From: Guillardia theta CCMP2712 | Taxonomy: Eukaryota; Protista; Cryptophyta | Length of the DNA stretch: 64,000 bases | Assembly: GCF_000315625.1 (NCBI RefSeq) | Contig: NW_005434590.1 | Coordinates: 184,018 to 248,017, forward strand | Reading direction: 5' to 3' | Position numbers and translations under genes: made by a program | Part shown: positions 1 through 64,000 of the stretch, piece by piece | Numbering within the stretch: position 1 is the stretch's first letter | Layout of the letters: each line of letters opens with the position of its first letter | Notes under the pieces: generated by a model | Database searches by the model: none | Told to the model about the DNA's origin: nothing | The model's input: only the letters and a program-made list of their open reading frames with translations

Positions 1-870
1 GTTGATCAAGGAGTTGATGTGGTGGATCTTCGGAACTGGCTCCATCTTCTTCAACACCATCTCGGTCAAGCACATGGCCGCCTCCTCTATGAAGACATCA
101 TTCTCCAACAGAGCGTAGAAGGCGGGAACAAACTTGTCGTTCATGATCAATCCAATGTCAATCCAGTGAATGTACCTAGAGATAGAGGACAAACAAGACT
201 TGACAAGCCCTGGCTCACTCTGATAGAACTCCCGCAAGATAATGTACCATGCGGACGCCATCTCATTGAGACATTGTACCCTGAGTGCATCCTTCACTCT
301 CATGCTGACTGCAGCGTCGGCGGGGGAACGGTGGAACTCGGAGTTGATGATCTCAGCATCGACAGCATCCTGCACTCGGAGAAACATGTCGATCACTGCT
401 ACCCCCGAGTTGAGAGCGGCAAGAAGACTCGTCAACGCCTCAGGCCATTGCTCCGGATAATCATTTCTGACCAAGATCGCATAAATCTGAGCGACTTTGT
501 TGAGGAGGAAAGGGGGTTGCGGTGGGCCAGCGGGACACGTCTCGAGGATCCATGAGACGAGAAACTTCTTCACTTCGCCCCTGTCCTGATCAGACAAGGT
601 TGCATACCGATGCTGGAGGACTTCTTCGAGAACCTTGAGTTGGATCACTTGACATAAGTGGAACAGAAACACCCGACACACCTGAAGGCACCAAAACTTG
701 ACTTGCTGGGCCGACGATCTCATCATGAGTCCACAAGCAAGATGCAAGGCCCCATCAGAGTTCTTAAGGCCGTCACAGTAATCTTGCGCCTGCTTTCGAA
801 GAGCTGCGTCGGAACTTTGATCATAGATACAGAGAACAGCCTTCTCTGCATCTTCATACTGATTGGTCAT
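1..870 (-). CDS. XPOT: Exportin-T (tRNA nuclear export receptor, Los1/PAUSED family), N-terminal part; gene runs off the left edge
   Basis: Hand translation: MTNQYEDAEKAVLCIYD...VKFWCLQ|VLEEVLQHRY...PFLLNKVAQIYAILVRNDYPEQWP...IDMFLRVQDAVDAEII...RVKDALRVQCLNEMASAWYIIL...ISRYIHWIDIGLIMNDKF...EEAAMCLTEMVLKKMEP. This matches exportin-T motifs (NK.AQ, YPxxWP, KD.MR, Y..WIDI.LI.N). A 48-nt GT-AG intron lies at 634-681. The gene is missing from the ORF track because it has no stop inside the window. Confidence 0.9.
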   Translation of the reverse strand, partial: MTNQYEDAEKAVLCIYDQSSDAALRKQAQDYCDGLKNSDGALHLACGLMMRSSAQQVKFWCLQVCRVFLFHLCQVIQLKVLEEVLQHRYATLSDQDRGEVKKFLVSWILETCPAGPPQPPFLLNKVAQIYAILVRNDYPEQWPEALTSLLAALNSGVAVIDMFLRVQDAVDAEIINSEFHRSPADAAVSMRVKDALRVQCLNEMASAWYIILREFYQSEPGLVKSCLSSISRYIHWIDIGLIMNDKFVPAFYALLENDVFIEEAAMCLTEMVLKKMEPVPKIHHINSLIN

Positions 871-2004
871 CTCAAGAGAAACTCACAAACTTGGGTTAGT
901 AAGGCTGAAGGATGCCTCCGGTGATTTCGGCCCCCGCTCTCTCCTTTCTCTGCGAAGCCTCTCAGTTCTCGCATATATTCCTCAACAACTCACGGGAACT
1001 CGGCGGGGGCGAAACTGTACAGAGATGTTCAGGCGCCAGCCTAGATCATGAAAGATTCGTGCGGCTCTTGTATCCTTGTGCAGCCATGAGCGTCCTATTC
1101 GTCTGCTGCCATCTTGAACAGAATTATCACTGATTATTTACCGCGAATGCATCGACAGAATTGAGGATGGGGGGATCTATGACTTCAATCAAGCCCAGAA
1201 CAGGGCAAGCATTTAACATTATTTGATGTTCTCGTGACGATCTAGCTCAAGTGTACATCATAGATCCTCGTCACATACCGCAAAGTCCTCCATCCTCCGA
1301 GTAACACGGAGTAAGGGATAATCGGGATTTACACAAGGGAAACATCCCCTCCGAGAGCAAAGAAACAACATGAGGGAGAGAACAATTACGCAGATCAAGT
1401 TAGACAGGTGTTTCAAAAAATATTAACAATGCGCGATGTCATTGAGCAAATAGAGTTTCCACAACATTCCACCTGTTGGAACAACTCCAAGCTCTTTCTG
1501 TTATCCGAATTTCTACAATGCTGATCTTCTCCCTTTTCTGCTTCCATGTTTCCTGCTGATCTCTCCACCTTTCCTCATGTCCTCTGGCGGTTCTTCTCCT
1601 CCCCATACTCCTTGTATCCTAAAACTGATTCTCCTTCCAGCCATTGTGGAGATGCGGCTGGGGTAGTTGTGGTTTTCGATGGGGTGGGGGTACACGATTT
1701 GTGGGGTGACTGGACTTTGGGGGACCACAACAGGGGGTACAAGGGTATGGGGGGTGTCAACTTGGGGGGCTCCAAGAAATAGGGTGGGATGTTGAGGGGT
1801 GGAATACCTTGGTGGCAGGGGGTTGATGATGTAGGTAGGTCATAAAACAGAAATACTTTTTGGGGTAGGGTTCCTTGATGAAGTGGGGTACTCCTTGATA
1901 GGAGGTAGAGGTGGGTGCGATCCCTACCACGGAAAGGGTGGGGTCATTTCCAAATACTTTCAGGTTGCCATCAAAGGGGTAGGGTGGGGATGAGCGTGAG
2001 AATC

Positions 2005-2123
2005 AAAAAAAGAAAGAAAGAAAGAGAAAGAAAGAGAAAGAAAGAGAAAGAAAGAAAGAGAAAGAAAAAGAAAGAAAGAAAGAGAAAGAAAGAAAGAAAG
2101 AACGGGAGTCGGAAAGAAAGAAG
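2005..2123 (+). repeat. (GAAA/GAGAAA)n purine microsatellite
   Basis: Directly visible. Confidence 0.9.
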
Positions 2124-2129
2124 AACCGT

Positions 2130-2600
2130 TGAACTGAACTTCGGAACTTGCCTCTGAAACTCGCTGACAGTGAGCTGACTCAGTGAGGCTCAGCCGGGCT
2201 TGAGCAAGCCGGGGCGGCCTGGACCGTCTGGGGCCCCACCGTCTCAGTGCCAGCTAGCACCGTGACTGCAAGTGGCGGGCGGCGAGGCCCCGGTTCGCGC
2301 GGCGTGACGGTGGCCCCGCGGCCGGCGGCCCGAGTTCGCGGCGGCCGCCCGGCCGCACAACACTGAGCGGCGGCGCCGGCGGCATAGGGCCAGCGCCCAG
2401 CACCCGGTTCAACGATTCAACCCGCCCCCGCTCCGACCGGGTTTACCGTGCTACACTGCCACCGGCGACACTGAATCATGCGGCCGCTACGCAGTGCGGC
2501 CGCGCAGTGCGGCGGCCGCCCCGGCAATCCGATCACCGGCGGCCCCGGCGCCGCCCGGCCGGCCGGGCCGGGCCCGGCCGCATCGCAGTGTTGGTTTTAT
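2130..2600. repeat. CCGG/GGCC-rich GC block (dispersed intergenic family, copy 1)
   Basis: Very high GC and CpG content with short palindromes. Carries AACTTCGGAACTT and CGGTTCAACGATTCAACCC, related to motifs in other copies. Confidence 0.65.
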
Positions 2601-3103
2601 AGTCCGTTACAGCACAACGGAAAAATGTAAGGATGGCAGGGAGGGAACAAGATGGAGGGAGCATGTACTGGGACTTGAAAGGAGGAGAAGGATATAAGAA
2701 TGATGAGCAGAATAAGATGATTTGGAGGTGGGAGATGTTGAGGCAAGGAGAAGAGAGAACAGCAGAGGATGAAGGTGAAGAGGTAGAGAGGAAGGATTGG
2801 GTCACGAGGATTGACATTGTGTGCCGAAAAGCAAAAGTATGTGGCAAGGAGAACACAAAAGTGGCAGTAGACGAGCATAAATAGAAATTAGGACGTGAAT
2901 GAAGGAGACATTGCAGTGTGGATATAGTTCGATGATTTTACGTTGGAGAGAGCAAGGAAGTGAGAAAGATAGAGATCGAACTTGAGTGGAGGATTAGCTG
3001 AGAGAATTTGATATTTGTTGTCAAAGCAATCAATGACTCTGGTATCAGCAGATAACGACTGCACCAAAACAACAAGTGGCTCCGAACATCAACCCCTGAA
3101 AAA

Positions 3104-4123
3104 ATGTCCGACAAGATTGCAGATCATTATTCAATTTTGGGTCTTACTTTCGGCGCAAGTCCGGAAGAAGTTAAGAGCGCTCACAAGAAGCTTGCTTTGA
3201 AATACCATCCAGATAAGAACAAAGGAGATGAGAATACGGCAAAGCTTTTCATGCAGATCCAAGAGGCCTATCAAGCTCTGTCTGATGAGAAAGTAAGAGA
3301 GGCTTACGATGCGATGGTTCGCGCGAAGAAGCAGCGAGAAGCGAAAATCAATGAGATGGACAAGAAGCGGAAAGCCGACGTGAATGCTCTCCTTGAAAGG
3401 GAACGTCTGGCAAAAGAACGTAGGACGGATGATGTTGCAACGGCAGAGAGCAAGTACATGAAGGAGCTAACCAGAATGCGGGAGAAGAACAAGAAGATTA
3501 TCGAGGAGGCTGAGGCAAAGAGGAGGGCAGAGAATGAGCGCAAGGTAGAAGCCATCCATGAAGCCTTCCAATCGAAGGCAGACAAGGAACAATCGAAGAA
3601 GGACCAGCTCGAAGAATCCCAGAGGACTCTCAAAGTGAAATGGGTCAAGAAGTATGGCATAACGACAGAGTTATTGTCCAAGATCTTTGGTGTGTACGGA
3701 GAGGTAGACAAAGCTGTGGCAGGCAAGAAGTCAGGGCTGGTGGTCTTCAAGGAAAACGCGGCTGCAGCCAACGCGTCGCATGCTCTGAAAGCAGGAAGCG
3801 TCGAAGAGGCTAAGGATTTTGGGATCTCGGTGGAGTGGTTGAACGAGGGGGAGGCAACTGCAGGAGACACGGGAAGAGACGACCCCAGCAGCGTCCCAGC
3901 AGAATCCTCAAATCAACCCCCCGCCACCCACATGAACGGCAACAACGCGGAAGGCATCGGGAGTCAGATGCCAAGTTTCTCGAGTTTCGATCCGAATGCC
4001 GGGGCTGCGGACAGCAACCTCCTAACGCACAGAGACTACGAGTCCTTGACCTTGATGAGAATGCGTCAAGCGGCAGAACGGCAGCGGTTGGCGGCACAAC
4101 TGGCCGCTGAAGACGGAGAGTAG
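3104..4123 (+). CDS. DNAJC17: DnaJ homolog subfamily C member 17 (J-domain + RRM; spliceosomal Cwf23-like)
   Basis: Intronless 339-aa ORF with a J-domain (KYHPDKN), coiled coil, RRM-like segment (TLKVKW...LSKIFGVYGEVD) and the DNAJC17-type C-terminus RDYESLTLMRMRQAAERQRL. Confidence 0.92.
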   Translation: MSDKIADHYSILGLTFGASPEEVKSAHKKLALKYHPDKNKGDENTAKLFMQIQEAYQALSDEKVREAYDAMVRAKKQREAKINEMDKKRKADVNALLERERLAKERRTDDVATAESKYMKELTRMREKNKKIIEEAEAKRRAENERKVEAIHEAFQSKADKEQSKKDQLEESQRTLKVKWVKKYGITTELLSKIFGVYGEVDKAVAGKKSGLVVFKENAAAANASHALKAGSVEEAKDFGISVEWLNEGEATAGDTGRDDPSSVPAESSNQPPATHMNGNNAEGIGSQMPSFSSFDPNAGAADSNLLTHRDYESLTLMRMRQAAERQRLAAQLAAEDGE

Positions 4124-4897
4124 CCTTATATTCGAATGAAGGGTCTCGATTTCATCTTTGCAAGATTTGTTTATTGGCCGTGGTCGATTTCCATTCAATG
4201 CTCACGTGCTCTGGCTCAACGGGTGATATCGAATCTCTTCCATTTCAATGTCTTATTTGCAATATTCGTGCTAATATCTTCACACCGTTCCACCTGTTCC
4301 ACTAGACAGGCTCTATTGCAGTCCTTTCAATGATTTCTTTCGTCTTATCCCTGTCGTGCCCAATTTTTCTCTGACTTGAGTGGGGTCTTGACTTATTATT
4401 TTCCTCCTCTTCTACTACCAGCCATGACTTGATTAATCTCTTCCGTACACAAACAAGGCTGGCTAACGCTGTCAGTGGAGAGCAGAGGTCAAACGATTTA
4501 ATATGTCGAGAGCGGGAGAACAGGTAAAACAAGTACAAGAATATGGCAGGGAGCGTGATCTAAGAATGTGAGTGGAACACGGTTTTCCATAAAATGATGC
4601 GAGCAAGTTCGACAACAAAGATCAAAGAAGCCTCTGGTATCCGAAGATTGTGCTGGTGTTCAACATGGCAACTGAATGGCAGCATGGTAACAAGGCAAGG
4701 AACGGCATTATCATGAGCGTGTGAAAAACGAAGCAGGAAAGCGCGCAAAAGCCAAGGTACCCGGGATACACTGCTGTGGAACATTGAGAGCAAAATAGCA
4801 TCGTTGCATGCTGTGGCTACAGGTGGGCTGCTGGCATGAAATCTTTCGAAGCTCTTCTAGCATCAGGAGCCACCTTTCCTCTGCTGCAGGAACATAG

Positions 4898-4943
4898 GCA
4901 GGAGAACAGCAGGAGAACAGCAGGAGAACAGCAGGAGAACAGC
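4898..4943 (+). repeat. 11-bp tandem repeat (GCAGGAGAACA) x4
   Basis: Directly visible. Confidence 0.9.
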
Positions 4944-5526
4944 TTCAAGGAGTGTTATTATTAAAGGATGTTAGTAGGACAAGACTGCTAGCTAGCCTCC
5001 CTGTCCTGCTTGTTTGACTACCTTCACCCGGTACCCCCCCATTTGTTCTTCCGACCCCTGCCGACACACAAGAAATCGTGAATATCCTTCACACACCCCC
5101 TCTTATCCCCCTTGCTTTCTGCTCAAGACCACCCCTCCGAGACCACCCCTTGCCTTGTGTACCCCACTGATTTCGCACCCGCATCCCCCGATGAAATGGA
5201 GGCTGGCTGGCCCTACTCCGATATCCACGAAAAGAGGTGTTTTCAAACGACCCTTTCCATCTCCTGGTAGTAAGTAAGTACGAGATACCGGCCGATTGTA
5301 GGCCCGGGGTCGCATAGCCGGCCAAGGCTGCTGACTGCACCTAGCGATGGTGGAAGGGAGCGAGACGAAAGTGAGGAGTGAGAGGAGTGAGAGGAGCGAA
5401 GCGTGAGAGGAAGAGTACAAGTTCAGTGAAAACAAGACATACAACATGATCTGCGAGAACGCGGTAATGGACACTAAGCATCTTGAGACTGTGCCAGCAA
5501 ATCAGGGGTCACCGTCGGTTGGAAGG

Positions 5527-8500
5527 ATGAAGATTTCTGCAAACGGTGGGACCATACTCCACGTAGACGAGGTAATCACCCAAACCTGATGCTTTTGTAT
5601 GTGTATCAGCTTTGCTCCTATGCATCGTCGTTTCTAGCATGAAAGTTGCCTCTGAATGTCACACCATAAACTCAAAATCACTCAATTTGATTTTTAACAG
5701 TGCTCTGATGCAGAGCAACTAGTGACAAACTTTGCTTTTGTTCAGGCATTCTGTCGGTTGGTTGGCCGCCAACGAGATACAATTGTTGATCATAGCCTGA
5801 AGACACTCGACTTTTTCATGTCCATCCAAGATGGCGACGAACGCGTTTCTGAGAAGCTCAATTTGTTTCTGTCTGAAATGGAGTCAAATCCAAGGTGTAT
5901 GACATTCGGTGAGACAAGCTGATAGATCAGACGAGACATGGATTCTGATCATCGGTACTTCTTGCAGGCGTGAAAGTTCTGAGTCAGAATGCGGAGGATG
6001 ATCTGTGTATGCAGATTTCAATGGTGATATATTTCTTGCCATTGTTCACTTTCCCCCCAACTTATCAGACATCAGCAGTCGGAAACAGGTCAAAACATAT
6101 GTAATGTTCTTCATTGTCTGCTATTGAGACCTGGTATAAGCTGTTTTTGTATCGTTTCTTCTTTGATTGACATGATCAACATAGAACGAAAGCACTTCGA
6201 CAAGCTTTGGTTTACAGATACAGCTGCACAAGTGCTGGTTTCCAACCACAAGATTTTGAAGGTGAACGAAAAGTGGAAGCAAAGTTTTCTGTTCGAAGAG
6301 AAAGAAGCTCTCAATCGCAGCTTGAAAATCATGGAGGGGCCTCTCTCACAGAAGTCCAACATCCTTGAATTGCAAGAGGCATCCCTGGCTGGGATGAAGT
6401 TGCAGAGGACTGTGACGCTCTACTGCCGAGATGGCTCTCCTCAAGTGACGGTTGTTGAGGTCAAACCTGTACTGAGTGACAAGAGGTTCGAAGGAAATGC
6501 GCTAAGCATTTGGCAAATGAAAACAAGCTGCGCTGTAATGGAGAAAGATTTCTGTTTCTCGCAGGATGTCGCGCAGGTCATTACAGAGGTTCAAAGTCCG
6601 TTTCGTATCGTCAAAGCAAACAAAATGTGGTGTGAGAGATGTGAATTTACAGGAGATGAGATCATCGGCAAGACGTTGGAGATCATTCAAGGACCGTCAA
6701 CCAGCAGGGATACCTTGTCTGCTCTCTCAGCTTCTATTTCCCAAGGGGTTGGTTTCAAAACCACCCTCGTAAACTACACCAAGTCCAAGGTGCCGATTCT
6801 CAACCAACTTGATATCTTCCCACTGCTGTGTGATAAGAGCGGGTTTCCGTCTCACTTTGTCGGGAATATGGAGATATCTTGCCACCCTGATTTCCAGGAG
6901 ATAGAGAAGTCTCCATACCCGTGTTCTATTGTTCTAGCAGACTATCCTCATAAGGTGGTAGTCAGCAATTCTTTGTGGCAACAATGCAATGTCCTGCAAA
7001 GTGTCAAGCAAGTTCATTTGAGGGAATCGAAATCAGAAGACGGAAAGGAAGAACACAGTTCAGTTGAGACAGTATTTGTGACAGAAGATTTAAAGCGATT
7101 TGTCACTCGAGCTCGCATCCTCAACCTGAACAAGTATGGCAGCAACCTCGTCACCCACTACGTCCTGGTATTCGAACATTGGGGTGATGACAAGCAGAAC
7201 ATTACTTCTCCCTGTGTCGCATCTCGTGAGGATCAGGTTACCATCCAGGAAGATGGGTCCGTGCGACTTATCATTGGTAGAGAGGTCGTCGAGCACTCCA
7301 ACATTGAAGCTTCCTTGCTAGATGAGTTGCTGTCTTGCAATCTGCTCGTAAGCTGGAATCTCATTGGAGATCATCTACATGTCGTTGTCCCTCCAAACAT
7401 TTTGAAGGATACGGTATCAAGCGACTGGTGCCATGAACTGGCTCGTGACTTGGGCAAGTGGTATTCATGGTGGATCAGGGTCTTGTGGCTGCATAGCATG
7501 TACAACAACGGAGAGATGGAAATCTCAGATTCCAACACGGCTAATGACTTTGACGTGCTCACAAACCAAGTCATGCGTGACTCAACTCAATTATCTCATG
7601 TTGATCTGGAATCAAAACGATTCTGTCATAGCACTGCTTGGGGAACCTTTTGGAAGGACTCGTACTTCTTCAAGCATCAAGTCAAAATCCAGATGTCTTC
7701 ACCAGTGTTGGAGGGACATGAAGAGATTCTTGAGAGCATGCAACGCCAAGGATATGTGTCTTCATGGGAACAAGAGGACGAAGCTCTTGACATATGTGTG
7801 AATGCCGCGCAAGTGCTGCAGGATTGTCAAGGAGTGCCATGGGTCTCTCAATGGAAAGTCGGCCTCGATAGGTGGGAAGGATGGTGGATTCATTTCTTGT
7901 GGCTGCATTACCGGCATGAAGACGTGAAGGAGTTGACTGCCATGTGCTTGCATCTCCTTGATGACCTGCAGCTCATGAAGGTGATTGAAAGCAAGAACGA
8001 GCCCATGTGTCTTGAGCAAGAAGCTGACGTACACGGGACCACCACTGACATCCAGATCTCCCCGGTTGGCCATGGCACGCTGCGCTTTCTTCATGAGGAG
8101 ATTCTCAAGCAGATCAATGCCATGGGATACTCCATTGAGTGGGAGTTCTCTGATGACGAATCAGAGCTCTTCATACGAGCGTCAACGGGGATCTTCCATC
8201 AAGCTGATTGCGCGTGGACAGCAACCTGGGCCAACGATCAAGCATCTGGAGATTGCTGGCTAGATCGCATCAAGTTCCTTGTTGGCTCTCAGAATCATCG
8301 GACGAGAAAATATGCTGTCTTGGACGAGTGTTCTGCCATCAGTGATACAGCGACAGACGCAAGAACGTTCATCATTCCCCGAGGAATACTGTTGCAAGAG
8401 AAGCGAGACCTTGGCCTCTCTCGGCTTTTTGAAAGAGGGCTCATTCTCGACTGGAGCTGGGAAACTGAAGAAACCATTCGTATTGTGGTTGGAAAGGACT

Positions 8501-8718
8501 TCTGGCAGAATCATTGCGACGCGTCTTTGTGGTGCAACAAGTGGATAAGTAAGTCGTACCCAAAGTATTCATGGGTGCCAGTATGGTTGTGTTTGCTGTG
8601 GATGATGAATGTGGATGAGGAGTTTGCCTCGGAGACGTCCTCATGGGAGAGAGAGACTGACCTAGAAGCCTGCCTGTGCTCCCTCATCCTTGATGGGCTG
8701 TATGTGTTCGATGAATGA
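5527..8718 (+). CDS. Multi-PAS (LOV-like) sensor protein with four C-terminal Trp-rich repeats
   Basis: Main exon is in the 6124-8718 ORF. PAS/PAC segments: ILKVNEKW...ALNRSLKIMEGP...TLYCRDGSP; FRIVKANKMWCERCEFTGDEIIGKTLEIIQGPST...LVNYTKSKVPILNQLDIFPL...HFVG; and a degenerate copy (PCSIVLADYPHKVVVSNSLW). Upstream short exons (ATG 5527, MKISANGGTILHVDE|AFCRLVGRQRDTIVDHSL) give another PAS start. The 5' structure is tentative. Confidence 0.75.
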
Positions 8719-8759
8719 TTGAATAAATGCTGAAAGACTCTTGCTCAGTTATAGTTCTG

Positions 8760-9330
8760 AGCCGTACACTACTGCGGCCGCACTATCGGATCGCGGGGCC
8801 CGGCTGCCACGGCTCAGGGGGAGTAGGCTAGCCTCACGGTACTCGGAACCGGGGGGCCCGGACCGACCCGACCAATTGGCCCAGCAGGCGTACTGCCGGC
8901 GCGGCCCGGCAACTGGCCCGGCGGCTCGGAGGCGCGGCGCGCCGGGGACCGTCCGATCCGGCGAGCCGAGTCCGCGCCGCCCGTAGCGGCGGCATCAGGT
9001 TCGTGACGCCGCGTCGGAGATCAGAGTCACGGTCAGCCCGGGCGCCCCGCCCCGGTCACTGCGGCACCGTAGTACTTTTAGGTTTGGTTCTCGCTGTCTT
9101 TTCTCTTCTCGCCGCCGTTTGGCCTGTGCGACAGTGTCAGGGTCAAGCCTCCTCGACTCTCCTGATTGTCCTCGTACTGATCTTTAACTTAACTTTGAGT
9201 AAAAAAACTACGGTGACAGTCACCGCCGCCGCAAAGTTCCGACTCCGGGTTCCGAAGTTCGGAGTTCGCGGCCGGGCCGGGCCCTTGCCACGGTTCAAGC
9301 GGGCCCGTTCCGAGTTCCGAAGTTTGCCTG
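8760..9330. repeat. CCGG/GGCC-rich GC block (copy 2)
   Basis: Same composition. Contains TTTAACTTAACTTTGAGTAAA (9183-9203) and repeated GTTCCGAAGTT. Confidence 0.65.
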
Positions 9331-9339
9331 GTAGACCCC

Positions 9340-10720
9340 ACATGTTCCCTACTAGAGGTGACATGTAGAGAGGGTGGGTGGTATAGAGCTGTGTCCGCAA
9401 CAACAAGGACTACCACCCCCTCTATACCCCCTTACCTGGGAACACAGTTGTGTTTACTGGTAAAGTGAGTACCCCTACGTCTGACTGCTAATGTTGGGGT
9501 AATATTTGGATTTCAGATCTTGCTTTGATTCCTGTCATTCTGAAGGTGGGTAGTGCAAAGAAGGGGTAGGGTCTACGGCATGACTCCAGGGTGGGGTAGA
9601 GTATTAGGAATTCAGCTACGAAAAATGTGGGTGGGGTAGTAGGATGTGATATGTGAATGGGTAGGGTATCGTTATCTAATGCTTCTACTTGGGGGTGGGT
9701 GGGGCTTGTACTGTATGAGAGAGAGTAGTCAGGTTTTGGGCCTTCAGGCAGGGGATCCACAATGAAGGGGTGGTGATATGACCCCCACCCTATCCATGTC
9801 ATCAAAAATGGTAATTCAAAGTACCCTTTTTTACTACCCCCTGAGCTAGGTACCCGTACAACAACAAACCACCCTCACACTGCAACCCATGTTCCTCGGT
9901 ACCCACCTATGCGCTTTACACACCAGTTGCAGCCTCCCTTTTGTAACCCCCATTTTTCCAATGAAGTACCCACCCGTTTATATACCCTGCTTCGAAAATA
10001 CTGTCGCAATGCAACCCCCCACCCTAATTTTACACCCCACCCCCGCCGTTTAGTGCAACCCGAAATCCCTTGTACCCCTTGACTCCTAAACTGCTTCCAC
10101 CCTTTCCGTTTCTGCCCTACCCCCCTCGTACCTACACCTACCCCTTGTGTCACATGATGTACCCCATTTGTTCCCTCCTTGAGTTGGTACAAGTAGGTAG
10201 GGCTCATTTTGCTACCGGTCTGAAACGGACCCTACCTACAAACTCCTTTTCGGAACCCATTAATTCTGATCACCCCCTATAAAGTATCGAGCAGGTAATC
10301 ATCCATGAAAGGTGGGTACATATCTCTTTGAGTGGGTCCTTCATACTTCCCTGGTGGCCATATTTTATTTTTTGAAGTGATATATATGGGAAAAGGAGGG
10401 GTAAATTTTAATTGCAAGGGGTACAAAAGTATGGGGGTGGGTCACATAGGGATAGAGTAGGGTTATATTTTGAGGTCGATCAAGCCGAGGGGTCCAAAGG
10501 CTTACCGGTACACCCCCACCCCATGTTTGAAACACCTATCCTAATAGTTAGTACCCCCAGTTACATGTCTATTTCCCCTACCCTACCCAATTACAGACTA
10601 CCCCTTCCTGACATCTATCACCCCCTTTGGTGGTATCACCCCACCCCAAATGGAACTAAACCCCCCTACCCCTACCCCCAACTAAAGTGTTTCGCCGCCC
10701 CCAGATCAGGACAAACCCCA
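9340..10720. promoter_or_regulatory. GGGT/ACCC-rich upstream block (largest example; similar blocks at ~1660-1990, 5030-5270, 19500-20640, 28960-29700, 34750-35100, 41220-41980, 49780-50150, 55680-56470)
   Basis: Non-coding, dense G3-G6/C3-C6 runs mostly in GGGT/GGGTA/TACCC context, found upstream of gene starts. A regulatory role is inferred from position only. Confidence 0.45.
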
Positions 10721-11227
10721 TGGCCGAAATGCCGAACAAGAGCCAACCGGTGAGGCAAGGAGAGGAGGGAGGAGGAGGGAGGGGAGGATTGAGAGGCCAG
10801 ATACATCAGAGAGATGCGAAGAGTGAAGTTAGGAAGACAGGAGAGATCGAGATATGAAGAAGGAGCATCAGAGAAAATGGAGCGAATTTCATGCTGGTTA
10901 CCAATGAAGGCAGTTATAATCTGCTTGAGGTAGAAGACAGTAGATGCAGCGCTCGCTTTGAAAACTATCGCGAAATGGAAATTCAATTCGTATGTTAAGG
11001 TGCAAAGCATTACTTGTTCACACTTAAAACTGCAAGATTGGCCAGTGAAAGAGATTGTCTGTATGTTGGTTTGTACCCCAGGATCAGATGCATTTCGTCT
11101 ATAAAGCTGTTCAATTGATTCGTGGTGCCAAGTTCGAGCACGCCATATTCTTGTTAGCACATCGTGTAGCTAGAGCACTTGCATGCATGAGAGAAAAAGA
11201 TGCGTTGATGTTGACTTGTTTTACAAG

Positions 11228-13838
11228 GTCTTCGGTGGCTTGTACCAGCAAACAAAGAAGGTACCGATTGGCTCAGGATCTTTTGCAATGGTACTCGCTC
11301 TCAAATGCTTCATGGAAGCAAGGCATGACGTTGGTACTTGATAGGTTTATGAGGGAATGAACATATCTTCAAGAGAGATTGTAGCTATCAAGAAAGTTAG
11401 CTGGGAGAAACTGGAGAAACAGCCAAGATACATTGAACGACACAAAAACCAGCTGCGAAACGAGTTGGCAGCAATGCAAACGTTGAATCATCCCAACATT
11501 GTGCGTCTACTCCACCACCAGAACACACCCAAGTACTTTGTCATGGTCTTGGAGTTTTGCGCCGGCGGCGATCTAGCTTCTGCCTTGCGGAAACGAAAGC
11601 TTCAAGTGAGTGGGATGGATTTAGTTTGGCATGTGCCAAGTTGACGGATTTGCAGACAAAGAATGAGACGATCGATGAGAATCTTGCTTGCAGACTCACC
11701 AAACAACTAGCCGATGGTCTCAAGGAGATGCGAGTGTTGAACTGGGTGCACAGAGATCTGAAGCCGGGGAATCTGCTCTTGTCATGTGAAAGACTGGAAG
11801 ACGCAACATTGAAGATTGGAGATTTCGGGTTCGCGACTAGGTTGAAATCGGAGAGCTTGGCTCAGACATGGGTTGGATCGCCTTTGTACATGGCACCTGA
11901 GATCCTCACGAAAGAGAGTGGAGGTTACGATGCAAAGGCTGGTGCGCCTCCATCAACTCTTGACTTTCCGATCTCAATGCTGTCACAGATTTGTGGAGCG
12001 TTGGGTGCATCCTGTTTGAGATGGTAAAGGGTAGGCAGGTAGTCGACGCTTTGTTTCTGCTGATGAGAAGATTGTAAGCTTCTTCCCCAGCCTTATGGGT
12101 CAAGCGCACGCGACCCCGAAGAGCTGAAGCAAGACATTAGAAGTGACAACAAGTATCAGCCGGTGACTGCCGTGATCGTCAAGATGTTTCGCTGATGATG
12201 GTCGAGCACAGGAACCGCCAATCTTGCTGAGTGATGAGCTTGAATCTCTGTTAGATGCTCTTCTGTAAGTACAGTTTGAATCTTGTTGTCTGTCGGAGCC
12301 AATGACTTTCGGATTTTAGACAAAGAGTTCCCGCACAGCGAATGTCCTACGACGAGTTCTTTGAACACATTTGGTTCGACATGCTGGAAAGCAATTCGCT
12401 GCCAAACAGCGTCTCAACCAAGATGTTGGGGTTGATGGAGAGCACCACCCAAGAGCAGACAGGAGAGACGGCTGAGAATCATTTCACTGCCAGCAAGTTG
12501 AGGGCATCTGCCAACTCTGACAAGGTCTTGTTACTTGTTGTCCCCATCAGCATCGTGATTTCCCTCTCAACACAGGCCATTTCTCACCTGATTTCCGAAA
12601 TTATGTCACCCACAGCCAACCAAGTCGACACGAAAGTGAAGTCGAAGGTAGAAAAGCGAGATTCTGACATCAGAAAACAATCTTCACCTGCAACAAGTCA
12701 GCACTCCAATCCTGAGGGTTCATCGCGATCCAGCCATGATGCTGAAGAAACCGTTCCGCGACCTGAAGACGAGCCTTCGAAATCGAGGCCAAGACCGACA
12801 GCAGAGAATCCCAGTGAAAGAGTTTCGGAGAGAGTCCGGAGCAAAGATGGAGGACACCCCACAAGGAAGGAGAGCACGCTGCAGAGGATATCGGAATACA
12901 CTCATTTCCACGCTGACGGCAGGCCCATCGACGAAGAGTTCGAGCTGGTAGACAGCATCTATCCCGGCGAGCCCGTGTGGATCGAAGTGAACAAAGGTTG
13001 TGACCCCCGGCAGACCCCGATGGACCAGCAGCGGAGCAAAGGATTCATCCTTGAGCAGAGCGGACTTCCACAGGAGGTTGTTCACGAGGGAAAGAACCTT
13101 GAGCTGCTGATACGAGATGTGATCCAATGCACGCGCGAGATCGTGGAGATCGCAAACGATCGGTTGAGGAGGCAGAGGCCGCTGGCTTCTCAGGCGCTCG
13201 TCCTCTACTTGTGGTCCATGAAGATCGTGCACAGAGCGCTGCTCCAGATGCAGCACATCCAGCGTGCATGCGGAGGCCTGCTTCCTTGCTGCCTCATGAA
13301 GGACTGGCAGGATTCGATCCTTGGGCATCTCGCTGACGACTATGAGAAGGCAAAGATCGCCATGCGCCTTTGCATCGAGTCCTCCAAGTCGTCCGAGTGT
13401 AGTTGGGTGACAACAGGAGGGAACCTCAACGATCACGCCATGGCGTCTCCCGCTGCTCCTCGACCTGATCGCATCGCCTACGACACGGCGATCAGGAGCG
13501 CGAGGGATGCGGCGACGAGAGAGCTGCTGTATGGGTCGGAGGAGTCAGTCAAAGACACCAAGGTGCTCTACCAGCGGGCAATCCTCCTCCTCTGCTCGCT
13601 CATGCTCGATGGGAGGGGCTCAGCACGCGACATGGAGATTCTCTCCATGTACTCGGGGATGCTAGTGGAGCGTATCGAGCTGCTGGCTGCCAAGGGGGAG
13701 GGACGGGGAGCAGACGGCATGGCGGAGCTGGTGAGGAGGTGCAGTACTGTTGGGCGACTGTGGAGCGACAACATGCTTAGGGGGGCTCCATCGTACACGA
13801 CCAGGAGCTTCATGGGGAGGGCAGGGCCTGTACCTTGA
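11228..13838 (+). CDS. ATG1: ATG1/ULK-family serine/threonine kinase (multi-exon; start codon not resolved)
   Basis: Spliced kinase domain: IGSGSFAM|VYEG, VAIKK, HPNIVRL, LEFCAGGDL, VHRDLKPGNLLL, LKIGDFGFA, GSPLYMAPEIL, YDAKA|DLWSVGCILFEM. A Ser-rich linker precedes a C-terminal tandem-MIT/EAT-like region (QALVLYL...IAYDTAIRSARDAATRELL...LYQRAILLL). Confidence 0.85.
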
Positions 13839-13879
13839 GGGGAGACATGGGCGTTTCATTTACAGGCGTTATGGACTTG

Positions 13880-16800
13880 TTAGTTTCCCACAGCTTTTGT
13901 GTTTTGAATCGACTGCCAGTCCTCGAACTCCTGCCATGACCAGACTTGAGCGGCTTGATTGGGAGGCGAGGAGGATAGAGGAGGCAGGGGAGGCGAGGGA
14001 TGAAGTGGAGGCAGATTGAGGTGGAAGGGAGGGGGAGCAAGCAGCAGATTCGCACCTTGAGCACCAGCCTAACAATGCTGAGATTGAGCGGTTTCGTAGT
14101 GTAGCGGTTCATTCCTGTGTGCCATGCTAGTCAGGAGCAACGATGACGAGGGGAGGGAGGGGAAGGGGAGAGAGACGAGAGGGAGGGAGGGAGGGAGGGA
14201 GGGAGGGAGTGGAAGGGGAGGGAGGGAGAGGAAGGGAGGGAGGGAGGGAGGGAGAGAGGGAGGGAGGGAGGGAGGGAGGGAATCGAGTCAAGTGCTCACC
14301 CGCATTGAGACAGTCCGTCTCATCAGTTGTCGCAGCATGAGCCGTCATGGCGATTATGTAGTAGGGACGCTCGTTGGGGGCCGCCTGACCAGCATGTCAA
14401 CAGAGCAAGAGAGCCTGTGAGCGAAGAGGGACGAGATGACAGGGGAGATGGAGGAAAGAAGAGGGAGGAGACAGCAGGGAGGATCGAGGAAGGGGAGGGG
14501 GAAGGGAGGAAGAAGCAACACGAGGAAGAGGAGGCAGGAGGGAGCGATAGGAGGGATATCCTGAGATCACCTTGGCCTCCCACTCGCGGATCTTCATGGT
14601 GGCTTCAATGCCGTCCATCAGGGGCATGCGAATGTCCATAATGATGAGGTCGAAGTAATGACGCCGATTGGTTGCCAGATTGACTCCTTCGACGCCTGCC
14701 ATGCTTGTCAGAGCCAAGACCAAGCAGACGGGAGAAGAGCAGAGCGGGAGCAGAGTCAAGGGGAGGAGAGGGGAAGCAGAGGAGTGGCGAGGGGAAGGGG
14801 AGGAGAGGGAGTGGAGGGGGAGGAGAGGGGAGGGGAGGGGAGGAGAGGGAGGGGGAGGAGAGGGAGGGGAGGGGGAGGAGAGGGAGTGGAGGGGGAGGAC
14901 AGGGAGTGGAGGGGGAGGAGAGGGGAGGGGGGGGGAGGAGGAGTGGTTTGTCATTCACCGTTGTTTGCAACTTCTACTTCGAAATTTTCTTTTCCTGAAA
15001 GCAAGAGTGAATCCACCACCAATTCCTCCTCCTACCCATCCCGACTGCCTACCACCTCCCTCCCCCTCCCTGCTTTCTTCTTCGCTCACCTAAAGTTTTC
15101 TGAAGCATCGCAATCACAACTTTCTGGTTGACAACTTGATCCTGGCGAGAGGTCAGAATGACGAGGGAGGAGGACAGGAAGGAGCAAGAGAGGAAGCGAG
15201 GGGGACCATGGGGCATGGGCAAGAAGGAAGAAGAAACGAGCAGGAGGCGTGAGAATCGATGAAGCAGCAGGGGGCAAGGAGGAGATGCCAGGAGGGGGCT
15301 GAGAACAAGGAGCATCAACAACCTCCACGATGAGGATTCGCATCTTGGAGATGGGCTGAGCATTGTTTGTCGCCGAGAGCGAGTTGTTGGACTCCTTCGT
15401 CGCATCCTTCCCCCCGTTTATTTCCTGCACTATGTGCTGGGAGTACATCAGCACGCCAGGAGGGAGGAGGGCAACACAGTCACCAGGAGTTTCGAGTACA
15501 AGGCAGACATCTTGACTGGGCGCAGAACGAGCTTGTGCAGATCGCAGGATACCTGTGAGTGCGAGAGATCAGCGATACTCCCTTCCCTTGCCCCTAACGC
15601 CTCCTTCCCCTCCTTTCCCCCCACGCCCCTCTTGCTCCTCCTCCTCCATCCCCTATCCTTCCTCACCTTGTACTTGCCACCCCCCTGCTCGTCGAGATAA
15701 CCAACGACGAGCAAGCTGTTGAGTTCATCCTTGCTCCAGCCATCCAGCAGCCCGTTCTGCAGCTGACTATCGATGATGAGCACCGAGGGCCTACCCTCCT
15801 TCGCCTCCTTCTCCTTCTTGTCCCTGAGCTCTGCCTTCAGTCGCTCCATCTGCTTCAGCGTCAAGTCCATGGCGGACGCCGCTGTGAAGATATCGTCGAT
15901 ATCCATCCCCCAGAATCTGAGCATCTCCTTCATCATCGTCTTCGTTGGACCCTCTGGCAGCACCAGTCGAACTTTTCCCCTGCTCACAGTCAGTCCGCAG
16001 CCCCTCCCCCTCCTCCTCATCCCTTCTCTCCCTCCTCCCACCTCCTCTCCTCTCCCCTCCGCGTCCCCAAAATCAAACTCACACCCTCCATCTCCATTGC
16101 ACACCCTCCTCGCCTCCTCCCTTCTTCCACCTCCTCCCCTTTCCCTTCCTCCTCTCCTCTCTCCTTCACCAACCCCTGCCCCTCCCCGTCTCGCCTCACC
16201 TCAGCGAGTCCCTGGCCATGAACTTGGGGAACGTGAGCTCGAAGTCCCGTCCGGAACAGACAGGGAGGGGAACGACGATGCGGAAGGTCGTTCCCCTCCC
16301 GTCGGTGTTGCTGACGCACTCGATGGTCCCGCACATGGCGCTCACGATCCTCTTGGTGATGGCGAGCCCGAGGCCGGTGCCTCCGTTGTTGCTCATGTGC
16401 TTCGAGGGCAGCTGGGGAAGAGCAGGAGTCAGCGGGAGGAAGGGGAATGAGGGGAAGTGAGGAACAACTGAGAGGAAAGCGGATGGCCCGGAGAAGAGGA
16501 CGGTGCAGTTGGTGCGGAGAGGATTGGAGAGGCATGGAGGAGGAAAAGAGCGAATAGAAGTCGAGGGGAGCGGAAGGGGGAAGGAGGGAAACGCCGGACA
16601 GGAAGTCAGGGGTAGGAGGCAGGGGGCACCTGCGAGAAGGGCTTGAAGAGCAGGTCCTGCTGCTCCAAGGGGATCCCCTCCCCGTTGTCCCAAACTTCAA
16701 GGCACACGAACGCCGAGTCCGCCGGGGCTTCTTCCTGCAGTCGGACCGACAGGATCACCTGCCCCCCTTCGTCTCTGCAGAATTTCACGGCGTTGTCGCA

Positions 16801-18635
16801 GAGGTTAATCAGGCACTGGCGCAGACGGAAGCTGTCCCCAAGCAAAAACGGGCAAGTTCCCAGCTTGCAGCTCAAGCACAGCTGGACAGCAAAGTCCACC
16901 TGCTTCCCGCTGACTCGAGCCGCCATGATATCGCTAAGCTCGTCGCTGAGCTCGCCGAGGTGGAAGGGCTTCTCGGTGAAGTCGATGGAGGAAGGAATCA
17001 TCTCGTGCTTGCTCGACTGGCTCCCATCGTCCGACCCGTCCGCCTTCGCCTCCAGCTTCGCATACTCGAGCACCTGGTTGATAATGCCCAGGAGGGCCTC
17101 GGCTGAGGTGAGGGAGGAGCTCACGTACTCGCGGTGGATGGAGTTCAGGTCGTCGGCCTCGAGGAGGAGCGAGTTGAAGGCGACGACCGAGTTGAGGGGC
17201 GTGCGGAGCTCGTGGCTGATGTTGGCGATGAACTTGCGGGAGAGTCGGGCGGAGGTCTCTGCCTCTACACACGCCATCTGCAGCGCTCGGTTCATCACCT
17301 CAGTTCGCAGCACCGTCCTCTCCTTGCTGTCCTTCTCAGTCTCCATCTGCTGTAGCCTCAGCGTCGCCACCGTGTCGAGAATGCAGAAGTTCCCAGTCAT
17401 GAGCGCGACTGTGTAGATGGCCTTGGCAAGAACGTCCACGAAGGTACGGCAGATGCTGAACTGAGTGTCGTCGAGAACGTGGAGGTGGTGGAGAATGTGG
17501 AGGGTAGGGAACGACAGCCACAGCAGGTACGTGTAGATCTGAAGGCCGCGCAGCGAAGTGATCTCGTAAGTAGTCGCGGCCTGCTTCACGTTCCGGTCGA
17601 TGATCTGCCATATTCTGTAGTAGACGACCACGAAGCAGGAGGCGGCGCAGCAGAACACGGCCCATCCTATGAAGCAGGAGCCGATGATGTTGTGAGTAAG
17701 GCCCAGCACGAGCATCAGCTCGTCCCAGCAGATCGCGTTGATCACCAACGGCCAGTCAGGAACCAAGTTCTCCTCCATGGAAGTACCCAGGCTTGCAAGG
17801 ACGAGGATCATGATGGGGGTCGTGCACATCCATTGCATGAAAAACTGGACGGCGATCGGCTCGCCTGTGGTGTCGTACATAGGGGTGAAAACGTCCAGGA
17901 CGGTCGAGACGTACACGACAAAGGCAACCATGTTGATGAAGAGAGCTAGGCTGTTCAGCTGTCGCTTCTTTGCAGAGACCTGTATGGAAAGAGAGACGAA
18001 GATGAGCAACACGTCACAAGCCAACATCGTCGTTATCACCTGGAAAACCATCCCTGATATGTCCATGATGATGCAAACTCCGAAGATGAATGCTGCTAGC
18101 ACCTGCAGCATCGCATGAGAACAAGAAAACATTCTGCAGTGTCAACGCACATTCACAAACTTCGATTTGTCCAACGTGACCTCGTCAGATTGTGCGGAAA
18201 ATCCCATCTTGGGCTTGCAATATCCCGATAGCACCCAACTTCCATACACAAACCCAACGTATATGAAGCACCACACGATGAACAGAGCTACTCCAGGCAT
18301 TTCTTTCTGGGCCTTCTTGATTCTTGTAGAAAAACTTCCTTTCTCGTCATTGGAGCCCTGGGTAACCGAGGATTAGACGGAATGTCAATTTCTCGATTTT
18401 CTATGCAAGCATGTTTACAAGACAAGAACCGACAAAAAGTATTGCACACAATCATCTGAGTAATACAATCATCATAGTAATACAAGCACATCAGTTTCCA
18501 AGGAAGCCTTCTGATTCAGGACACAAGGATTGTGAGAAAAGATCAAGCCTCACTAACTGACTTCAAACTAGCACTTACAGAGTCGCTGATGAACGACGAA
18601 CTCTTTGTCTTAGTATGGAATGAGTTCTGCGACAT
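13880..18635 (-). CDS. Histidine kinase rhodopsin: 8-TM microbial rhodopsin - HisKA - HATPase - pseudo-receiver - receiver
   Basis: Rhodopsin helix C QFFMQWMCTTP, helix D WDELMLVLG, helix F LWLSFP, helix G VDVLAK (retinal Lys codon 17422-17424). Kinase: H-box FIANISHELRTPLN, N-box RLRQCLINLCDNAVKF, G1 DNGEGI, G2 GGTGLGLAI. Receiver: RILIVE|DQVVNQKV...FDLIIMDIRMPLMDGIEAT...IIAMTAHA...CLNA|GMNRYTTKP. Last exon EFEDWQSIQNTKAVGN*. More than 10 GT-AG introns; the ATG at 18635 is tentative. Confidence 0.92.
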
Positions 18636-20639
18636 TTTGTTGCGATAGGATGAAATCAATGGAGCCTGATTCAATGAATGTACCACAGGAATCAAAGTGC
18701 CATTCTGGAGAAAAGAAGATCGGTAAGAAACCAAGAACAACGATTCACAACACTGCAACGTGTTGTGAAGTTTCACCTCAGATGGCGACGCAATGTGCAC
18801 TACTCGTGATTTGGCCACGCCATTCACAGACGGGAAATCCTATCGACAGGTGTCAACAACATTAAACGGCAACAACGGAGGTATTCCATGTTAGAGATCA
18901 TCATCCCTGAGAAAAATTTCTACAAGAGACATGTAATTGCGTTCTTAGTCGGCACCCTCGCTGGCGAACGAATCGAACACACGCAATATCTGATTTCTTG
19001 CTCTTGCAACCTTCCCAAGTGTACGCATGTGCATCCATGCATCTAACCTTCTCCATATGTTCGATACTACAACATGTTGCAGCCAAAGAAGCTCAAACGC
19101 AACCACATCTGCGATAGGTTCCCCATCCTTTGCTTCGATCTGGTACATCGTCCATTGGCATAACCTCTGGTAACAAGACTGACTGATATGGAGGCACATC
19201 ATTACATCTGTGTGAATATTATGAAGCTTTTGCCTATCCTCTTGCGACCCCTCCCACCTGCTGCAAACTTCACAACTCTACGGTCACGCTCTCATTGAGA
19301 GCCCCCTCCCTCGCAGTCCGCATGCCTCACTGCACACGCCTGCCTCTTCTTTCCAACCTCTGATGCCTGCTCTGAACCTTGATTATCCTCTGTTCTCATC
19401 AGCACAGCGGCTGTTCCTCTTCCTCTTCCTCTTTCTCCTCCTATCGCCGGCCCCACCGCTGCATTTCCATCCTCGTTCAGTTTTCAGTCAACTCTCTTGA
19501 CCGCATGCCCCCTCAACCCATACACCCACCCCCATACCCTCGTATCTATTCGTCCCTTTCTCGAAGACCCCCCACCCCCTGGACTTCCACCCCATCGGAG
19601 ATCACCCCCCAATTTTACCACTATTATCACCCATTCTCATCGAGATGTAACACCCACCCCCTCCTATAAATCTACAAAGCTTTTTTAACTAGCTAAAATA
19701 CCCCACCCCCCCGGAACGAATCGAATCATGGCTAAAGGTAACGTGACGATTGGTAAAACTTTATAAAATGTTTTGCTGTCAGTAATAAAGGTACTTGGAG
19801 TTTGTACCACATCTGCTGATTTTTTAGGAATCGTTGTACTTGTTCCACCCGCCTACCACGAGATCAATAGCAATACAGATGAAGCTTCCCGTCGGTAGAA
19901 CAACTTGGTACAAAAGAGTTTATAACTGTTTTTGTATGCGTATAAAAATCGGAAATTATATGAAACGGTACCAATGTGTTTTGGGGTAACAGTTCAAAAT
20001 ATTTGGATATATTCGGAATAGTTTGAAATTCCACCTAAATATTTGAAGGAGTTGGTTCCCTTTCGTTGTGGAGGGATATGACCCCCAACGACCCACGTGG
20101 AATCACCATCTTCAGCCGGCGGGGTGGTCATATCGTCAAGACAAGGAGGGGTAGTACAAACAGCAACAGTCGCCTAGGAAGGAAGGGTGGTGGGGTCAAT
20201 AAATATCCTCGTGAGATCAAAATGTTTTATATTTTTTAAAAACAACATTCGAGCCCCCTGTTACCACGGTTTTATATATCTGGGGAAGTGGGGTACATCT
20301 ATAGCCCTGGAGTGGGTAGAGGGGGTGAAGTAAAACAGTGTCTGACATGATTCTTGATTTTAAAATGAAAGGATCTGATTTTGGTTCAGGGGTGGGTTAA
20401 TACCCCACCCTTCAATCGTAGCCACTGTGTCGAGAATCTTCTCGGGTAGCAGACACTATAAAATTGCCTTGTGGGGGTTTAAAAAACTATTTTGTAGAAG
20501 TCAGCAGATCACGTGATCACATAAAGCGGGTAGAACACATCAGTTCCAACATAGCCTACCATCGATATTCTCTATATCTCTTCCTAGTCTCAAACGCATA
20601 TGCCCCTACCCACCTGCTCCTTGTCCCCCCCTGCACCAC

Positions 20640-21420
20640 CGCGGTCATCATCACATGCCATGATGGCCGATCAGGGCGGTCACGGGTGACAGCCCGGCGA
20701 CGAGCCTCCGAGCCTCATGAGTGCGGCCGGCCGGCCGGGGGCCGGGCGGGCCGGGCCCGGATCTCCGGTCGGAGCCGCCTCGGATGCCGCCCGGCCGCCC
20801 GGCCGGGCCGGGCGGCCCCCCCGCTTCGAGTCGGAGGCCCGGCCGGCGGCGGCCCGGCCCGGGCCCCCATCATGGCACTGGCAGTCACCGTTGAGTGATG
20901 ACCGTGGATCATCGGATGGTCACGGGTCACAGTCCAGCACTGGCGGCAGTCACTGAGTGACTCCGCCGGGCGGCCCGGCCCGCCGCGCCGCCGCGGTGCC
21001 CGCCATCCGATCATGCGCATGGCAGGGCCCCGGCGGCCGGACCGCTCGGAGAAGCCGACTCCCGGGGCCCTCAGAACTGGCGGCCGAGCCTCAGTGAGGT
21101 TCAACGGTTGGCTGCCAGCCTGCGTGTCGGTGATCGCCCGGCGCCGGCCCGGCGACTCGCCGGGCCCTCAGGCCTCAGAGCCGTCACTGAGGCGAGTGTC
21201 GGAGTGCCGCCGGGCCGCCGTGCCGCGGCCACCGCGGCAGTGCGTGCCGGAGTGCCCGGGTGACTGGCAGTGCGCCGCCGGCAGCGGCTGCGGCGGCCGC
21301 GCCCCCCGGCCCGGCCCGCCGGGCCGCCCGGGGCCGCCGGTCACCGAACGGTGCCGCGCCAACTCAGTTGACATAGCTCACAGGTGACCGCACGGTTCCG
21401 AGTCCGGGCGGGCGGGGAGG
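20640..21420. repeat. CCGG/GGCC-rich GC block (copy 3)
   Basis: Same composition; includes GGTTCAACGGTT and GTTCCGAGT motifs. Confidence 0.65.
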
Positions 21421-22826
21421 GGTACGACTACTACTGATATGAAAGGGGAAGGAGGGGGTGGTGAACAGGTCCGAGAACGGATAATTCGTATTTTCAAGTG
21501 CTGGGTCCATACCGTGCGAGTTTTAGTTTAAAAAGATCTATCTTTCGGAAACTTTCTCTCAATATTCAAACATAACCGGAATATTTCAGTCTGTAACGCT
21601 TGCTTTTGAGGGGATGTTTTCAAATTCGGTAGTCATAACTAAAAGTTTGACAATGCCTGTATGCTGCCGCTTCCTTCCAAGTTCGGCCGCACTTGGTTCC
21701 TTTGTTGAGCTACAGCACTGAGCTAGCATGAGACCTCCTTGCTCCTGGAACTTCCTTCCTCCCTCCCTCCTCCTGTCTCTTTCTCTCTCGCCTCCACCCT
21801 GTCTCAGAGTCTCCCTGTTTGCCGTTTCCCTCTCCTACCAGGCCCTTCTTACATATGTGCTAAGTTTGTCATCCTTCCATCTTTACCTCCATCTGCTTCC
21901 ATTCAAGTTCTGCTCCTTTTTGTTCCAGATCTTCCTTTCAATCCTGCATTTCTTGCTCCTTACCGTGCCTGATCTCGCTGCTTCCCCCAATTCCATTAAC
22001 CTCTCGCACTCCTAGAAAGCTCATTTCTTATCATTTCCTTGGCAGGAATGACAATAGGAGAAACCATAGCGTCATGTCTTGCTCCTCGGATCTGCAGATG
22101 AGCTGAAGGATGGATAGGTTTCAATAGGTCTCAACGGCTGTGGTTTGACTACCAAGATCATGAGTAGACTGGGAGAGCTGCTGAGCACAATTTGATCTTT
22201 CAAAGTGTGAAGAATAGACTGTGACTGAGGCAGCATAAGAATGAGTGTGTACGAAGCTCCAGCTCCGTTGGTGATGTGTTCTCATGGGGGTTGATCTCTG
22301 GTTCACAACTTTTCCAGATGCTTGTTATGTACGGCAGCATTCCAAGATCGATGCAAGAGATACATCTTCAACCAGGACAGGCATGATGTTTCAAATGAAA
22401 TATGCTGCGATCTGTTGTTTTCCTGTCCTATGAGCGTTTGATGATGAAGCTTCAATGAGAAGAGCTCGAAGGCTGGTTGTCATTCCAATTGATATCTGTT
22501 GGGATTCAGGTCATCCTTGTTCAAAGCGACGTCAAGGGCGGGTGGGCGTATGGGAGGATCGTTGCATCGGAGTACGAGACTTCCTTCGTCCGTGCACAGG
22601 GGTGAGCTTGTTGGGACACCCTGCCATTTCATCTTCAACTTCGTAATTTTGATATGCTCTCGCAGCTTTTTCCCTCTTGCTCATTGCAAAGCATTGGAAC
22701 CCATTAAGGTCTGAGTTTGACAGTGCTGATAGAGTTGAGCGAGAGGCATCTTTGTGTTGGAGGCGTTTGTTTCTTGATCTGTTTGAAGGGAGCAATGGAA
22801 CTTGTGGAGTGATTTGTTTTATGCAG

Positions 22827-24413
22827 GTCAGGAAGCCAACCAGTCAAGACCCAAGACAGGCAGGAGTCGGTCTTGCTGTGGCCTTTTCCCATGGAATCTA
22901 CGGGAGGCTTCTGATATTCAGCGTGAAGAAAGGTCTGGGGAATCAAAAGTCTTGCAATGTGATGACGAGTCAGTTTGCAGGTTCAGCAGCAGACAGATCT
23001 TGTGTTATGAAGGTAGTTACTCGATCATGAGAGAAGGAGTCTGAGTGACCTCGAATAGGTTGGAGATGAGATCTTGGCTATTGATGGCCGTCCAGTACAG
23101 GTTTGTCCACTTTGAACCGTTATTGCGCTTGTTGTTTTCCATCATCCATGCATTGCATGAAGATGGAACAAATGTACCGTCTGACTCGTTTGTAGCGTCT
23201 AGATTACAGGGAGATCGCAAACATGATCCTTGGAGTGGAAGGTTCCATTCTAAGGATCAATGTCGTTGATTCCATCCTCAAGATGGAAAGGTTGACAATT
23301 TTCTTCCTCCTCCCTCCTCCTTCTCCTCTATCCTCCTTATCCTTCCCTGCTCTCTCCCTCCTCCTCCCTCCTCCCTCCTCCTTCTCCTCTATCCTCCTTA
23401 TCCTTCCCTTCTCTCTCCCTCCTCCCTCCTCCCTCCTCCCTCCTCCCTCCTCCCTCCTCCCTCCTTCTTCTCCTCTAGCCAGAAATGTGATTTCCCTCTC
23501 TCCTTCCTCCTCCCTCCTCCCTCCTCCCTCCTCCCTCCTCCCTCCTCCTTCTCCTCTATCCTCCTTCGCCTTCCCTTCTCTCTCTCTCCTCCCTCCTTCC
23601 TCCTTCCTCCTCCCTCCTCCCTCCTCCCTTTTTCCTCCATACAGAACACAAACTTCGCATGCAACCAACCAATGTTTTCACAGAGAAATTGACCTCATCC
23701 GAGAGCCTCGTGGCGAGCAAGTTCTCTCTCCTCAACAGTTCAGCAGGATGAGGGAGCTCGTTGTTGACCAGCGGCAGGTTGTCAACCAGAGGCCTCAGGA
23801 GGGAGTCGTACAACAGTCAGCCCTGCAAGACGTCAGGACAAACCTGAAGCAGAATAATTTGCAACATGTCAAGGCAAGCTTGCCAGCTCCGAAAGAAAAT
23901 CTGCAGGCAGTGCAGGTGGCAAAAGCTGAGGGTGAGCAGGAGTTCATCTTTGCTGATTTTGACGCTGCGGTGAGTTGTTTCCCTGTTTCTTCCTCGTGAT
24001 ATCTTCTACATCCTGAACCATGTGCTTATTCTCGTCCTCGTCTTTCTCTCTCTCATCCTCGTCCTCCTCCTCCATCCTCAACTTTCTCCTTCCTTGCCTT
24101 CTCCCTCCTTTCCTTACAGACTTCCATGCTTGGATCAGCGTCACTGACGTTTCTCAAAGGTTCAAGACATCCTGAACGGGAGGTTTCAGCAAGCAAGGGA
24201 CAGGATCGCACAGCTGCAGAAGCAATCCAGCGCCCTTGGACTCTCCCAGTCGTCTATCGAGAAGCTTTCCTTCAGCGCAGCCATTCACAAGGCCATTCAA
24301 ATGGAGAAGATTTACTCCTTGCAGAGGTCCCCGAACCCTCCAAAACCCACTTCTGCAGTCTTGAAGCTCAAAAATGCGATCTTAGAAGAAGCGAATGATA
24401 GGGCGCAGAATCA

Positions 24414-24462
<49 letters not shown>

Positions 24463-27329
24463 AAGATCTTACAAGAGACTAGTTTCGATCACCGGAGCGT
24501 GGAACTTGAGACCCTTGCCCACCCTGCCCCGGGACCGGAGGCGGAGGACCTCGTCCAGAAAGTTGAGATGGCAGAGAAGGAAAGTCGAAGGTTGGAGATG
24601 GACTACCTCAACGCTGTAGAGGAGCTCACACTCGCAGAGAGAGCAATTCTGCAATCTCAGCAGGAGATTGAAAAGTTCCGATCGTCTCAGGTTGATGCGA
24701 ACGGGCAAGGCACGCAAGTCGTGGAGGAGGAAGCTCCTACAGCACTTGAAAATGTGCAGAACAATGCGGAGGAGCAGGAAGAGAATGTGGAGGAGCAGGA
24801 GAAGAATCAGGTGCAGCAGGAGCGAGTGGCGGAGGTTAAGGTGAGCGCGACCACGGTCAAGGATATCAGTGATGAAGGCGCGAGCATGGTGAAGGATTGG
24901 TGCAACACGATCTTCGACGAGCAGGAGAGGAGGATGAACGTGCAACTCAACATGGATCTAGAGCAGCAGGACAAGGAGGTCAAAACCCCCAGGCTGGCTC
25001 GGGTCGTAACTTCGTTCACCTCCTCCGGCCCCAACCAGATCAATCTCAACGTCGGCGATCTCGTTGAGCTGAACTTCTCGAACCATGCCTGGGCCGTCGG
25101 CCGTGTGGTCTCCTCCTCCTCCAACCCATCTGCCTCGAGCAGGTTTGGCTGGTTCCCGTCCCAGTGTCTTGAGAAGACCGAGGGAGGAGGAAGGAGAGGA
25201 GAGGAGAGGATGGGTCGTTCAGAGAGGGACTCAGTACTTGAAGCTCGATCTCCTCCTCATCGTGCTCACACAGACTTGGACTTCATAGCGCAGGAGGCTG
25301 ACACAGAAGCAGCAGAGCAGCGGCAAGTCCCCAGGAAGACGCCAGACGCGAGCACAGGGAAGCAGGAGCCCCTTTATGAGGCACCGCAAAGAGTCGAGGG
25401 AGGAGCAGGAGCAGGAGCAGGAGCAGGAGTGGAGGACCCCGAGGCAGGAGTGAAGGTGAGGCCTGTAGGGAAGAGGAAGACCTCTGCGACTCCAGCGGCG
25501 GAGCAGAATGTCTGGCTCAGTGCTGTTGACCTCGCCAAGTTTCAAGGGAAGACAGGAGGAACCCCATTGAAGCAGGTACCTCCTCCTCCTCCTTTCCTGT
25601 CCTCCTCCTCCTCCTCCTCCTCCTCCTCCTCCTCCTCCTTCTCCTCCTCCCTTCCCTCTCCTCCCTTCTTCCCTTTCCCATCTCTCCTCTCCTCTTGCTC
25701 CTGTTCCTCCTCCCTGGGCCTTTTCCTCCCTTTTCTCTCCTCCACTTTTACCTCCCCCTCCTTTGCTCTCCTCCCCCCAAAACCCTTCCCGTTTTCCTCT
25801 CCTTCCCATCTCTCCTCTCCTCTCACACTTCGTCAAGGACCTGGACAGCTCCGACGCCTCCTCCTCCGAATTCACGCAAGCGCAGTGGGCGCGTCAGCAG
25901 CTCCTTGCCAAGGCGCAGATGGAGCGGGAGAAGTACACAGCCTTCGATTCAGGAGCCGTCTCGAAGCAGGCGCAGTGGGCAAGGGAGCAGATTCTAACGC
26001 AGATGAAGGACGGGCAGGAGAAGGGAGCAGCAAAGAGCTCCTCTCCCCGTGCAGAGGACAGGCAAATGAAGTTCGATCCCTCCTCCGTCTCCCAACAGGC
26101 CAAGTGGGCGAAGGAGCAGCTGAACTTGCCTGAGTACAACGGGAAGTATGGGAAGGGCAGCAGGAAGGAGGGCGAGAACGGCAGCGTCGAGGTTCTGCCA
26201 TCCTCCTCGCAGCTTCCTTCTTCTCCAGGGGATGATGAGGACAGGGAGGAACGACGCCGTCGTGCAGGTCTGGCACGCAGTTTCCTCACAATCCATGATG
26301 TGTTGTTCGTAGCGATCAAGAGGGCGTTGTTCCTGCAGGGATCCAAGGAGGCGGAGCAAGGGGGCAGTGGAGGAGGAAGCAAGCAGGAGTCAAACGCAGC
26401 AGGCGATATGGGCAAGATTTCTCAATACGCTGTTGAGAAGGATGGGGAGCAGAAAGGACAAGCAGGCTCAGCAGATCTCCCAAACTATCTCATCCTCAAC
26501 AACTTCGAACCACATGTGATGTCACTTTGACGTCTCTCTGTATCAGCTCCGTTGCTCAACGTTCCTTGGCAGATGTCGCCTTCAGTCAACATCTACGCAC
26601 CTTACCTCATTGGACATCAGGCAAACTACTCTTACAACCAACAGCCCGTCCAACACCAACAGGTTCGACTCGTCTCTAACAGCAGTCCCAACCATCTCTA
26701 CAACTATGACTTCACTTACCTCTGTCTCCTCCATTTCATGGCTTCCCCTCATGACTTCTCCCCAGCTGCTCAGCCCTCGAGTGGTCGTCAGTCCTTCACA
26801 GCTCGCTCCCGGAGTCTTCCGAACTTCCTCCTCCTCCTCCCCTCGAATCTCCGGTATCGTACCCGGCCAAGAACAGCAGCAGCTGCCGCTGGCGTATCAT
26901 ACCTTCTCAGGCATCACACACACGTCTCAAGTAAGTCAGCTGTTGCGTCTGCTTCGTTGGAAAACATCAGTTTTCCTCCTTGGTTTCACCGCTGTCCCTT
27001 CCTCCCCCTCTCTCCTTCTCTCCTTCCATCTCTCGCCCTCTCTCGCCCTCTTCCTCCTCCTCCTCCTCGTCCTCCTCCCCCTCCCTTCCCCCCCCCCCCT
27101 CTCTCCTCTCCTTCCATCTCTCGCCCTCTCTCGCCCTCCTCCCTCCTCCTCCCTGCTCCTTGACTTCCTACTCTCCACTCCTTCTCCCTCTTCCTCTCTC
27201 TTCTCTGTTTTCTCCTCCTCCTATCGCTACTCTGCTCTGCTCTGCTCCTCTTTGACTTCCTGGCAGCTCAACACTTCTGAGCAAAGGAGCGCGGTACCGC
27301 AGATCCCTCCACAGTATCTGCGCTTCTGA
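22827..27329 (+). CDS. PDZ + coiled-coil + SH3 domain scaffold-like protein (multi-exon; further 5' exons likely back to ~22050)
   Basis: Spliced PDZ: AGVGLAVAFS...LLIFSVKK|GSAADRSCVMK|VGDEILAIDGRPVQ...IANMILGVEGSILRINV. Poly-Q and coiled coil follow, then an SH3 (ARVVTSFTSSGPNQINLNVGDLVEL...WAVGRV...FGWFPSQCLEK, ~24995-25175). Last exon ends QYLRF* at 27329. Confidence 0.7.
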
Positions 27330-27890
27330 ACGCTGGGACAGACAAAGTTTGTCTTGACAATATTGAGAATGAAATGGAACGCAACGAGATGAGGAGACAT
27401 GCGGGTCAAAGTGACTATCGTCTCTCCTGAGCTTTCTTACGTGCCGCGTTGTCCTTTCAGAATGTGCATGTCAGAGGCGGGGGGGAGGGGGCAGGAGGGA
27501 GACAAGTAGATTGAGAGGAGCAGGAGAAGAGCGATAGAGGAGCATTGAATTAGCTGTGTGGTTGGACGAAAGTTTGATCGATTCTGGGGGGCAGGGCAAG
27601 GTGAACGGAGGGAGCCGAGAGAAAGGAGGGAAGGAGGGAGGGAAGGAGGGAGGGAAGGATTGAGGGAGTCATGTTCATTTGCACAGTCTGAGCTCAATGT
27701 TTGTTGAAACCTTCTGTCTGCAGAATGACTTAAAGCATGGAAAGGAGAACGTTCAACAGGCTAGCGACTTGTACAACAAACCAACAAGCACTTTACACTT
27801 AGAATACTTTTCTGCGGAACATCTGTACAAAGAAAATTGTAATCATCTAACTCGCAAGTCCATCATCGCGATGATTTTCATCCAACGCAA

Positions 27891-28178
27891 TCATCTCCTG
27901 ATGAACACAACATCGGCTTCTTCGTCTTCAGCGCTGATTTCTTCTAACGGGAACGAGAGGTACCAGGCAAGCCACTCAGAATCAAATTTTGCTGCAGTCT
28001 CGTCGCCCTGCTCTATCAACACTCTACTAAGAGCCTGAAGGGTCAGTGGTGACTCCTACACCCCAGTCAGCTCTTTGTCGACATCAGCAAGAGAACATCT
28101 CACCACAGATTTCATAGCCTCTTGATGCTTCAGGAGCAAGCTTGCTGAGAGAGCCATAGCTTGTCTTGACATGGCCAT
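27891..28178 (-). CDS. Hypothetical protein, two exons (possibly the 3' end of a gene broken by the adjacent gap)
   Basis: MAMSRQAMALSASLLLKHQEAMKSV|gtgag...ttcag|ALSRVLIEQGDETAAKFDSEWLAWYLSFPLEEISAEDEEADVVFIRR* splices in frame. No recognised domain. Confidence 0.35.
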
Positions 28179-28320
28179 AGCGTTCTTGAGTGAGGCAAGG
28201 GCCAAATATCACAAGAAATGGAGGAAACAGGGATGGGTTTGACGGGACGGAAAGAGGAAACGGAGCTTACGGAAGGGGCAACGGCGAGCGCAAGGAAGGA
28301 AGGCGGGGCGGGGGGGGGGG

Positions 28321-28875
28321 NNNNNNNNNNNNNNNNNNNNNNNNNNNNNNNNNNNNNNNNNNNNNNNNNNNNNNNNNNNNNNNNNNNNNNNNNNNNNNNN
28401 NNNNNNNNNNNNNNNNNNNNNNNNNNNNNNNNNNNNNNNNNNNNNNNNNNNNNNNNNNNNNNNNNNNNNNNNNNNNNNNNNNNNNNNNNNNNNNNNNNNN
28501 NNNNNNNNNNNNNNNNNNNNNNNNNNNNNNNNNNNNNNNNNNNNNNNNNNNNNNNNNNNNNNNNNNNNNNNNNNNNNNNNNNNNNNNNNNNNNNNNNNNN
28601 NNNNNNNNNNNNNNNNNNNNNNNNNNNNNNNNNNNNNNNNNNNNNNNNNNNNNNNNNNNNNNNNNNNNNNNNNNNNNNNNNNNNNNNNNNNNNNNNNNNN
28701 NNNNNNNNNNNNNNNNNNNNNNNNNNNNNNNNNNNNNNNNNNNNNNNNNNNNNNNNNNNNNNNNNNNNNNNNNNNNNNNNNNNNNNNNNNNNNNNNNNNN
28801 NNNNNNNNNNNNNNNNNNNNNNNNNNNNNNNNNNNNNNNNNNNNNNNNNNNNNNNNNNNNNNNNNNNNNNNNNNN
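28321..28875. other. Assembly gap (others at 35189-35288, 41329-41428, 62029-62221)
   Basis: N runs. Confidence 1.
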
Positions 28876-29047
28876 GAGGAGAGGAGGCCCTGAGGGGGAA
28901 TGTGACTGATGGTCCTCCAAGACGTGCATGTTCGGAATGAGCTGACCTTGAGACTCCGTGCTACCCCACCCCCTCTCTAAACTGTAAAACTACCCACCCT
29001 TTCCCTGAGACATAGCGAGTCGGGTCGGAGGGGGTGGATGCGAGGTC

Positions 29048-29119
29048 CACGTGACCAGAGAGTAACTGTCACGTGATATCATGTGACAGTGGAAGGACAC
29101 ACCACGTGGGTATCACGTG
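29048..29119. promoter_or_regulatory. Cluster of four CACGTG (E-box/G-box) motifs including a 26-bp near-perfect palindrome
   Basis: CACGTG at 29048, 29070, 29103 and 29114; ACTGTCACGTGATATCATGTGACAGT at 29065-29090. Confidence 0.5.
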
Positions 29120-30185
29120 CCAGTATCTGTTGGGCGAGCCTCGGAGGAGCAAAGGTGGGTGAGGCGGACTCGCAAGATCCGTCTGGTCAATCGGGCTCAC
29201 CTCAGAGTCGAGGGTCTCGCGGTGCCGTGACAGCCGACTTCGGATGACTAAATTCCAACGAGCCCGCCTCCGGCCATCTCGAGGTGGTCCTAGGATGGTC
29301 CTATCTCCATAGATAGCCAGAGTTGGTAGGGGGCACTATGCCATCTACCCTACCCCACCTCACAGTCCTCCAAACATCATCGGTGGAATATGGATTTGAC
29401 CCGTAGTCTGATGAACTCAGAGTCACACCCCTATCTGGAGCCTTCGAAGGACCCGTGGTCGTGAAGGAACCACAAAGACACGGTACCCTGACACTCCCCT
29501 GAGGAAGCAACTCCCCCACCCTATTCACCCACACAAAGTGATCCCACACCTCTCTTAGAAATACCCCTACCCCTACAACACCACTCCATTCATATGAACA
29601 AGTACCCCTTGTCGATAGTTATGGGAGTACCCCTACCTACATTTTTAGACCCCCACCCTGTTTGTCGTGTAACAATCTATGCCCTCGTTCCACCCCGACA
29701 GCATTATTAAATAATGCTGCACACGTGGGGTCAGCAGAAGGCGGGAGGCGGGAGAGCAGGACAAGCTCGAGGGGAGCTCGGACTAGTCGAGCCTCGCTAT
29801 GCAGCAGCAGAGTGGTAGCGTGTCAATGCCGTTCCAACAGATCCTGTGCGACTATCTTGAGAACTACAACATCAGCAAGGAGAAAGGAGGCTGAGTTAGG
29901 GGGGTCGGTACGAGAGTAGATCGATAGAGGCCTATCATGCCAAGCCAAGCCTCGTGTCACTCCATCGGCAGAGTGAGGACGAGGAATCAAAGTGGACTCT
30001 AAAGTCCGCGAGAGTAGAGAGGAGAAAACACATCACAAGAGTCGAGAGAGTGAAGAATGACAACAATGCTTTCTTGTTGTTTGTCTCACAAGCTGATTGC
30101 ATCTTTTTGGTTGTATCTACAGGTCTTGGTTATCCGTTTAAGTCCAAGTCCGCGTGGTGAGCACCACAACAGCACACTCTCAAGC

Positions 30186-32632
30186 ATGAAAGACTCAAGT
30201 TGGCAGCCATGGTTTGTGCTGGCAGTCTTGGTCGTGATGTTCTTCTTTCTTGTAAAAGGCGCCAAGACACCAGAGACGATCGCCTTCATCGCCATGTGTG
30301 TGGTGTGGAATGCAGGAGTCATCACGACCAAGGAGGCCTTGTCTGGCTTCTCTAACTCAGGCATGCTTGCCGTCGGCGTCCTGTTCGTGGTCGTCCAGGC
30401 CATCGAGCGTTCGCAGCTTGCGCCATGGGCAGCGAAGCATGTGTTTGGAATGAGAACAGGTGAGCTGCTCGGTCCTTGCCTATCACTGCTGAGATCAGCC
30501 CTGTGTATCCCTCGCTTCTTCTTCTGCCCTCCTGCTTGCTCTCTGCCTCTCTTCTTTTCTGCTTTCCTCCTACTCGGCCTCCGTCCTCCTTTTGGATCCC
30601 TCTTGTGTTTTCCCATCGCCCCTCACCCACTCAACGATGCTCATGCTGGCCACCGTCCCATCCGCTGGCTCGCCTGCCGCCTCCACTGGGCAAGGGCTCC
30701 CTCCTTACTCTACCTTGCAGGCATTCGGTCTGGCTTGTTCAGACTCTGCACGATGTGCTTCTTTCTATCTGCCTTCCTCAACAACACCCCAGTCGTTGCC
30801 CTGCTCACTCCCATCACGAGAGACTGGGCCCGCACCCGCGGCTTCCCTCCTTCCCTCTTCCTCATCCCCTTGAGCTTCAGCACCATCCTCGGAGGCCTCC
30901 TCACCATCATAGGGACTTCGACGAACCTGGTGGTCGCAGCCCTGGCAGAGAACTTCGGGCTGGAGAAACCTGGCTTCTTCGAGATCGGATACATCGGGCT
31001 GCCGACGGGCATCCTGGGGGTGATTTATCTGGTGCTGTTCGGGCCGTTGCTGCTGCCAAGAGCTGGAGGAATGTTCAGGTACATGCAGGACAAGAACAAA
31101 GAGCTTATCACTGAGGTGACGCTGACTGGGGAGTTTCCCTTCGTCGGGCAGCCAGTCGACAAGGCGCTTGCCAACCTCTCCATCCATCGAGACGCTCTGA
31201 TCAAGATCAGGAGGGGCATCATGGGGCAGTTTGCGTCCTTGGGCGCGGAGCCCCATCCTCCAAGCGAGGGTCCAGCAGCACCGGAGGAGGGAGGAGGGGA
31301 GGAGGGAGGGAGCCGAGCCGTGCCCCGCCGCTCCAACTGGATCGACATCTACCCTGTGCCGCAGAACGAGCTCCTGCAGGCGGGAGACACGCTGTTCTTC
31401 AGCGGGGGGAGGACAACGATGATGAAGCTGCATGCGGAGGCCTACCGCGGGCTGGTCATCCTCAAGGGAGACGTTCCTGACCTGGCGCAGGATGGGATGA
31501 AATTCTTCGAGGTTGTGCTGAGCAACAGGAACGCCTTTGTGGGAGATGTCGTAGCGCACTCGAGCTTCAGTCAGTTCTACGGCTGCAGCATCCTGGCGCT
31601 CAGGAGGAAAGGTCGGTCATCCCAGCCCATCTCCACCTTAGAGAGCAGGCCCCAGGACGAGAACGCCAGCAGGACCAGCCTCAGCAACCGCAGGAGGATC
31701 TACGGGGAGCTCGAGCACGAGAGGGAAGCGAGCTTGCCTCTCGACGACATCACTGTAGAGCATGCTGACGCCAGCATGGGCGACGACGAGGACGCAGAGG
31801 TTCACTGCCGCGAGCCCCCGCTGGAGGTGTCGGAGAGTCACCTCAACGCCGGAGACGTCATCCTCGCCTTGGCTCCAGCAGAGTTCGCGGAGAAATGGAC
31901 TGACTCCGACGACTTCCTCATGATCACCGAGCTAGGAGCCGTTGCTGCTCCTCCTACTCCCTTCGACTACTTCCCGCTCCTCGTCTTCATCGGCATGGTC
32001 GTCTGGGTAGTCGCCGCCAGCCCCAACGTCGACATGGTCCAGTCGGCCATGACGGCGGCGGCGCTGCTGGTAGCGGGAGGATGGATCGACGCCAAGAAGG
32101 CGGCCGGGTACGTGGCATGGGAACTGATGCTCCTGATCGGGTCCATGCTGGGAATGAGCACGGCGATCACCAGCTCGGGTCTAGCTGACATAGTGGGGAC
32201 GGCGATGAAGAACGCGGGGATGAGTCCCTTGGGGAGTCTGTTCCTGGTGTATGGGATCACCACAGTCATGACGGAGATTACCACTAACAACGCTGCCGCC
32301 GGGCTGATCTTTCCTCTTGCCATCGACGTGGCTTACAAGCTCGGCATCTCGTACAAGCCCTTCATGTTCACAGTGATGTCGGCAGCGTCGGCGAGCTTCA
32401 TCACGCCCATCGGATATCAGACCAATGTGAGCTCGACTCGTCTGACCTTGTTGCTTGTCTTGTCTTGGTTGCTGTGGACGATGCGAGTTGATGGGTTTGC
32501 AAGTGCTTGCACGTGTTGCTTGGATTGCTCTGACCCTGGTCTCACTCTGTCTGTGTGCTCTTGCTTTCGATATAATGCTCCTTGGCTTCAGCTCCCTGCT
32601 TTCTTCCTCCTCCTCCTCCTCCTCCTCATCTC

Positions 32633-32689
<57 letters not shown>

Positions 32690-32946
32690 TGCTCCTGCTC
32701 CTGCTCCTGCTCCTCCTCTGAGACCTTGTGCTTCCCTCAATGCTGTCTGCTGTCTGTACCTCCTCAATCTCTGTCTGACGACGAGTTCAGATGATGGTCT
32801 GGGGTCCTGGCGGCTACACTTACTTCGACTTCATGAAGATCGGAATCCCTCTCAATATCCTTCACATGATAACCACTTGCCTGCTGGTCAATCAGTTCTG
32901 GAAGTTCGACGAGGCTATTCAGTGGCCTGCCAGCATTCACAAGTGA
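30186..32946 (+). CDS. SLC13/SLT-type sodium/sulfate (anion) cotransporter with TrkA-C-like central domains
   Basis: Motifs EALSGFSNSGMLAVGVLFVV, SAFLNNTPVVA, LIPLSFSTILGGLLTIIGTSTNLVV, TEITTNNAAA, SAASASFITPIGYQTN|MMVWGPGGYTYFDFMKIGIPL. Introns at 30460-30720 and 32427-32790; the 992-aa track ORF reads through them. Confidence 0.9.
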
Positions 32947-33327
32947 GAGCAGGAGGAGGAGAGAAGAAACGGGTTGCTACGATGTGTTGTGACTGCAGTG
33001 GGAACATCTCGACAGAGTCCTTGTCAAGCACATAACAAGCTTACAAGACGAGATCTCTTGCGAGACGCGTCATCAAGATCTGACGATGTGAACGATTCCC
33101 TTGCACTTTTGGGTTCAAAGGGGAGCTGTATAACGCGAAGCACTTTGCATTAAAGTCTATTATCGTGTCGATCATGTATTCCATCAAAGAAACGTCAGCA
33201 AAGATGCCGTGTGAAGGACAACTTCCAATCTCAATCAACACGCAGAACCGACTCATGTTTTCTCAGGAGTTTTACGCAAGATCGGAAAATTATCTAACAG
33301 AACAGATGAGAGATCGTGATAAAATCT

Positions 33328-34711
33328 CTAATACTGCTGGTTGCTGCGGCGCATCAAACTGCGGGTGCGTCTCGACTCCTTGTCCTTGCCTGCAACCGAG
33401 TTTCTCAACGGCTAGTCAAACTCTGAGTTGTCAAGACTTACGGATCTTCTTCTCATTGTTGGTCTCGAAGGTGCGACGGCGCTTGAGCTCAACGAGATGT
33501 CCAGACTTTGCGACAGCGATCTGAGAACAAAACGTCAGTGACGACAAACACACGACGACGACGGAGGATCGAGTTGCAGGTGGTGTGGGTTGTGGAATAA
33601 ACACAAAGAGATGGTGATGAAGAAAACAGAGAACACAAGGATCGATCTGCAAAGGATCTACAGTCGGCGAGCCACATACATCAGGCCACATGGAATGGAG
33701 GGCAACAAGACCAGATGATTACAACACATCAACTGTGGAAAGAAATGTACAGAACAACTCAAACTTCTCCAACAGAACACAACAATTCAAACTACTCGAT
33801 TGCATCTATTCTGTCGTTCTTCACGCTCATGACAGGGAAGCACAGAGAAGAGACATCGGCAAAACTCTCACCTTGAATCGCCTCATGGCAGACTCGATCG
33901 GCTCTCCCTCGTTGACCGCAACCTTGATGTCAACCATCGTTGGCGCCACGGTGACCTTCAAAACGGCATCGTCACGTTATCAAGTCAGGTGATGTGGAAG
34001 TTGTGCGAGGTACAAAACATACAGATCAGTCACAATGCACGATGAGCTTGTGATAGTCACTCGGATACAAGATCAGCATGAAAGGAAACACCATAAAGAC
34101 AACAAACACAATCAACTTGGTGGAAAAGAAGTTGTTACAACAACACCTTCCCGGATAGCAAGAATAAAAGACATACGGACAGACACTCAAAGACGGACAG
34201 GGGCAACACAACATCAGGCCACGGATAGCGATGGCTGCGAACTTACAGGACGGCGGGTAGACAGCGCAGGAGCAGAGAAGCGGGCAGCTGGGGTGACCAA
34301 CGAGGAGGAGGCAGGGGTGAAAAAGCCATCAACTCCGGTCATGAGGGCCTGTCATTTTGCGTTACCTCCTTGCAAGAGTTTCATGGCAGCATTTGAAGAA
34401 GCCAACGAGATAGAGACAGGAAAGCGCGGCGAAACTTGAGATGAAGATGAGAAGGACAGGATGGAGAGAAGAAGAATAGGAAGTATGGGTTGTCAAATCG
34501 AGAATTCTCATGCTTTGGTGACGGACAAATGCGCGGCCCCTCTTTTTGAGACATGTGAAGAAAACAGAGTGAAAGAAGCGCTTCGTCATGGTTGACTTCC
34601 TCCTCTTGTTTCTCTCATCATGTTGAGTGGAGATTATCGTCTTCGTCCTCCATTATCCCCTCTCCTCACCATGGAAGCGGCGGCCGCGATCGTAAGAGCG
34701 CGAGTGAGCAT
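33328..34711 (-). CDS. rps21: Plastid-targeted bacterial-type ribosomal protein bS21 with bipartite leader
   Basis: Five exons: MLTRALTIAAAASM|ALMTGVDG-FFTPASSSLVTPAARFSAPALSTRRP|VTVAPTMVDIKVAVNEGEPIESAMRRFK|IAVAKSGHLVELKRRRTFETNNEKKIR|KDKESRRTRSLMRRSNQQY*. Contains the S21 signature E.IESA.RRFK...SG...ELKRR..FE. Confidence 0.88.
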
Positions 34712-35380
34712 GGCCTTGGATGGTACAGGTGCGACAGGAAGCGAAAGAAAGGGGGTGGGGGTACTGGGGTGGTATGGGAATGATGGGGTACAATGAACGG
34801 GTGGTGAATGGGATTTGGAGGGTAGGGTAAAGGGAAGGTCAGTCCATAGGTAGGGGTGGTTGGAAGATGGGGGGGTAGTGGGGAGAAATGAAGTTGAGAT
34901 GTGAGCCAGAAGACCGGGGGCCATGCTCGACGCATCTAGAACTAGGGAATGAGGGGGTGGGGGTGGGAGAAATGGTTGACAGGGGTGGGGGTAGAATTAA
35001 GTAGGAGGGGTGGGCTATGGAGGGTTTCCAAGGGGGTAGTTGAAAAGGAGGTGGTGGTACTTGGGGTACATGATCCGTTGAAAGGGGGGTGGGTAGTGCG
35101 GCCTCAGCATGCGTGACCAACTATTACTCAATATTTCTTTTTCGGAAGTTGAAAATACCTTGTACATTTTGAAATTTCAATGTCAATTNNNNNNNNNNNN
35201 NNNNNNNNNNNNNNNNNNNNNNNNNNNNNNNNNNNNNNNNNNNNNNNNNNNNNNNNNNNNNNNNNNNNNNNNNNNNNNNNNNNNNNNNTGCATTTTGATA
35301 ACTATTTGTACGAGAGAAATTGATACCATACTTCAATACATCTTAATAGTGTTTTTCTTTTAAAGTTGTACCAGTTTTTA

Positions 35381-35647
<267 letters not shown>

Positions 35648-35901
35648 CTATAAGAAACACACACACAGAGGGTGTGGAAGAAGAAGCGTGAAACTCGATA
35701 CTGAATGCTTGTTGCTATCAATTTGATGACAACCCTCATACAACAATCCAAGTAAAATAAGGTTTGTGTGAAGCGGATGTCATAAATTCTTACGATTGGG
35801 AGAGTAGAAGATGAATGATATGTGGCTGCATGTTGGTGCGACAATACAAACAACGAGAAGGAAGAAGCAGAGGCAGATCAAAGAAAAAGATTCATTTCTG
35901 A

Positions 35902-38604
35902 TCATCTCGTGAAATCAAAACAGGGGTGTGTCCTTGACGTGAGGCTGGATCCGAGTTGTATCCTCATGCCCTGGAAGTCGAAGGAGGAGTTTGAATCTTG
36001 GGTCTTCTTCACCTCCTTCAGAGATTCCTCCTCCTGCCTCTCCCTCCTTAATGTCACCCTCATCTTCTCCTCCGAGATCTGTTCGCCTCCTGCCGACCCC
36101 TTGGGAACATGGAAGCCAAGGTCCTCCATTACCCTCTCCGTCCTCTCGTTCTCTACAGCCCCGATGACGTCGGTAACTTGTAGCTGGAGCACGCCCTCGA
36201 AGCTCTTTGCCTGCTCCTCTAGTAGCGTGAAGATACCGAGCTTCTGCCCGTCCTTGAGGACCCGGGTCATACCTGTCACCGGCAACTTGGGTACGGAGGA
36301 GGGGTACCTGAAGTTCTCTACCCCCGACCTCTTCATCTGCAGCTCAGTGAGGCTGTCGAGCAACCAGAGGTCGTCGGGGATGCCGCAGAAAGGTTTCTGA
36401 AAGATCTGAAGCAACATCTGATCTAGCCTCTCCGCCTCCTGCAAGTCCAGGGAGGGCACGTACTGCTTGTCCAGGGAGATGGTCTTGTTCTTGTCATAGC
36501 GATGAAACATGGCTCGTGCTCCGGGTAGGCCGAGGGTATCAAGCAGCAGCGGGTGTTCCTTGACGTAGGCTAGAAACTCTTGCTCCGTGATCCTCGTTCT
36601 ATCCGACTGATCGGCCGGAGGAAGCGTATGCCTCTTGCGCGCCTCCTCCTCCCACAGCCAGTCGGCGACGAAGGGAAGGCCGCTGATGTCGAGGACCCTC
36701 AGGGTCTTGAGCTTACCGAGTTCAGAGGGAAGCCCATCTTTGTTGAAGTACATGCCAGCAATGTTGAGCACTTCGATGCTGCTGAAGCTGCCGATGCCGG
36801 GAGGGATGGCCTTGAGCATGTTGAAGCTCAGGTTGAGCTTGCGGATGGAGATGATGAACTCAGGGGAGAAGAGGACGGGAGGAAACTCTGTCATGTAGTT
36901 GTAAGAGATGTCGATGTCTTGGAGGAGCACCATCAGCTTCAGCTCATCAGGAAGCTCGGTGATGTTGTTGTGGCTCAGGTCAAGCTTGACAACAAACTGA
37001 TGCGCGTGATACACGTCAGACGTAACATTTCGCATCTCACAGCAAGACATGATACAGTCTCCCACAGCCTCTCTCCCGTAGAAATGCACACCGTTGATAC
37101 CGTACATGTTGCCGTAAGAAGCAACACCAAAGTTTTCCAGGTTGTGAAATCTCATAAACTTAGCTGGCAGTCTGAAGAACTCATCAACTTCAACCAGCGA
37201 AGCCTTCTGATGGTTCTTGGGCATGGCATGTTTCCCTCCCGAACTTTTGTTCTGTATGCATTCACCATAGTACTTGTCGATCCCCGTTGATGGAATGCGA
37301 GGAAGGTCTTTGACTCTCCCTAGGGGGATCCAGACCTTCCCGTTGAGAGAGTAGGATAGCTCGAAGGAGCTCAGAGCACAGAGCGAGTCGTCCTCCTTGC
37401 TTGCCAGCCATGACATGAAATTCCATAGGACGATGTGGGAGATGAAGTAGACACTAGGAAGCTCGAACTCGATCCACAGTTCTTCTCCTCGCATGCCGAC
37501 GTCGGAGCACCAGGCGTGCATGTTGATCTCTCCAGTGTGTACCATCATCTCGTCGGCCGTCATTGCCAGCCCGTTGTTGTTGACAACAAATTTCGGGCTG
37601 CGCATGCTGTCGTCAGACGCGACCCCTTCCCTGCTCCCTTGCCAATTGGATGCCCTGCATGCCACGTCGGGAACGTAGGAAGGGCGGAGAAAGGAGAGAA
37701 ACTCGTTGAGCTCTATGAAGCCGCTTCCATCTTCATCGACAACCTTGACGATGTTGGAGATGTCTGCATCCTTGATGATGTCAGGGCGGATGTTGGCTCG
37801 CCGACAAGCATTCCTGAACTCATCGAACGTGAGAGCTTTTCTCCCATGCAGGTCCGCCATGTCAAAGTGCCTCTTCCACTCTTCCTCGGTAACCCGCCTT
37901 GTCTGCCCCTGCATCCTCTGCTGTAGCTGAAAGATCTCATCGGGGCTCAGAATCTTCTTCTTCCTCCTCCCCTCCTTCTCTGCCCCCTGCAGCTCCGCTC
38001 GCAGCTTGCGCAGCTTGCTGAACATGGCAAGATCTCGCTCGACGATCTCCTCAGTCACAGCGGTTACCATTCGCTGCTTGCTCTTTCATCCCCTCCTCCT
38101 CTCCTCCCCTTCATTACTCCTGCTCTTGCTGCTGCTACTCCTGCTCCTGCTGCTCCTGCTGCTCCTGCTGCTCTTGCTTCTGCTCCTGCTGCTCTTGCTC
38201 CTGCTCCTGCTGCTGCTGCTCCTCCTCCTCCTCCTGAGATGTATCCAGCTCGCTATCTCCAACTTCACCCTCCTCCCGCCCTCCCTCCCACTGATAAACG
38301 GGCCTACAGGGTCTGCTACAGGGAGAATCGGGGAGGTGAACCTGGGATAAGCGGGGAGGGAGGGAGGGAGGGAGGGAGAGGGAGGGAGGGAGAGGGAGGG
38401 AGCAGAGGGAGGGAGGGAGGGAGGGAGGAGGAAGCGGAGGAGCAGAGGGAGGTAAGAGAAGCGGAGGGGGGGAGGGGGAGAGGAGAGGGAGTTGGTCAGT
38501 ATAGCAATAAAAAGATTGCCAGGAAACCCTACACTGTGATGCTGCTGCTGCTGCTGATGATGATGATGGTGACAATGAAGGGCTCGCCCTCACAATGTAA
38601 CCAT
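35902..38604 (-). CDS. EF-hand + discoidin/F5-8C-like + leucine-rich repeat protein
   Basis: Core is the 722-aa ORF 35902-38070. EF-hands (DMADLHGRKALTFDEF; DEDGSGFIELNEF), beta-sandwich motif (AWCSD...LWIEFELPSVYFISHIVLWNF...FELSYSLNGKVW...AKFMRF...GVHFYG), LRRs (VKLDLSHNNITELP, LQDIDISYNYMTEFP, IRKLNLSFNMLKAIP). Two small upstream exons starting at ATG 38604 are tentative. Confidence 0.75.
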
Positions 38605-38701
38605 CTGAGTTTTCCTTACACCATGGATCGAAGGACGATGCTCGTACGAACACGTTTTTAATGATCTCATCTCTTAAAGAAAAGGTTCAAGATCTCTCAC
38701 T

Positions 38702-40990
38702 TCACAGCATCTTGTCTAACTTCTCATCAATCTTCGGCAAAGTCGTGTGCCCTCGACCGAAGCCTGCCAAGCATCTCATCACTGTCAACTTCTTCTTTGC
38801 CTCGCCAACCACTTCACCATCCCCCTCCCCTTCCCTCCTTTACTGCACTCTCTTGTCTCCTTGATCCTCCTTGCCCCTCATTCCTGACCCTCCTCCTCCT
38901 CCTCCTCCTCCTCCTGTCTCCTGTCTCCTGTCTCCTCCTCCTCCCCCTCTGTCTGTCTGTATCCTTCCCTCCTTCCCTCCTTCCCTCCCTCCCTCCCTCC
39001 CTCCCTCCCTTTCCTCACCTCCTGACAGCGACGCAAAGTCAACGAGAACTCTGCCCGTCATTTCACCTGAGACTCCATCAGCAAGCTCTTCTCCCCTCCT
39101 TCTCCTCCTTCTCCTCCCACTCCTTCTCTGCAGGCAAACTCCTGCCATCCTTCCATCCCCACCCCTTCCCGTCTCCCCTCTGACCCCTCCTCCTTGATCC
39201 TCCTCCCTCTTGCACTCACTGTATCGCTCTGGCGTCATCACTTGCAGCAACGCATTCCAAAACCCTCTGGTCACGTTGTGCGCGTTGGTCGAGCCATGGA
39301 TCTTGACCTGACCCTTGTTCAGCACCTCCTCTTACTCCTCCTCCCAACTGCCCTCTCTCTGCACCATCTCCCCGATGTACCAGAGCTCATGTTTGAGTCC
39401 TCCTGCTCCTCACCTTGATATCTTTGATGCCAATGGCCTGGCACATCCTCGCAACGTTCAAACTGCATTGCAAGCCTGTTCCAGCCCTCGCCGGCATCGC
39501 AATGATCTTAGTCTGTGCAAGCAAGTGAGGATAGAAGGAGGAGGGGAAAGAGATGGAAGCAGCAGGACAAGTCAGGAGAGGACGAGGAGAGAGAGCGAGC
39601 CAGAAAATTAAGGAAAGAGTGGCAGTGAAAGCCTTCAGACCTTCTTGTACTTGGTCACGACACTGTGGAACATTGTGCGATTATCGTAGGTCTCAAAGTA
39701 ATGAATGTTCTTCTTCCTGCAGCCAAAAATTCACCAGAGGAAAAGAAATCACGAGCAAACGCAAAGAGGTTGAAAGGTGTCAGGGTTTCAGGTAAGGAGA
39801 TCATGCGGAAGACGGGTTGAATCCCATGGGTCAATGACGCTGTTGCGATGTAGCAAATGCTGAGATTCAAGGACAAGGTGGGAGGGGAGCAAGATGAAAA
39901 CAAGAACAACTTACTTGTGGGCATCCCAAACCGCCTTTTCAACAGCGACAGCAACCTGAAGACATTCAAATCAAACTGCAAGACAGCAAATACATCCTGA
40001 CGATCATGAGCGCCGTCGATGTTTATCATCATCAATCATATCATTGTCATCAACTCATCACATTTCATCATGCTCGTCACGTCACTGCGGTCATGGGCAC
40101 AGGCATCATGTCATCGGCAACGACTTCACCTCCTTGTCTTTCCCCCTGCCGATCGCTGCAACTCCCTGCTCACAATCAATCTCTTCATCACGATCGATCA
40201 AAGTCTTTCCAAACCTTTCCGTTTCCGCAGATGACAAGTGCTGCAAATCGAATCGTTTTGCCTCCCTTCCTCACAAGGGCAACCTACAAGGAGACACAAT
40301 CAGAGCCAGAGCACGCAAATCGTTCGACTCGACGGCAAACAAGCAGCGTCGGCTGTTCACCTTGTTGATGTCGATCGTCAGAGCAATCGGCAACCTTGGC
40401 TGCAAGACAGGACCGTCAGGCGATTCTGCAAGCAGAGGATCTTCACTTCTCACAAGCTTGTCATCTCCAATCAGCTCAGGCTTGCGCCCTCTTCGGGGAC
40501 GTGACTGTCTCTTGTCTGGCATTGATTTCCCTTCTCCATCCCCTTTAACAGGCTCGTCCTTGACATCTTCCACCTCCCCTTCAGCCGCTAGAGCTTCTGA
40601 ACAGCAGAATGAGCATACTGAACCATCACAATCCATATTATCTACCCAGCTCCGGATCTCTTTCCTCCTCCTCGTTCTCCGGAAGCCTTGCGAAATTGCG
40701 GACAGAACTCAAAGCACAAAGAGCATCTGCAGCTGTGTGACCTACGAAGAGCAGCCGAGACGAGAGGGTACAAAGAGAGATGTAAGCGACTGTACCTTTG
40801 CGAAGGAACACACTTGATCCAAGTTTTTGCACACCAAGGTTTGAGAATCTGTAACCAGACGCTCTCACTCATAACAACCAAGTCGTTGATCTTACCTGGC
40901 AGGGCTATTATGCAGGCCTCTGGATATCAGAGCAGTCTGACGAGCAGACACCCTCAGAGCTTGTGACAAGAGGGACCTTGAGAACACTGA
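38702..40990 (-). CDS. MRPS5: Mitochondrial ribosomal protein uS5 (multi-exon; start not resolved)
   Basis: Spliced S5 domains: IDINK|VALVRKGGKTIRFAALVICGNGK|GVAAIGRGKDKE|VAVAVEKAVWDAHK|KKNIHYFETYDNRTMFHSVVTKYKK|TKIIAMPARAGTGL...MCQAIGIKDIK|VKIHGSTNAHNVTRGFWNAL. The N-terminus is Arg/Ser/Leu-rich and acid-free (FSRSLLSQALRVSARQTALISRGLH), like a mitochondrial presequence. Confidence 0.85.
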
Positions 40991-42117
40991 AAACAAATCA
41001 GAAAATATTTATGATCATGACTCATTGCTCTGTTGTCAGAGCTGTTGGTTCCAATCGAAAGTTCCAGCCTCGATTTCTGATACCAATCCTCTACATCTCC
41101 ATAACAATTTGAATACAGATCATGATCCGATCCCTTCTGAGAGCTCTTCACAATCCTCAACCTTTCTGAACACTGACATTTTACACGAGTTGTATCTTGC
41201 ATGCCAACATTAAAACTGTGATAACCCTCTCCCTCGCCCCCACCCCCGACTCCCTCCCACCATGGATGCTCAAGATTCATAGTGCACGAGCTAAACTTGA
41301 AGCCTCTGGGAGTGTTTGGAACTGGATGNNNNNNNNNNNNNNNNNNNNNNNNNNNNNNNNNNNNNNNNNNNNNNNNNNNNNNNNNNNNNNNNNNNNNNNN
41401 NNNNNNNNNNNNNNNNNNNNNNNNNNNNTCTATGTTATCCACTCTTCTTATCATCCTTTCCACTTTCTCTCTCTACGTTCTGCCATCTCTGTTCTTTCAC
41501 CGGCCCCCCCGGCCCCCCCCCCCACCCCACCCAACCCTCTCTCCCCATCCTCGCGCCGTACCTCGGATCCCCCGGCATGTCTGCCTGCGTGCCTCAACCC
41601 TACCCGTTGGAACCACAATGGACCCCCACCCCTAAAAGTTTTTCACCCTACCCTACAAAATAGAACATTTTTAGCTCATGATGACCCCTTCTTGATTACA
41701 TACCCCACCATGTCATATCGACATGTCATACCCCACCCTTCCTATTCGTACTCACTGCGGCCTGCTCTGCCTGGAGGCTGACCTGGTAGGGATTAAAAGT
41801 ACCGGTACGTTTTAGAGGATAAAAGTCTATTCATGGTGGGTACTAAGTTCGATGTAGGGGTGGAGTGTAACGTTAGAAGAAAAGACGGTAGGGTACAACG
41901 ACTAGGGGTGTAATTGAAGGTCAAACATAGGGTACTTGTCAGAGGGGTAAGCTATCAGGGGTGGGGTAGGGGGTGAAGCGAGATGGTGCGAAGGGACAGT
42001 TGTTGTAGCCCTACACTCATGGTGGAAGGCGAAGAGTTGGACGAGCGGGGCGAGGAAGTGAATGCAGAGGAACCAAGAAGAGATGCGAGCAGAGGACAGG
42101 AATGCATGGCATATCAC

Positions 42118-42177
42118 GGTAGATCGGGGTAGATCGGGGCAGATCAGGGTAGATCAGGGTAGATCAGGGTAGATCAT
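42118..42177 (+). repeat. 10-bp tandem repeat (GGTAGATCRG) x6
   Basis: Directly visible, with minor variants. Confidence 0.9.
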
Positions 42178-42670
42178 GGCAGAGAATTTTTATGTGATCA
42201 AAGAGGACTGTCTCGAAGCAACGAGCAGAGTTAGACTTTGAATACTGGGAGCTACCTGACATTGTTCGGCTCAGGCTCTTAATTTGCAGAGAATGTTCTC
42301 TGGGCTGGGACAGAAGGAGAGCTTCGTGCTGATCAACTGGAACACGCATCAGGTACTGATTGACTGAAGTGAGGTTGTACAACCATATATCACACAAAGA
42401 GGTGGACGTGCAGAATTAGACAAGTGGTGAATGTAAAAGTATCAAATTCAGATAGAGAGCACTTATTGTATCAGGTGTACGAACTGAGTTGAATCCGCAA
42501 AAGAATAGCTCGTTGCGTATGAGGAGAGATGAACTGGTTGTATGCCCGGTTGACTGGCATGACTCCAGGTTCTCACGGGCTGCAAGAAGGATATGGAGAC
42601 CAAGACTTTTGTCTGCAAGAACACGGAGGAGCAAGCTTCTATCGAGTGAAGGATTGCGATTCAATTGAGG

Positions 42671-43853
42671 ATGTTTCATCACAAAGAAAGAATGACGAGG
42701 AGAGCTGCATGGCTGATCTGCGGGACAGCCTGTTTGGCCCTCGTGCTGATTGCCGTCTCCTCCAATGGCGCGAGGAAGCGATCCGCTATGTTGTGGGATC
42801 GATACCCAGGTCGCAGATTGGGCTTCAAGGGGTATCCTCGCAGACAAGCCTTGACGTACGATCCTTTGGTGGCCGAGTACAACTACCACTATGAGAACAA
42901 CCCTGAGTCGGATCAGTTTCAACCTCTGGCTTCGTGCCCATGGTGCTTCAGCACAGGACAAGGTCTTCCCTTGCAAGCCCGCAGGCTGAGGAGATCACAG
43001 GGCATGCTGAAGCAGCTGGCCAGGGGGAGGACGCAGATGCTAGAGGAGGTTTCTGACTTTCCAGACATCGAGGACGACGAGGAGATAAAGGAGCAGAGAA
43101 ACTCTGTAAAGAAGCTCTTCAGAGCCTTCGAGCCCGTATCGGAGCAGATGAACAAGCTCTCAGAAGCTGAGAAGAAGGACTACGCAAACTTCTACCGCGC
43201 CTACTCCGCCTACCAACTTCCTCATCCCCTCTCCGTGGACGGGCCATGGCAACCGGAGATTGAGTCGCTAGGAGACGACCTACCTCCCTACCTCTACCCC
43301 TACAGTGAGGCCTACTACCCCAACGGGGGTACCACGAAGCCCACGGTCACCATCAACGCCAACGGAGCGTTCAGCAGCAATTCCTTCCATGTCACTGGCC
43401 CACAGAGTATCAACGTGCAGATCGGAGGAGGAGGAGGAGGGGAGGAGAAGGATTCAAGCTACATCTACCCTGACGGCAAGCATGCGGTTGAGACCTCGTC
43501 CCCGAAGACTGTAGCGAAGCAGGTGAGGGGGGAAGGAGAGGGGAGGAGCAGGAGCGGGAGAGAGTTGGGAGGAAGTCAGACGAAAAGATAGCGCTAGAGG
43601 GCAGAGGGGAGGAGCTCGAGAATGGAGGAGATGGCAGAGGGGAGGAGCGAGAGACTGGAGGAGCACGCGTGACGTTGGTTTTGCTGCAGGTGGTTGGACG
43701 GCCTGTGGTCGATGGTTATGAAGGAGGCGAAGAGGTGAAGGCGACTTGCGATCCGGAAAACCCGGACTGCGGGTTTTGGCAGGTAGAGGGCAGGAGGAGG
43801 AGGGTTCATTGTTGAGGCTATTGCAGGACGTGTACGACGATGCGTACTACTGA
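42671..43853 (+). CDS. Hypothetical secretory-pathway / type II membrane protein
   Basis: N-terminal hydrophobic segment (AAWLICGTACLALVLIAVSS), Tyr/Pro-rich body, and two small 3' exons (VVGRPVVDGY...CDPENPDCGFWQ|DVYDDAYY*). No known domain recognised. Confidence 0.65.
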
Positions 43854-43976
43854 TCTTACCAAATATATCCCTTAACGTTGTTTGTACACACGGATAGATT
43901 CTTGTCAATGCTTTGTCACTTTATAAACTGAAATTAGAAAGACACGTGAAAGTGTAACCTCACGATCTTCACAGGT

Positions 43977-46880
43977 TTATCTTATCTTGTTGTTATCTTG
44001 ATGCAAACTCGCCAGCTCAAGTCTGACAAACGATCCCTGCTCCATGTGTCACTCTTCCTCTCAGTCAGTCCTCGTGCTGGGTATCACCTGGGGCCCGATG
44101 ATGAGGGAGACGATATTCTTGACGTCCCATCCGTTGACTTCTGTCCCGTCGACTGAAATCTGACAAGAGAAATTAACCCCACCCTCCTTTTCCCTCCGCC
44201 TCCAGTCCATCATACCCCATCCTCCTCCCCTTCCTTATCCCAGCACCTCCCAATGATGTTGACCTCCATTTGATTCTAACTGCCCCTGCTGCCATCTACT
44301 CCCCTTCCTCCGTGGTCGAAATTCCAACAGGTTTCTCCCTCCCTCCCTTCTTCCCCTCCCTTCTTCCCCTCCCTCCCTTTCCTTCCTTTCTCTCCCTCCT
44401 TCCTCCCTCCCTTCTCTTCCTCCTCCTCACCAGCTGGTCTCCTCGCCGTATCTGTCCTGACGACTTTGCCGGGCCATTGGGTGCCATGCCGGTGATGAAC
44501 ACGTCGCCCTTGGCGGTCATGCCGAAGGAGATGCCGATGCCGACCGGGTCCTCAGGGGAGAGCTGCTGGCCGGGGATGGGCTGCCGCTGGATGATGACGA
44601 GCTTCTGCGTCCGCTTCTGCTGCATATCACGACAGAGCCCTCAGCAGCGCCTGCTCCTTCACCTTCATGGCTGGAGATTTACTGGCAGTGTCTGGTTGTG
44701 CCTGAGGAGTCTGCATGAGAGCGTCACACGAGGAGGAGAAGAGCAGTCGCTGGTTGCCTGCATGTCCAGGAGGCGAGGGCTCATGTATATCCTCTTCTCC
44801 TTGCTGTTGCCCTCTGCGATGGTGTCAGCAGAGCTACCCATGCCGGCTCCTCCTACCTCTAGGCGCGCTGTCAAGTCCGATGCTCCATCGCGGCTGAGGG
44901 TCTCCTCGCTCTTGCGGCTCCTTGAGCTGCTCTGATGAGGGCCTGAAGAACCTTCAGCGTCCTCCCCCCAGCTCGCCATGTGGCGTCACCTCCCCTGCGC
45001 CAGGAGCAGCGAAGACTCGCGGGTAGCGCGATGACGATCAGTCTCTGTGTTGAACTGCAGCAGATGCTTGCCTGAGCAAGAAGCTCTTCAGCCCTCCCCT
45101 CCCCTCCCCTCCCCTCCTCTGCTCTTCCACCCTCCCACCCTTCACCCTCCCTCCCTGCCCCGCATGCATCAGCGCCATCTACCGTCATTCAAGATCACGT
45201 CTGCGCTCACAAACGTCTTGGGCGACAGAACCTGAACCTTGCTGGGGCTCTTGCTCTGGAGCCACAGGACAGCTGTCAAGCTTCTCAACCATCATGTTCT
45301 CAGCTCACCTTCAACCCCTCCGGCAGCGTCATGTCATGGCCCCTGTCACAACCTCGTCATGCTCATATCAACAACACTGTGGCTCTTGCCTCGAAGAAGG
45401 ATGCGAGTCTTGTGAAGAGGGTTTCCTGGGGCTGACAGCAAGGTCACTCGCTGCAGGGGCCATCAGAGCTCCTGACGTGCTCTCGATCGCCAGGAACTTG
45501 GTGTCAGGCGGCGATCGGATATCGAGGATCTGTGTGAGCGTTAGAGGAGAGGCAGCAAGGGGTGGGTTGGGAGACACATTTGGCTCTAAGGGGTGTAATT
45601 GTAATGAGCTGTCCTTGGAAGCTCCATGGTACGATGACTTGTCGACTGTGAGAGGTTTCTCCTGCTCCTGCAGTTTTTGCCGCAGAGCATTGATCTGGTG
45701 TAGGGGTTTCAAGGGATGGGAGATCGTTGCTGCCCAGCTCATACCTCGTCTTCATGCCTCTTCTCTTGATTTTTCAGCTCCATCCGCATAATCTTCAGCT
45801 GCAGCAGCGAGTCAAAGTCCCGCAAACTTCCAGGCGATTGGTTCTAGCACCTCGTTCTGAAGAGACTCGATCTTCTCGCTCATCTCGAGCACCTGCCATC
45901 ACGATCAGACACTAATTTCCCAGCTCCTCTTTTTGCGCCTACAATGTCATCGCGCTTGTCAACGTCATATCTTGACACAGTGCTGATGGACGACCTCGGT
46001 CCTAGCGCTGCCACGTCACGACGCGAGCAATTGAGTTCACCTGTCTACTCACCCCCTGCCTCCGATGCCAACGAGTTTGTGGGAGATTGCCTGAGAGGAG
46101 AGAGTGAGAGGAGAAGAGAGTTAGAGGACAGGAGGATGAGTTAAGATGAAGGGTAAAAGAGCCCGTGAGGTGGGAAGGAGAGGAGAGGAGAGGGGAGGAG
46201 AGAGGAGGGGAGGAGAGGAGAGAGAAGGGGAGGGGAGGGGAGGGGAGGAGAGAGGAGGGATGCACGTACTTGTTGTTGAAGCTCAGGCGCTGACTCTGAC
46301 TCGTCGGAGGAAGCCTCTCCTCAACGTCTGATAAAATCTCAATGATCTAACAAGATAGTCAAGCGCGTGCAGTCTAACTCGGCATCGAAAGTGAGTGACG
46401 AGCTTTCACTGAGTACACCTCATTCTGTATCGACTTCTCCTTGCGCAACGTCAGACACAGTCAATGTAAGCCAGCACATCTCAGACTCACTCTGTAGACA
46501 TCTCCATGCAACGAGGGGGAGGGGCTCCTGTATCCTCTCCTCGACAAGGATCTTGGATCTGCATTGGCATCCTCGTTCTCCTGCCCGGGCCAGCAGTTCC
46601 AGAAGTTCTTGTTTCTGACATCGTCCACGGATGGTGGTGCCAGGGACGAGGGTCGAATGGAGCTATGTTTCTTGGTGTTTGTTCCGAGGAACGAGTTTCT
46701 GTCTGAAGAGAACTGCCTCGACAACTCAGGATCAAAGTTCTCTTGTCCGAATATCTTGCGCTGAGGTGTTTCAATGGTGGAGATGGTAGATGCGATGCTT
46801 GCATGATTCTGTATCCCCGAGGATGAATTTCCACTCAGAGTGTCTAGTCTCAAACAAGGAATTCCATCCTGACTCGACAT
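43977..46880 (-). CDS. Largely disordered protein with a C-terminal PDZ domain (multi-exon)
   Basis: Spliced PDZ: PVGIGISFGMTAKGDVFITGMAPNGPAKSSGQIRRGDQL|ISVDGTEVNGWDVKNIVSLIIGPQ|GSFVRLEL...KIR*. Upstream Ser/Pro-rich exons extend to ~46900; the 5' end is tentative. Confidence 0.7.
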
Positions 46881-46971
46881 GTCTACCGTAAAGCGCTGCT
46901 CCACAAGTCAGCTCGAAACAAACGATGGAGGGAGGGTTATCTCGGGTGCTTCACGGGTTAGAATGTCTTGA

Positions 46972-47705
<734 letters not shown>

Positions 47706-48416
47706 AGTGAAATGAAACTTGCGACTTCAGGGCGACATGCTCCCAGCGGCTCAGACCCGCCTGCCCGTATCCGTCCCCCTCACTTTGATGTTCCCGTAGA
47801 TGAAGTTGATACAGTGGAAGATAGAGAGTGAAATCAAAATCTTGATGCCTGCTTACAATTGATTGCATGATGTCTTCCGAGAGATTTTCTGTGTCCCTGA
47901 TTCTACTAGCCCTCCCTTGTTCACTGTGCGATTTGATCATGATGCGAGAAGAGCGCACAGATCTCTAAGTTGAGGACGAGAACAGACGCTCTTGCTGGGT
48001 AGTTCGAGGCGAAATTCATGCCTGGTAACTACTAGCAGAAGTAGAGAAAGAGTACAAGTTGGTGGTTCTTCGAGTGAATAGATTTAGAGACTAGAGTACG
48101 TAGAAAGGGACTAGAATATGAGTAAGCCGAATAAACGCGTATGCAATGATTCAGTGGAGAAATGAATCATATGATTTTCAAATATCAAATGTTTTGTCAT
48201 GTCCATCGTATACAGGTAGGATCGTCACTAGCTGATGATACATGTGAACTGGAATCATTGGAGTACCACTGCGCAACGTTATCCACATTGCCTTGCTCGG
48301 GAGTAGATATCCTATCCCTCATATCCCCTGTATACAAAACATCTCAGTCAAGGCGACTCTTTGTAAAGGACAGCAAAAGAAAGTTTGAGAAATATCATCA
48401 ACTGTAAGTTTCAAAA

Positions 48417-49079
48417 TCACAAATAAGCATACATACCCTGCATTGTCTCGTAGAAAGGTTGTACTTGTTGTACGTGTTGATGACTTCCAGGCATGCACAT
48501 CATTGGAGCAGGAAAGGGTCCCACTACGTCGTTGAAAGGAAGCTGCACGTGGTTTTGAGGCACAGGATCGACCAGATTTGGAGGAATGATCTGTTCATTG
48601 AACCCACCCATGTCTGCGAGCTCGTATCTCGGAGAGGAAGAGGAGGACGCTTGAAACTGGAACATGGGTCTGTTGCTGGCTGCTTGTGGGTATACTCCCA
48701 TCTCCTCCCCGGCAAAGTGCAGCTGCGGTTGTACCATCGTCGCAATGGGAACATCCCTCAACCCGCTTTGTGTATGAAGAGCGTTGTCATTATTGCTGCT
48801 TTCTTCGCACTCATTTTCGCCCTTTTCTTTCTGATAAGGCCACTTCATGATCCCTAGCTTTCTGCAAGCATTCTTCAACGCTGTCACTGACAACCCCTAA
48901 AACATGAGCGAGTAAGCCTCGTTGAACAACGATATTGGATTCAATACCAGGTGGTTGGCAGCATCTGCTTGCTTCATATGAAACAAGCTTGAGATGTCAC
49001 TTTCTGAGAGAAACAACGGGTTGGATCTTGTGGATTGTCCTGTTTTCTTCCGGGGAAAAACTTGAACTCGAGGATACAT
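48417..49079 (-). CDS. RWP-RK domain transcription factor
   Basis: YPRVQVFPRKKTGQ...LSESDISSLFHMKQADAANHL|GLSVTALKNACRKLGIMKWPYQK, with a 51-nt intron at 48897-48947 and a Gln/Pro/Met-rich C-terminus. Confidence 0.9.
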
Positions 49080-50659
49080 AGTTACGGTGACGATTTTGGA
49101 TAATGGTGCCTTTATCCAATCGTTCAATTTCCTCCTACAGACTCGAAGCACAATCTGAACACAAAAGGGTGAAAACAGAAAAACAAAAATTCCTCGGGAT
49201 GCATGGGCGTTTTTCCATGAAAGAAAGCAGAATACAGTAGAGAAAACTTGATGTGATTACATAAACCAAACATATTGTTATGAAGGGGCGAAATGTCAAG
49301 AAAAATCAGTTTGCTCACGCAATGGAAGAGAATTCCAAAGGAAAGAAATCAACAAACAAAAACATTCAAACCAAAAAACTTGTTAGGTAGACAAAAACGA
49401 TGACAATCATTGAGACGCACAGAATCACAACAAGTTCAGGTTCCTCAAACTCCCAGGTAACACATGAGCAAAAAGGGTCAGGTATGACATTTTGGTTAAG
49501 GAAGATAATACAAACAAAGCAATCTAGAATGAAAGTGCGCAAAACATTTTAAACTGGGGCAACAAGTGAAGAAATCGACAAATCACATTTGTCAAGTAGA
49601 AATTATGTCAATCAGAGGCAAGAACGCTGAACTTACACAAATGCAGAGGAAGGAGTTAATGTTCAAGAACAATGCACTAGATTGACTGTGAGTGTGAGAA
49701 TGAGGTCGAAGGCAGGAAGGAACAAAACATTTCCTCTCCTCGAGATCCTGCGACTCCTTGCTGTCTCGGTGAGGGGGTGCAGCAGGAGCCGCCTGGTGGA
49801 GGGGGGGGCTGGGTCCGTAGATATCCTGAATTACTACACTGTTTGCAATGTATGAAATTGAGTCTTTTCACTATTGCTTTAAAACATTTTGTAGATTGTT
49901 ATCGTTTGCGATCTCTTCGACTGGCACCCCTACCCCTGAGAGATTCATGTCTCTACTACCACCCCACCCCTTCATTGTCCATGACTCTCGACTTTACCCC
50001 TGTCAACTACCTCGAGGACCCTCCCTTTCATATTCACCTGTGGGAGGGTAGGGTGTGCGAATGTGATGACAGAGGCCCAGAGTCAAATCACCCTTCAGAG
50101 GATCTCCCGACAAAATGTGGGGATGGTGGGGGTAGTAGTGGGTACGTTTCCCGACCACAAAAAATAGGATACTTCATGAATTTTCAAAATTCATTTTTCT
50201 TTTTGTGAAAGTTTCAAATTTGATAAGTGAAACGTTCAACTTTTTGCTTCCCTTTTCCTGAAATTGTTATTCCGATCTGCTGACGGATGCTTGCGTCTCC
50301 TTATAGATATACATTGATAACGAGTCTTTTCAGATCCTGTTTTTGGCTCTGGCCTATATCTGCGTCTGTTCCTATAGAATGCACCGAGAGGAATCCGAAA
50401 TTATTTGGAATATTCAGATATTTTTTGAGAATATTCATTTTATTTACATGAATGTTTTAATGGCCTCAAATCCGGAAAAGGCTGATGTATAGGGGGGTAG
50501 TGTTGACTATGACTATAAAAACCACAACGTTCCGTCAATTGAATCTGTCAAGAATTCAAGCATTCGACCGCCTCCTTCCAGTTCCGATATCCACCTTTTT
50601 GTTTAGTCAACGGAAAGCTCCGACTTCCGTGAATCATAGGTGAAGCAAGCCCCCCTCAA

Positions 50660-51605
50660 TGGCTGACCTGAGGCCCGGGGCTGCGGCTCACGGGGGCCAC
50701 ATCGAGCAGGTCACGCAGTGACGGACCGTGAGAGTGGTATCCTGAGACTCGGGATCACTACCACTCCTACTGCTTTTTAACTTAACTTTGAGTAAAGAAT
50801 TAAAGGGGCCAGAATCGAGCAACCCGTGTCACGGTGTCGGCGGTCGGACTCTGTGACCAGCGGTCCGTCCGGCGGGATCATGTGACTACGGAGTGACTCT
50901 CATCTGCGGCCGGGCCGGCCGCCGCACTGCCGCAGTCACGCGGCAATGAGCGGCGTCGCCCGCTGGCAGGCTGATGACAGTGACGCCCGCCGGGCCCGGC
51001 CGCCCGGCGGGCCCGCCAGAGCGCCGATCGCCGGACTCGCCGCCCGGAACTCTGAGTCATCGGATCCGACAGCCTGAGTCCCGGATCATCCGCCCGTGGC
51101 AGCGGCCCCGGCCGACTCGGACGCCAGGCTCAGCTGTCGCCCGCGGACCCGGCTCAGGCCGGCGGCTCCGAGGCGGCCGCCTCTTGGGCCGGGTGACGGC
51201 CCCGGGCCCGGTCAGTGCCAGGCCAGTGCCGCCGCGCCGCGCGGCGGCCAGGCCAGCCCGGCCTGTGAGTCGGCCCCCGTCCGACTGGCGGGGGCCCGGT
51301 CCACCCGACCGGCGACTCAGCCGCGGGGCCCCCGTGACTGGGCCCACGGGGTGACCGCCGCCGCCGTGCCCGGAGTACCCGTACGGTACCGGCGCCGGTG
51401 CGGCATCATTCCGATCGGACTCCGCGAGTCGCTGAGTCGGACCGTCGCTTCAGGAACGGGTTGAACGGTTGAACCGTCCGATCTACTGCCGTAAGTTGCC
51501 AGTGGCGGCCTTCTGAGGCCCCTTGAAGAAGCCGGCGGGGCCTGCGGCACTCAACAGGTGACTAGCCGCGAGCTGAGCCTCCCCAGTGAGTCCGAGTTCC
51601 GAGAG
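50660..51605. repeat. CCGG/GGCC-rich GC block (copy 5)
   Basis: Same composition. Contains TTTAACTTAACTTTGAGTAAA (50776-50796), GGGTTGAACGGTTGAACCG (51458-51476) and TCCGAGTTCCGAG. Confidence 0.65.
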
Positions 51606-52214
51606 GCTACAAAAAGTTTTATTTTAAGATTCAAATTCAAATTCAAATTTTCGACACACCAGCGTTTCCGGGTGGCCAAAAAAAGAATCAAAACTTTGAA
51701 ACTTGCCATCAATGGGGAAGGGCTTCCAGGGAAAGCATGGCGCGGGAAACGGCTAGTCACTAGTAGTGCGAAGAAGGAGAAGCATGGAAGGGAGAAGGTT
51801 TTCCATAGAGCAGACGGTGAGGCTCACGGGGGGGGCTGACTGCTCGTGTCACTCGCTATGTCCGAGCAACCATCGGAGCTCAGATCAACTTAGCGACTTT
51901 TAGTGCAAGTTGGCGACAGAGCGCAGCGCTCAGGACGAGAAACTTGCATGATCACTGAGAAGGGATAAGAGGAGGCCAGACCATTCGCGCTTTAGAAGGA
52001 TTCTTTCCTGTCAGGATTCATGTGCGATGTTACAAAAGGACAACCTTGTTCCAATAGCCCATAGGTTACTCGTTACCTTAGAACTTGTTTACAGAGCATT
52101 ATGTAGTGCCATGATATGTGATAGTATTGAGACGTATCACCTCAACTTTCTGATCTCGATGAGTCTAATATCTGACTTTCCTTCTGCTAGCGTGCTTTCA
52201 AACAGGTGAAACAC

Positions 52215-53156
52215 ATGGCAACAAGTAAAAAAACGAATCCAAGCGATGATCTTTTCGATTCCTGGCCCTCCCAATTGTTCTTGAACCTTCTCGATCCCTT
52301 TTTTCATTGCAATGATGAGCACGAGATACCCTCGGCTCCCGCTGTGGACTGGAATGCTCATGTCGACGGCATGGTGGGCGATCTGAAGACGCAGGACATG
52401 GCGGAAGCCGATCGTTCTACTCCTTCCAAGGAAGAGCAGACATTCGCGAGGGCATGGGAGGACCTCTTCATCGATCATGCTGGGGACGCAGAGTCGCCCA
52501 AGGACGTCACAACGTCAACGTGGAGTCTCCTCACTGACAGCTTCGACTGCTGTACGCCAGCAGAGGGCACGCGACTACGGGAGGTGCAGCGGGAGACTGT
52601 GATTACATCCAAGAACAAGGAGGATAGTGACATCTCCCAGTACCTCTCCGACGGGTTCGGCAATCTTGCCAACTTCCTGCCCCAGTCTTCTTCCTCTCCT
52701 ACCCAGCAGTATGGAAGTCTGCGCGTGGAGACAGAGCTGAGGGCGAGCAAGCTGAGAGGAGTGAGGACGAGGCTCCAGTCGATGATGTTGGAGGAGCCGT
52801 CGCCCCGGGCGAGAGGCAAGAACTTGGAGGCGATGAAGAAAGCGATGAAGAACTCATGGGCAGGTGAGTGATGAACCATTCTAAGTCCTGCTGTCTGTCT
52901 CAACATCTTCATCATTCCTCCCCCTCCCCTCTCCCCCCCACCACCTCCCTCTCTCTCCCCCGCCTTCCCCTCCCTACATGGTAATCTCTACATAACCCCA
53001 GCCCCCGTTCATGGCCAAACTGCTGCAAGACTTGTCCTTACTCCGTTGCCCATGTTTCTTCCGAGTTCTCCTAACCATTTTCTTCCCTCCCACTCAACAG
53101 ATATCGAGAGATTACGCGAGCTCCGTCGATCGAATCATCCTTCCGTCGTCTCTTGA
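52215..53156 (+). CDS. Hypothetical protein (two exons)
   Basis: ORF 52206-52871 (ATG 52215) ends at a g|gtgagt donor. A pyrimidine-rich intron follows, then exon DIERLRELRRSNHPSVVS*. No recognised domain. Confidence 0.6.
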
Positions 53157-53269
53157 CTATTTTATCTCTTCTCTTAGATCAGATTGCAGACTTAAGACAC
53201 AACCCGAACTTTTCAACACTGCTCGTGCTTCCGTCCTCACAAGTTGCATTCCCTTCTACTGAGCCCTCT

Positions 53270-55492
53270 TCAGTTCCTCCTATCCCTGCTCCTCGACCGA
53301 CTACGGCGCCGTCCTCGGTCCTCATACTCTCTTCGTCTGTCTCTGATGATGTCCAGTCAGCTTCAGCAGACAAGTAGAGTTCTGTACCTGTCTCGCGATC
53401 GAGATCTCCTCCTCTCCCCACTTCTGTCCCCTCCTCTGTCCCTGTCCCTGTCCCTTTCTCCTCTGTCCCTCTCTTTATCCTTGTCATAGAAGTCCCTGCC
53501 CTTGTTCCTGTCTCTTTCTCTGCTCCTGCTCCTTTCCCTTGCTCGGTCTCTGCTCCTGCTCCTCTCTTTCCTCTCCCTGCTCCTGCTCCTCCTCGGCTTC
53601 TCCTCCTCTGGTTTGCTCGAGCTTTTGCCATTATCCCTGTTAAAGGCAAGATCAGAGGCAGTCAAGACGAGGAAGAAGAGCCAACGTGTTCTTCTTGTAT
53701 TCCTGGTCAATGAAGTCCGAGATCTTCCTCTTCGAACCCTCATTCTGAAAGCGCCAAGTTAGCGACCATGGCAACAAATCCACTGACAAGGGGGGATGGG
53801 GAGAAATGGGGGGGCTCAAATCAAAGAGGAGCAGGCTGATGGAAGGCTGACTTGACCCCCCACCTCGTCAGATGAAGAATCCGAGCTCTTTGAGTCTGCC
53901 ATCAGGGCATTAGCGTCTAGAGATGTGTGGAGTGTCGTTTACCGTCTTTGTCATCTTGTCCTTTCTTCATCTCTTTCTTCGCCTACAGGTATCAGGTCAG
54001 CGAACATGAAGGGGTTAACAACGGTAAGTTACCTTCTTGAGCTCTTTCTTCTTCTTCTTCTCTTCCTTCTTCTTGGCTTTCTTCTCTATCATCCAAGATC
54101 AGCCACATCCAACTTCACTTCTTCGATACGCTGCTGGAAAGATACATCATCATCATCATCATCCTACCTTTCTTTGCTTGTTTCTCTTGCTTGTCAAAGG
54201 CACTCTACCAGGTGGTTACAATCAACTTCGACGCATGACTGAATCACTCACGAGAGACTGTGTAAGTTGCTTTTCCCACAGCTCATCCGGGTCAAGTCTC
54301 TGATAGCAGCAACGCATCAGAATCGTTCACTGCCAGTGTAACCAGATTCTAGTGTTCGCTCAACCTTGATGTCTGTCGTCGGTTGGCTGACTTTTTTCAC
54401 AATCGAAGCCCCATACTCATCATTGAAGGTCTGTACAGCATTTAAACCCCATCGCTCTGAACAGTGAGCTGCCATCAACGTTTTACCTTCTGAAGGTGGG
54501 GGTAAGATCTTGCAGCAGCCGCCGCCGCCGCTGTGCAAACCATGTCAGCACCGAGTCCAAGTGAAAAAGTCGAGAGTATACCAGCAGTCTCTGTTATGTC
54601 TTTTTGCTTCTTGACTTTGGCCTGTTGATGCAAACATGCGATGAGATCGGAGAGATCAGAATCAATTGAGAATCTGGACCTTTTCTTCTGCATCGGCTTG
54701 CATGATCTGACATAGCGTGAGTGAGCACGGGAGTAAGATACATCGTCATTCATGCGATTCACCTCGATCTCTTCCTCGGGAGGTTTGTAATGCTTCTTGT
54801 GATCGACCTTGAGGCAACGTTACACTTGGGGAAAAATTAAGAATAACGATCACTCGAAGGGTCCTTCCAAGGAGTTTGGATCCGTTGAGATTGTCTACGG
54901 CTAAATTCGTGCTCCTCTGCAACACAACACCATTCAACAACATGATATCGGAGTCAGCTAGGTAGATGCACACCTGATCCTCATACGCAAGAAATCTGCG
55001 ATGAAAGATGGATGGAATGTTAGTCACAAACCAGCCGTGCAAGATGGAGACTCACGCAAAACCATGTGACTTTCCTGTCTTCTTGTCCCGAGGCAAATGA
55101 ACATCGACAGGTTCACCGTACTTCACAAGTCCGTCAAGTGCATGTACAAGTCATATCTGAAGCAGTTGGACCTGAGAAAAGATGGTGATGACATCTCCTT
55201 CAGTCAGCCTATAGTCCAGCCCTCCGACATAGATCTGCCAACTCAAATCAGACCGACCAATTACAAAAGCGCAAAGTACATAGGCGCTGTCTGCATAGTT
55301 TGCATGCCATGACCTGGAAGATTCACAGGAGGTCAACCAAACTGCGCAAGACAGCAAGATGCAGCATGCAAGCTTACGCTTTATCTTCGAGCCCACTTTC
55401 AATCTGTCAGCAAGCGTTCAGGGAACTTCTTACACCCTCTACAGACGGACCTCCCGCTGGTTGATGCGCTGGAGCTCCTTGACGACATTCAT
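53270..55492 (-). CDS. RBMX2: RNA-binding motif protein X-linked 2 (Snu17/Ist3, RES complex) with RS-rich tail
   Basis: Many micro-exons: MNVVKELQRINQRE...SWHANYADSAY|IYVGGLDYRLTEGDVITIFSQ|YGEPVDVHLPRDKKTGKSHGFA|FLAYEDQ|RSTNLAVDNLNGSKLLGRTLR|VDH. Lys-rich and RS/RD-rich C-terminus. Confidence 0.92.
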
Positions 55493-57608
55493 CCTGATCG
55501 GTCTATCGCTCCTCCTTGAGCTGAACAGGAAGACAAGTTGTCAACTTCAATGCATCCACCCTGCAGTATGAGTCAAACATTTTAATCCGATGACTAAGCA
55601 GGAGCAGAACTCTTTGAAATTTCTTGAGCAATGTTCAAGTATTGCTCACTTTCTGTCCCCGGATACACATTTACACGTTCCTACACCCTCATCATCTACT
55701 CCTCTACACCTTTATTCTAACATCCAATGACACTATCATTGCAACACCACCTCTGTCATCACAGCCCTTCACATCAAATGCCTCTTGCCATCTTCCATAA
55801 CCGAGCTCCTACCCTCCTCCTTCCATGGTGTACAGCTCACTTTCCCTCCTCGATTTCTGACCCTTATCCCCCCCCCCCCCCCACCCCACCCCCCACTTTC
55901 AGAGTCTTTGTCCTTCTTCCACGTTCCTCCTCCCTGGCTATTCTTATACGTTTCTCTCCCCATTCCTCAACCTTCTTTATCTATCACAACAAAGGCCTGG
56001 AAGGGCTTGAGCCCTCCCCATCCCCCCGATCCCCCTCCTCTTTGATTTCCGGCTGTTCCCTCCCTCCGCTGTTCCCTCCCTCCACTGTTGCCTCCCGCTT
56101 CATGTCATCCTCCCTCCCTTCTTTTCCCTCTCTGCTTCTCTCCTCGCCTCCCTCTGGTCCGTTCCCTGCCTCCCTGCCGCCCCCCTTGCCTTCCCTTCTC
56201 TCTCATCCAATCGCTTACTCTCTTCTCCTCTCTTTTCTTCTCCTCTCTTCTCTTCTCCTCTCTTCTCCTCTCCTCTCCTCTCCTCTCCTCTCCTCTTGCC
56301 AACCGCCCCGCACAAGAAAATCCTGCATGTGGTATGAAGGACTTTGAGTCAGGGGGTGGGTATCCGGTGGGTACTTTCAATTTGGCTAAAGGACGGGGTA
56401 CTAGCGACACTTTTGTGGGGGTAGTGGGGTTGAGGTAGTGCAGATTTTCAGATTGAGGGGTAGGGTCATGTGGGTCAGATGTGCGAAATCTTTATCAAAA
56501 TATTGAAAATACATCTGAATTATCAACTTTGGTTTTAAATCTAGAGGATATGAGATGCAGTTTTATACTAAATATTTGACAATGTTTGAAACTATCTATT
56601 GGCCTGAAATCGTGATGTAGGGAACTCAAAGTTTCTCAAAAAGGTTTGGAACATTTCAAATATCAATTCAAGTTTTGAAAAATACACAGCGATTGTCATA
56701 TTGTCCTGAAATCACGAGATCGGCCTCTACTTTCATGCAGGGGCTACAGGGAGCAGGTAGTGAATCTGGAGCAGATGGAGAGCGGGGCGGGGCGGAGAGG
56801 AGAGGAGAGGAGAGGAGAGGAGAGGAGAGGAAATATGAGACAAGGATATGAGATGTAAGATGAGGATTGCAGATCTGATGTGGATTGCGGATGCATGAGG
56901 TGAGAAAGAATGATAAAGTGGATGATGAAGATTTTCTTGGACATCAAGGCATCGAGCATTCATGTTGTTAGTTGTTGCTGTTAAGTTGATGCTGGCTGAA
57001 TTATTCAACCTGATGAATCAATTGATGAATGAGATAGAATACATTGTTCATGCAGACAGCGGGGGAAGGAGAGAAGAATGCGATGGACAGGATGAGGGTC
57101 GCATTGCGAAGAAGTCGAACAAGGGAATGGAGTACAGACAGAGAAGGTGACAGAGAAGAAGGGAGGACGAAGGGAGGAGGGAACGGTTGAGGGATTAAAG
57201 GAGGGATCAAGAAGGATAGAGGGATTGTAGGACTGGAAGGAAGGGTCGAGGACCGTCTGGAAACGTGGGGCGTAACATAAAGGTGCTGAGGGAGTGATCA
57301 CAAGCATTGGGCCAGTAGGGTTAGACCATGACCTCGGCCATGGAGGGATCAGGATTGGGGTGGTATCGAGTTGCAGAAGACTTTCTCACAAAGAATAAGT
57401 TCCATGAAGTGAAGGGGAGGGGAGTGAGGGAGTAGAAGGAATAGATGGAGGAGGAGACTTCGAAGGTGGAGAGGGTGCAACCCAACGTCGCATTCATTAT
57501 AACCATCTGCTCTTCATGACTTTGATTGATTTGTGACATTTCGAATCAGATGTATTGATAAGGATTGTTATTTAACGATACGGCTCGCGATACGTCAATG
57601 ACTTCCAT

Positions 57609-60600
57609 ATGAAGTTTGGATTCATTTTCTCAACAAATGCTTTCTTCTGTGTTCTCCTCTTCCTGTCTTCTGCATCATCAATGATGCAAAGTGGCAGAAG
57701 GTTGTGCATCCCTCGCAAAGGAGGTGTTTGCTGTTGTCTCTACGTTTTCCTCGTTCCTGAACAAGACTCGCAGGATTTCAAAGAGGATTTCACCTTCAGT
57801 TGTCCTTTGTGGGTATAACTTCAAGACCAAAGGTGAGTTTCAGGATTTGAAATGGTTGACAAATTGACTCCTGTCTCAGCTGGAGACTGCGTGTTTTGAT
57901 ATCTCCTTCTCTTCACTCGGAGCATCTCTCAATCACTTGACACGTCGGGACGCTCTTACACCTGTCAATTGTCAAGTGGGTCAACGACGACCATCGGCAC
58001 GCACCTCGCGGTCTTTCCCATCGGTATTCCGCCCGTTTCTAGAGTGTCTGTCTTTCCGCTCGACCATGTTGGGCGCTCAAGACTCGTGGAGACGGAGCCT
58101 GTCGATGACATCTACGGACCATGGGAGCGAAGTTTCCTGCAAGAAGAAAGCGGCAAAGAAGGGATCAAAGAATATCCCCCCAGAGCTGTTGAAGGAGATG
58201 CGCAAAATGGAGATGATGTTGAAATTCAGGAACGAGGTCGACGTTGATCAGGTTCACAGGGACGTGATGCGACTAGTCGAGCAGGACGAGAGGATCGCTC
58301 CTGGTGTAAAGATCAAAATCTACGAGCTCCTTGTGGCCCTGGCTTGCTACAATCACAATGCTGAATCAGCCATTCGGTTCTTGGAGGTCCTGAAAGAACT
58401 TTCGATGCCATCAGAATCATCATACGCCTCCGTGATCAGAGTTTGTTGTGAAGACCCTGGGACTGCCAAACATGCCGTGAAACTCCTTGATGATTTTGTC
58501 TCTAATAACCCCAATCGCCTCCGGTTGCGGACGGTCCAACCGTTGCTCCTTACATTCTTGCAAAACAGAGACTTCGATAATTTCGTTGATCTCTGGAAGA
58601 GTGTGCTGAGCGGCCATCCAGACTTGATCAAGAGTGCGGCGAACAGCAGCATCGAGCCGGTTGAACAGCTATTTGTTGACATCATCTCAGCCTTTAGCGA
58701 TGTCATTGTCGGGAAGGTTGGGAAGGAGAGGGATCTGCTGATGCTATCATTGGATGAGATCTTGAATGAGATGTCTGAGACGCTCTTGTCTATCAGTGAG
58801 AAGTCAGCGTCGTTGCTCAGCTCGCAGGTGTCCCATGACAACTGCAAGGTGGTCAACATGTCGAGCGAAGGAAAGTGCCCACTCAGGTTGTACTTGTAGC
58901 CTCCTCCTCCTGTCCCTCTCTTCGTCTTCTCCTATCCAATGTCTCTCTACCTCATCGCCATATGCTCTCACACTGTTGCAAGTGGGAAGAGATTGAAGTT
59001 GTTTTCCCTATCATCCACTCAGCGAGGTCTTGTCCTCTGTTCTTCTTCCTTCAAGCTACTTACCTCCCCAACAGCTCTTGTGCGGACTGGACTGGTCGAG
59101 CTCGCCTCCAGTCAGGTGAGGAGGAGCTGGGAAGGGAGAAGGGCAGAGAAAGAGGAGGAAGAGGTGATCCCGAAGCAGCGACCTGGCAAGCGACGCAGGC
59201 AGAAATCAATAGTGAGGAAAGCGGATTCTCAGAGAGGATGAGAGAGGAGGATACGTACAGAAACAGGAGGTAGCCCGAGAGTGCCAGCACAGAAGGCATA
59301 AGGGGCAGGGGCAGGGGCAGGGGCTTGAGCTAGAGGGCGATGATGAACGTTGAACAGGGAAGTCAAGCTCGGGAGTCGATTTTGAATTTCTTGGACTGGA
59401 TGCGGGAGACATCACAGCAGTTCTCAGTCGTGGTTGATGGGCCCAACGTGGCATACTCGAAGCAGAACTTTGAGACCGGATGTTTTTCATACCATCAGGT
59501 GATTGAATGAGCAAAGATTATCCGATTGATTTTGCTGTGTGCTCTCTGAATGCCTCTTGTCAGATCGACATTGTTGTGAACAAGTTGAGGGAGGAGGGAG
59601 AGAAAGTTCTTGTCCTCCTCCCCTACAAGTACGTTCAGCCCATCATCCCCAACCACGCGAGGCATCAAGGGCACCTGAACTTCAGCACCGCCCAGCATGT
59701 CGTCACTGGAGATGAAATGGAGATCATTGACAGGTTTGCTTCCATCCTTTCCTGACTTGAATGTGTTGAAATTATCACCCCTGTGTGTGATGTCTGCTTA
59801 TTCATTCCTGCACAACTGTGATTGATGAGATGTGTTCATGACATTTGTTACCAATAATTCAATCAATAATTCAGTCTTTGCTTTGTACATGTTTCCTTGT
59901 TGCAACCTCTGATGCAATCTCCTTCTCCTTTTCCTAACACCCTTCCTGTTTTCAGGTGGAACGCTGAAGGGTGTTTGAAGATCAGCCCGCATGGCTCTAA
60001 CGATGATTGGTACCGCCGGTCGAGATTCGAGTGTGTCTGACTAGAGGGGTCAAGGTACTGGATGCTCTCAACCGTCATTGACGAGGGCGAGACAGTAAGG
60101 GTTGTCACCAACGATCAGATGCGAGATCATCGTCTTGCCTTGCTGGTACATGTGTTGTACATGTCTTGTGACTGTCATGTACGTTTCTTGGAGTATATCT
60201 TGCGCTTGTATTGCACTTGCTCTGCACCTATCTCGGGAGACCCTTGTTACAAGTAGTGTAATGATTCCTTCAGGATCCCCGGCCCTTCTTGAGATGGAAG
60301 ACGACGAGGATTATTCGATTTGATTTCTCGCATGCCTGGGAACCTGAGAAGGTGTCAGTTAGATCATATCATTAGCCCTTGTAACGGTCTGTAGATTGCA
60401 AACGGAACGAGTGATATACCGCAAGTCACTCTGGTGATGAATGTCTTTGATTGGGTTGTTTGATGCTGACAAGTCTGAAAGATTCAACCACCTGTCATCT
60501 CGCCCGAGATTCAAAGATCAAGCGATGAAGAACACATGTAATGATGATGATCATGATCATGATCATGATCATGATCATGATGATGCTGATGCTGATGCTG

Positions 60601-60913
60601 ATGATGGTGGAGATGATGACAATGCTGCTCGTGATTTTGGTGTTTGTAGGATTTGGCATTTTCCCATCAGAACCAAGGTTCAAGAAGACGAGGAGGAAGA
60701 CGGAGACTGTGAATTCAACCCAACAGGTGCGACAACGCTCAAGTTTCTTGAGCAACTCATTCCTGTCTTCATTCAGAGGCAGCATGTGCAAGTACAACTC
60801 TTGTTAGGAAGACGGAGGTGATGGAGGAAATTTCTGTTCCTATGACATCTGATGGAATGACATAGGAGGGGAAATGGCTTTGCCTCAAGTTAGCGTTGAA
60901 GATGCATCGATGA
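57609..60913 (+). CDS. PRORP: Protein-only RNase P (PRORP: PPR + Zn site + NYN nuclease) with bipartite N-terminal leader
   Basis: PPR-like segments PSESSYASVIRVCC and LRLRTVQPLL; GKC.. Zn ligands; NYN motifs VVDGPNVAY...FSYHQ|ID.VV, GSNDDW|YWM, VVTNDQMRDH, FLRWK, WHFP, terminal KWLC. Two 5' exons (from ATG 57609) splice in frame to the 57937 ORF. Confidence 0.9.
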
Positions 60914-61175
60914 CTTTGTTTCGATCTAACTTACGAGCACCATTTTCTTGTTTCATCCACATCGCTCAAAGCTCAGGGGGGAAAGAAAGTTGTTTCATTG
61001 TAGTCAGGAGCAAAAGTGTAGTCTGTGCTGGATGAATAGTCCTAGTTGCTTTAACAGATCTAGTCGTTGTCTGACAAGTCTTTGACATGACAAGCTCGGA
61101 AGTTCGATTCAGCGGCTGGTATCGAAGTTAACTTGTGCATGTGTTGGTTGCCGCTGGGCTAAGAAAACTTGTAAG

Positions 61176-61860
61176 CTAGAGGATCAATCTTTCTGCTCTC
61201 CTCCTCCCACTCCTCCCAGGGGATGATGGTATGATCGTCATGAACTTTCTTGACACGAGGGGGAGCAGGAGCCACAACGTTGTCACTCCTGACAGCAAAC
61301 ACCATCAGACACGTGGGCAAGAAAGAAGTTCAACGTTCCTCGACGAGCTTGCAATCGCGACAACCTTGGGCCTTTGAACGATACTCTTGTTGCTGACAAC
61401 CTGGAAGAAAGTCTTAGATGTAACTGCTGCAACTCAACAGCCGATCCTGCCTTGACCTGGGCCTTGGGAATTTCTACGGAAGGAGTCTGAAGAAGATGTT
61501 TCAGTCTCAACCAGCCATCAACAGCTCCTACCTGCTGCTGCTTCATGGAGTTCCAAGACGACAACCCTGCTCGTCAAGTCATCGCTGGGAAACAACGACA
61601 TACACACGTCGTCTTACTTGACACCACTGGCGTTCTAGAGTTGCGACTCGCGTCAGACTGAGATCTTGCTTTCTTGGTGTATAAGTCTTGACCAGGTGCT
61701 GACTCTAAGATCTTCCGAGCTCTGGCAAGAGCTTCTAGTCTGCGACTTGACGTGAACTACAACTGGCCACCAGGTGGACGATATGAAACCTCTTCTTTCC
61801 GAGCTCTGCTGTGCGAGCCTCGCCCATGTGGTGTGCAACCTGATCTCATTGTTGTCATAA

Positions 61861-61931
<71 letters not shown>

Positions 61932-63830
61932 ATCCATGCCTCATCAGATTCCTCCAAACGACAATTGCTTTACCTCTGTCAATCTTCCTATCCTTGCATG
62001 GTCTTTACTAGAGTGTGACATCGCAAGGNNNNNNNNNNNNNNNNNNNNNNNNNNNNNNNNNNNNNNNNNNNNNNNNNNNNNNNNNNNNNNNNNNNNNNNN
62101 NNNNNNNNNNNNNNNNNNNNNNNNNNNNNNNNNNNNNNNNNNNNNNNNNNNNNNNNNNNNNNNNNNNNNNNNNNNNNNNNNNNNNNNNNNNNNNNNNNNN
62201 NNNNNNNNNNNNNNNNNNNNNGGAGAGAGGGAGAGAAGGGGAGTGGAGAGGGGGAAAGGAGGGGAGAAGGGGAGGAGAAAAGGAGAGGGGGAAGGGCTGG
62301 AGGAGAGGGGGAGGGGAGGAGAAAAGGAGAGGGGGAGGAGAGGAGAGGAGAGGAGAGGGAATACAATGGGAGGGCCATCACAGTTGTGACTGCTCATCTC
62401 ACCGAAGATACATGCCCCATGCAAGCTCGTGATGCTCGGGGTTCTTGGAGGCTGCAAGACATTCGATGTACGTGTTCATAAGGTCCGATCCCGGCTGAGG
62501 GAAAGATTACTGATAGTGAAGAGGAGAGGAGACAGGACAGGACAGGACAGGACAGGACAGGACAGGAGACAAATGTAGAGCAGGCAAGCAGCAAGCGAAC
62601 AAGCACCTGGAAGTTAAGCTCTATCATTCTTTCGTAGCACTTGATGAAATGTCACACTTATTGCCAACACGTTTATGGTTCACCATCAGCGCTCTTGAAT
62701 ACTTCTTGCACTCGAGCAGGCAGGAGACGAGCCTGACGTCAAGTCAAACACAACTAGCTCAGATCAAAGGAACTTGTACAGCGAGTGACTCTGATTGTCA
62801 GCCTCCAGGCTCTCCTCCTCCTCCAGCAGGTCGAAGACAGCAAGGCAAGAAGCTGGGGGGGAGCTGGTCAGGGGCGAGGACAGGAGCTGAGAGAGTACAG
62901 GAGTCCTTGAGCACGCGGAAGCCTCTCCTGCCACTGCTCGTCAGCCCCAGCAACTGGGAGGTGTCGATGCCTTACAGGCAGAAGTTGAAGAAGTCGATGG
63001 TGGGTCGCCTCGCCCTCGGAGCGATCTGAATGAACTCCTTGACTATCGCCAGACACTCCTCGCTCGACCCTGCGCGAAACCTGCCAAGCGATTACCTGCA
63101 AGTTGAGCCCCCCTCCCCTCCCCTCGCACTCCTCTCCTCTTCTCTCATTAACTCTCGTCTCCCCCTCCTCTGTCTCTGCTCTGCTCTCACCCTGCACCAA
63201 CAAGCTCCAAGTAAGATTCCGCGTTGGCTCGCTGCGGGCCCATAGCAAGTCCATTCATCGCCTCCTGTGCGAACACAAACGCGTCCATCTGCCGCCTAGT
63301 CAGCGTCTCAAGCCACGTGCGAGCAGCGGACCTGGCAGAGGAGGCTGACGAGAGCATGGCGGTGAAACGTGTCAATCTTGATGTCTCGTTGCTGGATGCA
63401 GTCGTACACTGACGAGAAGGGATAAGGGAGCATGCGGGTAAGAGAGGAGGGAGCGGATAAGCGAGCATGCGGGTAAGAGAGGAGGGAGCGGATAAGCGAG
63501 CATGCGGGTAAGAGAGGAGGGAGCGGATAAGCGAGCATGCATGTCCAGACCTTGAAGGATCTTGTTGGGGCTGCTGCACTCGGTTGCGAGGTCGATCAAG
63601 TCATGGCAGATCCCAGTGTTGGCGCCGACCCGCGACTCGAGGCTGCTGGCGAAGACTGAAGGGGGTGAGGGAGGGAGAACATGCGGGTAGTCGGGACCTT
63701 GAAAGCTCTCGTCCACCCTCCTCTCGATGGATAGCGAATGGATCAGCCTTGCCGCCCTGCTGAGATTGAGCGGGTGACCTGATATGAGCGGGGTGAGGAG
63801 ATAAGCGAGCGGGAGTAGAAATGAGCTCAT
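61176..63830 (-). CDS. PPR-like helical-repeat protein, 3' part (probably continues beyond the window; interrupted by a gap)
   Basis: Spliced segments VYDCIQQRDIKIDTFHRHALVSLLC, CLAIVKEFIQIAPRARRPTIDFFNFCL, CLLECKKYSRALM|CYERMIELNFQ|PGSDLMNTYIECLA resemble PPR motifs. Last exon ends EEWEERAERLIL* at 61176. Confidence 0.55.
61861..61931 (+). repeat. (CAT)n trinucleotide microsatellite in a probable intron
   Basis: Directly visible. Confidence 0.95.
63428..63540 (+). repeat. 35-bp minisatellite x3 (GAGCATGCGGGTAAGAGAGGAGGGAGCGGATAAGC), intronic
   Basis: Three identical units plus a partial unit, with no spacers. Confidence 0.92.
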
Positions 63831-64000
63831 GGCGGGGGCTAGAGGGAGAGGGAGAGGGGGAGGGAGAGGGAGAGGGAGAGGGAGAGGGAGAGGGAGAGGG
63901 AGAGGAGAGGAGGAGGAGGAGGGAGGAGGGAGGAGGGAGGGAGGAGGGGAGGGAGGAGGGAGGAGGGAGGAGGGAGGAGGGAGGAGGAGGAGGAGGAGGG

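What the first reader, a model, noticed from the sequence alone, without database searches (positions are those of the whole stretch)
13880..18635. Cyclase-less histidine kinase rhodopsin: a light-gated hybrid kinase with tandem pseudo-receiver and receiver
Seen: an extra TM helix (VALFIVWCFIYVGFVYGSWVL) precedes a 7-TM rhodopsin with intact D-x-x-x-K. An intact HisKA/HATPase follows, then a degenerate receiver (has VLIID but lacks the N-terminal acidic pair and has LRP instead of xKP), then a canonical receiver, and the protein stops. Known: characterised green-algal histidine kinase rhodopsins (HKR1/2c-Cyclop type) typically end in a nucleotide cyclase. Inference: this protein has no built-in effector, so it should pass phosphate to an Hpt protein and a separate response regulator, i.e. 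a rhodopsin-driven multistep phosphorelay. HKR-like genes may already be catalogued in cryptophytes, but I know of no defined output pathway.
Basis: partly seen in the sequence, partly recalled or inferred. Interest (0 to 1): 0.8.

Follow-up and report, generated by a model that had tools for sequence, protein, structure and literature searches.

The report
Cyclase-less rhodopsin histidine kinase gene
This is a real, probably expressed algal gene for a light-sensing rhodopsin fused to a two-component histidine kinase that has no built-in cyclase, but this protein type and its proposed phosphorelay output are already described in other algae, so it is a new member of a known family.

Summary
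On the minus strand, 18635-13880, a 14-exon gene with all GT-AG introns encodes a 930-aa protein. Its order is TM0, a 7-TM microbial rhodopsin (D291-x-x-x-K295), a helical linker, HisKA (H365), HATPase_c, a degenerate receiver, a canonical receiver (E795/D796/D845/T880/K902), then 15 residues and a stop. No cyclase is present, and none is found in the 7 kb downstream.

The model aligns end to end with transcript-derived homologues; the closest, P0121, is 52% identical. Indirect run-index evidence suggests the gene is expressed and spliced. A fold prediction on the closest homologue supports the "pseudo-receiver" as a CheY-like fold that lacks the catalytic set.

- Cyclase-less rhodopsin histidine kinases (Rhod-HK/Ot-HKR) are described in Mamiellales, with an HPT-to-response-regulator relay proposed since 2015.
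- Guillardia theta HKRs were catalogued in 2020.
- The 8-TM topology and the loss of the D85 counterion are known HKR traits.

The scan noted this same stretch in an overlapping window, and noted the same architecture at three other loci of this genome.

The pseudo-receiver is conserved across two HKR clades and was not described in the literature I could search. It is the only modestly new detail.

The parts
13880..18635 (-). Whole HKR gene, start codon to stop codon: 14 exons, 930 aa. Exons, high to low: 18635-18579, 18357-18151, 18102-18040, 17979-16630, 16411-16200, 15979-15667, 15552-15484, 15436-15323, 15141-15090, 14994-14959, 14695-14571, 14384-14300, 14114-14056, 13930-13880.
   Evidence: all introns are GT-AG, the CDS is 2793 nt and the frame is intact; aligns end to end with transcript-derived homologues with no junction artefacts; indirect evidence of expression and splicing.
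18229..18291 (-). TM0, the extra N-terminal transmembrane helix (aa 42-62), preceded by a Lys-rich segment.
   Evidence: Hydropathy peak of 2.02. Homologues P0003, P0121 and P0123 align a TM helix at this position.
17353..18159 (-). 7-TM microbial rhodopsin domain (aa 86-318), interrupted by a 48-nt intron (18150-18103) and a 60-nt intron (18039-17980).
   Evidence: Pfam PF01036, E 2.7e-21. PDB sequence matches to rhodopsins and Rh-PDE.
17422..17436 (-). D291-V-L-A-K295, equivalent to bacteriorhodopsin (BR) D212 and the Schiff-base lysine K216.
17833..17844 (-). Helix C positions F155 (BR R82) and Q158 (BR D85): the counterion position is neutral and the arginine is missing.
   Evidence: Alignments to 8xx8 and Rh-PDE 7d7q. 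Family residue table.
17245..17352 (-). Helical linker from TM7 to the DHp helix (dimerisation and His-phosphotransfer part of HisKA) (aa 319-354).
   Evidence: Conserved across the family. The segment just before it (aa ~310-322) aligns to the TM7-proximal segment of Rh-PDE 7d7q.
17032..17244 (-). HisKA/DHp domain with the phospho-accepting H365 (codon 17214-17212).
   Evidence: Pfam PF00512, E 7e-17. H365 is invariant in 16 of 16 family rows.
16253..16845 (-). HATPase_c catalytic domain (aa 488-612) with N505, the G1, F and G2 boxes; split by intron 16629-16412.
   Evidence: Pfam PF02518 on both exons. Residue table.
15419..15978 (-). Pseudo-receiver (aa 631-763), with P638, E639, D700, G723 and R745 at CheY positions 12, 13, 57, 87 and 109.
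   Evidence: No Pfam hit. hhalign against the true receiver matches only 23 columns. An AF2 model of the homologous P0121:661-788 has pLDDT 89 and a (beta-alpha)5 topology. The listed Foldseek PDB hits (top 50) are almost all receiver or pseudo-receiver domains, TM 0.50-0.67.
13928..15343 (-). Canonical receiver (aa 789-915) spread over seven exons, with E795, D796, D845 (phospho-acceptor), T880 and K902.
   Evidence: Pfam PF00072 on the central exon and full-length hits on homologues. Residue table.
13880..13927 (-). 15-residue C-terminal tail and the TAA stop; no effector domain.
   Evidence: Homologues from complete transcripts end at the same point. Minus-strand stop-free segments over 7 kb downstream give no Pfam hit.

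Best explanation
The locus encodes a histidine kinase rhodopsin (HKR, a type Ib 8-TM enzyme rhodopsin) of the cyclase-less kind.

Shown by sequence and homology:
- An N-terminal TM0 and a 7-TM opsin with the Schiff-base lysine K295 and the D291 counterion.
- A conserved helical linker running from TM7 into the DHp helix.
- An intact kinase core: H365, N505, G1, F and G2 boxes.
- A CheY-fold pseudo-receiver without the phospho-chemistry residues.
- A canonical receiver with D845.
- A stop 15 residues later.

Inferred mechanism:
- Retinal isomerisation changes the conformation of the TM7-DHp helix and so modulates autophosphorylation of H365.
- The phosphoryl group passes within the dimer to D845.
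- Because no effector is attached, it then passes to a separate Hpt protein and response regulator(s).
- By analogy with 2c-Cyclop, light more likely lowers than raises kinase and phosphotransfer flux, but the sign is unknown.
- The pseudo-receiver most likely acts as a docking or regulatory spacer between the catalytic domain and the receiver.
For: - Domain hits.
- Complete 14-exon GT-AG model of 930 aa.
- End-to-end alignment with transcript-derived full-length homologues (52% identity to P0121 over 891 columns).
- Maximum-likelihood tree places the protein sister to P0121 (100/99 support) inside a 16-row clade that includes G. theta GUITHDRAFT_107802. The 90% cluster of P0121 contains G. 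theta GUITHDRAFT_89769.
- Catalytic residues are conserved.
- Pseudo-receiver fold: with a weak supporting lead.
- No cyclase anywhere: the protein ends after the receiver, there is no Pfam hit on the minus strand for 7 kb downstream, and a convergent kinase gene ends 41 bp away.
- No PF00211 in any listed relative.
- Expression and splicing: eight runs guessed to be RNA hold 0.12-0.53 of the locus words (seven of them 0.42-0.53; exons make up 56% of the queried stretch) but none of the words of intron 16412-16629, whereas DNA runs hold that intron fully.
- Mechanistic precedent: 2c-Cyclop shows light-inhibited His-to-Asp transfer (PMC6284317). The Rhod-HK to HPT to response-regulator model is in PMC4343026 and PMC12704426.
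Against: - Splice junctions therefore rest on homology and GT-AG logic, and the run kinds are guesses.
- The start codon and first exon are uncertain.
- No Hpt gene or Hpt-like motif lies in the 64-kb window, and the genome could not be searched.
- The retinal pocket lacks both R82 (F155) and D85 (Q158), so photochemistry cannot be assumed to be normal, although HKRs without D85 are photoactive (PMC7693036).
- Retinal binding, kinase activity and the sign of light regulation are all untested.
Confidence: 0.8

Rival explanations
1. The protein is the same, but the terminal receiver is the output itself. Phospho-D845 would act through protein-protein contacts, dimerisation or feedback on the kinase (a phosphate sink), with no Hpt relay.
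For: No Hpt motif lies in the window, and the scan's notes mention no Hpt in this genome. The conserved pseudo-receiver next to the receiver could provide an intramolecular regulatory surface.
Against: Eukaryotic hybrid kinases ending in a receiver generally signal through Hpt proteins (established two-component knowledge). The Mamiellales model includes a conserved HPT (PMC12704426). Absence of a motif from one 64-kb window means little.
Confidence: 0.15
2. The opsin domain is a light-blind or retinal-free module, and the protein is a membrane-anchored hybrid kinase regulated by something other than light.
For: F155 replaces the nearly universal R82, Q158 replaces D85 and H270 replaces W189.
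Against: K295, D291, W159 (BR W86), W263 (BR W182) and P267 (BR P186) are retained. Characterised HKRs also lack D85 yet are photoactive (PMC7693036; PMC6284317). The lysine is invariant in all 16 family rows.
Confidence: 0.07
3. The gene model is incomplete, and the native transcript carries a further effector domain such as a cyclase through exons outside 13880-18635.
For: There is no read-level check of the 3' end. The 5' end is uncertain, and homologues have longer N-termini.
Against: Complete transcript-derived homologues stop at the same position after the receiver. No domain hit appears on the minus strand for 7 kb downstream. A convergent gene ends 41 bp away.
Confidence: 0.03

Closest known systems
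Mamiellales Rhod-HK / Ot-HKR (Ostreococcus tauri histidine kinase rhodopsin)
   Same: The domain order is rhodopsin, HisKA, HATPase, REC, with no cyclase (PMC12704426). The proposed output is HPT to response regulators (PMC4343026). The long 1250-1330-aa relatives found here, which I take but did not prove to be of this kind, align a pseudo-receiver with the same RP-x-K motif.
   Different: That group forms a separate, strongly supported clade only about 28-30% identical to this protein, with large insertions in the opsin and linker regions. Helix C residues differ: V at the D85 position there, Q here. The lineage also differs: the nearest named kin of this gene are cryptophyte.
Guillardia theta putative HKRs (Gt_107802, Gt_122016; also GUITHDRAFT_89769)
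   Same: Same clade and same architecture. Identity is 42-46% to GUITHDRAFT_107802 and 52% to P0121, whose 90% cluster holds GUITHDRAFT_89769. These were predicted as HKRs in PMC7714340.
   Different: This is not the same gene. The published primers and the catalogue alignment do not contain it. It has F rather than R at the R82 position, unlike Gt_107802 and Gt_122016.
Chlamydomonas/Volvox 2c-Cyclop and Cop5/HKR1
   Same: An 8-TM type Ib opsin fused to a histidine kinase and a response regulator, with loss of D85 (PMC6284317; PMC7693036). Light control of His-to-Asp transfer in 2c-Cyclop is the experimental precedent for the mechanism.
   Different: Those proteins are 2200-2550 aa and end in a guanylyl cyclase domain. 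This one is 930 aa and ends after the receiver.
Hybrid kinases with a receiver-like domain before the true receiver (plant AHK4/CRE1 first receiver, Pfam PF24896; cyanobacterial CikA pseudo-receiver)
   Same: A CheY-fold domain without the phospho-chemistry residues, located C-terminal to the kinase core. CikA's pseudo-receiver is among the fold hits, and an AHK4/CRE1 first-receiver cluster appears as a weak Atlas lead.
   Different: Pfam finds neither PF24896 nor PF00072 in this module. The resemblance is at fold and position level only, and no common origin is shown.

Membership tests
Histidine kinase rhodopsin (HKR; type Ib enzyme rhodopsin) | Microbial rhodopsin domain with the Schiff-base lysine in helix G | tested here: met
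   PF01036, E 2.7e-21. K295 aligns to the retinal lysine of PDB rhodopsins, with D291 four residues before it.
Histidine kinase rhodopsin (HKR; type Ib enzyme rhodopsin) | Extra N-terminal helix giving 8 TM and a cytosolic N-terminus | tested here: met
   There is a hydropathy peak at aa 39-57, ahead of the opsin helices. Homologues have a helix at the same place. The membrane topology itself is predicted, not measured.
Histidine kinase rhodopsin (HKR; type Ib enzyme rhodopsin) | Fused HisKA with phospho-acceptor His, and HATPase_c with N, G1, F and G2 boxes | tested here: met
   PF00512 and PF02518 hits. H365, N505, D540/G542 and G570/572/574 are conserved.
Histidine kinase rhodopsin (HKR; type Ib enzyme rhodopsin) | C-terminal receiver with the Asp-Asp-Asp-Thr-Lys set | tested here: met
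   E795, D796, D845, T880 and K902. PF00072 hits.
Histidine kinase rhodopsin (HKR; type Ib enzyme rhodopsin) | Retinal binding and light-dependent kinase or phosphotransfer activity | not testable with these tools
   Needs expression with retinal, spectroscopy and phosphorylation assays.
2c-Cyclop (two-component cyclase opsin) | C-terminal class III nucleotide cyclase domain | tested here: not met
   The protein stops 15 aa after the receiver. No Pfam hit appears on the minus strand for 7 kb downstream. No relative carries PF00211.
Cyclase-less Rhod-HK (Ot-HKR type) | Rhod-HisKA-HATPase-REC with no attached effector | tested here: met
   The family definition is from PMC12704426.
Cyclase-less Rhod-HK (Ot-HKR type) | Orthology with the Mamiellales genes | tested here: inconclusive
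   The long-protein clade is separate from the window's clade (100/100 support), but those rows carry no organism names and no named Ot-HKR sequence was available.
Receiver domain (CheY-like, PF00072), applied to the first module aa 631-763 | (beta-alpha)5 CheY fold | tested here: met
   AF2 model of the homologous P0121 segment has pLDDT 89.4. Foldseek top hits are Spo0F, YycF, DivK, CheY, PhoB and the CikA pseudo-receiver. The test was done on the closest homologue, not on the window's own split sequence.
Receiver domain (CheY-like, PF00072), applied to the first module aa 631-763 | Acidic pair, phospho-acceptor Asp, Thr/Ser and Lys | tested here: not met
   The residues are P638, E639, D700, G723 and R745. 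Only the Asp position is kept, as D or E in 14 of 16 family rows. There is no PF00072 hit. It is therefore a pseudo-receiver.
Multistep His-Asp-His-Asp phosphorelay | An Hpt domain or a separate Hpt protein and a downstream response regulator | not testable with these tools
   The protein has no Hpt domain and the window has no Hpt-like motif.

The most novel reading that the evidence does not exclude
The CheY-fold pseudo-receiver between the catalytic domain and the true receiver is a conserved hallmark of cyclase-less HKRs. It is shared by the cryptophyte-type clade and the long, presumably Mamiellales-type clade, and it keeps an acidic residue at the phospho-acceptor position in most members. 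On this reading it gates light-dependent phosphotransfer, for example by sequestering or presenting the true receiver. It was not described for HKRs in the literature I could search. In this sub-clade it is combined with an opsin lacking both R82 and D85, which may give unusual (UV-shifted or bistable) photochemistry.
Probability: 0.3. Interest if true: 0.45.

Novelty: new member of a known kind. Interest (0 to 1): 0.3.

Why it matters
It adds a well-supported, full-length gene model to the small set of cyclase-less histidine kinase rhodopsins. It also shows that the family in cryptophyte-like algae is multi-copy and under-annotated: this gene is absent from the published G. theta catalogue, and ORF-style gene calls read through its introns.

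No HKR of this kind has a demonstrated kinase activity or output pathway. A compact 930-aa member with an intact kinase and receiver is therefore a practical candidate for the first biochemical test of a rhodopsin-driven phosphorelay, and for asking what the conserved pseudo-receiver does. It does not change what is known about the kinds of photoreceptor that exist.

Tried and rejected
- **RNA read check.** Those places lie inside the intron between exons 12 and 13. 
- **Word search with the G. theta opsin region** (P0002, residues 1-250) returned only the query itself.
- **Exact-product look-ups** of the big-exon ORF found nothing, so the organism could not be named. Run and organism names are coded.
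- **Test that the locus is G. theta Gt_122016 or another catalogued G. theta rhodopsin.** Published primers are absent from the window. The helix C peptide is absent from the catalogue alignment, while the Gt_107802 control was found. Rejected.
- **A 9-TM reading.** The hydrophobic 20-mer after the first opsin helix is a 60-nt in-frame intron, as all homologues lack it. Rejected.
- **Unspliced read-through of the last intron.** It gives a proline-rich tail that overlaps the neighbouring gene. The spliced tail matches the homologues' C-termini. Rejected.
- **Sequence-level proof that the first module is a receiver.** Pfam is silent, and hhalign against the true receiver gives 23 columns, E 0.039, probability 1.3%. 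This was inconclusive, and the fold search settled it.
- **Hpt motif scan of the window:** none found.
- **The large representative search** was not run.
Full report
**What is there.** The stretch 13880-18635 carries a multi-exon eukaryotic gene on the minus strand.
- A raw six-frame reading shows one large stop-free block (18141-16609) and a chain of smaller coding blocks in changing frames. CT-rich low-complexity spacers separate them.
- Pfam on the separate blocks gives Bac_rhodopsin (E 2.7e-21), HisKA (7e-17) and the first half of HATPase_c (2e-12) in the large block. The second half of HATPase_c (1.2e-8) is in the next block, and Response_reg (2.7e-7) is further 3'.

- The result is 14 exons, every intron GT-AG, an intact 2793-nt CDS and a 930-aa product.
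- Two introns are very short and in frame (48 nt, 18150-18103; 60 nt, 18039-17980), so they read through as ORF. The 60-nt one translates into a hydrophobic 20-mer that looks like an extra helix.
- All homologues lack both segments. The environmental gene call P0001 (99% identical, genomic contig L001) reads straight through the 60-nt one and starts inside the 48-nt one.
- The model aligns end to end, without junction artefacts, with full-length homologues. Their source contigs are about as long as the genes, and one of them is an MMETSP ORF marked complete.
- The best match is P0121, 52% identical over 891 columns. The spliced C-terminus also matches the homologues' ends.
- The first exon and start codon are the weakest part of the model.

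**Expression.** Those places lie inside the intron between exons 12 and 13. I worked beside them and sent none of their letters to any search tool afterwards.

Indirect evidence comes from the run index:
- Ten runs guessed to be RNA hold 0.42-0.53 of the locus words. Exons make up 56% of the queried stretch.
- Eight runs of that kind, seven of which are among these ten, hold none of the words of intron 16412-16629. A 2021 DNA run and two 2011 runs hold that intron.
- This fits a spliced, expressed mRNA seen in at least four studies. The run kinds are guesses, however, and one 2014 run holds 74% of the intron words.

**Anatomy**.
- TM0 is aa 42-62, preceded by a Lys-rich segment.
- Seven opsin helices follow. 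D291-V-L-A-K295 corresponds to bacteriorhodopsin (BR) D212 and K216. BR W86, W182 and P186 are kept.
- The R82 position is F155, the D85 position is Q158 and the W189 position is H270. These assignments rest on alignments to PDB rhodopsins and Rh-PDE.
- A conserved helical linker leads to the H-box (H365). The N, G1, F and G2 boxes are intact.
- The terminal receiver has E795, D796, D845, T880 and K902, which is fully canonical. It is followed by 15 residues and the stop.

**The pseudo-receiver.** The module between kinase and receiver (aa 631-763) has no Pfam hit. It matches the family's true receivers by hhalign only over the beta5-alpha5 stretch (23 columns, E 0.039).
- Its alignment across 13 relatives gave a confident AlphaFold model for the closest homologue's segment (pLDDT 89.4, pTM 0.84), with beta-alpha units in CheY order.
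- The listed Foldseek PDB hits (top 50) are almost all receiver or pseudo-receiver domains, including Spo0F, YycF, DivK, CheY, PhoB and the CikA pseudo-receiver, with TM 0.50-0.67. An Atlas feature search gives receiver-type clusters as weak leads.
- The catalytic set is not met: the residues are P638, E639, D700, G723 and R745. Across 16 family rows only the position-57 acidic residue is mostly kept, Gly at the Thr position is nearly invariant, and Arg-Pro replaces Lys-Pro in most.
- "Pseudo-receiver" is therefore a fair name. The fold test was made on the homologue, because the window's own module is split by an intron.

**No cyclase.** The protein ends right after the receiver.
- The ten longest minus-strand stop-free segments in the 7 kb downstream give no Pfam hit.
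- That space is occupied by a convergent gene on the plus strand. It has protein-kinase exons and a C-terminal block with a weak ATG1-like MIT2 hit, and its stop lies 41 bp from the HKR stop.
- None of about 40 rhodopsin-kinase relatives listed carries PF00211, the Pfam nucleotide-cyclase family. The search length window excluded proteins over about 1340 aa.

**Relatives.** A maximum-likelihood tree of 22 family rows places the window's protein sister to P0121 (100/99 support).
- The 90% cluster of P0121 contains G. theta GUITHDRAFT_89769.
- Both sit in a 16-row clade with G. theta GUITHDRAFT_107802 and an MMETSP0047 transcript.
- A separate clade of 1250-1330-aa proteins on long contigs has the same domain order and an alignable pseudo-receiver. 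I take these for the Mamiellales type but could not name them.
- The gene is not one of the catalogued G. theta rhodopsins: the published primers are absent, and its helix C peptide is absent from the catalogue alignment while the control was found.
The nearest named kin are cryptophytes.
- The scan's notes list this same stretch from an overlapping window, and three more rhodopsin-kinase loci in the same genome. I did not test those.

**Comparison with the literature.**
- HKRs are defined as rhodopsin plus histidine kinase plus response regulator, and only some carry a guanylyl cyclase. The response regulator may act on attached or independent effectors (PMC12558739).
- Mamiellales Rhod-HK has the domains Rhod, HisKA, HATPase and REC. 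It is placed upstream of a conserved HPT and several response regulators (PMC12704426). This relay was already modelled for Ostreococcus in 2015 (PMC4343026).
- G. theta clade C rhodopsins with kinase domains were predicted to be HKRs in 2020, with no activity or function shown (PMC7714340).
- The 8-TM topology is established for 2c-Cyclops and Cop5, and light-inhibited His-to-Asp transfer is shown for Cr2c-Cyclop1 (PMC6284317).
- Loss of D85 is a known HKR trait (PMC7693036).
- A search for papers combining pseudo-receiver, rhodopsin and histidine kinase found nothing relevant.

**Verdict.**
- The phosphorelay inference is reasonable but untested. It repeats an existing working model for the same protein type in green picoalgae.
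- The gene is a new member of a known kind.
- The modestly new points are the fold-supported, clade-spanning pseudo-receiver and the F/Q pair at the R82/D85 positions in this sub-clade.
- Interest is about 0.3.

Noticed in passing
window 18150-18103 and 18039-17980 (minus strand): Two very short in-frame introns (48 and 60 nt) read through as ORF. The 60-nt one translates into a hydrophobic 20-mer that mimics a transmembrane helix. The ORF-style gene call P0001 on an environmental contig includes it.
   Followed up: yes
window 17844-17833 and codon 17499-17497 (H270), minus strand: The retinal pocket has Phe at the BR R82 position, Gln at D85 and His at W189. The same F/Q/H set occurs in P0121, while other clade members have R or H at position 82 and E or Q at position 85. 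A separate scan note (s1-434770) covers this.
   Followed up: partly
window 11357-13838, plus strand: The convergent neighbour has Ser/Thr protein-kinase exons and a 498-aa C-terminal block with a sub-threshold ATG1-like MIT2 hit (E 5.4e-4). Its stop is 41 bp from the HKR stop, so the two 3' UTRs must overlap or be very short.
   Followed up: partly
window 14166-14237: These places lie inside the intron between exons 12 and 13; the introns read elsewhere in this gene are CT-rich low-complexity sequence on the coding strand. I worked beside them.
   Followed up: no
window 16412-16629: One 2014 run guessed to be RNA (X2) holds 74% of this intron's words, unlike eight other RNA-like runs that hold none. 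This points to intron retention or DNA carry-over in that library.
   Followed up: no
L001:1-3331 (environmental contig, ERZ930071): A metagenome contig encodes the big exon at 99% amino-acid identity with a few substitutions. The same species or a close strain therefore occurs in an environmental sample.
   Followed up: partly
other pieces of the same genome (scan notes s1-430469, s1-434688, s1-435492): At least three further rhodopsin-histidine-kinase loci are noted in this genome, two of them with the same pseudoREC-REC, no-cyclase reading. This suggests a small multigene family, as in G. theta.
   Followed up: no
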